From Okamejei kenojei (taxonomy: Eukaryota): DNA of 64,000 nt. Positions 1 through 64,000 of the stretch are shown here, one piece after another. The DNA lies in contig CM069135.1 in the NCBI GenBank assembly GCA_035221665.1, forward strand, positions 90,396,001-90,460,000. Reading direction: 5' to 3'. Position 1 is the first letter of the stretch, and each line of letters starts with the position of its first letter. The notes beneath the pieces were generated by a model. That model searched no databases, was not told the DNA's origin, and was given only the letters and a program-made list of their open reading frames with translations. The position numbers were made by a program, and so were the translations under genes.

Positions 1-1026
1 TGCCAGTCAGTGGCTGTGTAGAGGAGGCCCGTCCTTGTTTTTGGTTGTGGTCGGGGCTTCTCTCCAGCTTTGACAAAAGTGATTGATTTCTTTGGGGCGT
101 GGTGGTGTTTGCTGTTACCGATGGCAGTGGCTATGTTCTCAGCAACCACCTTGAGCACCTGGTCATGGTGCCACCGATAGCGACCTTCCCCAAGAGACTT
201 TGGGCAGTTGCTGAGGAGATGTTCTAATGATCCTCTTCCAGAGCAAAGTGGGCAGGAAGGTGTCTCACTCTTGCCCCAGACGTGGAGGTTTGCTGGGCTT
301 GGTAGGGCATCGTAGACAGCTTGGACAAGGAACCGGACGCGCTGGAAGTCTGCCTGCATGATGTTTGACCAGGTAATCCTGCTCTGCGGTATGCTCTCCC
401 ACCTTGTCCACCAGAGCTGCACCGTCCTGCTCACATGCTCGTCCTCCACACCTGCTCGGACCTCTTCCTGGATTAGATGGTGTCCCTCCTTGCCCTGGGC
501 CTTGCCAACCGGTGTCTTAGGGAAGTATCCCAAACCCGCTCTGCCAGTTGCCATGACTCCCACCAATGCCTTTTGCCTTAGGCGTGACTCTGCCACCTCC
601 ACTGCTTTCGCCGCCCTCCATTTCCTCCCTGTTCTCACCTCGATGCCAGCCGTTGACACCTTCTGGTCCTTGGAGTCCCTGTACCGCAGTGCCTCTCTTG
701 TTCGCGCCACCATAAACTCTTCCGTGAGGCCACTGAATGGGAGCTGCAAGATGTTACTGGTCCCATACAGTGCAGCACTGTTGAGGCTGCGGGGAAGGCC
801 AAGCCACCTGCGGAGAAAGCCGCTGATCTTCCTTTCGAGGGACTCAACTGTGGTCAATGGAACAGGGAAACCAGCAGAGGCCACAGGACTCGGGGCAGGA
901 TGGAATGCTGATAGATCCAGGCCTTGAATCTGCCTGGCAGACCTGACTTGTCGACTTTGGTGAGCCAGGCTTCAAGGTCTTTGATGGACTTTTGAATGGT
1001 GGCAGAATCTTTCAGAGTTGTCGGCT
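1..1026 (-). mobile_element. HERO-clade (RLE-type) non-LTR retrotransposon fragment: RT thumb region and CCHC zinc knuckle; runs off the left edge
   Basis: The minus frame reads VDKSGLPGRFKAWIYQHSILPRVLWPLL...RRWLGLPRSLNSAALYG...CPLCSGRGSLEHLLSNCPKSLGEGRYRWHHDQVLK, as in HERO ORFs. The 358-927 + ORF is its antisense shadow. Confidence 0.8.
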
Positions 1027-1741
1027 AAAAGATCTCAGAAGGATATTGTCAAAAGAGTGAGATTAAGTTGGGTGAGAGGAGGCTCTTTCGACCATAAACG
1101 TGTCTGTCTAAGCCAATTACACTAAATACCTTATGTCAGAACAATATTTTCTATGTTTCCTAATGCATATTCTAGTTCTCATATTAAGAAGGCGAAATAA
1201 GCAGTGGCAAAAATATTCCAAAGTTTCAGTCTTCCTCTAAATTAAGATTTAAGGAAATCTTTGCACAACAATAGGATTCTAAATAAAATCGCAGTTCTTT
1301 CTTAAATATTTTGTCTACTCCACTGCAAAATCTCCTCAAGGTATGTCTACTTTGAAGAAGTTCTCCTCCTCTCTCAGAAGACAATGTCGCCTATTCCTTC
1401 GCTCCATAGATGCTGCCTCACCCGCTGAGTTTCTCCAGCATTTTTGTCTACCTTCGATTTATCCAGCATCTGCAGTTCTTAAACATTTAACCAATACCAA
1501 TTGCTTATTAAATGAACAGATTACAAATAGTTTTAAAGCTCGTATTTTTGTTTTTATTTATAGAGCCTAAGGGGAACAGAAATTCTCACACATTGGCTAC
1601 ATCATGTCCACATCAGCTGAAATACAGCTGAAATATGTGTGGTTTCAGGGTCTTATTACCACCTTGAAACATAAAATAATGTCAATTATGTTTTTGTGCA
1701 AACTAAACAATGTATAAAACCAATTATAAATGTATACATAA

Positions 1742-1872
1742 CGGGTGAGGCAGCATCTATGGAGAGAAGGAATTGGTGACATTTCGGGTCGAGACCCTTC
1801 TTCAGACTCTGAAGAAGGGTCTCGACCCGAAATGTCACCAATTCCTTCTCTCCTGAAATGCTGCCTCACCCG
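1742..1872. repeat. Near-perfect palindrome made of head-to-head Penelope-derived terminal repeats (hammerhead-type motif on both arms)
   Basis: cgggtgaggcagcat...gacccttcttcaga c tctgaagaagggtc...atgctgcctcacccg; the same family recurs many times in the window. Confidence 0.8.
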
Positions 1873-3039
1873 CTGAGTATCTTCGATTTTACCAGCATCT
1901 GCAGTTCTTTCTTAAACATATAAATGTATATATTATATAAATAACAATTATAAATATATTACCTAAAAAAATCAACACATCTTCGGTTATAATGTGGTTA
2001 TTTCGATATATTCAAGTTGGGAATGTATTTCAAACGTTCTTAAATTTATCAACTTGTATGTTGATATATAATTTCAACATTTTTGATCAAATTGTAAGAT
2101 TCCATAATTCTAAAGGTTCCAAGGAGTTCTTAAACAATAGCAAAATTAATTTGCCTGCAGCACCACCTTGTAGACACAAGGAGAATATCAGGGAGTAAAT
2201 ACTAACGGCTGTGCCACTGCATTACCACAGGAGGTCACTATTTTTCAGTACTTTCTCTGAAAACCTGAGAGAAGGCTTTGAAAATATTAAACATCTCTAA
2301 ATTAATCTTAAAATTATGCTGCATTGTGGTGGAAGTTCAGCAGAATACACACTTCTGATGCAAAGAAATTAGGAAATTCAGGTGTGAGTTGCGTTCATTT
2401 TATACTCTGCCAGAATCTCCTTGCACTGTAACTTCAAATTCACAAAACCTCCACTGAAATTGTCAATACTGCTGCAGCTATGTTTCCTAAATAAAAGTGC
2501 AGGAAGGCCAAAATTCCTACATTTAAGATCTGTGATATTTCAGGTATTTATACCAACAACATGGCTTTTGGATCAGCCATGATCATATTGAATGGAATGG
2601 CTTGAAGGACCGAATGGCCTACTCTTGCACCTATTTTCCATGTTTCTAACAACATCGCCTGACCAAGACGATCCTACAACTCTGACACAGTGCCACTATC
2701 AGGACAACGGGCTTTTATGGCCAAGTTAAGACTATACATTTTTATCAACGTTGGACTTCAATCATACAAAATGGTGCAAAGAAGCGTGGCGACTCTTGTG
2801 TGTGCTGCCTCAATGTAATCTACTATTCCTATGCTCTTGTACTTAAGTATGATTTAACCTTTAATAAGATTCTTCACCAAGATGCAAAAAAGGAATTTCC
2901 CTCCACCTAATTACATGTGCCAATGAAGTACCATTGAACCATAGAATAACACAAATTAATTAGACTAGTATTATTTTTTTTTTTAATCAGAAAGTTGGAT
3001 GTTTTTAAAAATGTGATGGTGAGAGTTCAATTGAAGCCT

Positions 3040-4464
3040 GGCTAATGAGAGAATTATAGGGCCTTGTCTGGAAAAAAGAAAGAGGCATGGGTCAGGTACA
3101 GGCAGCTGGGATTTCTGTACCCCTGGAGGAGTTTAGAGGACTGAGGAGCATACTCCAGAAGGAAATCAAGAGGGCAAAATCGAGGCAAAAGCATCTCTGG
3201 CACATAGGATTAAGGAAAGTCCAAGAAGATTTTACAAGTACATTAAGGGAACGTAGTTAACTAATGTGAAAACAGGGCCCTTCAGAAGCCATCTATGTGA
3301 GGAGATGCAGGAGATGCGCAAGATCTTCGAAGAATATTTTTTCTCAGTTTTTACTGTGAAGAAAGACATGAAGATCAGGGATCTCAGAACAGGAAATGGA
3401 GATGTCTAGATGACAGTCCGTATTACGGTCAAGGAGGTGTTGGACTTCTCCCAGGACTGATAAGATATATCCAAGGACACTGTGGGAAGCTAGAGAAAAA
3501 GTTGCAGAAGCCCTCATGGAGATATATGAATCACTATTAGGTACGGTGAGGTTCTGGATGACTGGAGGGTGGGTCATTTTAGATTAGTTTAAATATGCAG
3601 TGCAAAAACCAGCCCTTCAGCCCACCGAGTCCGCACCGACCTGCAATCCCTGCACATTAACACTATCCTACACACACTAGGGACAAATTACATTTATACC
3701 AAGCCAATTAACCGTCAAACCTGTACGTCTTTGGAATGTGGGAGGGAACCAAATACACTCAGTCACGGAGAACGTACAAACTCCATACAGACAAGCACCT
3801 GTAGTCGGGATCGAACCCAGGTTTCCGGCGCTGTAAGCACTGTAAGGCAGCAACTCTACCGCTGCGCCATTGTGCCAGCCCAATGTAATGCCTACTTTTA
3901 AGAAGGGCTGCAAGGAAAAGCCTAGGAACCAAGTTAGTGAGGCTAACATCTGTGATAGGTAAATTACTGGAAAGGATTCTGAGATAAGATATATATTCAT
4001 TTGGATAGACAAAGGCTAATTACGGATAGGCAACGTGGTTTTGTATGTGGAAATTGTATTTCACAGATTTGATTGAAGTTTTCAAGAAGTAACCAAGAAG
4101 GGTGATGAGGGCAAGGCCATAAATGATGTCTCTATGGACCTTAGCAAGGCCTTTGATAAGGTTTTGCATTGTAGGCTGCTCTGAAAGGGTAGACCGCATG
4201 GGATCTAAGAAGAGCTAGCTGCATGGACATAGAATTAGCTTCACAGAAGGAAGCAGAGGGTGGTAGTAGGAGTTGTTTTTCAGACTCTAGGCCTGTGACT
4301 AGTGGTGTGCATCGGCTGGTGTTGGGCTCATTGCTGTTTGTGGTTTATATCAATGATTTAGATAAGAATGCGCAAGGCATGATTAGTAAGTTTGTAGATG
4401 ATACTAAAGTAGGTGGAAATGTAAACAATGAAGATGGTTATCAAAAATTACAGCAGGATCTTAA
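3040..4464 (+). mobile_element. Degenerate CR1 LINE, 5' part (continues at 9111)
   Basis: RT remnant VTSGV...LGSLLFVVYINDLD...SKFVDDTKVGG...YQKLQQDL; the reading resumes directly after 9110. Confidence 0.85.
3578..3881 (-). mobile_element. tRNA-derived V-SINE (HE1-like)
   Basis: Minus strand has an A box (tggcgcagcggtagag), a B box (ggttcgatcccg) and a CR1-like 3' tail. Confidence 0.8.
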
Positions 4465-5453
4465 CAGGGCTGCCAACATTGGGTGAGTTGGGAGTGAGAA
4501 ATTGCGAGACCAAGCCCGAGGGAGCATAGCGGAACTTTTGCATTTTTCAGCTTGAAATTGTGTTATATGGTGCATACTGTAGCGAGTCTTTTAACTTACA
4601 CTTGAATGTAATATATATGCTTTAAATTGGACTAGCTATGAATAAGGTTAGAGTAAATTACATTCCTAATTACATTCCACAGTAGAGCCCAGGCTCTGAT
4701 CCATACGTGCAGCACATGAATGATCTTAGTGTATTAATGTATGGAAATCAGATTATAATCAAACACTTCGCCCATGTTGGCCAACCTGAGTCTCACTGCA
4801 CACTTGGTACTACTCCTGGCCCTGACTCCAGTTGCATACCTTCTCTCATTCCTGTCCCTGATTCCAGCCCTACACCTGGCCCCCTATTCTACCCTGATCA
4901 TAGCTGCTTAGGTTCCCAGTGCTGAACACACCCCTGGTCCCAGCTTTGACTGCACACCGAGTACTATTCCAGACCTTGACTCTGGATGCACACTTGGCCT
5001 TGCTCCTAGCCCCTTTGCACTGACAATATATCTGGCCCACACATAAAGCCCCATATCTGACCCCCTGGACTTAACCTATTACGTTCAAGTCCACAGGTGA
5101 TTAACTAATGCAGTAATCCTTTATGGGGCACTTCACAGACCAAATTATGGATAACAAAATGTGCTACACCCATTGGCTTCCTTGTTATCTAACATGCTAG
5201 TCACTTTGTCAAAGAAGTCATCAATTGGTTGAACACAATTCCCATCCATAAAATTATACTCACTCAGCTGTATAAGTATTCTGATACCATTTCTTTCATT
5301 TTCGTAACAAACTGTCCTGAGGTCATCAGGCTAATTACAAATCAATAACATTAGCCAACTCCGAAACATGAAGCACTGAGCATTGGGATCCAAACATCAT
5401 GGACAACTGTCCTCAGTTCCCCACTCACATCTGGCAGTATTCTCCATCTGAAC

Positions 5454-5690
5454 CAGGGGCCGCGGAGCGTTTTTGAAAGTGGGGAGGCTGAGCGATCACT
5501 GATCACTGGCCTTGGGGGTACCCGGTGAGGGAGTGGAGCAACCGAGTGGGGAGAGGGTGTGGAAGAAAGGGGTCCCCCCTCCCAGGGTAGGAACCTTTTG
5601 AAATTTGATGTATTAAAATCATGTTTTAGTGCATTGTAGAAGTATGATTTCAAAGTTTTTTGTATGAAGTATTTTTAAGAGGTAACCTTT
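5454..5690 (+). mobile_element. Truncated MITE-like DNA transposon end
   Basis: Starts caggggccgcggagcgtttttgaaagtgggg with a G/C-box subterminal region typical of MITEs; no partner TIR seen. Confidence 0.4.
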
Positions 5691-6327
5691 TAAGGGGTAA
5701 CTTTATCCACACAAAGGGTGGTGGGTGTTTGGAACAAGCTGCCAGAGGAGGTAGTTGAGGCAGGGACCATCCCAACATTTAAGAAACAGTTAGACTGATA
5801 CATGGATAGGACAGGTTTGGAGGTATGGACCAAAAGCAGGTAGCGTAGCTGGGACATGTTGGCGGGTGTGGGCAAGGTGCGCTGAAGGGCCTGTTTTCAC
5901 ACTGTATCACTCTATGACCACATTATGCCTCCACCATGCATGAATGCTTCAAAATCAAGTGGTCGAGTTTTATTGCCATATACTCAAGCACAGAAACATA
6001 GAAAATAGGTGCAGGAATAGGCCATCGGCCCTTTGAGCCAGCACTGCCTTCAATATGATCATGGCTGTTCATCTAGAATCAGTACCTCTTTCTTGTTTTT
6101 TTCCCCATATCCCTTGATTTTGTGAGCTAAATGTAACTCTCTCTTGAAAGCATCAGTGAATTGGACTGCACTGCCTTCTGTGGCAGAGAATTCCACAGAT
6201 TCACAACTGTGTGAAGAAAATTTGTCCTCATCTCAGTCCTAATTGCCACCCCCCCCCCCCCCCCTTTATTCTTAAACTGTGACCCCTGGTTCTGAACTCC
6301 CCCAACACCGGGAACATTTTTCCTGCA
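5690..6327. mobile_element. Two CR1 3'-end fragments (+ 5690-5920; - 5995-6327) inside the TIR element
   Basis: FTQRVVGVWNKLPEEVVEAG motif on +; the (TTTCTATG)-tailed CR1 3' end on -. Confidence 0.8.
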
Positions 6328-6432
6328 GTTACAGTAAGTGAAAATCTAGCAGACAAGCAGGATGCTTTGTCCAACCACCCCCATTTGAAGTCCACTATCT
6401 TCCACCGTTTCTACCCAGTGCCTGGTACTTAC

Positions 6433-6588
6433 TTCCAGCAGCCACTGGTTGTCCTCCAGGATGCACCGAGCCGCAGCCTGATCCATGCCGGTCACCCGGG
6501 CGAATTTGGCACAGAGACTCTCACAGCAGCGGAGCAACGCTTCAGACGCCTCCGACAGGCCAGGACTCATGCACTGAGGCTGCTCCAT
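6433..6588 (-). CDS. TDP2: TDP2-like (5'-tyrosyl-DNA phosphodiesterase) first coding exon, N-terminal UBA-like domain; no downstream exons found, probably a captured fragment
   Basis: 52 codons MEQPQCMSPGLSEASEALLRCCESLCAKFARVTGMDQAAARCILEDNQWLLE resemble human TDP2 (as recalled) RRLLCVEFASVASCDAAVAQCFLAENDWEME. Kozak GCCATGG at 6588; phase-0 GTAAGT donor at 6432, where TDP2 exon 1 is recalled to end. Confidence 0.72.
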
Positions 6589-6834
6589 GGCCGGAGCTGC
6601 AGTGAGCGACTCGCCAGCCCGGCAAGCACTCGCTAGCCCCGCTCCCCGTCTGCATCTGACCCCGTCGCTACTTCTGCTTCCAACTCCCATGGCCCATGCA
6701 GTTGATATGAGTTTTGAAATTTTTGTTGATCACAGAATTTCTCACGACAGAGCGTGAGAAATTTGTGATCAGCGTGAGAATTTTGGCGAAATGCGTGATT
6801 CTCCACGCTCAGTGCATGGGAGTTGGCTTCCCTG

Positions 6835-7880
6835 CCTCTCTATCCCCCTCTCTCCTCCCCCTCTCTCACTCTCTCCCCCTCTTTCCCTCCCCCTGTCTTC
6901 TCCTCTCTCTCCCTCCCGCTCTCTCTCTCCCTCTCTCTGTCCCCCTCTCTCCCTCTCCCCTCTCTCCACCTCTCTTTCCCTCTCTCTCCCACCTCACTCT
7001 CATCACTCTCTCTCTCCCCTCACTCTCTCTCTCCCCTTCCTCTCTCTCTCCTCTCACCCCCCCCTCTCTCTCCCCCTCTATCTCTCCCTCCTTTCACCCC
7101 CTCTCTCTCCCCCTCTCGCTCTCTCCCCCCTCTCCTCTCTCCCCATCTCTCTCCCCCTCTCTTTTCCCCCTCTCTCTCTCTTTCCCCTCTCTCTTGTCCC
7201 CTCTCTCCCCTTCCCCTCTCCTCTCTCCTCTCTTTCCCCTCTCTTTCCCCTAACTCTCCCCTTCACTCCCTCCCTCTCTCTCTCCTCTCTCCCTCTCTTT
7301 CTTCTCTCTCTCCCCCTCTTTCTTCTCTCCCCCTCCTTCTTCTCTTTCCCCCTCGCTTCCCCCTCTCCCTGTCTCTCTCCCCCCCTCTCTCTATCTTTCT
7401 CCATCCCTCTCTATTTCCCCCTCTCTCTCCCTCTCCATATCGCTCCCTCTCCACACTCTCTCCCCCCTCTCTCTCTCTCTCCTCTCTCCTCTCTCTCATC
7501 CCCCCCCTCTCTCTCCTCCTCTCTCATCCTCTCTCTCCCCCTCTCTCTCCCCCATTTCTCCTCCCACCTCAATTCTCCCCCTTGCTCTCTCTCCCCTCTC
7601 TGTCTCTATCTCCTATTTCTCTTTGCCCCCCATCTCCCTCTTATTCCCCCATTTTTCTCTTTCCCCTTTCCCTCTTCCCCCCTCTCTCTTTTCCCCCCCC
7701 TCTCTCCCATTCTCTCCTACCCTCTCCACCCCCTCCCTCTCTTCCCTCTCACTCTCCCCCCTCTCTCCTACCTCACTCTCTCTCCCCTCTCTCCCCCCGC
7801 TCCCTCTCTCCCCTCTCTCTCCTCTCAGCCCCTCTCTCTCTCCCCCTGTCTCCTTGTCTCCTTCCCCTCTCTCCACCTCC
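6835..7880. repeat. ~1.05-kb CT-rich polypyrimidine/polypurine low-complexity tract
   Basis: Almost only C and T on +; it generates the spurious S/L/P and E/R/G ORFs. Confidence 0.95.
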
Positions 7881-7901
7881 CTTTGAGAGTCTCTGTCCCA
7901 G

Positions 7902-7976
7902 TGGCACAGAGACTCTCGCGGCAGCGGCGCAACGCTTCCGACGCTTCCGATCGGCCCGGGACTTGCACTGCTCCAT
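7902..7976 (-). pseudogene. Frameshifted second copy of the 5' half of the TDP2-like exon, forming part of the transposon right arm
   Basis: ATG GAG CAG TGC...TCG GAA GCG TCG GAA GCG TTG CGC CGC TGC CGC GAG AGT CTC TGT GCC A aligns with 6507-6588 with a net frameshift; it ends in a fold-back hairpin at 7885-7917. Confidence 0.7.
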
Positions 7977-8002
7977 GGCCGGAGCTGCAGCGAAGCGACT
8001 TC

Positions 8003-8885
8003 CGCCAGCCCCGCAAACACTCCCGCAACACTCCAGCCCCGCAAACACTCACTCGCCAGCCCCGCAACACTCGCCAGCCCCGCAAACACTCGCCAGCCCC
8101 GCAACACCTCGCCATCCCGCAAACACTCTCGCCAGCCCCGCAAACACTCGCCAGCCCCGTAAACACTCGCCAGCCCCGCAAACACTCGCCATCCCGCAAA
8201 CACTCGCCAGCCCCGCAAACACTCGCCAGCCCCGCAAACACTCGCCATCCCGCAAACACTCGCCAGCCCCGCAAACACTCGCCATCCCCGTAAACACTGA
8301 AACACTCGCCAGTAAACACTCGCCATCCCGCAAACACTGTAAACACTCGCCGCCCCCAGGCCACCGCCAAACACTCGCCAGCCCCGCAAACACTCGCCAG
8401 CCCCGTAAACACTCGCCAGCCCCGCAAACACTCGGCAGCCCCACGCTCGCCAGCCCCGCAAACGCTCGCCAGCCCCGCAAACGCTCGCCAGCCCCGCAAA
8501 CACTCAGCCCCGCAAACACTCGCCAGCCCCGCAAACCTCGCAGCCCCGTAAACGCTCGCCAGCCCCGCAAACCTCGCCCGCCCCGCAAACACTCGCCAGC
8601 CCCGCAAACACTCGCCAGCCCCGCAAACACTCGCCAGCCCCGCAAACACTCGCCAGCCCCGCAAACACTCGCCATCCCGCAAACACTCGCCAGCCCCGCA
8701 AACACTCGCCATCCCGCAAACACTCGCCAGCCCCGCAAACACTCGCCAGCCCCGCAAACACTCGCCAGCCCCGCAAACACTCGCCAGCCCCGCAAACACT
8801 CGCCAGCCCCGCAAACACTCGCCAGCCCCGCAAACACTCGCAGCCCCGCAAACACTCGGCAGCCCCGCAAACACTCGGCAGCCCG
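8003..8885. repeat. GC-rich minisatellite, 19-bp unit CACTCGCCAGCCCCGCAAA, ~45 copies
   Basis: Tandem array visible directly, with variant units (gccatcccgc, ccccgtaaa, aacgctc). Confidence 0.95.
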
Positions 8886-9110
8886 GCTTTCCGTTCGCAT
8901 CTGTTCCCGCCGCTACATCTGCTTCCATCCCTCCCTCAGCCCCGGCTCTCCAACACCCGTGGCCCATGCAGTTTATCTGAGTTTTGAAATTTTCGTTGAT
9001 CACAGAATTTCTCACCACAGAGCGTGAGAAATTTCTGATCAGCGTGAGGGCGTGAGAGTTTCTTCAAATGCGTGATTCTCACGCTCAAAGCGTGAAAGTT
9101 GGCAGCCCTG

Positions 9111-9688
9111 ATCTTAATCAGTTGGACAAGTAGGCCCAAGAATAGCTAATGGAGTTTAATGGAGCTAATGCATTTTGGGACGTCAAACTAGAGCAGGATC
9201 CTCACAGGTGCCTGGGGAGTGTTGTCGAGCAGTGGGATCTAGGAGTACAGGGCACATAGTTTCCCGTCACAGGTAGATGGGGTGGTTAAGAAGGATTTTG
9301 GATACATTGGCCTTCATCAGTCAGAGCATTGAGTATAGAAGTTGGGACATTACGCAACTATTGTAAAAATACATTTATCGTATTGTTTAAGAAAGAACTG
9401 CAGATGCTGGAAAAATCGAAGGTAGACAAAAATGCTGGAGAAACTCAGCGGGTGAGGCATTTTTAGAGTATTTAGAGCATTTAGAGTATTTAGAGTATTA
9501 GAGTATGAGAGTATTGTGTTCAGTTTTCCTCACCCTGCTACAGGAAAATGTCATTTAAATGGAAATAAATACAGAGAAGATTTATGAGGGTGCTGCTAGG
9601 ACCGGAGCACCTGAACAGTAGGGATTTTATTCCTTGGAATGCCGGAGGATGTGGGGTGATCTTATAGAGGTATATAAAATCATGAGGG

Positions 9689-9690
<2 letters not shown>
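9111..9690 (+). mobile_element. CR1 LINE continuation (3' end resumes at ~13155-13480)
   Basis: DLNQLDK...MEFN, EYCVQF, GDLIEVYKIMR motifs are collinear with 3040-4464. Confidence 0.8.
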
Positions 9691-9737
<47 letters not shown>

Positions 9738-12700
9738 TTTATTACGGACTCAAGGTCCAGACAAGGGGCAACATTACATTAAAAATGCATTGCATCTCAA
9801 ATACCATAAATATATATAAAATCATGGTAAATCACATAAAAAATATCATTTATATATTAAAAAAAAAAAAAACCACAATACTTAATGTAGATGGTTTTAT
9901 ATGCAACCAATAATATAGTTACCTCACTCCCATTAACCCCGCCCAGTTAACATCAATCATAACGCCTTCCCCTCAGTAGAAAAAATGTAGCCTGCTTGAA
10001 GGTGTATGTATACCCAGTGCTATCATTAAAAGATGTTGTACACTTAAGACCTTGTAAAGTTTTCATTTACATGGTGTCGAAGCTGGAAGATACTTGCGTC
10101 TCCTGTTTATCGGTTTTTTTATTTCTTTTTTTTGATTTGTGTTTTTTGTGCTTTGATCTCTTTGGCCATGGCGTCCTCTTGCAGAAGCCGAGCAACTTTG
10201 TCTTTGATGCTGACATCTCTGAGCGCTGGGCCACGTTTGAATTTGATTTCACACACTTTGTCACGTCGCACACCGCGCTGATCCTGACTCCCTTAAAGCT
10301 TCCCTCCTCCTCAACCTTGTCGACCTGATGCCATGAAGAGAAGCCAGAACTTTCACCTACGCTCCAGCGGTCCCTGGGTGTCGATGGTGCGGGGATTACT
10401 CCTGCAGAGTCTGCTGACGACACCCGCTTGCCTGCTACGTAAGTTCAGGAGATTTGTGACCTGCCCTCGAACCGCATTCTAGAGAGGGCACGGTTCTTTA
10501 CGAGGAACAGTTTTGCCTGATGAACTGTTGAATGATTTATTGCTGATTTGCGTTATCTCGCCCAGCGGTGCCGTTTTGGCGACATGACAGACCAGCTCAC
10601 TAAGACATTTTAGTAACTGGCATGCGTGACCAAAGCTGCGATGTGAGCTTTTGAGGGATCCGGATCTAACGTTGGACAAGGCTATGCAGCCTGCAGATTG
10701 TCTGAGTGTTTTGCAAGAGGACCACCGGGATTTGGGCAATAAATCTGTCAACCTGGCTGGTTTAGGAGCCCACAGCCTCGGGTGGGAAACAATGTTTTTC
10801 TGCCGCGTGCCCGCCCTGGACCTGGCGATGTGCCCCGAAAAAGATGCCGAACTGTAACTACATGCACCATAGACTGTCGACGTGTCCCGCCTCTGGTAAA
10901 ACCGTAACTTTGTAAAACTTGAACCATTTTCTCAGCCTCCTGTCGCATACTCCGTTCCCGTGGGAGCCAGGCACAAGCTTCCAGTCCCATCTAAACATGC
11001 TGGCCCAATCTGATCTCTGTTTCGACTCACAGCCCAATTTAGTTGAGTGCAATGGTGCGGAGCCAATTAATTCTGCCGAGGACTCTCATGTGTTTACCCT
11101 CCTACAGACACACCCGCCCACCGCAATGATCCCTCCGTACCTGTGACTGTCAATGCGTAACCTTCTCTGCCAAATTAGATACTGGCGCGAGAGTCATGTT
11201 TTGTCCATGAATCTTTTCAACAAGATAAGGAGTAATGAGCCTCTGGTTGTTGACGATGCTACCCTGCACGCCTATGGTGGAGAGATTCTAAGGCCTGCGG
11301 GGAGGGCCACTTTAACTTGCGTGCTGCAAAAGGCCACAAAAACCTGGTTTTCTATGTTTTGAACTCTGACTGTGTAACCCTGTTGGGCAACCGTGCGTGC
11401 CAGGATCTTGGCCTGGTCTCCTTTGACCGCACGGTCCCACAAAGTGGCAACTCTCGTTTGACCCGGTTGCTGAATACCAGGACCTGTTCGACGAGACCTG
11501 GGGAAGTTACCAGTGTCAATACCATATTTCCATTGACCCAAATATACAACCCGTGGTCCGCGCACCTCACAGGGTGTCTCACGCCATGAAGGACAAGGTC
11601 GAGGCGATGCTCAACGAGATGGTCGAAAAGGGGGTGCTAGTAGCAGTTAGCGAGCCCACCGATTGGGCATGTTTTCACCCCTAACGGACTAAAGCCCGAC
11701 CCCTTGAAGGCCGCTGCCATCTCCGAAATGCAGCCCCCACCGACGTGCCAGGTCTGCAACGATTCTTGGGCATGGTGAACTACCTTGGCAAGTTTATACC
11801 AACCTCAGTGAGCTGAGTGCTCCCCTGCGGAAACACTTCTCCACTTTTGGGACCCCGGTCAGGCTGCAGACTGACAACGGCAGGCAGTTTACAAGCCGAG
11901 AATTCAAAAGCTTTGCCGACAAGTGGAACTTTGTGCATTTCACCAGCAGCCCAGAGTACCCACAGAGCAACGGCCTAGCAGAACGGGCCGTCCGCAGCGC
12001 CAAGCTTCTGATGGAACAGGCGCGACTATCCAATTCTGATTTGTATTTGGATCTCCTGAACCTCAGGAATGTTTCCAGGGGATCCGGCCATGGGGTCCCC
12101 TGCTCAGCGTCTGATGTCCAGAACTACCAGATCCACCGTCCCGATTGCCCAGCGCCAGCTGAAACCTCGGGTGCTGGAGCCCGCCTCCGTGCAGAGGCGA
12201 ATTCAAGAGAAACATGACAGCCAGCGGCGTTCCCACGATCGGTCGTGCAGACCACTCGATCCTCTGTTGCCCGGGACAGGTTGTTCGTTTGCAGACCGCC
12301 AGTGGGCACTACCGTCTGGCCACCGTGGTTGGGGTGGCCGACTCACCTCGTTCGTATCTGGTCGACTGTGAGGGTTCCATCTACCGAAGGAGCCGACAAC
12401 ACCTGCTTGCGGTCAATGAGCCACAGCCGCAGCCCCCTGGGCCCTATGCCCCTCCACTCTCCTATCAGCAGCCGGCTGCCGCCCCGGCTGGTGTTCCCTG
12501 CATGCCTCGGTCCCCGTCGCGGGCGCCTGGTTCCCCTCTGCGCGGGTCCCCTGTTGCCGATCGCGGTTCTCCCTCTCCTGTTCTCCCACCCCAATGCCCT
12601 TCCCTGGTTCCTCGGCTGCCTTGCGTCCTCCTGCTTCTTCTGCTCTTTCGGGGGAGGGGGAGACATCCGTACGCGCTCGGGCAGGATCAGTAAGCCGCCT

Positions 12701-13150
12701 GTTCGCTACGGCGATTTCGTTTAATTCTGCTGTTTAATTCGGTTTGTCGTGACAACAATCTGTTTTTTTGATTTCTAAGGGGAAGGATGTAGATGGTTTA
12801 TATGCAACCAATAATATAGTTACCTCACTCCCATTAACCCCGCCCAGTTAACATCAAATCATAACGCCTTCCCCTCAGTAGAAAAATGTAGCCGGTGCTT
12901 GAAGGTGTGTGTAATACCAGTGCTATCATTAAAATATGTTGTACACTTAAGAGCTTGTAAAGTTTTCATTACACTTAAGTTAAAAATCCAGAGTAAAAAA
13001 TGATCAATGTCGTACAACGAGACAACGATACCAGTGTCTCCACAACTGGGATTCGTAGCGTGTAGTGCTAACCCTTATGTTTGTCGAGGCCACAATAAGC
13101 ACATTTTTAGAGTCATTTATCCTGCAAATGAATTTATACATGTGGTGTCT
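9691..13150 (-). mobile_element. 5'-truncated RTE-X-like LINE 3' end with (TTA)n tail, split by the Gypsy insertion
   Basis: (TAA)n at 9691-9736; the minus ORF end LRHHMYKFICRINDSKNVLIVA...SQLWRHW resembles RTE-X C-termini. Confidence 0.55.
9886..12973 (+). mobile_element. Internally deleted Gypsy LTR retrotransposon (Mag-like)
   Basis: 186-bp TG...CA LTRs at 9886-10071 and 12788-12973; 5-bp TSD CTTAA; PBS TGGTGTC at 10072; PPT aaggggaagga; remnants of gag with zinc knuckle, protease LDTGA, RT pieces and integrase TDNGRQF...YPQSNGLAER. Confidence 0.93.
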
Positions 13151-13985
13151 TAGGATAGCTTCTAGGGTGAACAGGGTGAACGCACAGAGTCTTTTAATCA
13201 AGGCAAGAGAACCAAGAACCTGTGGCATAGTTTTAAGATGAGGGGGACTATTTAATAGGAATCTGAGGGACAACATTTTCATTCAGATGGTGGTGGATAT
13301 ATGGAATGAGCTGGCTGAGAAGATAGATGAGGCAGGTACAATAACAACATTTAAAAGACAGTTGGAAAGGCACTGGATAGAAAAGACTGAGGGATATGGG
13401 GCACATGCGGGCAAATGGGATTTGCTTAGAGGGGCATCTAGGCCAGCATGAATGAGTTGAGCAGAGCTTTCCATGCTCTACTGATTATCTTTTTTTTTTT
13501 TAATTGATGAAAATGAACAAGTGGATATGATGTATTTAGATGTTTGTGAGGTTTTCAAAAAGAAGCCAGGTGGGAGATTGATGAACAAAGCAGAGCACAT
13601 GGAATTGTGGATAAAGATAACATGAATGAAAGTTGGTTAATAGAGGGGAGAGTACAAATATTTTAGGCCATCTTCAGCTTGGCAGGTTGACTAGTGAGGT
13701 ATGACAGGAAAAGGTGCTTGGGACCAACTAGTCAACTATTAACAAATTACATGCTTTGTCAGCAATGACATTAGCTTCAATTGTGTAGATTTTTATTACA
13801 ACGATTATCCATCTGTAATAATGACTCAATTTATCTCTCTCCATTCACACTGCCTGCTGAGCATTTCCTAGAGCTCTGCATTTCATTTTTTTTGAATGTT
13901 CCTTTGCTTTTCTCTCTGGAATCAGTGTTATTTCTCTCTTTCTCCAACTGTGTTTTTTTAACCTGTCCACTAGATGGCTTCATCA

Positions 13986-14216
<231 letters not shown>

Positions 14217-15186
14217 TCAATTTAACTTTCTGATGGACGAGCATTAACCTGTAACGGTGACATCATTCATCTCTCCACAGACATCATCTGCTGAGTATTT
14301 CCAGCATTTTCTGATTTCATTATCAACTTGGATTTGTCTGTCCTGTTACATGCCCATTGCTAACCTAACAACGGGCATCACGTCCCCTCTTCAACCCAAT
14401 CCACCGTTAATCCCCCGTGAGGAATGAAAAGGACATGCTCATAGCGCTGTGCCAAAGCACTCTTGAATCAGTGTATGCAATGTGTACAGGAGCAATGCAG
14501 ATTGATTCTCTTCCCGCGGACATTTCTCTCCATTTTTCTTACTGTGAATCTATTGCAACAGGTTAATTTATTATTTACATGAATGCAAACAGAAAACACA
14601 TTAAGACTGAAAATCAAACACCAAACACAGATACTGGAAATAGTTTAGTTTAAGATAGGCACAAAACACTGGAGTAACTCAGCAGTTCAGGCAGCATCTC
14701 TGGAGAAAAGGAATATGTGTCGATTCTCCAGAGATGCTGCCTGACCGGCTGAGTTACTCCAGCATGTTCTGTCTTTCATCAGTGGAAACCAGCATCTGCA
14801 GTTCCTTCCTACACAATAGTTTGGTTTAATTTATTGACACATGAAAAACTTTTGTTGGGTCCCAACCAGTCGGTGGAAAGACAAGACATGATTACAATCG
14901 AGCCATCCACAGTGAACAGATACATGATAAAGGGAATAATGTTTACTCGAAGTTTCGTTCAAATACAATGTAATAAAACAGAAAATGATGGAAAGGAAAA
15001 CAGTTTACGTTTCAGGGAAAACTTTTCCATCAGAACTAGGAAAGAGAGAGAGAGCAAGTGAGTTTTAAGTTGCAAAGAGAAAAGAGGATGGATGGGTAGA
15101 GCAAAAGAAATTGAACGATGAGCCTTGAGTTGCCGCAGTGATAAGTTGTTGATGAAACCATCTAGTGGACAGGTTAAAAAAAAAAA

Positions 15187-16170
15187 GTGTAAGAAAGAAC
15201 TGCAGATAGAAACAAAACAGGAAAAAGATAGAATGTAGTCGGAGACAGTTAGACTAGTGGGAGAACTGGGAAGGGGACGGAGAGAGAAAGCAAGGGCTAT
15301 CTAAAGTTAGAGAAGTCAATGTTCATACCGCTGGGGTATAAACTACTCAAGCAAAATATGAGGAGCTGTTCCTCCAATTAGTGCTGGGCCTCACTCTGGC
15401 AATGGAGGACAGAGTGAGGCCCGGGACAGAATGGTCAGATTGGAAATGGGAATGGGAGGTTGAAGTGCTGAGCCATCGAGAGATCAGGTAGGTTAAGACA
15501 GACTGAGCAAACGTGTTCAGTGAAACGATCGCCGAGCCTGTGCTTGGTCTCTTGACGCCTGGAACAGTGGATACGGTATATGAGGTTGGAGGAGGTGCAA
15601 GTGAACCTCTGCCTCATCTGGAAGACGGTTTGGGTTCTTGGATGGAATCGAGGGGGGAGGTAAAGGCACAGGTGTTGCATCTCCTGCGGTTGCAGGGGAA
15701 AGAATCTGGGGAGAGGGTGGTTTGGGTGGGAAGGGACGAGTTGACCAGGGAGTTTCGGAGGGAACGGTCTCTTCAGAAAACAGAAAGGGGTGGAGATGGG
15801 AAGATGTGGCCAGTTGAGGGATCCAATTGGAGGTGGCGAACATGTTGGAGGATTATATGCTGTATGCGGTGGCTGATGGGGTGGAAGGTGAGGACAAAGG
15901 GGACTCTGTCCTTGTTATGAATGGGGGGAGGGGGAGTAAGAGCAGAGCTGTGGGATATCGAGGAGACCCCAGTGAGAGCCTCATCTATAATGGAAGAGGG
16001 GAACCCCCGTTTCCTAACGAATGGCAACATCGCTGATGCCCTGGTATGGAACACCTCATTCTGGATGGTGCATACGGAGGAATTGGGAGTAGGGGATAGA
16101 GTCTTTACTGGAAGCAGGGTGGGAAGAAGTGTAGTCAAGATAGCTGTGGGAGTCAGTAGGTTTGTAGTAG
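15187..16170 (-). mobile_element. Penelope-like retroelement 3' part (RT C-terminus and GIY-YIG endonuclease)
   Basis: RGFPSSII...RVPFVLTFHP...; QRFTCTSSNLIYRIHCSR...ETKHRLGDRFTEH...AQHFN. It is inserted into an older Penelope-like copy (~14960-16870). Confidence 0.85.
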
Positions 16171-18841
16171 AAAGTACAGTTGAAGAAAGAGAAAAACAAC
16201 AGAACGTACTGTGTAAAAAACGTGAAACGTAGAGCTATAGGAAATGCCCAGCAGATAGTGCCTATGGCGGGATTAACAGATTAACAGATAAACTGTGTCA
16301 ATATTTTAGATGGATAATCTGCAGCAGAAATAACCAGTTCTGACAAGTCAGGGAAAAGCAAGTTACCTAAAATGGTTCAATTCAGCATGGAGTTCAGAAG
16401 GCTGCAAATGTGTCCATGTGGAGGATGAGGTGCTGCCCCTCAAGTATGTTTTGTGCCTTGTTATAATTGCACAGCAGGTCACGGAGAGGCAGTCAAATGG
16501 CGTTGGATGGAGAATCAAAGTGACAGGCAACTGGAAGCTGGAAGAAGGGTCTCGACCCGAAACGTCACCTATTCTTTTTCTTCAGAGATATGCCTGACCT
16601 TCTGAGTTACTCCAGCATTTTGTGCCTTTTTGTGTATTAACCAGCATCTGCAGTTCTTTGTTTCTACATGGAAGCTCATTCCAATCACCAGATCTATGTT
16701 TGCTGTCTGCAAAGCAGAGGCTGTTAAAAATGCACAACACCAAAATAAGAGAAGTGCTAGTGAATCATTGTTTCATCTGAAAGGACTGTTCAGGCTTGTT
16801 TGGGCTTCTGAAGTGTGAAAGGGTAAAAGTAAGAGGACTTATATTGCATCTCCAATGATTCTATAGGGAAGTACCGAATATTATGAATGGAAGTTGTTAC
16901 GATCACTGTGAAAATGTAGACTGGTACAGCAAATGTTTCATAACTAACCATATTAATGCAATTTACTAATTGCATTCATATCCATATCTATATGTATCGC
17001 TCACACATTTTATTTTCATGAAACACCCTCATAGATAAAAATTAGCCAAGTTAAAATCATGATAGAGCATAGTACTCCACCAGTCACAAGTAGTATAGTG
17101 CGAGGTTTTAATGCAATATGCTATGTGCAACAATAACAATTAGTTTAATGTAACATTAAGTATATATTTATTGTGGCCAGCACAATATCAACAGCATAAT
17201 ATTAAAATTTATATTGTAGCACCAAACACCAGGTTTAATAGAATTAACAGTAATGTTCTACAGAAACATCACCCATTCTTCTATAACTCCAGCATCTGTG
17301 TCTTTCTTCGGTGTAACCATTCCATCCTATGAATGTCAATACTAGCTATGTGCAACATTAGCAACAATAACTCTGTTTGTTATTAGTTAGTTTGATCTAA
17401 CTCTGGACATACAAAAGTATTATATATTCACAGGCAAACATGACACGCAACTAAGTAAGAATATTTTTGTGGGTTATTTAAAAATCCAATTTTAAATAGA
17501 TTTTAGTTTTAATATAGACCCTTTACCATCCTGCTCCACGCACATTATTCTATCCTACACACACCCACAATTTAAATACCAAACCAATTACTTTTTCAAT
17601 TTGGAGACGAGGAGAACGTACAAAATCATAGTCGGATAACCTCAAACATATGCCAAATAAAGGCCAAGGAAACAATTTCAGAACTCTCAAAGTTTACTTA
17701 CACTGCTTTATTTTCTACTGATAATATAACTACTGTTACTGTCCAGTAAATGTGTTGATTCAGATTTAGTACTTGTATGGATCACTAGATCATTATCTGG
17801 ATATTATGGAGAATTACGCAACTTTATGCATGGGCCATGGGCAAAGTTTACATGTCAGTGACTCAGTGGCAGGTAATCGGGAAGTAAAATATCCAAATTT
17901 TATACAGTTGTTAAACATTCTGGAGTGTGCAAAAATACCAATTGTAGGATAATATTTGGACAGAAGTTGAAATGTCATAAATATTTAGACAATAGACAAA
18001 TGGCAGAGTAGGCCATTCAGCCCTTCGAACCATTCAATGTGACCATGGCTGATCATCCACAAGTAGTACCCCGTTCCTGCCTTAAAAGATTGTCTTTACT
18101 ATTTTTGAACACCATGTTTTGAAATATTTATTTGTAGGACGCACAATTCCTCTGAATGAAATTAATTTATTTTGGGTCGTATTGTTAAGCAACATAATAT
18201 CCCAATATCCCCTGTACTTCATACCGTAACTGATGAAAGTCAACAAGCCAATACCTTCTTCACCACACTGTCTACATGTGATGCTGCTTTCAGGGAGCTA
18301 AGCACTTCTACATCAAGATCTCTCTGCTCTACAACACTCCCCAGTGTCCTACCACTAACCTAAATGATTGTCCTAAATGATAGATGTCCTATCATTCACT
18401 GTGAAAGCCCTCCACTGGTTTCACTTCCAAACTCCAATACCTGCTTTGAGCACCTTTGCCTACTTTCCTAGCTGACCAAGATGCTGCTGCTATCGTTGAT
18501 AACCATCTTCACTGTATGATAATGCCTATTTTTATGCTATTTTTTTGGAAATTATTAACTATTCCTACATTCTCATACAGATTGTTTGTATAATTGACGA
18601 ACGGCAATAGACCAAGCACCAATCATGAGTCATAGATCTCCAGTCCGAGACACGACCTTCCACCGTCACCCTCTGCTTTCTACCATCAAGCCAATTATGT
18701 GTCCCCTTAGCAAACTCTCAATGGATACTATGCGATCTAACCTTCCAGGATAGCTAACTGTGCGGGACTCTGTCAAAGGTCTTGCTAAAGTCCATATAGA
18801 AAATGTCCTCCATTTGCCCTCATAAAGCCCTCTTCAAAAAA

Positions 18842-19151
18842 GGGGTGGCACAATGGCGCAGCGGTAGGGTTGCTGCCTTACAGTTCCAGAGACCTGGACA
18901 CAATTCTGACCATGGGTGCTGTCTGCACGGAGTTCGTATGTTCTCCCCGGGACCTGCACGGGTTTTCTCCAGGCTCTCCAGTTTCTTTCCACACTTCAAA
19001 GACGTACATCTTTATTGGCTTTGGTAAAATTGTGAATTCTCCCTTGTGTGTGTAGGATAGTGTCAGTGTGCAGGGATCACTGGTCAGCATGGACTCCACT
19101 GGTCAAAGGGCCTGTTACTACGCTGTATCTCTGAACCAAACTAAACTAAAC
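18842..19151 (+). mobile_element. HE1-like V-SINE
   Basis: tggcgcagcggtagg head, conserved core, (CTAAA)n tail. Confidence 0.8.
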
Positions 19152-19769
19152 TCTTAACAGGTATGTGAAATGACACTATGACGTGACACCCACCACAGTG
19201 TGTGAGGCTGTCTTCATTCAGGTCTATGTGTATTTTCAACAGTATGTTAAGTGTTAGTTACAAGTAAATAACTCTCTAGCACTGGAAACAAATATCATTC
19301 CCTCATATATTAATTTGTTGGACTTTTCAAATAAGTTACCTTTTTCTCTCACAAGTTTTCTGTGTTTTCCTTCCATCTAATTGCATTCTGAACATAATTT
19401 CCCATTGAATTTTCGCAACTCATTTGATTTGCTGTCAGGTCACGAGCTCCAAAGTGATATTATAGAATTAGCTGCCCGTTGATCATGTTTCCTCTACTTT
19501 TCTCTGGAACATATACTTCTAAGGGGAGACCTATGAAGGAATGGCATGGATAGGTTAGAGAGTCGAACCACGAGGGTGGAAGTGACTAGGACTAGTGGGC
19601 AGAGCTTTAAGTTGAGAGGGGCAAAGTTCAAAGGAGATGAGAGCAACATGTTTTTACAAAGATGGTGGGGTTGAAGGGAATGCCCCTGATGCTTAGGGGA
19701 ATGGTGGAGACAGATACTATAGTGTCATTTGAGAGGCATTTGGATTTGGAGGGATATGGATCACATAGA

Positions 19770-21130
19770 TACTTAAACATTAAGTGCAGGAGTAGGCCAT
19801 AAGCATTGCTTAATGTGATCATGGTGATCATCCACAATCATTACCTGCTCCAGTCTTCTCCCAATCTTGACTTTAAGAATCAGAGAAGGGCCTCCACTGT
19901 GAGGCAGAGAATTCCACGGATACAACTCTCCGGGAGAAAAAGTTTTTCCTCATCTCTGTTCTAAAATGGCCTACCCCTTGTTCTTTGTGGCCCTGGGCTC
20001 CCCAACTAAATGTTTTCTGCCTCTAGCGTGTCCAATCCTTTAATAATCTTATATGTTTCAATAAGATCCCCTTTCATCCTAAATTCCAGTGTATACCAGC
20101 CCAGTCGCTCCAATCTTTCAACATATGGCAGTCCCGCCAACCCGGGAATTAACCTTGTGAACCTAACTATGCTGCACTCTCTCAATAGCAAGAATGCCCT
20201 TCCTCAAATTTGGAGACCAAAACTGCACGCAATACTCCAGGTGTGGTCTCACTGGGTCCCCGTACAACTGCAGAAGAACCTCTTTGCTCCTATACTCAAC
20301 TCCTTGTGTTATGAAGGCCAACATTAGCTCTCTTCATTGCCATTAGCTCTCTTCTCTGCCTGCTGTACCTGCATGCTTACTTTCAGTGACTGATGAACAA
20401 GGACCCTCAAATCTCCTCCTCCTACTTCCCCTCTTCCTACCACCATTCAGACAATAATCTGCCTTCCTGTTTTTGCCACCAAAGTGGATAACCTCACATT
20501 TATCCACATTAAACTGCATCTGCCATGCACATGCCCAAGTCAAATTGTCCTCCTGCAGAGATGCCAACCCTAAAAATTTAGTTGCAACCAATTTGTCCCT
20601 GCATTTCTCTCCCGTACTCACTATGCGCCTGCGCCAGAACACATGTGCCAGGTTGCCGGCGGGGTCTGCGCCTGCGCACTGGGTGGGGGTGGGGGTGGGG
20701 GGGGGAGGCCCGGGTGATGGGGCTGCGCGGCCGGCTGGCGGCAAGAAATGTGCCGCTGATGCACATGGCGTAACACCGGCGCGGCGGTGTTCCGTAACAG
20801 CATGTTTGGCTGCCGGAACACCGTAAAAAGGTTATTTCGCCGGGACAAAATACGGCGAATCCGGGACACTTGGCATCTCTGCACTACCACCCATCTTTTA
20901 ATCCCTTCATCTAAATCATTAATATATACGGTAAATAGCAGCGGTCCCAGCACCGAGCCTTGCGGTACCCCACTAGTCACTGCCTGCCATTCTGAAAGGG
21001 ACCCGTTAATCCCTACTCTTTATTTCCTGTCTGCCAACCAATTTTCTATCCATGTCAGTACCCTACCCCCAATACCTGGTGCTCAAATTTTGCTCACTAA
21101 TTTCCTATGTGGGACCTTATCAAAAGCTTA
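19770..21130 (-). mobile_element. CR1 LINE RT/3' fragment
   Basis: [25 protein letters not shown]; WQMQFNVDKCEVIHFG; GDLIETYKIIKG. Confidence 0.85.
20556..20881. mobile_element. MITE with 12-bp TIRs inserted in CR1
   Basis: CAGAGATGCCAA...TTGGCATCTCTG; no TSD visible. Confidence 0.65.
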
Positions 21131-21889
21131 TCACGTGCAGGTAGAGAAAATTAGTTGAACTTGTCATTGTGTTCAGGATGGATAGTGTGGGCTGAAGGGA
21201 CTGCTCTTATGCTCTGTTCTAGGCTCTATGTTTGATTGCTGATTCCATTGAGTTCCCATGGAAGAATGGGAATAGAACAATTGGTCAATACGATTGCATT
21301 CAACTCAGGTCAAGCTTGCCATATGCACATGTAAGTTGAGGTACAGGTACAATAGAAAATGTTCCTTGCAGCAGCATCACCGGCACAAAAGCTCAGACAA
21401 CACACAAAAACAAATTATACAGAAGTCGTGCATAAATTACAAATTACATTTCTAAAAGAAAGAAAACTATACAAATAGGCATTAGTGCAAAAGCATAAAT
21501 TGGGGAGAAAAGAAAGTCAATGTTAATGCAAGAGGTGGGTCACACTGTTATTGTAGGATTAGGTTGTATCATGAACCAACAGTAACAAAGACCTGCAGAT
21601 GCAGATTAACACACAAGAGGACACAAAGTGCCTGAGTAACTCAGCGAGTCAGGCAGCATCCCTGAGAACATGGATGGGAAACGTCTCGGGTCGAGACCCT
21701 TCTTCAAGAACCAGATGGTTGTAAGAACGTAGCTATTCCTGAACCTGCTGGTGAGAGACTTGAGGCCCCTGTACTTGCTGCATGTGGTGAAGGTCAAGCA
21801 AAATGATTAAAAACAATTGCACTAACTCAATTAAATTAAGAATGGAATCTACTGTTGTGGCAATTTATTCCAATTGAAATGTATCGGAT

Positions 21890-22195
21890 TAGTTTAGAGC
21901 TTAGAGATGCTGCATGGAAACAGGCCCTTCAGCCCACTGAATCCAAGCCGACCAACAATCACCATACACGAGTTCCTTGTTATCCAACTTTTGCATCCTA
22001 AACAATTTACAGAAGCCAGTTAACCTCCAAACCTGCACGTCTTTGGAATGTGGGAGGAAACCGGAGCACCCGGAGAAAACCCACATGATCACAAAGAGAA
22101 GTTACAAATTCCATACAGGCTGCACCCACAGTCAGGATCGAACCCGGGTCTCTGGCGCTGTAAGGCAGCGAATGTACTGCTACGCCACTGTGTCA
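21890..22195 (-). mobile_element. HE1-like V-SINE
   Basis: Same head, core and tail as the other copies. Confidence 0.8.
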
Positions 22196-22286
22196 CTGAC
22201 AGTGACTTGACTTGCCACGAGGTCACAGGGAAATCAGTTAGGTTTTGCCGCTTTCATTTTCATCCAGGAGTTCTGAACGTTTACTC

Positions 22287-22742
22287 CAGGGACCGGCAAC
22301 CTTGTTCTGCATAGGGGCCGGGACCCTTGTCTGTGAGCAGATGGCGGGCCACATCTATCACGTGTATACATGGATCCCGCCCACATCCTGCCCCGGATGG
22401 CAGGCATCAAATCACTGGTTCACAGGTAATCAAAAATGCTGGAGAAACTCAGCGGGTGAGGCAGCCTCATGCAATCCTTGCATGTTTCACCCACTGAGTT
22501 TCTCCTGCATTTTTGTCTACCTTCGATTTTTCCAGCTTCTGCAGTTCTTTCTTAAACATGTTCGCAGAAGGTGCGCGACCGTGCCGGCGGCTTTGCGCAG
22601 GATACGGTACAGCCAGAGCTCGGCCGCTGCTCGGGACGCTCAGTGGGCCGGATGATTACGGGGGAAAAAGTCCGTCTGCTGGCCGGATGATTTCAGGTTA
22701 TGGGCCGCATTCGGCCCAGGGGCTGTAGGTTGCCGACCCCTG
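22287..22742. mobile_element. hAT-Charlie-type MITE
   Basis: TIRs cagggaccggcaac / gttgccgacccctg; 8-bp TSD gtttactc / gtttattc with central TA. Confidence 0.8.
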
Positions 22743-23599
22743 GTTTATTCAGTTACTTAGGTCAAAAGCTGGTAATGCCAAATAGAATAGCCAGCTCTTA
22801 ATCAGATGATGTAAATTAATGAAATATCCTGAAGGAGAATAGAGATGAGATGCACAATGACAGATGAAGTTCATGTATGGAGATTAACAGGGAATTTATA
22901 GGAACATCAAAAAAAACTAAGCTTCTTCCTGGTATGATTATTGTTCAAGAAGAAAATATATTAAGTAATAGGATCTTTGATAAAACAAGATAATTAATTC
23001 CAATGCAAAGAAAGAACGTGCATTCATGTAAAAACCTTACAAAGTATTCCAAAGGCCTTTTTGAATAAACCAACAACAGAAATGTAATGTGTAGGAAAGG
23101 ACTGCAGATGCTGGGTTAAATCGAAGATAGACACAAAATGCTGGAGTAACTCAGAGTGACAGGCAGCATCTCTGGAGAGAATAAATGGGTGACGTTTCGG
23201 GTCGAGAAATGTAATAATGATCTAGTGAGATAAGGAACTGCAGATGCTGGAATCTGGAGCAAAACACAAATGGATGGAGGTGAGTCAGGCAACATCTATG
23301 GCGGGACAACGTTTCTTCAGTCTGAAGATGGGTCTAGACCCAAAATGCCATCTGTGCATTTCCTCCACAGATGCCGCCTGACCCATGGAGTTCTTCCAGC
23401 ACTTTGTGTTTTGTTCATGATAATGCTGAAACGTAGTAATGTTGAGTGAAGGATAAATATTAATCAGAATACCAAGAACAACTTTGTGGCTCTTAGTTGA
23501 AGATGATCCTTAACATCGTTTACATCTACCTGAAAACAAACTAATACACAATGAAAACAGGGACTGCAGTCGACTAAGGACTGCTTCTGTGAGCTCTTA

Positions 23600-23881
<282 letters not shown>

Positions 23882-26084
23882 TTAAACAAGCAACAATGTC
23901 ACATTCACGAGCCACAATCATTCAGTGCCTGAATGAAACAATTACATGCACATCCATTTCCTACATCTATCTGTAGTGAAAATGAGGAGAGGTATCATTG
24001 TGTGGTGGTGGGATGGTCAAACAAGGGTGGGTTTTGGCTCCTCAGGTAATGAATGCAAAGCATTAGAAACTGAGTTAGAGTTTAATTTATTGCCACGTGT
24101 ACCGAGGTACAGTGAAAAGCTTTTGTTATCCAGTCAACGGAAAGACAATACATGTTTACAATCGATCCAATGTTTACAAGCTACATATAAACAAACCCAT
24201 TGACCCAATGTTGGGGTAATTTGTGCTGTTTCTTTCAAAGAGAATGATGAAGGAATTTCTGGAAATTATAAGAAAACTTGGCAAGTTTGTAATATGGTTA
24301 ATCCAAGTGACTTCCATACTGGAAAAAGATGTTGGGAATTTAGATCAACATATTGAAAGTAATTTGAAGATCATTTTAGAAGAGGCAATAATCAGATCAG
24401 GGCAGAGCAAAGATAACCACAGGGTGTTTGTAAACTAGACTGAGTGCAATAAGATTGACTATAAGTTGAAAGGAGTCATAAGACTTTGCCATAATTTATG
24501 ACATCCATTTATACAGCAACTGGGGAAAATAGCTGTTCGGCAAAGGAAGGCAATTCCCAGCTGTCGGATGGAAAGAGGCAACTTCCGCAGAGTTAAACAA
24601 GAATCAAAAGCATCAAACAAAAGTAGGTTACTTGTAAATGATTGTAAAAATATCAGACATATATGGAAACATTGTAAAGCGAATGCAATAAATTGCTGGA
24701 AGTTTTTTTGGTCAATCAAGTATCTTTTAGCCCTCTCTCGAAATGCTCCCCAGAAGTCGAGGCTTGGATAAACTGATGTTTAAGAAACTCACTACTGCTG
24801 TATAAGATTTTCTTTGTGTGCTATCTAGATCAGAGGTGTAATGAAGAGGGCGACAGGAATCCACATGAAAGCCAGATTTAGGGTGTAGGTTGAACACACA
24901 AATCCTTCCAGCAGACGATTTTCACATTTTCAAAAGTGAAATAAATTGTGATGATGTTTATAACACACTAAATGTTATAGCAATGGAAGTTTGTGAAATT
25001 AGGGGTAAAATTGTCCAGACAATTCCGCCACAATATTTGCCACATTGAACACCCAGGTGGATTGTTTTGATTTTTTTTTAAAGAGGCAAAGTGCTGGAGT
25101 AACTCAACAGGTCAGGCAGCATCTCTGGAGAACATGGATAGGTAATGTTTTGGGACGGGATCCTTCTTCAGACTGATCTGCAGCCTGAAGAAGGGTCCTG
25201 ACCTGGAAAGTCACCTATCCATTTTCTGCTGAAATGCTGCCTGACCCATTGAGTTACTCCAGCACTTTGCGCCTCTTCTTCAGTATGCCTACTTTGATGA
25301 AGGACTCCTTTGATACCTAGTGATTACGATGCCTGAGATGTTATCCCAATATACGTACAGCATTTCTGCGTAAATTGACTTCTGTAAACAAAAAGCTTCA
25401 TAAAGGTAATAGAAAACCAAGGTGTCCAAGACTCTCAATAGACCTTTCAACTCCACCTTCAGTTTGGTAGAAAATAAAGGAGGCGATGTGAAATGTAAGT
25501 GTTAGCTAGTGAAGCTGCCACAACAATGCATTGACTTGTTGTCATAGAGTCATACAACATGGAAACAGGCCCTTCAGCCCAAATTGTCCATGTCGACAAA
25601 CATGCCCCATCTACACTAGCCCCACCTGCTTGCATTTGGCCCATATCCCTCTAAACCTGTCCTATCCATTTACATGTCTAAATTATTCTTAAACGTTGCA
25701 ATAGTACCTGCAAAGTATTTGTCTCCAGGCAAATATTGCACTGTGCTTCTATTGTTGCTCACTGTGGTGGAAAAATCAACGCATGAACTGCAACAATTGG
25801 TAACAGCGATAAGATCATGAAAACAAAAGCAGTCACAGCATTTGAGAACAATATAATTGATTTTAATGGATGCCTTCCTGCAAGAAAGCAATCATTTTTA
25901 ACCAATTGTTTTGTTTCCATTATTCATGTTAATACTTTTTAATATAATTTGCATTTTTACAGCATGGAGCTTTAACCTTCCCAATCTGATTTAATGTGCA
26001 ATATTTAGCAGATTATTTCCTTTATGAAATGGTAATATACAATAATGAATTTCCTTCAACTTTTTCCCGCACTGTCACTATGAC

Positions 26085-27900
26085 AATAGACAATGACAAT
26101 ATGTGCAGGAGTAGGCCATTCGGCCCTTCGAGCCAGCACCGCCATTCAATGTGATCATGGCTGATCATCCCCAATCAGTACCCCGTTCCTGCCTTCTCCC
26201 CATATCCCCTGACTCCGCTATCTTTAAGAGCCCTATCTAGCTCTCTCTTGAAAGTATCCAGAGAACCGGCCTCCAGCGCCCTCTGAGGTAGAGAATTCAA
26301 CAGACTCACCACTCTCTGTGAGAAAAAGTGTTTCCTTGTCTCCGTTCTAAATGGCTTACCCTTTGTTCCTAAACTGTGGCCCCTGGTTCCGGACTCTCCC
26401 AACATCGGGAACATGTTCCCTGCCTCTAGCGTGTCCAAACCCTTAATAATCTTATGTGTTTCAATAAGATCTCCTCTCATCCTTTCTAAACTCCAGAGTA
26501 TACAAGCCCAGCCGCTCCATTCTCTCAGCATATGACAGTCCCGCCTTCCCGGGATAGCAAGAATGTCCTTCCTCAAATTAGGGGACCAAAACTGCACACA
26601 ATACTCCAGGTGTGGTCTCACTCGTCGTGGCTATCCCTCGAGGTTGAGGATGATGGTCTACGTTCTGTTGTTTTTATGGACTCTCAGGTGGCTTATTAGT
26701 CCAATCTTGGCTTTGACAGTTCTTCTGCATTCAGGACAAGTAATTCCAGGTGGCAGGTCGGGCTTTGGTTGTTGCTGCCTCTCTTTCCGTTTTCTACTCT
26801 TTTCTTCTAATTCTGTGCATCTCTTGGCTTCGAAGGTCACTGTTCCTTCTTAGATGATGGTTCGCCATAGTTTCCTGTCCTTGGCATTGGTTTCTGAATT
26901 GTCGATGTTGATTTCACATTTCGTCACGCTGGCTTTTAAGGAATCTTTGAATATCTTCTTTTGTCCGCTTCTTTGATGTGTGCCTTCTTTAAGCTGGGAG
27001 TAGAAGATTTGCTTTGGTAGACGCTCATCTTCCATCCGAACAACAAGACCGACCCATTTTAGTTGGTTCTTGATGACGAAGGCTTCAATGCTAGATGTTT
27101 TTGCTTCATTCAGCATGCTGACGTTGGTTCTTCTGTCTTCCCAGCTGATGGTTAAGCTGCTTCTAAGACATCGTTGATGGAACTTTTCAAATGTTTTCAG
27201 AATGCGTCGGTATGTTGTCCAGATCTTTGATGCATACATCAGATAGGGCCCTAGTGTGGTCTCACTAGGGCCCTATACAACTGCAGAATTACCTTTCTGC
27301 TCCTATACTCAACTCCTCTAGTTATGAAGGCCAACATGCCATCAGCTTTCTTCACTGCCTGCTGTACCTGCATGCTTACTTTCATTGACTGATGAACAAG
27401 AACCCCCAGATTCCGTTGTACTTCCCCTTTTCCCAACTTGACACCATTTAGATAATAATCTGCCTTCCCGTTTTTGCTACCAAAGTGGATAACCTCACAT
27501 TTATCCACATTAAACTGCATCTGCCATGCATCTGCCCACTCACCCAACCTGTCCAAGTCACCCTGCATTCTCATTGCATCCTCCTCACAGTTCACGCTGC
27601 CACCCAGCTTTGTGTCATCTGCAAATTTGCTAATGCTACTTTGAATCCCTTCATCTAAATCATTGTTGTATAGTGTAAATAGCTGCAGTCCCAGCATCGA
27701 GCCTTGCGGTACCCCACTAGTCACTACAGGTACACTGCAAGTCCAGGTACACTACATCCACTGGCTCTCCCTTGTCCATTTTCCTAGATACATCCTCAAA
27801 GAATTCCAGAAGATTAGTCAAGCATGATTTCCCCTTCGTAAATCCATGCTGACTCGGACTGATCCTGTTACTGCTATCCAAACTCGGACCGATCTTGTTA
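26085..27900 (-). mobile_element. CR1 (HER1-like) LINE RT/3' fragment split by an RTE insertion
   Basis: ORFs 27251-27724 and 26175-26621 are consecutive CR1 RT segments (KFADDTK; RPHLEYCVQFWSP). Confidence 0.9.
26623..27253 (-). mobile_element. 5'-truncated RTE-clade LINE
   Basis: WTTYRR...FHQRCLR...WEDRRTN...RMEDERLPKQIFYSQL, then a C2H2 finger CPECRR...LISHLRVH; 13-bp TSD gtgtggtctcact (26610-26622, 27254-27266). Confidence 0.9.
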
Positions 27901-28819
27901 CTGCTATGTTACTGCTATAGTTTTCCTTGAGCATCAATAGTATTTCTGAAAGTATTTCAAGCTCTTTAAATGAAAATCAAAAAAGCAAACTGCAGATGCT
28001 GACAAAGGGTCGCTGCTTCACTCTCACATTACCTGAAATACAGAATTTTTTCAGTATTTTCTATTTTTATTTCCTGTTCTCTAGCTTAAAATAAAAAGGC
28101 TCAGTTGGCATTGTATTTTAAAATGACTGCTATCAACCGTACCATTTTAGTCTACCAGACATGCAAAGGCAACAATAAGGCTCCAGTGCTCCAAAGGGTA
28201 CTCATGAATATCAGTAAATAATCAATTTCAAAGTGAAGACGTCACCCACAAAAGACTTAGAAGTGCAAATTAATTGACGAGCCAATTCATACATTTTGCA
28301 TGAAGACCAATGGATCAAATTATGCTCCTGATTTTTACCAAATGCAAGTTATTTGTCAGAAAATTCAACAGTCTAACGTTGAACCCATTGATCTGGCAGG
28401 TTTTTTTTTACTAATTCAGACAAAATTTTGTTTAAAAATATAACAGTTCAGACACAATTTACTCCAAATTCAGTGAGCATACCCGACTCACAGATTTATC
28501 GTCAGTTTTGATACATTTAGCAGTGGCCACAAGAGACCACTAAGTAACACTCTGTACCAGCTCCATGTGTTATAAATCTTTACCCAGCCATAAACCTCAT
28601 AGATTGTGGTACGTATAAACAATCCACGTGACCATGGATCTCAACAGACTCAGAGGCAAACTTTCAGGGCACATTGGTGTACTCCCATTCCACGCCATGC
28701 TCACTGTAAAATTAATAATAAAAATTACTATCCAACTGTCAGTAAACAGTTCATCCATTAAAATTTAACATAAGAAATACTCCATTTGGATATGAGGAGG
28801 TGTAAAACCTATCTTCAAG

Positions 28820-29375
28820 TTTACAAGAATTATCCCAGGAATGAGTAGGTGAATCTATGATAAGCATTTGACGACACTGGGCCTGTACTCACTGGTGGGA
28901 CCTCATTGAAACATACAGAATAATGAAAGGCTTGGGTAGAGTGGAGAGGATGTGTCCACTAGTGGGAGAGTCTAGGACTAGAGGTCATAGCCTCAGAATT
29001 AAAGGATGTTCTTTTAGGAAGGAGATGAGGAGAAATTTCTTTAGTCAGAGGGTGGTGAATCTGTGGAATTCTTTGCCACAGAAGGCTGTGGAGGCCAAGT
29101 CAGTACATATTTTTAAAGCAGGGATAGATATATTCTTGGGTTACACAAAAAGCTGGAGAAACTCAGCGGGTGCAGCAGCATCTAAGGAGCGAAGGAGATA
29201 GGCGACGTTTCGGGTCGAGACCCTTCTTGTTTAGTACAGGTGTCAGAGGTTATGGGGAGAAGGCAGGAGAATGGGGTTAGGAAGGAGAGATAGATCAGCC
29301 ATGATTGAATGGCGGCTTAGACTTGATGGACCAAAGGGCCTAATTCTACTCCTATCAGTTGTGATCTTATGACCT
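28820..29375 (+). mobile_element. CR1 3' fragment with an inserted Penelope-derived piece
   Basis: ESRTRGHSLRIKG...FFSQRVVNLWNSLPQKAVEA. Confidence 0.8.
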
Positions 29376-29688
29376 TATATACCAAAGCTAAAGAGTGGGA
29401 TGGAGATTTGCTGGTGCTAATCGGTATGGTATAAACAAGATTGGCAGAGGGGTGGGTTCCATAACAGAAAGGAGGCAAATGAGAAGTTGGGGCAAAGATT
29501 GTAGTCAAAGATAGCAAGATTAGCAGACAGGACAGGCAGGTCGTTGGTAATGAGAGAGGAAAAACAATTGGGTGGAAAGGGACTGCAGATGCTAGTTTAA
29601 ACCAAAGATCGACATAAAAAGCTGGAGTAAGTCAGTGGGTCAGGCAGCGTCTCTGGAGAAAAGGAATAGGTGACTTTTCGGGTCAAGA

Positions 29689-29716
29689 CTGAAGAAGGGT
29701 CTCGACCCGAAACGTC
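29689..29716 (+). ncRNA. Minimal type-I hammerhead ribozyme motif in a Penelope-derived palindromic repeat (~29575-29785)
   Basis: CUGAAGA core, stem II GGGUC-uc-GACCC, GAAA, then CG-UC with the cleavage site after 29716; helix III is reduced to palindromic ACGU as in Penelope-associated hammerheads. Confidence 0.55.
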
Positions 29717-29834
29717 ACCTATTCCTTTTCTCCAGAAATGATGTGTGAGCCGCTGGGTTACTTCAACTTTTTGTGTCTATCTTCGAGGAAAGACAAGTGC
29801 TTTATTATTATTTTTTTTTAATATATATTTTTAT

Positions 29835-31920
29835 TAGACAAGTGCTTTAAACTGCATTTATTTCATTGCTGGAGGATTAACAGGTATGGTGGACAAAAAA
29901 CTCAGGACATGGATTGGCTTGGGGGGAATGTTGTAACAGAGCAGGGCAGGACAGGCAACTCAATGTTCCATGGTGCAGAGGCCACAGGCATGAAAGGTAA
30001 GAGAGAAGGTTAGGGGTAGAGTGGGGGGGGGAGGGTGACTTTTAGATCTGGCAGAGCACAACTACAGTGCTCAGAAAGGATATTCTCAAGGGATTGTACA
30101 GAGATTTTATGGGCAGAACTTAAAAACAAGAAGGGAGCGATCACTTTGATGAGACTATATCATAACCCCCAAGGGTCAGTGTGAATTGCAGGAGCAGATG
30201 TATAGGGAGATTGTAGATAGTTGTAAAAAAAGGGTAGTATGAATGGGAGATCTTAACTTCCCTGATATTGTAAAGGGCACTCAGAATAGGGGAATCAGGA
30301 ACCAGAGGACATGGGTTTAAAGTACCAGGAGAAAGATTTAATAGGAACCCAAGAGCAACCCTTTTCACACACAAAGGGTTATGATATTGACATTGGTGTA
30401 AAGGGCTCGGACTGGGTGGAATTTGCTAGATGTGCCCAAGAAAGCTCCCTTTACCAATATACAGGCACATATTAGAGAAGGAGCAACACTGGACCTTATG
30501 AACTAAGATAGGGCAAGAGACTGAAGTATCAGTGGGGGAACACTTTGGGACTTTATAGTAATGGAGAATGGTAGCACTGGTGAATATTTCTCATCTGTTC
30601 TTATTGAGGAAAAGATCATGGAAGCTAAGGAATGGAGACATTGAGGGTGTGTGTCTTCGATCAGATATGAATTACTCAAGAGGACGTATTGTCAGTTTTA
30701 AAGTTGCATTAAGGTGGATAAATAAATCTCCAAGGCCTGACCAAGTGCATCCTCAAACTCTTGAAAAAAGTCTTTCTCATCTGGTCTTAAAGCTAGAGAC
30801 TTCCCCAACAGGAAATTGCGAAGGCCCTTTCAGAGATATTTGCATCATCTTTGAAACCATAGGTGATGTTCAGGAAGACTGGACAAAGCTATGGCTAACA
30901 TAATTCGCTTTTTTCACTGCCTGCTGCACCTGCATGCCTACTTTCAATGACTGGTGTACCATGACAAGGTCTCGCTGCATCTCCCTTTTTCCTAATCGGC
31001 CACCATTTAATAATATTCTGGTTTTTGCCACCAAAGTGGATAACCTCAATCTGCCAAACATGCCACAAAACTACATGCATCCTCCTCACAGCTAACACTG
31101 CCCCCCAGCTTAGTGTCATCCGCAAACTTGGAGATATTGTCCAGATCATTAATAGGATGACATTAAGTTGGAGGGGATTCTTAGGGACAGGATCTATCAG
31201 AACTTAGATTGTCACCAGACCGATTCGAGACGGGCAGCATGGCTTCGTGTGTGGGAACTGTTGTCTCATAAATCTAATGGGATTTCTAGAGGTCACCAAG
31301 TAATTGATGAGGGCTGGATTGTGGACATACAGTCTTTATGGTCTTTAGCAAGATGTTTGCCAAGGTCCCGCATGGTAGGCTTGTTTAGAAGGTTAGATTG
31401 AATAGAATCCATTGGGCTTGCCCATTGGGTTCAAAATTATCTTGGAGGACGGAGTCAAAGGGTAGTTGACAAGGGTTGTTTTTTTTTAGGAGGCCTGTGA
31501 CCAATGCTGCACCACAGGGGGCAGTGCTGAGTCCACTGCTGTTTGTTATATACATTAATGACGAATGACAATAGAGTTAATATTGTCAGTAAATTTGTAG
31601 ATTACATCAAAGTTGGTGGAACAGTGGACAGTGAGAAAGAATATCTATGTGTACAACAAGATCTAGATCACTTGGGAAGGTGGGCCAAGGAATGGCAAAT
31701 GGAATTTGATTATTTCAAGTATGAGGTGTTGTATTTACCTATGTCAAACCAGGGCTGGACTTACACAATAAAAGGTAGAGCCCTGGAGAGCGTTGCAGAA
31801 AAGAGTGCAGATACCTGGTTCTCCTAAAGTGACGAATCAGGTGGACAGCGACAAAAGCCTTTGGCATGCTTGCTTTCATAGGGAAGGGTATTGAGTACAA
31901 ACGTTGGGACATCATGATGT
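29835..31920 (+). mobile_element. Old degenerate CR1 (endonuclease to RT) with an inverted younger CR1 piece at ~30895-31140
   Basis: MGDLNFP-like endonuclease motif, KSPRPDQVHP, SKFVDYIKVGG...QQDLDHLGRWAKEWQMEF. Confidence 0.7.
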
Positions 31921-34488
31921 GTGGCGTTATGGGTTCGGACCCTTCTCCAGTCAGAAGAAGGTCCCGACCCAAAATGTCACCCAATCTTTTTCTCCAGAGA
32001 TGCTGCCTAACCCGCTGAGTTACACCAGCACTTTGTGTCTATCCTTGTTTCTATCTTCGTTCAGCAAGATCATTACCAGTAATTCCACTTTATTTCTACT
32101 GAGTACAAACTGCAGCATGACACATCCTTACTGCACAGATGCATTTTCACTGGAGCATGAATAAATGCACAAAATTGTTTGTAAGCTAATCATACACTAA
32201 TTATCTTCATCCCCTGTCTCCACCATTGTTTTTGCTGACATCCCCTCAAACTGTCCCAGTTTTTTTTGCTGTCCCTCTCCTCCCCCTCGCACAAAATGGC
32301 TTGGTTTTTTTTAATCAATCCTGAGGTTCATTAACTCCCATTCTTCCATGGAAATATCTTGCAAATGTTTGACTTTGCATCTGCCTGACGTCAGGAAATG
32401 TACGTAGGGAGCGACTGGTGCTCTTAGCTCCTGCTTGATGTTGTTTATAGATCCTGATGTATAATTGACGGAAACTCCAGTCTCCGTAAGCTGTTGCAAA
32501 AATTCCCTCCAGGACTCGAGTTCCAACTCGAGAACCAACAACAGCAGCATCACATCATAGACACAACAATTAATGAGCAGAGCCAGGAGGAAAGCTGATT
32601 TGCATCAGCAAATGTGGGCGAGTGAACATTTCTTCAAATGGTGGCTGCTTGACACACAGATTTTTGATAAATATATAATCATGCCTTCAGATTAATTTAG
32701 TTAGAGCCATAACATCATAGAGCTACTATATGCAACATGGAAACTGGCTCTTCGGCCTACCTTATCCATGCTGACCAAGTTGCCATGCTGGGTTAATCCC
32801 ATTTGCTTGCATTTGGCCCGTAGCCCTCTAAACTCAATGGTCAATGTTGCTTTATTGTCATCTGTGCAAATGCATAGTGCAATTCTTTTTTTGCATTCAG
32901 TTCTGTAAAGTATTGCCATAACCAAGCACAATTCCCGATTAGCAAACTGTACAGAATTAGTCCACTGCGACCGCACGCAAGAGGTGCCAAGTTGTTGGGC
33001 CATTTTCAAAGTCTAGCCCGCACTCTAGATCTTATGAGTGGTGCCCGATTCAGGCAAGCCCCAGGCTGATGCAGGGCCTCCAGCCATCGCCTTTCTTGGA
33101 CGTATGGATCGTCCAGTGAACTGACGTCCCTCTCCTCACCCATCCACCTTCGTACACTGGGGGTGCTTCCCGCAACCAACCTGGAGGGCGTGGAAGGCCA
33201 ACCCCCGGTTCACTCTCCAACCAGCCTTGGTTCTCATCTCCGTCAGCGCAGGCTGCCTCCGCTTCGGTCTCTGGTCTTCGGGAGATGAGCAAGGGGCTAG
33301 CTTGGTTGTTTCCCCTAAAGGTCGCGGCCCTCCAGGTCTTTGTCATCTGGCCACGCGGCCCATCCTGCCTTTGTCTTCCCATCCATATACCTGTTCAAAT
33401 GTCTTTAAAAATGCAATTGGATCCCCTTCTATAGCTTCCTATGGCAGTTCATTCCACATATGGACTACCCGTGAAGTGAAAGTGTTGCCTCTGAGGTCCC
33501 CCGTAAATATCCCCCCCCCCCCTCACCTTAAGCCTATGTCCCTTAGTTTTAGAATCCTCCACCCTATGGTTCTAATATACACAATCTTTCAACCAGAAAA
33601 TCATCTCCAGTGTACATTTTTCCCAAAACGATCAAATCCATGCACCATTTAAAAATTATCTACGTTATCTTTTACCAACCCTTCCAATGCTAATACTCAC
33701 AGCGTCTCCAGTCTCTACTCATTATTATCTCCTCATGCCTGGTATCATCTGGAGACATTTGTTACAATTCTAACTTCAATTCTATCATTGACCATGCAAA
33801 CTACAATTTTAGCCAAATCAACGCCCACACAGAAATGCAATTGTATCTGCTCCAATACCGAGAATTTAAAATGCAGATGACTTCTTTCATAATCTCATTG
33901 ACAGACACAAAATGCCAGAGTAATGCATTTATTTTGCATTGCATCTTAATGAAACAGCTCCAAAGCCTCAATCACAGGCTTAATACCAATAATAAAATGT
34001 GAATACTTGATTAGAAATCTGTTTATGAACAAGTTCTCTTGAGAATACATACCTGACAGAGAAACATAAGATAGATAGATTCTTGATTAGTACGAATGTC
34101 AGAGGTCATAGGGAGAAGGCAGGAGAATGGGGTTAAGAGGGAGAGATAGATCAGGCATGATTGAATGGCGAAGACTTTATGGGCCAAATGGCCTAATTTC
34201 ACTCCTATTCCTTATGACCTAACATCAAGAATCTTGGCAACTGGAAAACTTTTTTATGAACAATTTGGGGAATGACATTCCAATGTCCAATCTCACATCT
34301 GCAGAAGGATAACAGAGCAGATGCCTATTGCATCAAGTTCAATGCATGTGAACCTCACTCCCAAAATAATATTATCAGTGTTACGTAAAGAGAAAAATTG
34401 GCCGATATAGGAGTCAGTTACACAACCTTGGTATGACCACAAGTAGAGTATAGTATAATTGTATTTGGTTACCTTACCTAATAAAAAA

Positions 34489-34778
34489 GGGCGGCACAGT
34501 GGCATAGCGGTAGAGCTATTGCCTCACAGCTCCAGAGTCCAGGGTTTGGTCCTGACTACGGGTGCTATCTGTACGGAGTTTGTACGTTCTCCCTATGACC
34601 TGCATGGGTTTTCTCCGAGATCTTTGGTTTCCTCTCACACTCCGTACAGGTTTGTAGGTTAATTGGCTTGGTATAAATGTAAATTGTCTTTAGTGTAGTG
34701 TGCGGGGGACGCTGGTCTGTGTGGGCCTGGTGGGCCAAAGGGCCTGTTTCCGCGCTGTATCTCTAAACTAAACTAAAC
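34489..34778 (+). mobile_element. HE1-like V-SINE
   Basis: gggcggcacagtggcatagcggtagag head; (CTAAA)n tail. Confidence 0.8.
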
Positions 34779-36693
34779 ATGCTTCTGAGAGGGTGCAGTC
34801 AAGACTGACAGACTCCTGCGATTTGGCTTTTGTTTAATTGGATGACTGGCCTGTCATGTGGAGAGACTGAGCAGCCTAGGGCCTTCTCCTCTGGAATTTA
34901 GAAGAATGAAAGGAATCCTCACTGAAATGTGCAAAATTATTGAAGATTTATGAGGGTGTTAAAGGGACTTGAGGATCTGAGTTATTGGGAGAGGTTAGGC
35001 ATGCTGGGAGGAATAGGGGTCATCTTATAGAGGTGTACAATATCATGAGGGAAATAGAAAGGGTGAATGCACAGTCTTTTACCCAGAATAGGGAAATCAG
35101 GAACCAGAGGACATGGGTTTAAAGTACCAGGAGAAAGATTTAATAGGAACCCAAGAGTGACCCTTTTCACACACAGAGGGTGATGGGTATATGGAACAAG
35201 CTACCAGAGGAGGTAGTTGAGGCAAGTACTAACAACATTTAAAAGGCATTTGGACAGGTGCATGGATAGGAAAAGTTTAGAGGGATATGGGCCAAACATG
35301 GGCAGGTGGGACCAGTGTAGATGGGGCATTTTGGTTGGTGTGGGCAAATTGGGCTGAAGAGCCTGTTTCTGTGCTGTATGACTCTAGGATTCTATGACTC
35401 AATAGGGGAGAGACAGCAAGAATGTATCCCCCAGCTATATCCAAGGAGTCTCAAAGTAAGGGATAGGCATTTCAATAGGAGACATTTCTTTACTCCAATG
35501 GTGGTGAATCGTAGGAATTCTTTACTCTGGAGATGCTGCAAAGCTTCAGTCAATGATTTCATTTAAAACTATTATCCATATATTTTTGGATATTACAGGA
35601 ATCAATGAATGTACGGAAAGAGCAGAAAACCATGTTGAGCAGAAGCTCGCTGTGACTACTGAAAGGTGGACAGGCTGGAGGGCTGAAATAGCTACTCCTG
35701 TTCCTATTTCTTATGGCCGAAGGCTATCACAGAGCCGTAGTGATACAGTGTGTATACAGGCCCTTCAGCCCAACTTTTCCACACCTACCAACATGTCCCA
35801 TCTACACTAGGCCCACCTGTCTGCATTTGGCCAATATATCCCTCTAAACCTGTCCTATCCGTGTATCTGTCTAATTGTTTCTCAACTGTTAGATTGTTTC
35901 TGTATAATGAAAACCTTGAATGTAAGTTACTGTACCTTCAATCTGTTCTCTATTACCTTCCTGAAAAAGTGAAGACCTAGTAACCGATTCTGTCTGCTGG
36001 ACATCTCATGAGCAAAGGCCATTTGAACTTCACTGCCAACACGCCAAGTTAGCTACAGAACAACTCAGTACTTCCACCCTCTGGTCCCCCGTCTCTGTAT
36101 ACTTGCAACTTACCTCCCTCACTGTGTATTTATCCAATTCCCTCTTTAAATCCATAATGATGCTGTTACCAAATGGGGCATTCCAGATTCTGAACAAATG
36201 TTGTATAAAGAAATCTTACCGCATATCACCATAGACTGTTGGGCTATGAAGAATTCACGAGTGGATCACAGGGGATGACTTGTCTGGGAAGGAACTGCAG
36301 ATGCTGGTTTACACCGAAGATAGACACAAAATACTGTAGTAACTCAGCGGGACAGGCAGCATCTCTGGAGAGAAGGAATGGGTGACGTTTCGGGTCTGAA
36401 AAAGGGTCTCGACCCAAAACTTCACCCATTCCTTCTCTCCAGCGATGCTACCTGTCCTGCTGAATTACTTTGACATTTTATGTCTATCTGCAGGGAATAA
36501 CTTATTGAATTTGTACTAATCCAACAGATTCAGTTACCTGTTTCACTAATGCGGCCCAGGTAGCAAAACGTAAAAAGGTACTGTGCCATGGTGTGAAACT
36601 TAGAAAATTGGTCCATTTCATAATGTTTCAGCATATTAATAAAAACCTCTAAGGATAACAGAAAATCAGAATTGTTTAAAGAGCAAGTATAAT

Positions 36694-36990
36694 TTAGTTT
36701 ATTTTATAGATACAGCATGGAAACAGACCCTTCGGCCCAACAAGTCCACGCTGATCAGCGATCCCCATACATGAGCACACCAGGGACAATTTACAATTTT
36801 TACTGGCCAAATTAACCTACAAACCTGTATGTCTTTGGATTGTGGGAGGAATCCAGAGCACCCGGGGAAACCCATGCAGTCGCGGGGTGAACGTACAAAC
36901 GCCATACAGACAGCACCCTTAGTCAGGATCGAACCCAGGTCTCTGACACTGCAAGGCAGCATCTCTACCGCTGCGCCACTGTGCCAGCCC
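36694..36990 (-). mobile_element. HE1-like V-SINE
   Basis: Same family on the minus strand. Confidence 0.8.
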
Positions 36991-39900
36991 AAAGTTGGAA
37001 ACATTCCGATCAACCTTAATGTATTCCTGCTGCAATGATCCACATTTGCCAAGTATTAATGTGGTTTATCCTGCAGTGACCCAATTTCACAAAGTTTTGA
37101 AGCACTTTATCTACTTGTGACCTATATTAGCCACATTCTAGCACAGTTGATTCAGCAATGATTTACGGTTGTGCTGCTGCACAGAATGCAGATTAAAATA
37201 AATGAATAATTTGTGAGAACTGAACTAAGTAGGAACTGAGCCATTTTGTTCCTTCATAAATTGATCAGTCACCTGGACGGACAGTCCAGAACCAATAATC
37301 ATAATCCAAGGATTAATCATTCAGGACTGACATGAGGAAACACGTGTACTGAAAGGGTGAAAATCTCAGGCATTCTCCATGTGGATGAATGTATTTAGGA
37401 TTGGGATGGGTAGCTTTGTGGCCATTATGATGGGGCAGCATTGTGTATTGACTGACATTGCTCCCTGAACCTAAAGGGACAAATATCATTTAACGTTATA
37501 GAGTCATGCAGAAGGGAAAACTGGCCCTTTGGTTCACCAAGTCTGCGCTAACTACCAATCACCATTTACACTCATTTTGCTCCCCTCTGAGCAAAGAATT
37601 ATTTTCATTTTTGTCCAAAATAACTGACTTTTAAATCTGGATAATTCTGAATCTTGGTTTCATAATTATTGCTCAGGGAATCTTTGTCCTCACATCTACC
37701 CTGTCAAGCCTGCATAAGAATTTTCTATCGATCAGTGAAACCACCTCTCATTCTTCTAAACTCCAGAGATGGAAACCTATTTAAACTTTCATCCTTAAAC
37801 AATCCTCCCAGCAATCAATCTGGTGAACCTTTGTTGAACTCCTTCCATCGCAAGGATATTCTTCCTTTGATGGAGAAGCCCAGTCCCGCACGCAATATAT
37901 ATGTGCAGTCTCACCAGGGTCCTATTTCAATAATACAAATGCATTTGTGCTCAAACCCTCTTGTAATTAAAGCCAATATACCATTTACCTTCCTCATCTC
38001 TTGTTGCATCTGCTTTTTTAACTTTCAGATTATTGGGTACGGCACCCAGGTCCTTTTGCAAGCAATGCCATTTTTAAAAGTACTGTTTTTAATTTAAGGT
38101 GCATAATTTAACATTCTATTCCTTCTGCTGTTCTCGCTCATTCGCTTAATTAATCTACATCGCGGTGCAGGCTCGAAGGGCCAAATGGCCAAATGGCCTC
38201 CACCTGCACCTATTTTCTATGTTTTTTTCTATCTCCTGGAATTTTCCTCAAATCCTCTTCATGAACCGCACTGACTCCCAGCTTCGTATCGTTAGCACAT
38301 GTATACATGTCACACAAGTTTTCATCATCTAAATCATAGATGCATGTTGTTAACAGCCGAGGCTCCCTTCACTAATCTCTGCAGGACCACACTGGTCACA
38401 GCTTTCCATCCCAAAGATGTCCAGTTGGTCCCATTTATTAATTTTCTTTCCATGAACCCAATCCACAATCCATGCCAGTACAGAATCCCTAATAAATTGA
38501 TACTCCCTATTATTTGAACAACCTCTTAACTTACATAATACCTCTTCAAATACCTGCCAACAGTCTAGATCCACCATGTGCATTGCTTCCCCTTTATCTA
38601 CTCTGCTAGTTACAACCTGAGAAAAAACACAAACCTTATCTCCTAATATATCCATGTTGACTTTGGCTAATTGTGTAAATTATTTTCCAAATACTATTTA
38701 CAATTTCATTAATTATGGGTTCCAGCATTTTTCCAACTACTGGTATCAGGCTAACTAGTTTGTGCTTCCCCCTTTTCTCTTAAATAGTGATGCAACATTT
38801 TCTAACTTCCAAGCTGTGGAAATGATTCTGAAGTCAATGGAACTTTGAGAGCTAACAAGCAGTGCATCTATTGCGTGCACGTGGTCCATATCGCTGTATT
38901 CCCTGCATGTTCATGTGTCATGCATCAAGGTCCTGGTTAGTTATTGCCTTTCAGCTCCATTCATTTTTCCAAGCTACTTCCTTATTCCCCAACATAATTT
39001 ATCTTGTCATTCTCTGGTTCTCGGTCTTTAAAAACTCAACATCAACTATTGTTTATCATTCCCTTTATTCAATAGATTTTAGAGTGTGATTTCATGTTTC
39101 TCACAAGAATATTCCACTTTTCCCTTCATTATTAATTTATTGTTTCTCCATTGCTGAATTCTGGCATTTCCCAATCCCTATACTTACACTTTTTGACAAT
39201 ATTATGAACCTTTTGTTTGATCCGCAAATGCTGCCTGACGTGTTGAGCATTTCCAGCATTTTCTGTTTAATTTCACAATCTGCAAGATTTTTTTTATTTT
39301 CATCTACTGCTAACCCCCCATAAACATCTCACATTTCATGCACATTCACTGTTTACGTTGCTTAGCTTTAAGACCCTGGTGTCAAATTGAACGAAATCGC
39401 TTTCAATCTAAATAAAAAACTCTATCAAAGTCTCATTCCCAGATCCCCAAATGCAATTTAACCCAAAAGTTATTACTAATTACTAGTACTAACAAATACT
39501 AAAATTAGGGAACTGCTCTACCCGAGATCGCGAGTAGTAGCAGAGTTGTGAACACAGCCCAGTCGATCACTCAAACCAGCTTCCCCACCATCGACTCCAT
39601 CTATATTCCACTAACACCTTGGTCCTTCTCTCTTATCCCTACTTCCGTCAGACAAAAGATTCTAAAGTTTGAAATCACGTACCACCAGCTTCAAGAACCG
39701 CTTCTTCCCTGGAAGCTGTCAGAACATAGTCAATTAGCATTGATAATATGTTACCAAGGCTGAAGATAGTTTCACATCCCCAGGTCCACAATCACCAGGC
39801 ATTGGTCACTTGACACTGAAACCAACACCTGGATTACCAAAGCTCCAGCTGTTAAATCCAAACTGTGGACGACAGTGCTGATCAAGAGCACACACCTCCT

Positions 39901-41431
39901 CAGTAGTTCAAAACCAGGACAATATATGCAAGGCATGGGAAGAGGTTTAACAGTTTTCACTTTTGTTGCCTCAGGCTTATGATGGTAGGACAAGATCAGC
40001 AAAGTCCCACTTTACTTACTCATTTGGTGTCAGAATATTCAGTCAATATAAGTCAAATATTCTCTTAGTTCTGACCATCCCTCCACCACTTTCCCCATTA
40101 TTGAAAACTGACTTGTTTTCTCTCTTATTCATTTCTGATGAGGGGTTTCAGATGAGAAACATGTTATTTTCCAAAGATACTGCCTGGCCTGCTGAGTTCT
40201 TCCAGCAGGAACAGTGGCCTCAGGAGAGGAGTCCATGTACCTCCAAGCAGACCACGCCTACAAGTACCCGAATAGACCTGGATAGAGTGGATGGGGAATG
40301 TTTCCACTAGCGGGAGAGTCTAGGACCAGAGGTCACAGCCTCAGAATGAAAGTGCATTCCTTTAGGAAGATGAGGAAAACCTTCCTTAGTCAGAGGGCGG
40401 TGAATCTGTGAAATTCATTGCCACAGAAGGCTGTGGAGGCCGTGGATATTTTTAAGGCAGAGACAGATAGATTCTTGATTAGTACGAATGTCAGGGGTTA
40501 TAGGGAAAAGGCAGGAGAATGAGGTTAAGAGGAAAAGATAAATTGGCCATGATTGAATGGCGGAGTAGACTTGTTGGGCCAAATGTCATAATTCTGCTCC
40601 TATTACTTATGAACTTATGAACCCAACACTCCCAAGAGGGAGTATTACCTTAACGCTATTGCCTTTAACTGCTGTTACATCATGAAATTCAGTCGACTAA
40701 ACACCACCCAGGGTGCAAACCTGGATATTCCTTCAGATATCAATGCACTCTGAAGGCCAATGGCACAAAGTCAGGAAATTGTCCCCCTGAAGGCTTCCTG
40801 ATGGGCCACGCCTGTGGACTGGGAATGCGGCCGGAGGCCTATATCCAGGCACCACGGTCTCGATGCCTTCTGGATCACCGTGTAGAAGCCCAGGTCGGGG
40901 CCGGGCCGGGGCCTCACGGGTTGGACGGAGGAGCCAGACCTCGCGGGTAGGAGTCCGGGCCGACGGAGCGGCCGACACTTAAGTCAGCACCATGGAAGGG
41001 TGAAGTGGAGTGTCGACGGCGGCGAGACCTCAACAGCCTCGAAGCAGTGGCGGCGGCGACGCCTCACGGGTCGATGAGAGTGTGGAGGACCACCGTGAGG
41101 GGGGGGGGGGAGAACAATAGACAATTGGGGACCCGGCGTGGGGGAACCGCTGTGGGGGGGAAGAGATCAAAAGTAGGAGCCGGCGTACTTTGTAACTTTG
41201 TCAGCACCATAGGTGGCTGCTATTTGTATACATTGGGAATGCAGCAAAGAATTGCACTGTGCCTAGTCACATGTGACAATAAAGTATTCTCTTCCATTCA
41301 TGTTCCAATATGCCTCATCACACCAGACTAGACTTCCATTTGATCTTTCCATTTTTAATCAAATAATAAAAGTGTTCACGCAATATACCAGTACAGGTTT
41401 TATCTGCATTAGAAGAGTGTTTACCAACTTA

Positions 41432-41629
<198 letters not shown>

Positions 41630-43673
41630 CTAAAAGGAAAAAGAGGAGTGTTTTAGCAGCAACATGCATAGCAACATACATTTTCTTTAATTAGCACTGT
41701 TACTGCCTGGAACCCACATCCACATTTTCTGGTGAGATGATTTGGCCAGTAACTACATCAACAGCTTCCCAAATATTTGTGCACGCTCTCTCCCAACTGA
41801 GATTTATTTTTCTGCCCCCCTACCCCACTATCAGTTATCACTCTAATTGTAAACACTGAGTAAAATGGTTCTGTTTTAATATTCCTCACATCTTTTAACT
41901 TTGTCATGACCTTGATGTGAAAACCAGGGATCCTTTTTGCTTTTAATACAGCATAAAATTGTTTGAAAAATATATATTAAACTGACATTCTGAGTGGGCA
42001 GAAGAATAGCTTTTGTGAACAATAGAAGCCTTTGCATGGGAGAAGGGAAAGGAAGTGTGCACCGCTGATATCAAGGTTTAACTTCGAATTATCAGCAAAG
42101 ATCTTTACTTCTCAGCATTCCTTGCCAGAAGTCCAAGTACTCTTTGCTGAACTGATAGATGAGGATTCTTGCCATCAAAATAAAAACTTTGATATTCTGT
42201 CCTCAATCTTCAAAATTTGATGCTAGAACAAACCAAAACAGTGAAGTGTAGTGAGGCCAGACAGGACGAGCAAAATTATTTTGATTTTTAATAAAAACGA
42301 ACAAAAACCCATGAGGTACGCGTGTCTGACTGAACTAACAATAACAGCTGCTGTTGCTGGGAGGAGCGCTAACTAACTGACACACCCCAAAAGCCCGCGC
42401 AAACCAACATCCCGCGGTCACATGACCGCACTTTCCAATGAAGAGTGTCCTGCCCTCTCCACCCCACCACTAGATGCCGCTACAGGACGCCCCCAGAACC
42501 CGAGGAAAGGAAACGAGCGGGCGTCCGAACGACCCAACCAGACCGAGTGGAGACAGGAGGGACCGGCACAACCGGTGCCACAGTCGGAACCAGGCAAACA
42601 GGCGGAAAAGGGGAAACAGGCACAACCAGGGAACATGGCGCGGCCGGCGGACAACCCCTACGCCGGGGTTGAGCCATCACCGGGGTCGGGCAGTCGACAT
42701 CCAAATGAGCAGGCTTGAAGCGGGCCACAGACATGATCTGCTCACGACCCTTGATGGTAAGCGGCCGAGGAAATCGCCAAAACGCCTCCACCTAACCGGG
42801 AAGGGGTGTAGCCCAAGGAAGGAGATGGAGCTGAGACCGAACTGGCACTTGGTGGCGTTAATGACCAACCCGTGATCCCGGAGCCGCTGGAACAGCACGC
42901 GGAAGTGCTCACAGTGTTCATGATGAGAATGGCTGGCGACCAGAATCTCATCGAGATAAATGAAAACAAAGTTCAAACCTTGAGCAACCATGTCCTTCGG
43001 GCATTGAAAAGCCTGCACGACATTTTTAAGTACAAAAGGCATCCGCAACCACTCATACAGGCCAAACGGAGTAATGATAGCAGTCTTGGGCACATCATCG
43101 GGATGGACGGGAATCGGATGGTAGCCATGCACCAGATCGACCTTCGAAAATATGATAGCACCATCCAAATGAGCCGTGAAATCCTGGAAATACGGGACCG
43201 GGTAGTGATAGGCGGTAGTGACGGTATTCAGGCGGCGATAATCCCCACACGGCCGCCACCCCCCGGACGACCAAGGAACCACGTGAAGTGCGCCCTAGCA
43301 TGCAGTGGAGGGCCAGCCGTGAGGATGTGATGCTCCGCGCCATGCTATGGGGCAGCCGAATGGAATCGTGGGGTCAGGATTTCCGGGAATTCCGCCAGAA
43401 TCGAGGCATAAGCCCCGCCCACAGCCGACACAGACCCGAGCTGCGGATCGAGAGAAACCGCGGGCCTCGGGGCCACAGGCAGGGGGTGCCCGGAGGAACG
43501 AGGCACTGGCCCCGGACGTCCACAATGAGAGAAAAATCCCACAAAAAATCAGCTCGAGCAACGACTGGGAGTCGTCCGCGATTGAGAAGGGCCACGAATA
43601 ACGGTGAGAATCGAGGAAGAAGGAAAGAGTCCGAGTTCCGTAGGAGCGAATGGGGCTGCCATTAACGGCGGCC

Positions 43674-45473
43674 CTCGTGCTTTTCTACGAGATTCCAAGT
43701 TTATGTTAACGAGTTTCAACGAGTTCCCATGTGTATGTCTAACTTTGCCGTTTACTTCTCATTTCTGCGAAGTACCAAGTTCCTCTTGAGTCAACAACAA
43801 CTACCGACATGTGGAAAAATCATCACACGGGGACTAAGAGTGCAAAAGAGCAGCGAGACCATCTCTGCTCATACTACAATTCAATATTGGGCAGTGTGCC
43901 GTGGCAGGACAGCGTACTTTGAGGGACAGCTGACAACAGGTACACCACTGCATGAGGAGAGCCCACATGCAGACAAATTCAGTAAATGTCATGTTCAGTT
44001 TAAATCCTGCTGACTTTGTTTGATTTAACTTTAAGTGTGGATTTATATTTTCATTTTAGTGTAAATAATTTCATTGCATCTATCTGTTCTTGAAGCAGTG
44101 ATTATCATGCATCTGCTTGTCTGATTAGTGTAGGTAGATCTCAAAACATAGCCATTGAGTGCATTGCATTGTCTGTTTTATTGCCAGAATTTAGGCTTGT
44201 GCTCTATTTCTCAGCTGAATGAGAGGAAATACTGGAAATAGTTCTTAGTGTTTTATTTGTTAATTGACATGTATGAGAAGCCCTTCTTCAAACCACTGTG
44301 TTATTTGCTGTGGTGCTCCTTTTCTCAAGATGTGCAAAAATGTGCTTTATTTATTGAACAAGATGAATAAAGACTTTGTTTCACATTGTCTTATTTTCTG
44401 ATCTACTGAGAGGTTAAACTGTTTTACATCTAAAAAGCACAGCACATGAGGCACCTGAGTCCTTCACTCTCACAAATGATTGTGAGAATCAAGATGTGAA
44501 TAGATTGTATCACTTCCTCTATTTTGTGTTTTATGAAAGGGGTTGGATAGGCTAGATGCACGAAGATTGTTCCCGATGTTGGGGAGGTCCAGAACAAGGA
44601 GTCACAGTCTAAGGATAAGGGGGAATTCCTTTAGGACCGAGATGAGGAAAACATTTTTCACACAGAGAGTGGTGAGTCTCTGGAATTATCTGCCACAGAA
44701 GGTAGTTGAGGCCAGTTCATTGGCTATATTTAAGAGGGAGTTAGATGTGGCCCTTGTGGCTAAAGGGATCAGGGGGTATGGAGAGAAGGCAGGTACAGGA
44801 TACTGAGTTGGATGATCAGCCATGATCATATTGAATGGCGGTGCAGGCTCGAAGGGCCGAATGGCCTACTCCTGCACCTATTTTCTATGTTTCTATGTTT
44901 CTATGATGAAAGGGATATTACATTCAAGTCATGAAACTTTGGAATGATATTAAAATGAAGACTTGCAGACATCAATTTGATTTTGATAACAAAGAACTCT
45001 CTTTTATTGTGCATAGAAGTAAACAAACAATGAGAATCAAACGGATTCGTAAAAAGCTTTTCAACACTATAAGCCATTAGAAAATGTGGGAGTATCCAAA
45101 AAAAATGAAAACATGCTCAAACAGGCAAAAAACAACATAAACATACAGATAAGAATCTACATCAGCTACCGAGTTAAGAGTACCCACGAGTCACTACGGT
45201 AAACTTACAGGCTACTACGGTATTACAATGAGTTTAATAGTATCAAATTTTTCCTTCAAGAGTATATTTGACTCGTGGAAATCTTTCAACATGTTGAAAA
45301 TTTTTCACGAGTTAACACGTTTCCTGAGTACCTTCCGTTAGCGTTACGAGTCGCTAAGTTACGTCCACAAGCTCCGACGTTCCCGCTACGTTCATTCTAC
45401 GTGATTACCACGAGTTTGATTTGTTTTTAACTCAGGACAACTCGTGGGTGGACTCGCTACGTGGGACAGGGGT
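43674..45473. mobile_element. Harbinger-like non-autonomous element inserted in the Gypsy protease region; left TIR lost
   Basis: Right end gtgggacaggggt followed by ttaa matches the Harbinger-type ends at ~51165 and ~58290; the Gypsy frame resumes at AAVNGSPIRSYG. Confidence 0.55.
44542..44905 (+). mobile_element. Young 5'-truncated CR1 insertion
   Basis: 9-bp TSD atgaaaggg (44533-44541, 44906-44914); (TTTCTATG)n tail. Confidence 0.9.
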
Positions 45474-47316
45474 TTAACCAGCAGGGGTATCGAGGCCGAT
45501 CGAAGGTATGATGCTGATCTCAGCCCCAGAGTCCACGAGGAAACGAAGCCCGAAATGGCGATCCCTGACGTAGAGGCGATGTTTCTGGCCGACCGGAATA
45601 GCCTCTACTGGCGATCGGCCGAGGCATTTCCCGAAAACGAGCAGGGGGGCATGGCATTGGCGAGCCTCCGCACCGCAACTTTGGTGGTTATAACACCGCT
45701 GGCGCTTACTGCGAACCACGACGGTGGACTGCGAACCAGCTAAGTCACCCTGAGGAGGAACAGCCCGGCGAGGATGCTGTGATAACGGCATGGACACCAG
45801 GCTGATGGAACCGCCATCCTGCTGTTTGGTAAGCCATAGCTCATCCGCCCGTTCAGCGAGCCGCAGGGGGTCGGTGAAATCAGACCCAGCAAGAAGCAAG
45901 ATGTCATCGGGTATCTGCTCCAGAAACGCCTGTTTGAACAATAGGCAAGGCTGTTGTCCATCCATGAGCGCTAACATCTCACTCATGAGAACTGACGGCT
46001 GACAATCACCCAGACCGTCCATATGTAGCAGCCGAGCCGGGCGATCGCGGAGGCCGAGCCCGAAGGTGCGCTGCAGCAAAGCCTTCAGGACCTCATACCT
46101 GCCAATGGCAGGCGGATTCTGCAGCAACGGCAGCAACCGTGATGCTGTATCCTGGGTGAGAGCGCCCACCATGTAGAAGCAGCAGGTCGCATCCACAACG
46201 ATCTGGCGGAGCTCAAACTGGGCCTCGATATGTGCGAAGCACACATGAGGCTGCGCCGCCCAGAACAAGGGCAGTTTAAGTGCAACCGCATTCTGCTGGG
46301 CGGGCGAGTTGTCGAAGTTCTCGTCGGCGTACATGGCGAGAAGAAATCCGAAAAACGTTCAGATCGTCGAGGTTACCAAATGTAGTGAGGCCAGACAGGT
46401 CGAGCAAAATAATTTTTATTTTTAATAAAAACGAACAAAAACCCATGAAGTACACGTGTTGCGGGGAGGAGCGCTGACTAACTAAATGACACACCCCAAA
46501 AGCCCGCGAAAACCAACACCCCGCGGTCACATGACCCGACCGACCAACGAGGAGGGTTCTGCCCTCTCTACCTCGCCACTAGGTGCCGATACAGGAGGCT
46601 ATTTTACAATTTCAACTCCAACATTTTGATCTATGTTAGCATATTCATTCACCGAGAAGCTCTTTCACTTGATCAAACTTACTTCGGTCTCAAACAGCTC
46701 TAACTGCGGGTCAGTTGTGGCTTCCACGTCATCCTATCTATGTAATGTCAACATTAATAGCAGAGACCATGCTATAATTTAGTTATTCAAACTTGAATCA
46801 CCCTTAATTTGAGAGTGCTGGAGATATAATGGCAGTAAAATATGGCTGCACAGCATCAGTTTTTGCAGTACTTAGAGTTTTTTGTCTTTGTTCATGAATA
46901 ACAAACAAGTACATTTTGCTTTGCTAGCATATTGAACAATGAAGTCACACATGCATCCTACATGCACATCAGTGGAATTCAGGGTAGATATCAAACACAA
47001 ATCTCATGCCAGAATTGGCACTTGGTTCTGGAAAGGTGCCAACATATTGGATAGCAGTGAAAGTGATGCCCTTATCAAGAAATGAACTGGAGGCCATTAG
47101 CTTAACTTGTATTAATGGGATGATGCTGGAATCTATACTCAGGTCATTTCAAAATGCTTAATGTAATGCAATCACACCAAGTCAACATCGATTCATGAAA
47201 GGGAAAAATATTTAACTAATTTAGCTTTAGTTCTTCAAGGACGTGACAAGCAAAGTAAAGAACGGGTAGTAGGTGTTAGGAGAACAGGACATCTGGCAAT
47301 GGGGAACTACATTCGT

Positions 47317-48141
47317 TTTTGGGCAGATGCATGGCAGATAAAGTTTAATGCGGATAAATGTGAGGTTATCCACTTTGGTATCAAAAACAGGAAGGCAGAT
47401 TACTATCTAAATGGCGTCAAGTTGGGAAAAGGGGAAGTACAACAGGATTTGGGGGTCCTTGTCATTCAGTCTATGAAAGTAAGCATGTAGGTACAGCAGG
47501 CAGTGAGGAAAGTAAATGGCATATTGGCCTTTATAACAAGAGAAATCGAATATAGGAGCAAAGAGATCCTTCTGCAGTTGTATAGGGCCCTAGTGAGACC
47601 ACACCTGGAGTATGGCGTGCAGTTTTGGTCCCCTAATTTGAGGAAGGACATTCTTGCTGTTGAGGGAGTACAGCGTAGGTTTACAAGGTTAATTGCCGGG
47701 ATGGCGGGACTGTCATATGCTGAGAGAATGGAGCGGCTGGGCTTGTACACTCTGGAGTTTAGAAAGATGAGAGGGGATCTTATTGAAACATATAAGATTG
47801 TTAAGGGTTTGGACACGCTAGAGGCAGGAAACATGTTACCGATGTTGGGGGAGTCCAGAACCAGGGGCCACAGTTTAAAAATAAGTGGTAAGCCATTTAG
47901 AACGGAGACGAGGAAACACTTTTTCTCACAGAGAGTTGTGAGTCTGTGGAATTCTCTGCCTCAGAGGGCGGTGGAGGCCGGTTCTCTGGATACATTCAAG
48001 AGAGAGCTAGATAGCGGAGTCAGGGGATATGGGGAGAAGGCAGGAACGGGGTACTGATTGGGGATGATCAGCCATGATCACATTGAATGGCGGTGCTGGC
48101 TCCGAGGGCCGAATGGCCTACTCCTGTACCTATTGTCTATT
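47317..48141 (+). mobile_element. Young CR1 (HER1-like) 3' fragment
   Basis: ORF 47503-48057 (RPHLEYGVQFWSP...FFSQRVVSLWNSLP) followed by the 3' UTR. Confidence 0.9.
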
Positions 48142-50844
48142 GAGAACATATAGATGAAGGCATTTGGATAGAGTCTTAGTCATAATGTGATACAGTGTGG
48201 AAATAGGCCATCCAGTCCAACTTGCCCACACTGGTCAAGATGTCCCAGCTAGACTAGTCCTACCTGCCCACATTTGGCGCATATCTCTCCAATCTGTCCC
48301 ATCCATGTACGTGTCAAACTGTTTCTTAAATGGTGGGATAGTCCCTGCCTCAACTAACTCCTCTGGCAGTTTGTTCCATACATCTACCACCCTTTGTGTG
48401 AAAAGGTTACCCCTCAAATTCATATTAAATATTTTTCCCTTCACCTTAAACCTATGTCCTCTGGTCCTCGATTCACCTACTCTGGGCAAGAGACTCTGTG
48501 CATCTACCTGATGTATTCCGACTGATACCCAGAAGGAATTCAATAAAGTGCCACATGAAGGGCATGTGCACAGGAAAATATTGTCACAAGTCTGTTAATA
48601 TTAATTGAGGACAGGTTATCGCAAAGAAGAAAGTCAATCTGAATAAATGAGGCTTTTTCAGGAAGTAACCAGCGGAGTGCCCCGTGGAACATGTGATGCT
48701 CTCAAATAATTACTATTTATATTAATTACTTGGATGAGGAGACAGAATTTAAGGTGTCCATGTGCGCTGATGACATAAAATCGTGTATGACATGATGAGG
48801 ATATTCAATCAGAAAGTGTGAGTGAGTGAATGAGTGAGTGAACAAACACTTCACAAATGGAGTTTAACATACAAAAATGTGAGGTTGAGAAATTTGGTGA
48901 GAGAAATCAAAAGGAAGACTATTTTCTAAATGGAAATAAAAAGAAAATGGAGTACAGAGGAATCTGAGATGATATGTTAGCATGCATTTGTAGTAATAAA
49001 TTAAGAAAGTAAATGTCAATTGGTCCTTATTGCTGAGGAGTTGAAATATTAAATTAGTTAAGTATTATAAGGTCCTACGGTCATTAGTAGTAGGAGTAGA
49101 ATTAGGCCATTCGGCCCATTAAGTCTGCCATTCAATCAAAAATTGCTCACAATATTCCAAATGTGGCCTTACCAGTGCCTTATAGAGCCTCAACATTACA
49201 CCTCTGTTTTTGTATACAAGCCCGCTTGAATAAATGCTAACATTGTTTGCTTTCTTTACTACCGATTCAACTTAGAAACATAGAAAATAGGTGCAGGAGT
49301 AGGCCAGTCAGCCCTTCGAGCCAGCACCACCATTGGCTGATCATCCAAAATCAGTACCCTGTTCTGGCTTTTTCCCCCATATCCCTTGATTCCCTTAGCC
49401 CTACGACTTGCAGATTCACTTTTTGAGAATCCTGCACCAGCACTCCCAAATCCCTTTGCACCTCCAATTTCTGAATTCTCTCCCCATTTATAAAAAAGTC
49501 TATGCCTTGATTCCTACTACCAAAATGCATGACTCCACACTTTTGCTACACTATATTCCATCTGCCACTTCTCTGCCCACTCTCCCAACTTGTCCAAGTC
49601 CTTCTGCAGAGTCCCTGCTTTCTCTACACTACTTGCTTGTCCACCTATTTTCAGATCATCCGCAAACTTGGCGACAAAGCCTACAATCCTCTCGTCCAAA
49701 TCATTAATATGCAATGTGAATAGTAGCACCAACCCCTGTGGAGCTGTTATAAGTGTACAGGGTGTTGATAATGCCACAAATACTGTGTACAGTTTTGGTC
49801 CCTTATTTAAGAAAGGTTATTTCTAGCATTGGAGGCAGTCCAGAACAGATTCACTTTGTTATTTCCAGGAATTAAAAATATGTCATCTAACATAAGACTG
49901 AAATAGTTGGATAAGCATTCTTTAAAGGTTAGAAGAATACGTGGTGAACTTATTGAAACATGTAAGATCTTAAGTACCAATAATATGTTCAGATGTCTCT
50001 ACTAGTAGTGGAATCTTTACAGAGGGGTAGAGTTACAAGATAAGGGGATGGTCTTTTGAAATCGAGGTGTGATCTAATTTCTTCTCACGGAGGATGGTGA
50101 ATCCATGGAATTCTGTACTACAGATAATTGTGGAAGCTCGGTCATTGGAGGTATTTAAAGAGGAGGTAGATAAACTTTTGAAATGTTTTTAAAACCTTTG
50201 AAACCTTTCACACAAAGGGTGGTGGGTGTATGGAATGAGCTGCCGGAGGAGGTAGTTGAGGCAGGTACTGTTGCAACGTTTAAGAAACATTTAGACGGGT
50301 ATATAGATAGGAGAGGGTATGGGCCAAACACAGGCAAGTGGGACTAGTGTAGATGGAACATGTTGCCTCTAATTAGGCAGAAGGGCCTGTTTCCACACTG
50401 TAAGACTCAATGCCTGAATGAAGTAATTAAGGGCCATGAGGCAGAGAAGAGGAGTTGAGGTCTGGGGAAAATCAGCCTTGATCATGTAGAATAGCAGAGA
50501 CCAGGTGGCTCACACCTGTTCCTATTTTCTGACGTATATCCTTGATCTACAGTGACTGAGCTAACTCCATGGAAGAAGCAGAAGCAGAGCATTCAGCAGC
50601 AGCAAGAATCACCCCGCCTGCATTAATTGCAGGGATCCTCAAAGACTTGCAGGTTTGTTCAGGGATTAAGTTACAAATGCCTTTCCAGCTGTGGGACAGA
50701 TACGTATTCCACAGTGGACTTCCAATTCAGTGTGGGTACAGTCTGTCATCCATTGGAAATCTGGCAGTTTTGATCATCCCCAGACTAGTGCTGCTTGTTG
50801 TCCTCTTCAGTAAATACCTTATGCCACCTGCCTGGCAGTGAACA

Positions 50845-51176
50845 CCATGCTGAAACATGCAGAATGTTCGTAACGAGTCCGTAGGAGGCCGTGGGAGTCA
50901 GTGGATATATCGTAGCGGCTCGTTATGCCAGCCGTAGGTACTTGGGGCATCAGGTAAGTCCGGACGTTTTTCAGCATGATGAAAAATGTCCACGAGTAAA
51001 AGAAATAGCCCCGTGTACCTATGGCTGGCATAACGAGCCACTACGATATATCCACAGACTCCTAAGGCCTCCTATGGACGCATTACGAACATTCTGCGAG
51101 TTTGAAAGCTCAGGAGAATTCGTGAATAATTCAGGAGAATTCGTGAATAACTCAGGAAAGTGGGACAGGCTCTTAA
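50845..51176. mobile_element. Harbinger-like MITE right part
   Basis: Ends aagtgggacaggctct followed by taa; ACGA-rich internal motifs shared with 45170-45473 and 58120-58301. Confidence 0.6.
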
Positions 51177-54118
51177 CTCTCTCTTGAAAACATCCAGTGA
51201 ATTAGCCTCCATTGCTTTATGTGGCAGAGAATTCCACAGATTCACAACTCTCTGCGTGAAAAAGTTTTTCCTCATCTCAGTCCTAAAAGGCCTACCGCTT
51301 ATTCTTAAACTGTGACCCCTGGTTCTGGACTTCCCCTACATAGGGAACATTTTTCCAGCACCTAGCCTGTCCAATCCCTTAATGATTTTATATGTTTCTA
51401 TAAGATTCCCTCTCATCCTTCTAAATTCCAGTGAATACAAGCCCAGTCAACCCATTCTTTCATCATATGTTAGTCCCGCCATCCCGGGAATTAACCTGGT
51501 GAACCTATGCTGCACTCCCTCAACAGCAAGAATGTCCTTCTGCAAATTAGGAGACGAAAACGGCACACAATACTTCATGTGTGGTCTCATCAGGGCCCTG
51601 TATAAAGGCAGTAGAACTTCCTTGCTCCTAAACTCAAATCCTCTCGCAATGAAGGTCAACGTGCCATTAGCTTTCTTCACTGCATGCTTCCTTTCAGTGA
51701 GCGAAGTAGAAGGACACCCAGGTCTCATTCCACCTCCACTTTTCCTGATCTGACACCATTCGGTTAATAATTTGCCTTCCTGTTCTTGCCACCAAAGTTG
51801 ATAACCTCACATTTATCCACATCATTATACTGCATCTGCCATGCATCTGCCCACTCACCCAACCTATCCAAGTCACCCTGCAGCCTTATAGCATCCTCCT
51901 CGCAGCTCACACTGCCACCCAGCTTTGTGTCATCTGCAAACTTGGAGATGTTACATTTAATTCCCTCATCTAAATCGTTAATATATATTGAAAATAACTG
52001 GGGTCCCAGCACTGAGCCTTGCGGCACCCCAGTAATCACTGCCTGCCATTCTGGATGCTTTCAAGAGAGAGATAGATAGAGCTCTTAAAGATAGCGGTCG
52101 GAGGATATGGTGAAAAGGCAGGAACGGGTACTGATTGTGGATGATCAGCCATGATCACATTGAATGGCGGTGCTGGCTCGAAGGGCCGAATGGCCTACTC
52201 CTGCACCTATGGTCTATTATCTATTCTGAAAAGGACCCATTAATTCCTACTCTTTGCTTCCTGTCTGCCAACCAGTTCTCTATCCATGTCAATACCCTAC
52301 CCCCAATACCATGTGCGCTAATTATGCACACTAATCTCTTGTGTGCAAACTTGTCAAAGGCTTTTTGAAAGTCCAGGTACACCACATCCACTGGCTCTCC
52401 CTTATCCATTCTACTTGGTTACATCCTCAAAAAATTCCAAAAGATTAGTCAAGCATGGTAACATTTTTAATCTCTTTCCTCAACGGAGACTTTTTCCGTA
52501 TCGTATCTCCGTCCGCACTGCGGCCTAACAACGTGGAGCTGGCAGCCTCTTGCTGGGTTCAACTTCGGGAGCTCCAACGGTGGGAGCCTGCGGACTTAAC
52601 ATCATGGAGCTTGGGGTCCCTTCGGGAGCTCCAAGCCGCTGGAGCTTCGACTGCCCCGACGCGGGAGCTTCGATTGCCGGCTGCGGATGGTTCGACTGCC
52701 CCGACCACGGGAGAAAAGGAGGGAAGAAGATAAGTGTGCTGTGGTGGATGTTTATGTTAATTTTTATGTAGTTGTGTGTCTTGCTGCTTTTTAAGTATGA
52801 CTATGGCAAATCAAATTCCTTGTATGTTCTTACATACTTGGCTAATAAATTCTTTGTATCTTGTTGTATCTTAGTGAAGACAGAACCAAAGTTTAACTAT
52901 TTTCCCCATCTTAATTAACCCCTTTGTCCTCCTCTGTTGAATTCTAAATTTCTCCAAGTCCTCCGGTTTGCTGCTTCCTCTGGCCAATTTATATGCCTCG
53001 TCCTTGGATTTAACACTATTCTTAATTCCCCTCGTTAGCCACAGTTGAGCCACCTTCGCCATTTTATTTTTTCGCCAGACAGGGATGAACAAAATTTGTA
53101 GTTCATCCATGCGATCTTTAAATCTTTGCCATTGCATCTCCACCATCAACTCTTTAAGAAACATTTTCCAGTCTCTCCTAGCCAATTCCTAGCTCATACC
53201 ATCAAAGTCTCCTTTATTTACGTTCAGGACCCTAGTCTCTGAATTAACTGTGTCACTCTCCATTTTAATGCAGAATTCCACCGCATTATGGTTACTGTTG
53301 CCCAAGGGGCTTTGCACAAAAAGATTGCTAACTAATCCTTTTTCATTGAACAATATCCAGCCTAGGATGGTCCGCCCTCTAGTCGGTTCTTCTACATATT
53401 GGTTTAAAAAACCATCTCATATACATTCCGTGAAATCCTCCTCCTCAGCACTGTTACCAATTTGGTGGGCCCAATCTACATGTAGATTAAAGTACCCCAT
53501 AATAACTGCTGTACCTTTGCTACACGCATCCCTAATTTCCTGTTTGATGCTATCGCCAAACTCCCTAATGCAATTTGGTGGTCTGTATACAACTCCAACA
53601 AGCGTTTTCTGCAGTTGGCCATTTTGCAGTTCTACCCATACAGATTCTACAGCATCCAAGCTAATGTCTCTCCTTACTATTGCATTAATCTCCTCTTTAA
53701 CAGCAAGCCACCCATCTCCTCTTCCTTTCTATCTAAACTTCTTGAATATTGAGTATCCCTGCATTTTGAACTCCCAGCCTTAGTCACCCTGGAGCCATGT
53801 CTCCGTAATCCCAACTACATCATATCTGTTAACTACTAACTGCGCATTAAATTCATCCACATTACGAATGTTCCTCGCATTAAGGCACAAAGCATTCAGG
53901 TTTGTTTTTCTTTTCTCCCTTTTGCTTCTGTCCTCCTTTTATGGCCCTCCGTCTCCTTGCATTGGTTCCCATCCCCCTGTCCTCTTAGTTTAAACGTGAC
54001 CTTTCCAACACTCTCTTTCCTGTTAACTGCACACATAAGCTTCCTCATTGTTGACCCCACCGCCCCCACTATTTAGTTTAAACCCACCCATGCAGCACCA
54101 GCAAACCTGCCTGCCAGG
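51177..54118 (-). mobile_element. Long deleted CR1 LINE (ORF1 end, endonuclease, RT) with nested insertions
   Basis: ESVWVEL...VGVVYRPPN...VIMGYFN endonuclease; [29 protein letters not shown] motifs. Confidence 0.85.
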
Positions 54119-56442
54119 TATTGATGTTCAGTGTGGAAGGCCTGGGAACATCTGTCCTCCAGGCTAGAGCCTTTCACCAGCCCTCATCCCTCCTACTCCT
54201 CATTCAGCTTAGTTTGTTGTCACGTGTACCCGAGGTACAATGAAAAGCTTTTGTTACGTGCTACCCAGCTAGCAGCAAGACGATACATGATTACAATTGA
54301 GCCATTTACAGTGTATAGATATATAAGGGAATGACGTTTAGTGTAAGGTAAAGCCAGCAAAGTCCGATCAAGGATAGTCCAAGGGTCCAGACCTGTGGGC
54401 TTTCTCTGTTCCTTGTCATGTTAGGCGCAAAGGAGAATGGGCATCAAGGGGTCTATTTAAGTCAGGAAAAAGGGACGGCTAAAGGTCCAGCACAAGAATT
54501 CAGGGTCAACCGCAGCCCCAGCCCTCTTGGTACAATATGGAAAATATTACCTCCTCACTCAAATTAATAACCACAGTTCTTTCAAACTAAGTGACCAACT
54601 TAATCATAAACCAGGCAGCATCTACATGCCACTAAGCATACGTGCTCTGCTGCCAGAATATGAACGCAGTTAATCAGCTCCTGTGTTACGTTGCAGGTCA
54701 GTACTGACAACATTCCACAAGATCAAGAATACCACTATTGATATGAAGATGGAGGACAACATCCAGTTAACCCAAGCATCCTTAAGTCAACCAGAAGCTA
54801 CCAACCTGGAAATTATTTAATTCCGCACGGCACTTCATTAGCACTTTCTAACTAGTTTTTCTTCAAGACAGCAAGGGATTGGAATTCCCTAGCAGCCAGC
54901 ACCAGAGATCTCCAAAACATCAACACATACAAAGATGCACTCCAAAAGCATCTCCATCTCGACTCGCATGTCCACCACCATCATAGTGCTGAGTGATGCT
55001 CTACCTAGAGCTTTTCGGCGTACTACATCCAGATCCCGATCCACTAGCTCACTTGCTTGTTACACAGTGCTGAAATAGATCTGTGTTGGAAAGAACTGCA
55101 TATGCTGGTTTAAATCGAAGATAGACACAAAATGCTGGAGTAACTCAGCGCCACAGGCAGAGTGAAGGGTCTCGACCTGAAATGCCACCCATTCCTTGTC
55201 TCCAGCGATGCTGCCTGTCCCGCTGAGTTACTCCAGCATTTTGTGTCTATCTTCGCTGAAATAGATCTCATGACTATTCTTGAATGGATGGCTGCAGACT
55301 CCATGTGAAAGCACTTTGTACAGTAGGAGATGGACTAGCCCCAATTACAGTATTAATTATTGAACTTTGTTTCATCAAATCACTAAATTTGCTCCATAAT
55401 AATCTATTTAAAACACAGTACAGCACAAGATCATTGACAGCACATCAGGCTTCCTTTAAAACTGGTACGAATGACGTCTTACATTTGTTGATGGTCATTC
55501 AGGGAATTAGTCGGATAGAATATTTGTACTTTACTCCTGTGTTTTGCTATCTCTGCAATTTAATAGGCTCCACTGAAGCTTGGTACAAACATGCTGATTT
55601 ATACTTTCCCAATGAGTGGGAGGCATGGCACTGGGAACATATGGAGGGGTGTTATCTAAATTTATCTAAATGACATTGCTATTTAAAACAAAAAACAGTG
55701 ACTTTTCAGAACATGCAGAGCGCCCTTGTACATTGTGTAACTTATTAAACCAATTTATGATCCTCCCAGTTTTAAACAAAAAAAATATATGGAGAATGAA
55801 GATTAAAATGATAGGAGCACTCGCAGATTTTTGAGGGGAGATCGGAGCTGGGAAGGCCTGACAGAAGAACCTCTGAGTTGGGAGGGCTTTGAGGGGCAGA
55901 TATCTGGCAGGGCCATCAAGAGACTGGGAGGGGAGGATTGTGGTTTGGAGGGGAGGGGGTGAAGTTAAGAGTCAGGTAAGGACCAGATGTTAAAGACCCT
56001 GAGATCCAAAAGGACTGAAATGCGAGGTGGCAGTCTCAAACATGGTCTGATTTTAACATTATTTAATATTACTTTTTCAGTAGGAGGATCGAGGCTGGGT
56101 CAAGGATCAGAGCAAGAGAAGAAAATCAGCAATTAAAATACAGTAAAACACATTTGAAGCAATGTGATGTGGGCTGGTTTCAGTCAGCTGAGCTGAGGGG
56201 CAGAGCAGACAGAAACACAAGGAGTTTATTTTCTTTCATTGACCTGGATTGTTTCCGTTTCTTTGCCGCACTCAGGAGACTGAGTGATGCAGCTGTAGTG
56301 GAGATGCTGGAAAATCTATCACAACATGCCAGGCATAGTCAGTAAGAGGCAGGCTTGAGGGGCAGCTGCATGTTTTCTGCAAGGCAATTTCTCTTGCTCA
56401 TCAACATTCATCAGCAGCTGCAACTGTTCCTCTTGAGCACAG

Positions 56443-56738
56443 AGCGGCACAGTGGCACACTGGTAGAGCCGCTGTCTCTCAGCGCCGGAGACCCGGGTTT
56501 GATCCTGACCTCGGGTACTGTCTGAGTGGAGTTGGCACGTTCTCCCTCTAACCTCATGGGTATCCTTTGGGTGCTCCTTTTTCCTGCCATGTCCCAAAGA
56601 TGTGAGAATTTGTTGGTCTCTCTACATTGCCTCTGGTGTGCAGGATGTAGACGCAAACAGTGAGATAATAGAGCAGATGATGTATAGTCAGTGTGGACTA
56701 GAGGCTTGTTTCTATGCTGCATCTCTAAACCAAACTAA
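56443..56738 (+). mobile_element. HE1-like V-SINE
   Basis: gcggcacagtggcacactggtagag head; ctaaaccaaactaa tail. Confidence 0.75.
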
Positions 56739-57301
56739 GAGCAGGACATAACAGAATACGCTCAGGTTATGGAGACACAAGGAAATGCAGATGTTGGAAT
56801 TTTAAGGAAAACATAAAGTAATGCGTGGAACATCTTCCACGGACCCTTTGAGTTACACCAGCACTGTGTGCTCTTTGTATACCATTGTCAGCATTCATTT
56901 TTAGCAAACATCGACTAAAAGGAATTATTATGAACTCTTTCAGTTGGATACATTATATTGGGGAATAAAGAAATGAAAGAGAAATCAAACAAAATAGAGT
57001 CATCCTTCACTGATGAAGACACAGAAACTATTCCAGAAATAGTCAAGAATAACAGGTTAATGTGAATGAGAACTGAGAGAAATTAGCCTCAGTAAGAATT
57101 GGTATTATCAGCCTTTGAGATCAAAAATTGATGCATCCTCAGTATGGAATGACCTTCATTGCAAGGGTTTGAAGGTGGTGGCTAAAGAGTCAGTGGATGC
57201 AATACTATTCATCTTCCAAATGTCCATGGATTCCAGAACCATTCCCACAGACTGGAAGTTAAAAAATATAACCATACTATTTAAGATAAAAGGTTACCTT
57301 A

Positions 57302-58301
57302 ACGGCCTGTCCAACTTTCACAAGTGGACTTTCATAAGCTGGCCTGCAGTCCGTTTGTCTTTTCTTTTTTTTTGTTTTCTTTTGTCCTGTTGTTTCAGTT
57401 TATTTTAGTTGTGTATGTGTGGGGGGAGGGTGGGAGAAACTTGTTTTTAGTCTCTTCCTTCAGGGGGGATGCGACCTTTTCTTGTCGTATCTCCCGTCTC
57501 TATCTCCGTCTGCGCTGAGGCACAATGGCGGAGCTGGCGGCCTCTAACTGGGACCGACCTCGAGGCTCCGGAGGCAAAGCCAGGACTTCCCAACGCAGGG
57601 CTGGTCGACTTCGGGGCTGTGGTGGCGTTGTGGAGGTGGCGACCCGACTTTGGAGCCTCGGAGGCTCGGCCGTGGCCCAGTGGACGACTACGTCGGGAGC
57701 TCGCAGATCCCAGGTTGGTGACCGGTTCTCCGGAGCTCCCGCGGCAACAGCTTCATCCGCTGGACTGGAGGGTGGCAGCTTCGTCCGCCCCGGGCCGTGG
57801 AGTTTGAACCAGCCCGTTCGCGGAGCTCGGATTCGGCCGCGGGACTTACCATCACCCGGCGGGATCACAACACCAGAAGCCTGGATCGCCTCAACGCAGA
57901 GGGCGAATAAGGAGGGAAGAGACAAGGACTTTAAGACTTTTGCCTTCCATCACAGTGAGGAGGGCCTGGTAGACTCACTGTGGTGAATGTTAAATCTGTG
58001 TTTATTGGGTGTTTTGTTATTTTATTCTATGTTATGACTGCAAGGCACGAAAACTGAAAAGTCTGAATGACAATAAAGGATACTTTACTTTTTTTTACTT
58101 TATTCCTGACCTTTTTTACTTGTGGACATTTTTCATCATGTTGAAAAAACGCCCTGACCTACTTGATGCCACGAGTACCTACGACTAGCATCACGGCCTG
58201 CTACGACGTCCTACAACCTCGTGACGACCATGCTGCGAGTATGAGTCAAGGGCAAACTCGGCAGAGGTCGTGAATTAGGTCGTAAAAGTGGGACAGGCCC
58301 T
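57302..58301. mobile_element. PIF/Harbinger MITE split by a GC-rich retroposon (~57330-58110)
   Basis: TIRs acggcctgtccaactt / aagtgggacaggccct; 3-bp TSD TTA on both sides. Confidence 0.75.
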
Positions 58302-61231
58302 TTAATATCAGAAATAGAAGTGCCTGAAATTGGTGCATTTGGCATTTCAAAATGCCTTCAATAATGGGTCACAAAAGACGTTAACATAACAATTAATTGG
58401 GATTGGGAATATTGCACCTGCCTATATGAAGGAATATGGGACATTTTCAGGTTGGGATGCTAAGACCAGTGAGTCACTGCTGGACCCAACCTGGTCTCAA
58501 TCCATATTGATGATTTGGTGTGGGAATCAAGTGCCATATATCCATGTTTTCTCAATACAAAAATGGGTGAGAATGTGCATTATGCAGGGGATCTAGAGAA
58601 TCTTCAGAGACTATAGAGACCTAAGTGAGTTGACAAATACACCTATGCATGGTAATGATCTAAACATTAAAGAACTTTACATCTCCTTGAGATGATCATA
58701 GACCAATTCACTAATGCAGGAGGATGAACTATTTGACAGATTTGCAGTAATGAAACAAGATTAAGGTAAAGCTAATGCAATCAAATGGTGGTGATGGTGG
58801 AGGGGAATGTGGAATTGATATTACAAGTGAGCATTCAGGGCAAACAACCTATTTGTAAAAGGGAATGGTCCAATTTTGCCTGTACCAAAATCCATTTGCC
58901 ACGATTTTGCCAATACTTCAATCCATTTATAACCTATTTTCATTTACTGCTTCCATGTACACTGCTCACAATGTTGCCTGTGTATGCATCATTGCCCGAC
59001 TCACCTATGTGGCTTTACATTCTACTGTGAGTAGCCAAGGGGCCAATATAAATCCTTGTGAGACATTGTCAAATGCTTCCAGTTATCCCTCATCAGTCTC
59101 TTGCTGCTCAGTTCCCTAACCAGGTCAATAATTTCACTGTGTTCCATGAACACCAAATTTAGACAAAACACTAAACTCTGGGGGAATTTATCAAAAGCTG
59201 TCCGTGGCTTGGTAAATCCCACTGTACGTAATTTTTTTTTAATTTAAATGAACCCATTTTGTCAAGTATGATTTATACTCTGATCAGCTAGAAGCCTTTA
59301 GATATTCGTCACTATTTTTAATTGTAGACCTGAATAACTTTCAACAACATCTTGTCTATGATAATCCCCTCGTCTTTTTTAAATAGTGGACCAAAATGAC
59401 AATTTTTCAATTAGAACATTGAACAAGTACATGGATAGTCGAGGTTTAGAACGATATAGGAAAAAACACAGGCACATGGGACTAGTGTAGATGGAGCATG
59501 TTGGTTGGCGTGGGCAAGTTGAGCCGAATGGCCTGTTCCCATATTGTATGATTCTAGGTCACTAATTACAGGACAGGAACAGGTCCTTCAGCCCACGATG
59601 CTTGTGCCCACCATGATGCCAACGTTAACCAATTCCATCTGCCTTCACATGGTCTGCAGTTCTCCATTCTCTGCTTGCTCAAGTGCTGTCTATATGCCTC
59701 CTATCCGTTGCCATTGTATCTGCTTCCACCATCTCCCCAGGCAACACATTTTAGGCACCAAACACGCTCCGCGAAAATCTGCCTCAGACATTTCCTTTCA
59801 TCTTTCCCCCCTCTTATTTGACATTTCCCACCTGGAACAAACAATTGACTATCTAACCTATCTATGCCTTTCATAAGTTTGTATATTTCTATCAGGTCAC
59901 CCCTCTCCCCCCACCCAACTACAGAACCTGGTGCTCCACAGAAAGCAATTCAAGTTTGTCCAACTTCTCCTTGCAGCTAATACTCTCTAATTCAGGCACA
60001 TGTTGGTGAATCTCACTCTTTTGAGGAACTCTCACCCAATGGCGACATTAATTTCTTCTTTCCTAATTGTTTGCTTATCTTATACTTATAATAGTGCACA
60101 TTTGGCCCATTGAGTCTGAGCAGGCTCATTTAGCCCATACTCACTCTCTTTATTTCCTGGTATGACTGTGTCTTAGTGTTTCTCATACCGACCCATCAAC
60201 TCCTCTTTGTTTATGTTGCCATTAATCTATATTAGGGAATAATTTCCAGTTGCCAGTTAAATTATCAGTATGTTTTTGAGATGCAGATGGAAACTGAAGC
60301 AACCAGCTGTTTTTGTTTCTCTGGCAAACTTCTACTCCTGCCCTTTTGGGATTAACTGATTGTGTAATACTTTAATATATATATATATTTTTTTTAACAT
60401 CTTCCACTGGTCTTTACCCATTAAGAAGATTTGTCCAATTTAATATGAGACAGTATCTGTATTTCTACTCATCAGCCTTTCCTAAGCCTACAATTTTATT
60501 TGCAATTTCATGTTTCTCTCTCTCTCTCTCTCAAACATTATGTGCACTATAATAGAGCAAATCAGTTAGTTTATGGCATACCACCACCAATTGAGCATTG
60601 ATTCCATGGTAGGGGAATCAAAGACCAGAGGCTTAAAGCGAGAGGGGAAAGAGTTAATGGGAACTTGTGGGACAACTTTTTCACATAGAGGTGGGTGGGG
60701 GGGGGGGGGGGGGGGGGAGATATATGGAACAAGCTGGCAGGGGAAGTAATTGAGGCAAGTACAATATCATTTGAATGACATTTAGATAGCTACATGAATC
60801 GGAAAGGTTTAGATGGATTATGGGCCAAACATGAGTAAATGTGATTAGTTTGGATCGGACATCTTGGTCGGCATGGACAGGCTGGGCCAAAGGGCCTGAT
60901 TCCATGCTATATGACTAAATCTCTTCAGTAGACAAGAATATTTTGAAAATTGCCTTAGGTAGCAAAGGTTGTTGCTTGAATCACAACTCTTGAACTTAAA
61001 ACAATCATGGATTTCAGTATTTGCAAAAGGCATCTGACGACAGCTTTACCTTTATCCTGTGAAATTTAGGAGACAGCAAATAAGTAAACTTAATTTCCAT
61101 TATATTTATATTTATGCTTTCACAGGATGTAGACATCTCTGGCAATACTAACATTAATTATTGATCCCAAATTGTCCTAACCAGTGGAGGCAATTAAACA
61201 TCAATCACATTGGTGGGTTTACAGTCATATA

Positions 61232-62817
61232 CAGTGGCTTGCAAGAGTTTTCATACCCTTTGAACTTTTCCACATTTTGTCACATTACAACCACAAACGT
61301 AAATGTATTTTATTGGGATTTTATGTGATAGACCAAGTCAAAATGGTGCATAATTGTGAAGTGGAAGGAAAATGTTACACGGTTTCAAAATTGTATTACA
61401 AATAAAAAACTGAAAAGTGTGGCATGCAAAGGTATTCTGCCCCCCTGATTCAATACTTTGTAGAACCACCTTGCGCTGCAATTACAGCTGCAAGTCCTTT
61501 GGGGTAAGTCTCTACCAGCTTTGCACATCTAGAGACTGACATTTTTGACCATTCTTCTTTGCAAAATAGCTTAAGCTCAGTCAGATTGGATGGAGAGTGT
61601 CTGTGAACAGCAATTTGCAAGTCTTGCCAGAGATTCTCAATTGGATTTAGGTCTGGACTTTGACTGGGCCATTCTAACACATGAATATGCTTTGATCTAA
61701 ACCCATTGTAGCTCTGGCTGTATGTTTAGGGTCGTTGTCTGCTGAAAGGTGAACCTCCGCCCCAGTCTCAAGTCTTTTGCAGACTCTAACAGGTTTTCTT
61801 CCAAGTTTGCCCTGTATTTGGCTCCATCCCTCTTCCCATCAACTCTGACCAGCTTCCCTGTCCCTGCTGAAGAAAAGCATCCCCACAGCATGATGCTGCC
61901 ACCACCATGTTTCCACAGTGGGGATGGTGTGTTCAGGGTGATGTGCAGTGTTAGTTTTCCGCCACACATAGCGTTTTGCATTTAGGCCAAAAACCTCCAT
62001 TTTGGTCTCATCAGACCAGAGCACCTTCCTCCACATGTTTGCTGTGTCCCCCACATGGCTTGTGGCAAACTGCAAACGGGACTTCTTATGGCTTTGTTTC
62101 AACAATGGCTTTCTTCTTGCCACTCTTCCATAAAGGTCCGATTTGTGGAGTGCACACTAATAGTTGTCCTGTGGACAGATTCTCCCACCTGAGCTGTGGA
62201 TCTCTGCAGCTCCTCCAGAGTTACCATGGGCCTCTTGGCTGCTTCTCTGATCAATGTTCTCCTTGCTCGGCCTGTCAGTTTAGGTGGACAGCCATGTCTT
62301 GGTAGGTTTGCAGTTGTGCCATACTCTTTCCATTTTCGGATGATGGATTAAATAGTGCTCCTTGAGATGTTCAAAGCTTGGGATTTTTTTTATAACCTAA
62401 CCCTGCTTTAAACTTCTCCACAACTTTATCCCTGACCTGTCTGGTGTGTTCCTTGGGCTTCATGACGCTGTTTGTTCACTAATGTTCTCTAACAAACCTC
62501 TGAGGCCTTCACAGAACAGCTGTAGATTACACACAAGTGGACTCTATTTACTAATTAGGTGACTTCTGAAGGCAATTGGTTGCACTGGATTTTATTTAGG
62601 GGTATCAGAGTAAAGGGGGCTGAATACTTTTGCACGCCACACTTTTCAGTTTTTTATTTGTAAAAAAATGTGAAAATTTTCCTTCCACTTCACAATTATG
62701 CGCCACTTTGTGTTGGTCTATCACATAAAATCCCAATAAAATACATTTACTTTTGTGATTGTAACGTGACAAAATGTGGAAAAGTTCAAGGGGTATGAAA
62801 ACTTTTGCAAGCCACTG
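61232..62817 (-). mobile_element. Full-length Tc1 transposon (Passport-like), 1586 bp
   Basis: ~200-bp IR/DR-type TIRs cagtggcttgcaa...ttgcaagccactg; TA TSD on both sides. Confidence 0.95.
61450..62463 (-). pseudogene. Frameshifted DD34E Tc1 transposase
   Basis: MKPKEHTRQVRDKVVEKFKAGLGYKK...WSDETK...QQ(frameshift)...WPSQSPDLNPIENLW...AQGGSTKY*; split across several ORFs. Confidence 0.92.
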
Positions 62818-64000
62818 TATAGGGCAGGCTAGGTAACAATAGCAAATTCCTTTCTCTTATGCACATTACTTAATCAGAAGAATTTTACAATAATTCTGCA
62901 GTTTAATTCTAGATTATTTAATTACTTGAATTTCAATTTAATGTAAATTAAATATAAATTAAAAGGGTGTCAAAAATTATGGTGAATGGGATTGAGAGGG
63001 AAAAATAGATCAGCCATGATCGAATGGCGGAGCAGACTCGATGGCCCTATGACCTAATTCTGAGCTGATTTACCTAATTCTGTTCCTATGTCTTATGATC
63101 TTAAATTTCCCAACTATCGCAGGTACTATCGCAACTTTTAAGAAACATATAGACAGGTAGATGGATAGGATAAGTTTAGAGGGATATGGGCCAAACGAAG
63201 GCAGGTGGGACAAGTGTAGATGGGACATGCTGGTCGGCGTGGAAAAGTTGGGCTGTAGAGTTGATTCCACGCCGTATGACTCTATTACTATTATTATGTG
63301 GTCATAAGAAGTCTATTTGGTTCAATTTCAGAGGACTTTGCTGTTGGTCCAGTAACTTAACCACCATAGCACTGTGTCTGAGGTTATAATGCAGCAAATA
63401 AATGGAGCAACCTTGACCACAGAACTATTTATGGTGTTTAGCTGTACAATTTCTTTCACTTGGCCTTGCTTTCACTGTGTTCCAAATCAAAGGACCGATG
63501 TAACAAAATTGTATTGTGCAAGAACAATGCTCTGCATCTGTAATGCAAAGTAGAGGAAGACCCATGCAGAACATCAGACAATCAGGAAAGAAAGATGTGG
63601 CTGTTATTTGGGACAGATCAGGCACAATCTGGTTTAAATGTTAAAGGCTTTTCACTATCATTTCATATGGTGAATAATTGAAATCTGTACATCATCCACT
63701 CTTTCTTTCAGAATTAACATCAACTCTGATTTTATTTTAATTAATGTGCATAGAACTGTTATATTTTACAACACAAAAAATATCAAGATTTTATTTTCTA
63801 GAAATATACTTGTGCTTCTGAAATTTAGTTTCAGGCAATTTTTTGAATGGTTGTTCTAATGACCATTTCTGAATACAAAATGACTTTTGACCAGCTCACT
63901 AGTCCTGAAATTATTTTTGCAATAATCCTAGGTCCTGAAGCATTAAGATCTCTGAAGATAAACTCTGGACAAAAAAATGTAAAATAAAGAGCAGTGGGAA

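What the first reader, a model, noticed from the sequence alone, without database searches (positions are those of the whole stretch)
4465..9110. Pack-type TIR transposon (P-element-like) carrying a TDP2 first exon inside a FAXC intron
Seen: a 4646-bp unit with perfect 13-bp TIRs and a 7-bp ATCTTAA duplication interrupts a CR1 RT frame (YQKLQQDL|NQLDK). Inside are an open 52-codon exon with Kozak ATG and GTAAGT donor, followed by intron-like DNA containing LINE fragments. No transposase and no other TDP2 exon were found. Known: CANRG termini with 7-8-bp TSDs fit the P superfamily; TDP2 begins with a UBA-like domain; gene-fragment capture is well described for plant Pack-MULEs but little described for vertebrate TIR elements. 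Inference: a DNA-level capture of a DNA-repair gene exon moved here by a non-autonomous element.
Basis: partly seen in the sequence, partly recalled or inferred. Interest (0 to 1): 0.85.

Follow-up and report, generated by a model that had tools for sequence, protein, structure and literature searches.

The report
Skate transposons relayed a TDP2 exon
This is one of at least 700 (likely 1,300-2,200) copies of the first exon of the DNA-repair gene TDP2 scattered through this skate-like genome inside a DNA transposon with no transposase, and the exon was likely first captured by a different, smaller transposon that then jumped into this one, giving a far larger spread of a host exon than the few-copy vertebrate cases in the one survey read.

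Summary
In detail: 13-bp TIRs, a 7-bp duplication splitting a CR1 RT frame, an open 52-codon TDP2-type exon with GTAAGT donor, in the last intron of a FAXC-type gene. It is not a one-off. It belongs to a non-autonomous TIR family: 706 near-exact hits for the exon end, about 1,300-2,200 copies estimated, and 42 of 51 two-ended copies have their own 5-8-bp duplication (null 1.4%). The parental TDP2 on C2 matches 5693-6690, including intron 1 with two LINE pieces, so capture was at DNA level. New: the exon sits inside a second TIR element (left end at 5454). That element also occurs free-standing with more TDP2 promoter and intron, so capture was likely a two-step relay, followed by deletion and duplication of the right end. 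Copies evolve neutrally, lack the third UBA helix, and would splice out of frame onto FAXC. 'P-like' is unproven: duplications are mostly 6-7 bp, and no P or hAT transposase with these ends was found. The native exon has drifted strongly towards GC since capture. Verdict: a high-copy, nested variant of known animal Pack-TIRs.

The parts
4193..4464 (+). CR1-type RT fragment, left part of the insertion target
   Evidence: ORF ending ...YQKLQQDL; colinear with paralogous CR1 copies
4458..4464 (+). Left copy of the 7-bp target-site duplication ATCTTAA
4465..4760 (+). Left end of the outer non-autonomous element (13-bp TIR 4465-4477), shared with a sibling family lacking TDP2
   Evidence: 1,240 exact genome matches to 4465-4487; sibling family
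4761..5453 (+). Outer-element internal DNA of unknown origin; this copy lacks about 860 bp that many copies have at 5325/5326
   Evidence: 2,149 first-look candidates for 4790-5330
5454..5660 (+). Left end of the inner TIR element X (CAGGGGCCGCGGA terminus)
   Evidence: Same left context in nearly all nested copies; free-standing X copies with unrelated flanks
5693..6432 (-). Start of TDP2 intron 1 with GTAAGT donor (6427-6432) and two tail-to-tail LINE 3' fragments, as at the native locus
   Evidence: Matches C2:145913502-145914142; the LINE piece 5693-5914 is 89.7% identical
6433..6588 (-). TDP2 exon 1 coding part from the MEQPQ ATG, 52 codons, first two-thirds of the UBA domain, phase-0 end
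6589..6683 (-). Skate-type upstream extension of exon 1; the upstream start codon reads TTG in this copy
   Evidence: Aligns to Amblyraja and Rhinoraja N-termini
6690..6834 (+). Internal, degenerate first right end of the outer element
   Evidence: 93% to 8949-9048 over 100 nt; this end followed by CCTCTCTATCCC has 207 genome matches
6835..7880 (+). CT-rich simple repeat between the two right ends
7902..8952 (-). Second, partial copy of TDP2 exon 1 (5' half, ATG at 8928) split by a 19-bp x 45 minisatellite (8050-8884) whose unit comes from the exon's own GLASVCGAGE codons
   Evidence: 82% to 6507-6631; TRF period 19, 44.7 copies
8953..9110 (+). Right end of the outer element, with GTGAGA subterminal words and TIR 9098-9110
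9111..9175 (+). Right copy of the duplication (9111-9117) and continuation of the CR1 RT frame (NQLDK*AQE*LMEFN)
13986..14216 (-). Penultimate exon of the host FAXC-type gene (stop-to-stop frame); the element lies in the following, last intron
   Evidence: PF17171 GST_C_6 E 2.7e-11; last exon left of the window

Best explanation
This is a non-autonomous TIR DNA transposon copy, one of at least 700 and likely 1,300-2,200, that carries TDP2 exon 1 likely as a neutral passenger and likely acquired it in a relay from a second, nested TIR element. Step 1 (inferred): a small TIR element X (ends CAGGGGCCGCGGA / TTCCGCGGCCCATG) took in the TDP2 CpG-island promoter, exon 1 and about 0.7 kb of intron 1 at DNA level in a skate ancestor, and transposed on its own. 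Step 2 (inferred from one shared junction): one internally shortened X inserted into a CAGGGCTGCCAAC element. Step 3 (inferred): a deletion removed X's right end and the TDP2 promoter beyond about 25 bp upstream of the start. Step 4 (inferred): the exon's 5' half plus the right end was duplicated behind a CT repeat, giving the double-ended form seen here. An unidentified transposase acting in trans (P-like about 50%, hAT-like about 25%, other about 25%) then spread these forms by cut and paste with 6-8-bp duplications. This copy landed in a CR1 relic in the last FAXC intron and is predicted to be inert.
For: Copy number: 40 of 40 scored hits full length at 90-100%, 2,224 candidates; 2,128 protein candidates; 706 hits for an exon-end 30-mer, reversed-pattern control 0; 7 of 13 independently sampled copies carry that 30-mer, giving about 1,300. 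Transposition: 42 of 51 copies with both ends have their own duplication, against 1.4% for shuffled flanks. Parent: seven-exon TDP2 at C2:145913232-145941822; the element matches exon 1 and intron 1 with two LINE pieces in the same arrangement. Relay: X-specific promoter junction has 113 near-exact hits and 346 candidates; of 20 X right ends read, 11 have a clear TIR and a unique flank, 2 have the nested context; complete X sits inside the outer element in L054 and L311 (both X ends seen) and with its right end seen in L312, L313, L256; free copy L157 keeps more native sequence on both sides (145913057-145914231) than this copy; nested copies share one left junction. Neutrality: 37 synonymous of 129 unique changes against 32.8 expected (p 0.42); singletons 21 of 81 against 18.9 (p 0.60); exon and intron diverge alike, 3.4% and 3.2%; ORF and donor intact in only 4 of 11 left-end-sampled copies.
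Against: No autonomous partner was found for either element. No consistent target duplication could be read for X: both ends were seen in only three free copies, and 13 of 15 left-end windows missed, so its independent transposition rests on TIRs and unique right flanks. Raw counts that include shared variants show a synonymous excess (p 0.0008; p 0.019). 26 of 39 exon-selected copies keep ATG, frame and donor (that set is biased to similar copies). An orthologous empty site was not seen. 9 of 51 copies show no duplication.
Confidence: 0.8

Rival explanations
1. Direct capture: the CAGGGCTGCCAAC element, a non-autonomous P element, itself took the TDP2 piece by template switching, and X arose later from inside it.
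For: TIR is 13 bp and matches the zebrafish Pdre2 TIR at 9 of 13 positions (Pdre2 sequence from passages of 10.1101/2024.03.22.586318). 7-bp duplications are the largest class and occur in the P-superfamily element Galileo (PMC4168063 passages). P transposase relics exist here (39 matches).
Against: The TDP2 piece is bounded by X's own ends, and free X holds more TDP2 than the nested forms. 17 of 42 duplications are 6 bp. The P loci share a different left boundary (CCAAAGATTATAGAG), and CAGGG-type pieces inside them are insertions in an intron, one with its own 6-bp duplication.
Confidence: 0.1
2. Selected cargo: the exon, its CpG island or the short UBA peptide raises the element's copy success or is used by the host (alternative first exons, a decoy for TDP2, which processes 5'-blocked DNA breaks), so it is kept by selection.
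For: GT donor kept in 39 of 39 and 9 of 11 copies; open frame in 29 of 39; raw synonymous excess; TDP2-bearing forms are 18 of 40 sampled left ends; a sibling family also carries a GC-rich piece with a donor-like site.
Against: The excess vanishes when each change is counted once. The peptide lacks the last third of the UBA profile. The dominant forms have lost the promoter (1 of 39 and 1 of 18 keep it). Splicing to the last FAXC exon would be out of frame, with a stop after 40 codons.
Confidence: 0.07
3. Not transposition: segmental duplications, a retrocopy or an assembly artefact.
For: The native region has local partial duplicates with many small indels (C2:145.727-145.757 Mb and 145.967 Mb).
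Against: Copies have unrelated flanks and individual duplications on many contigs. The intron is retained, so it is not a retrocopy. Three DNA runs of three coded organisms cover the element at summed depths thousands of times those of the unique flank (not a copy number).
Confidence: 0.03

Closest known systems
Animal Pack-TIRs (Tan et al. 2021, PMC8277862; passages and sections 6-7 read)
   Same: TIR element holding a host-gene piece with an identifiable parental copy on another chromosome; several distinct target duplications; GC-rich 5' cargo, as reported for multicopy cases.
   Different: That survey found only four multicopy vertebrate cases (1.4%), its example having three copies; here at least 706 and likely 1,300-2,200. 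The cargo is a coding first exon with its donor, and it sits inside a second TIR element that also moves alone.
Plant Pack-MULEs, including the tomato PM-ZIBP family with tandem TIRs (PMC3310237, passages read)
   Same: Non-autonomous, carries a gene fragment, has an extra internal TIR, and the multi-TIR form has amplified.
   Different: Short 13-bp TIRs and 6-7-bp duplications instead of long MULE TIRs; extra end on one side only; about 100 times more copies than the 14 of PM-ZIBP; vertebrate host.
P-superfamily elements: zebrafish Pdre2 (10.1101/2024.03.22.586318, passages) and Drosophila Galileo (PMC4168063, passages)
   Same: 13-bp TIR with 9 of 13 letters as in Pdre2; 7-bp duplications as in Galileo.
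   Different: 6-bp duplications are nearly as common as 7-bp and 8-bp are rare; no THAP-DDE transposase with these ends was found.
Helitron-borne gene fragments in bats (recalled, no call)
   Same: Vertebrate DNA transposons that amplify captured promoters and exons to many copies.
   Different: Helitrons are rolling-circle elements without TIRs or duplications; this is a cut-and-paste TIR element.

Membership tests
Pack-TIR (multicopy) | TIRs at both ends and a target-site duplication | tested here: met
Pack-TIR (multicopy) | Internal host-gene sequence with an identifiable parental copy | tested here: met
   Native TDP2 exon 1 and intron 1 on C2
Pack-TIR (multicopy) | Parental copy is not itself enclosed by the element's ends | tested here: met
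   Native exon 1 has no outer-element ends beside it; the nearest copies lie 17-26 kb upstream, antisense
Pack-TIR (multicopy) | Several copies with distinct duplications | tested here: met
   31 of 36 TDP2-bearing copies with both ends have their own duplication
Pack-TIR (multicopy) | No transposase gene inside | tested here: met
   Six-frame scan shows only repeat-derived frames and the TDP2 frame
P superfamily | Short TIR of Pdre2 type (CA...CTGYCAAC) | tested here: inconclusive
   9 of 13 letters match Pdre2; similar termini are recalled for hAT-Blackjack elements (no call)
P superfamily | 7- or 8-bp duplication | tested here: not met
   24 of 42 duplications are 7-8 bp, 17 are 6 bp, 1 is 5 bp
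P superfamily | THAP-DDE transposase gene bracketed by the same ends | tested here: not met
   39 PF21787 matches; 36 read with about 5 kb each side, 3 with 1.5 kb; none bracketed. A lost or very long partner is not excluded
hAT superfamily | 8-bp duplication (recalled rule; some hAT groups differ) | tested here: not met
   8 bp in 4 of 42
hAT superfamily | hAT transposase with the same ends | tested here: inconclusive
   None in 47 loci read, of 150 scored and 1,801 candidates
Inner element X as a TIR transposon | Inverted termini and independent insertion sites | tested here: met
Inner element X as a TIR transposon | Own target-site duplication and superfamily | tested here: inconclusive
   Both ends seen in three free copies only; TA-like in two, none in one
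Retrocopy | Introns removed, exon 1 joined to exon 2 | tested here: not met
   Donor and 0.7 kb of intron 1 retained
Functional exapted first exon | Transcribed and spliced to host exons | not testable with these tools
   No holder on record as RNA; only contigs could be laid

The most novel reading that the evidence does not exclude
Transposon-host conflict over a DNA-repair gene in a vertebrate. More than a thousand transposon-borne copies of TDP2's CpG-island exon draw piRNA or methylation silencing onto the real gene, and the native exon escaped by rapid sequence change: 19 A/T-to-G/C differences and none the other way against the copies' commonest letters, loss of the MEQPQ ATG, and a GT-to-GC donor. 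Other skates still resemble the copies. The same outer element may be a serial collector of first exons handed over by other transposons.
Probability: 0.12. Interest if true: 0.85.

Novelty: new variant of a known kind. Interest (0 to 1): 0.6.

Why it matters
Published vertebrate Pack-TIRs are almost all single-copy, and the multicopy example has three copies (PMC8277862, section 7). Here a coding first exon with an intact donor was spread to about a thousand or more places, and every stage of its history is still in the genome: parent gene, free inner element, nested complete form, truncated form, double-ended form. That makes it a clean natural record of how TIR elements acquire cargo, including hand-over between two families. 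The copies also preserve the ancestral skate exon better than the present gene does (45 of 54 against 40 of 54 residues identical to little skate), so they give a direct test of GC-biased conversion against silencing conflict at a CpG island. In practice these copies can mislead gene annotation and read mapping at TDP2 in skates.

Tried and rejected
Autonomous partner: P loci (PF21787, 39 matches; PF12017, 7 matches at P loci of the same set) first looked promising because L154 has the same left end, but that is a 702-bp non-autonomous copy with its own 6-bp duplication inside the transposase intron. hAT: nothing in 47 loci. The idea that L157 is an autonomous P carrying TDP2 was rejected: it is an X copy inserted in a P intron. 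The idea that the little-skate RefSeq first exon is a transposon copy was rejected: Amblyraja has the same QVDGEGE form. A 55-codon frame in the 860-bp piece missing here has no named relative (one unnamed read-through protein; 1,571 candidates in this genome) and is treated as a chance frame or unknown cargo. Selection on the peptide was seen in raw counts and lost on unique events; 4 of 51 copies over 10% divergent were dropped before that count. The tree of 37 rows was poorly resolved (3 of 30 branches well supported; native exon on a long branch with atypical base composition) and is not used for ordering. Empty site: a first paralog test found nothing, a relaxed one worked; laid contigs covered the unique left flank in three organisms but no listed piece bridged 4464. 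Expression: no RNA holder listed; one run guessed as RNA has contigs over the exon, which is not evidence. Literature searches for this family or its TIR words found no description; Repbase and Dfam could not be searched and the supplements of PMC8277862 were not opened, so a library entry may exist. One review sought for superfamily duplication rules was not held, so those rules beyond Pdre2 and Galileo are recalled. Three look-ups of earlier scan findings returned nothing.
Full report
Observation. The unit is as described. Positions 4465-4477 and 9098-9110 form a perfect 13-bp inverted repeat, flanked by ATCTTAA on both sides. Paralogous CR1 copies in the fetched loci carry that heptamer once and continue directly with the right-flank sequence, so the insertion duplicated exactly 7 bp. 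On the minus strand a 52-codon frame runs from ATG 6588 to 6433 and ends at GTAAGT. It matches PF14555 UBA_4 over profile positions 2-27 of 43 (E 3e-4, just below the cut-off), the human TDP2 UBA chain 6q00 and little-skate TDP2 at 74%. Exons of a GST_N_4/GST_C_6 gene, FAXC by recall, lie on the same strand on both sides, which places the element in its last intron. The host is inferred to be a skate: native TDP2 exons 2-7 match Leucoraja and Amblyraja at 294 and 296 of 324 aligned residues, and Rhinoraja at 279 of 364.

It is a large family. The exon region found 2,224 first-look candidates, and all 40 scored were full length at 90-100%; the protein search found 2,128 candidates. A 30-letter pattern at the exon end has 706 hits with up to one mismatch and none for the reversed control. 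The 23-letter left end has 1,240 exact hits. I read 9.7 kb inward from the first 40 such sites on C1: 18 carry TDP2 exon sequence, 13 include the exon end, and 7 of these 13 carry the 30-mer, giving about 1,300 copies. Candidate counts may count second partial copies twice, so 1,300-2,200 is the range. Of 51 copies with both ends, 42 have their own duplication: 7 bp in 20, 6 bp in 17, 8 bp in 4, 5 bp in 1, counting exact and one-mismatch matches; 9 have none; shuffled flank pairs give 1.4%. Copies differ from the column majority by about 2-8% in the exon-selected set and up to 21% in the left-end set. Three DNA runs of three coded organisms cover the element at depths far above the unique flank, so the family is not confined to this assembly.

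The parent. A seven-exon TDP2 lies at C2:145913232-145941822. Window 5693-6690 aligns with its exon 1 and the first 640 bp of intron 1, including two LINE 3' pieces lying tail to tail as in the native intron. Capture was therefore at DNA level. Window 4780-5450 does not match the TDP2 gene; its only match in that region is another copy of the element. The copies carry the skate-type upstream extension (GLASVCGAGE) that is absent from Pristis, Mobula, Hemitrygon, Narcine and shark proteins, which puts the capture in the skate lineage.

The relay. At 5454 a second terminus begins (CAGGGGCCGCGGA). In L054 and L311 the exon is enclosed by this end and a matching right end (TTCCGCGGCCCATG) together with a TDP2 promoter piece, all inside the outer element; L312, L313 and L256 show the same right part. 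The promoter junction has 113 near-exact hits and 346 candidates. Of 20 right ends read, 2 have the nested context, 11 have a clear terminus and a unique flank, 2 share one flank (one of them with the nested left context), and 5 lack a readable terminus. Free copies L091 and L157 lie in a TA repeat and in a P-element intron; L157 keeps native sequence from 145913057 to 145914231, more than this copy on both sides. Nested copies share one left junction. The simplest order is: capture by X, one insertion of a shortened X into the outer element, deletion of X's right end with the promoter (only 1 of 39 and 1 of 18 exon-bearing copies keep it), then duplication of the exon's 5' half with the right end behind a CT repeat (two exon halves and two right ends in 20 of 39 and 4 of 18). 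In this copy the second half is split by a 19-bp x 45 minisatellite grown from the exon's own codons. The weak point is that X's own duplication could not be read, because 13 of 15 left-end windows fell inside longer copies.

The mobiliser is unknown. The TIR shares 9 of 13 letters with zebrafish Pdre2, which has 8-bp duplications (10.1101/2024.03.22.586318, passages), and Galileo makes 7-bp, rarely 8-bp ones (PMC4168063, passages). But 6-bp duplications are nearly as common as 7-bp here. The 39 P-transposase matches belong to a family with a different shared left boundary, and CAGGG-type pieces inside them are intronic insertions; their right ends were not reached. No hAT locus among 47 read carried the ends. 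P membership is thus not met on two features and remains only the best guess.

Function. Counted once per distinct change and split by mutation class, synonymous changes are as expected by chance (37 of 129 against 32.8, p 0.42; singletons 21 of 81 against 18.9, p 0.60; 47 copies, 4 dropped). Raw counts show an excess (p 0.0008), driven mostly by shared CpG variants. ATG, frame and donor are all intact in 26 of 39 exon-selected and 4 of 11 left-end-selected copies. The peptide lacks the last third of the UBA profile, this copy has lost the promoter, and its phase-0 donor would join the last FAXC exon out of frame with a stop after 40 codons. No RNA evidence could be obtained. The cargo is best read as a neutral passenger.

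A side result. The native exon 1 here is 79% GC and differs from the copies' majority by 19 A/T-to-G/C changes and none the other way (p 4e-6), whereas the copies themselves drift towards A/T (129 against 43). Other skates side with the copies: a natural copy is 45 of 54 residues identical to little skate, the native exon 40 of 54, against 294 of 324 for the other exons (p 0.002). The native gene has lost the MEQPQ ATG and, to stay in frame, would use a GC donor. GC-biased conversion at a CpG island is the plain explanation. Escape from silencing aimed at the copies, as proposed for maize (10.1101/777037, abstract start only), is not excluded.

Comparison and verdict. Pack-TIRs are known in animals: 370 in 100 genomes, four multicopy (1.4%), the example with three copies (PMC8277862, passages and sections 6-7). 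Plant Pack-MULEs with extra TIRs reach 14 copies in one tomato family (PMC3310237, passages). Seven searches found no description of this family, but Repbase, Dfam and that survey's supplements were not seen. This is a new variant of a known kind: unusual in copy number and in the hand-over between two TIR families, with no shown function. Interest 0.6.

Noticed in passing
G000 C2:145913232-145913507 (L108): Native TDP2 exon 1 is 79% GC, has lost the MEQPQ ATG and appears to use a GC donor; it has diverged much faster than exons 2-7, all in the A/T-to-G/C direction.
   Followed up: partly
L243, L244, L245, L220, L225, L226, L237, L222 (C1): A sibling family with the same outer ends carries a different GC-rich piece ending in a donor-like GTGAGT; possibly another captured first exon, source gene unknown.
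   Followed up: partly
L246:8195-8359 (+); absent from the window at 5325/5326: An 860-bp piece present in many copies holds a 55-codon frame on the TDP2 strand behind an AG; 1,571 candidates in the genome, no named relative.
   Followed up: partly
L139-L158, L259-L272: A decayed P-element family with THAP-like exons and a shared CCAAAGATTATAGAG left boundary, 39 matches; 14 of 34 loci carry a solo CAGGGCTGCCAAC right end at the same intronic site. Right ends not reached.
   Followed up: partly
G000 C2:145725700-145757335 and 145967605-145967883: Local partial duplicates of TDP2 (exon 1 region, last exon) with many small indels: pseudogenes or poorly polished assembly.
   Followed up: no
G000 C2:145887230-145890374 and about 145896089-145896396: Copies of this family sit 17-26 kb upstream of the native TDP2 exon 1, antisense to it.
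   Followed up: no
window 3-971 (-): Frame resembling the C-terminal zinc-finger region of a non-LTR retrotransposon (family from recall), in the same intron.
   Followed up: no
window 10000-12730 (+) and 42680-46358 (-): Decayed LTR-retrotransposon-like gag, RT and integrase frames inside FAXC introns; only seen in six-frame scans.
   Followed up: no
L252 (C1:75415008-75415063): Two left ends of the family lie back to back 10 bp apart.
   Followed up: no

Follow-up and report, generated by a model that had tools for sequence, protein, structure and literature searches.

We describe here a transposon of 4,646 bp (4465-9110) that is very probably a high-copy Pack-TIR: a non-autonomous cut-and-paste transposon of skates that captured the 5' end of TDP2, a DNA-repair gene, and spread it. 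The element lies in a window of 64 kb, by which we mean the whole stretch of skate DNA that was analysed. Directly observed are its terminal inverted repeats (TIRs) and target-site duplication, an orphan TDP2 exon between them, the family-level read depth of this exon and the TDP2 homology outside skates. According to the course of events that we propose, about 35 bp of leader and exon 1, along with its splice donor and the first part of intron 1, would have been captured in a skate ancestor, by gap repair or template switching, and placed just inside the right arm. A transposase acting in trans would then have carried the loaded element to a great many places, of which one has been seen with its target duplication. 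The features of the locus are collected in Table 1.

Table 1. Features of the TDP2-bearing element and its target site (window coordinates)
Feature	Position	Strand	Description
Target-site duplication, left copy	4458-4464		ATCTTAA, within LINE reverse-transcriptase remnant
Left TIR	4465-4477	+	Perfect 13 bp; 13/13 against the outer right TIR (9098-9110)
Left arm and family interior	4478-5688		Family-level depth in 4/4 read runs
LINE-type repeat pieces inside the element	5689-6326		73% match to 47824-48418 and other window repeats
Putative start of TDP2 intron 1	6327-6432	-	Begins with GTAAGT donor; read-through common to P0002, P0003 and P0005
TDP2 exon-1 core, UBA-like domain (presumably captured)	6433-6588	-	52 codons, open frame
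Upstream TDP2 codons and leader, inner copy	6589-6690	-	25-bp deletion and frameshift
Inner right arm	6691-6834		GCGTGAG-type subterminal repeats; left boundary approximate
Inner right TIR, decayed	6822-6834		11/13 match
CT-rich microsatellite tract between the two right arms	6835-7884		About 1.05 kb
Fold-back, 33 bp	7885-7917		7885-7900 repeats 7902-7917 in inverted form where the outer copy is truncated
Outer TDP2 exon piece, truncated and frameshifted	7902-8012	-	Second ATG at 7976-7974
GC-rich 19-bp minisatellite	8013-8884		TRF array 8050-8884, 44.7 units
First TDP2 codons of the outer copy, with about 35 bp of leader	8885-8965	-	ATG 8928-8926
Outer right arm	8966-9110		Subterminal repeats and perfect TIR 9098-9110
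Target-site duplication, right copy	9111-9117		Same 7-mer, outside the outer TIR

The element is bounded by perfect 13-bp TIRs and a 7-bp target-site duplication. Since the identical 7-mer stands beyond both TIRs and the empty site restores a LINE alignment, the element is a single-block insertion. After removal of the element and one 7-mer, the sequence aligns gap-free and in frame with four further LINE remnants found in the window, and the aligned frame of one of these matches RVT_1. Inspection of the element's list of open reading frames by eye gave no transposase-like frame. In the interior, 5457-5660 resembles the end of a second, nested small DNA element, and in one read run (X15, record 11) there is a contig in which 5452-5615 stands beside another flank. 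Further to the right, read contigs (records 7 and 22) bridge the right edge of the LINE-type pieces into the intron piece. Rfam gave no matches in the 64-kb window. Helitrons have neither TIRs nor a target duplication; the element has both, and this class was rejected.

We consider the P superfamily slightly likelier than hAT because of the 7-bp target duplication, which was read at one site. Elements of the hAT type make duplications of 8 bp, and an 8-bp reading would need the terminal G of the right TIR to be counted as target, which breaks the TIR symmetry. In the P superfamily, where target duplications measure 7 bp (or 8 bp), those of 7 bp are described for 1360 and Galileo (PMC3698922), and our element also resembles these in its short TIR and subterminal repeats. 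Unlike in the two described cases, no transposase or sequence link was found here, and the assignment comes from one insertion site.

The frame of the exon-1 core in the inner copy (6588-6433, minus strand) matches the Pfam family UBA_4 (E 1.6e-4) as well as the UBA structure of TDP2, 6q00 (E 0.002), and its protein is 75-77% identical to TDP2 of Amblyraja and Leucoraja. The open frame ends in a GTAAGT donor (6432-6427), at the very point where the read-through and the TDP2 proteins part, and because of this the source of the cargo was presumably genomic DNA and not mRNA. What follows the donor is the putative start of TDP2 intron 1, as judged by comparison with the proteins. Upstream, the inner copy has been damaged: the first ATG has gone with a 25-bp deletion and the frame shifts near 6639, while the second ATG is intact. 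The first ATG, kept in the outer copy, is the start in the Amblyraja and Rhinoraja models, about 32 codons upstream of the second, and it is at the second that the Leucoraja TDP2 model starts. Using full-length Leucoraja TDP2 (P0004) in tblastn, we found no other TDP2 exons in the 64 kb, the 6.4 kb downstream of the donor included. A functional TDP2 gene at this place was ruled out by the lack of catalytic (EEP) exons and the damage to the inner skate-type N-terminus. With these exons missing and its first ATG deleted, the inner TDP2-like exon is an orphan pseudo-exon. It is like skate TDP2 (XP_055510903.1, XP_032869397.1) in its exon-1 core up to the donor site, and unlike it in having no catalytic exons or first ATG and in being enclosed in a transposon.

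The TDP2 fragment is cargo of the family and not a local oddity. Part of the region 4400-6834 is present in 20 of the 23 listed sequencing runs, and for four of these the reads were compared with this region in 30 bins. X1, X2 and X3, from organisms A, B and C, are DNA or unlabelled runs; X15 is by our guess RNA, and its coverage was given no weight in either direction on expression. Each of the four runs covers all 30 bins. Over the exon and the intron start (6368-6695), the summed depth is 3.2-4.0e5 in X1, 3.5-6.1e5 in X2 and 0.5-1.6e5 in X3, which is within the range of the non-LINE interior (4482-5711) in all three (2.4-12.9e5, 1.8-11.3e5 and 0.5-2.5e5, respectively). At seven listed sites between 6353 and 6670, the number of contigs that depart from the window at a single site is 58-118 per DNA run, and the listed family contigs are roughly 10-18% different from the window element. 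In X1 and X2 the last bin (6778-6834) has a depth 15- to 16-fold lower, and in X3 11-fold lower, which may reflect the decayed inner end or an edge effect. Contig depth itself is not copy number; dividing it by the depth of low-depth listed contigs gave estimates of about 600 to 11,000, depending on the run and on overlap correction, so that as a crude estimate the family may have roughly 10^3 copies.

The read-through from exon into intron also occurs in three protein records, P0002, P0003 and P0005. In the protein search 3 of 27 candidates matched, one of them being the real gene, and P0005 came from another search; looking for more element-derived proteins gave 2 of 87 candidates and then 1 match, again only P0002 and P0003. 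P0005 begins in the transposon arm and continues across leader, exon and intron; it has neither the minisatellite nor the hairpin of the outer copy. The three records are uninformative on selection because they were found as open frames. The ENA contig behind P0003 is 4,646 bp long, the size of the window element, which is probably a coincidence; the protein is only 77-80% identical. The presence of the TDP2 segment in other family copies, which the original prediction had put forward as a check, is thus borne out by the family-level depth and by these records.

Could tandem or segmental amplification, or transport within a larger element such as a Helitron, account for the high depth instead of TIR transposition? 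Both flanks are known for the window locus only, the listed loose contig ends being LINE-dominated, which leaves room for such an origin. However, the window copy has its own perfect TIRs and a target duplication in a LINE, and the distance of the listed family contigs from the window copy is that of old dispersed copies, and we regard such an origin as very unlikely. We give next to no credence to a local tandem duplication of the start of a real TDP2 gene or to an assembly artefact. Long microsatellite and minisatellite tracts are generally error-prone in assemblies, but 41 substitutions separate the two arms, the window holds no second TDP2 exon, and family-level depth is seen in three organisms along with independent protein records. 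As a full explanation, a purely local duplication or artefact, which the original prediction had named as the case against it, is refuted by the arm divergence, the orphan exon and the family depth.

Concerning the direction of the transfer, our comparisons indicate that it went from gene to transposon, with TDP2 as the donor, in the skate lineage. This follows from the occurrence of the TDP2 segment in sawfish and stingray, from the grouping of the element copies with skate TDP2 and from the existence of the terminus without TDP2. In Pristis (sawfish) and Hemitrygon (stingray), TDP2 carries a homologous segment that is 48-60% identical to the element copies. In the tree, the element copies join the skate genes in a single clade (bootstrap 100), with a 16-residue gap in common; the branch order within this clade has bootstrap values of 37-42, too low to date the capture within skates. 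No shark or chimaera TDP2 N-termini were among the 6 matches of 7383 candidates, all 6 of which are batoid.

The pattern of the terminus was found without TDP2 at four loci in metagenome contigs (L001-L004), and at no loci in viral contigs or GTDB genomes. Over its first ~90 bp the outer arm is 71-72% alike to the TDP2-free termini in L001 and L003, and over its first 55 bp it is 80% alike to that in L004. Because at least the terminal ~90 bp occur elsewhere without TDP2, the family probably captured the fragment and was not built from it. Among the four loci there is no autonomous or transposase partner with the same ends (THAP or hAT), and none has two intact ends together with a readable target duplication. 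Among protein-kinase exons, L004 holds at 1936-2245 a decayed element of 310 bp whose ends match the same TIR at 13/13 and 11/13; it contains no TDP2 sequence and no readable target duplication. In L002, the flank beside the same TIR (672-678) matches the window duplication 9111-9117 at 6 of 7 bases, which may point to a target preference; such a flank match is absent in L001, L003 and L004. A 14/15 match of L001 near the junction of gene and arm was dropped, as it was not retained by the alignment and is missing in L003.

We place the junction between gene and transposon sequence approximately near 8960-8970, from a weak match of 6 residues to the Amblyraja TDP2-like protein P0014 (E 0.027 in a tiny search). 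On this weak match P0014 seems to continue upstream into sequence unlike the arm, and its predicted N-terminus alone bears on whether the parent TDP2 lacks the arm. P0014 is a second TDP2 model, in which the UBA helices are lacking and the catalytic domain is kept; its contig is equal in size to that of TDP2. A 30-residue extension before the second ATG is seen in skate models only, and this leads to an exaptation scenario, in which a transposon inserted at skate TDP2 supplied the upstream ATG together with about 30 codons of the N-terminus and the family later took the adjoining exon. The models of Amblyraja and Rhinoraja have the extension, those of Pristis and Hemitrygon lack it, and in the element it directly abuts the arm. 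The stretch from the second ATG to the UBA helix is, however, ancestral batoid TDP2, the TDP2-free relatives of the terminus have no such codons, and the upstream sequence of P0014 weighs weakly on the same side. We therefore regard exaptation as highly improbable. Of the two possibilities raised by the original prediction, that an element gave TDP2 its start codon and N-terminus finds no support, given the homologous segment in Pristis and Hemitrygon TDP2 and the orphan state of the inner exon. The other, that the family is built from a TDP2 5' end, holds insofar as the family carries this end, but the end seems to have been captured, since the terminus occurs without TDP2.

The window element has two right arms, and what had been predicted for them from the letters was confirmed on each point examined, with the corrections given below. 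The stretches 6507-6834 and 7902-9110 are homologous (blastn E 7e-29 and 3e-47), and their global alignment has 286 matches and 41 substitutions, or 87.5% identity over ungapped columns (12.5% divergent). The inner TIR is decayed and the outer one perfect, and the predicted loss of CpG from the inner copy is found as well: TG or CA in the inner copy stands against CG in the outer at 9 sites, the reverse at 0. The outer copy is frameshifted as expected. The statement that the inner copy is in frame holds for the 52 codons up to the donor, but not for the region upstream, where the frameshift is located. Likewise, the homology does cover a TDP2 ATG, but in the Amblyraja and Rhinoraja models this is the second one. 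Finally, the homology of the arms stops at the centre of the fold-back, with the apex at 7901 and the end at 7902.

The outer copy owes its length to the 19-bp minisatellite of 44.7 units. Its repeat unit codes for those TDP2 residues that directly precede the second ATG, and the array grew out of TDP2 N-terminal codons; its CpG observed/expected ratio is 1.3. The fold-back has 16-bp arms with 1 mismatch and an apex of 1 nt. Its folding has a z of -4.6, with 0 of 200 shuffles as good, in contrast to the inner stretch that matches it, which folds no better than shuffles (z +1.1; 175 of 200 as good). Arms of at least 16 bp occurred 0 times in 20 block shuffles, versus 3 sites in the real window. 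A near-perfect palindrome of 93 bp at 1761-1853 (46-bp arms, 1-nt loop), made of a common short repeat, is bigger than the fold-back, and a 34-bp hairpin with 16-bp arms lies within a LINE remnant at 27243-27276. The hairpin is not a feature of the family, as had been considered: three X3 contigs (records 30-32) run straight through the apex position at inner position 6507, with at least 31 letters on either side, and read depth is level across it. Hairpin and truncation are not the family norm as far as reads compared with the inner arm tell, and rare hairpin-bearing relatives may exist. The fold-back is probably a repair scar, that is, a templated repair insertion. Since a 16-nt inverted copy stands at the deletion end and is joined to the CT tract, repair of the polymerase-theta type would fit; stem-loop templated insertions are described for this polymerase (PMC11292364).

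How the second arm arose is best discussed with two explanations. We somewhat favour a composite element, whose left TIR comes from one copy and whose right TIR comes from another, because both arms lie within a single target duplication and decay is confined to the inner TIR. A related second copy would have been situated about 1 kb past the first until a break took away its left part; fold-back synthesis of 16 nt would have closed this break, in the manner of end joining of the polymerase-theta type. The transposase would then have used the intact outer TIR instead of the decayed inner one, and it is for this reason that one target duplication would enclose both arms. Alternatively, the second arm may be an old local duplication of the first, made by fork stalling at the CT tract, fold-back and template switch, a possibility that we consider tenable but rather doubtful. 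It concerns the double arm only and is compatible with the Pack-TIR claim. The junction does sit in a stall-prone CT tract with a fold-back, and the arms have a rare base in common at 6670/8915, where 98.7-99.8% of the family depth differs; this base agrees with an old local duplication no less than with two unrelated copies. On the other hand, the divergence of the arms and the one-sided CpG decay suggest different ages or methylation histories. Moreover, at 6 checked places the outer copy equals the family majority at 3 (6626, 6659, 6803) and the inner copy at 2, with a gap at 1.

Pack-TIRs are known from animals. Tan et al. 2021 report 370 of them in 100 animals, four being multicopy (1.4%), with 3-5 copies in the examples; multicopy Pack-TIRs favour GC-rich cargo, and a multicopy case in the frog took a 5' region (PMC8277862). 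In the main text and supplements of this source TDP2 does not appear, and the elephant shark, the only chondrichthyan row found, has 0 Pack-TIRs. The skate element has most of what defines the class, namely TIRs at both ends, a target duplication and an internal piece of a host gene whose parent is recognised at the protein level, and it resembles the frog case in the 5' origin of its cargo. For a multicopy Pack-TIR, many loaded copies are indicated by depth, by the 58-118 contigs and by P0002, P0003 and P0005. It differs from the reported animal Pack-TIRs in its copy number, which going by depth may be about 10^3 in the three organisms, and in carrying a coding first exon along with the donor.

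The closest functional match is HelibatN3 of Myotis bats, which carries the promoter/5' UTR, first exon and part of intron 1 of NUBPL in about a thousand copies; in the same study, cargo from 5' ends reaches the highest copy numbers (PMC4224331; Thomas et al. 2014). Both are vertebrate non-autonomous DNA transposons that amplify the 5' end of a gene. HelibatN3 is a rolling-circle Helitron and includes the promoter, whereas the skate element has TIRs and a target duplication and seemingly captured only about 35 bp of leader. The main text of the little skate genome paper, as far as available, does not mention TDP2 (PMC10115646). We found no published TDP2 capture and no such skate family, which may already sit in Repbase, Dfam or a RepeatModeler library, and among the matches listed for the TIR letters in the literature there are only unrelated papers.

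The window contains other mobile sequences. At 61228-62821 there is a Tc1-like element with inverted ends of 149 nt that are 93% alike, and a frame within it (61986-62123, minus strand) matches HTH_Tnp_Tc3_2. A decayed region resembling an LTR retrotransposon extends over about 10300-12700, with 11708-12214 matching the integrase core rve.

Overall, Pack-TIRs and a bat Helitron that spreads 5' ends were already known, and what seems to be new here is a high-copy Pack-TIR with a coding first exon. Gene capture by TIR elements in animals has been reported as almost always single-copy, and such copy numbers were otherwise reported for bat Helitrons; the skate family would widen this picture to cartilaginous fish. 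The locus itself records a composite transposition, if our favoured explanation is right, together with a probable fold-back repair scar and a minisatellite born from coding sequence. In practical terms, TDP2-like matches in skate genomes, reads and repeat libraries would mostly be transposon cargo. The finding also raises the question whether hundreds of dispersed UBA exons with a donor have been recruited into host transcripts. It is conceivable, if unlikely, that the family acts as a genome-wide dispenser of a first exon, offering start codons, a ubiquitin-binding UBA domain and a consensus splice donor at about a thousand or more places, and that some of its copies are spliced to host exons lying downstream and yield skate-specific UBA fusions, or that its transcripts regulate TDP2.
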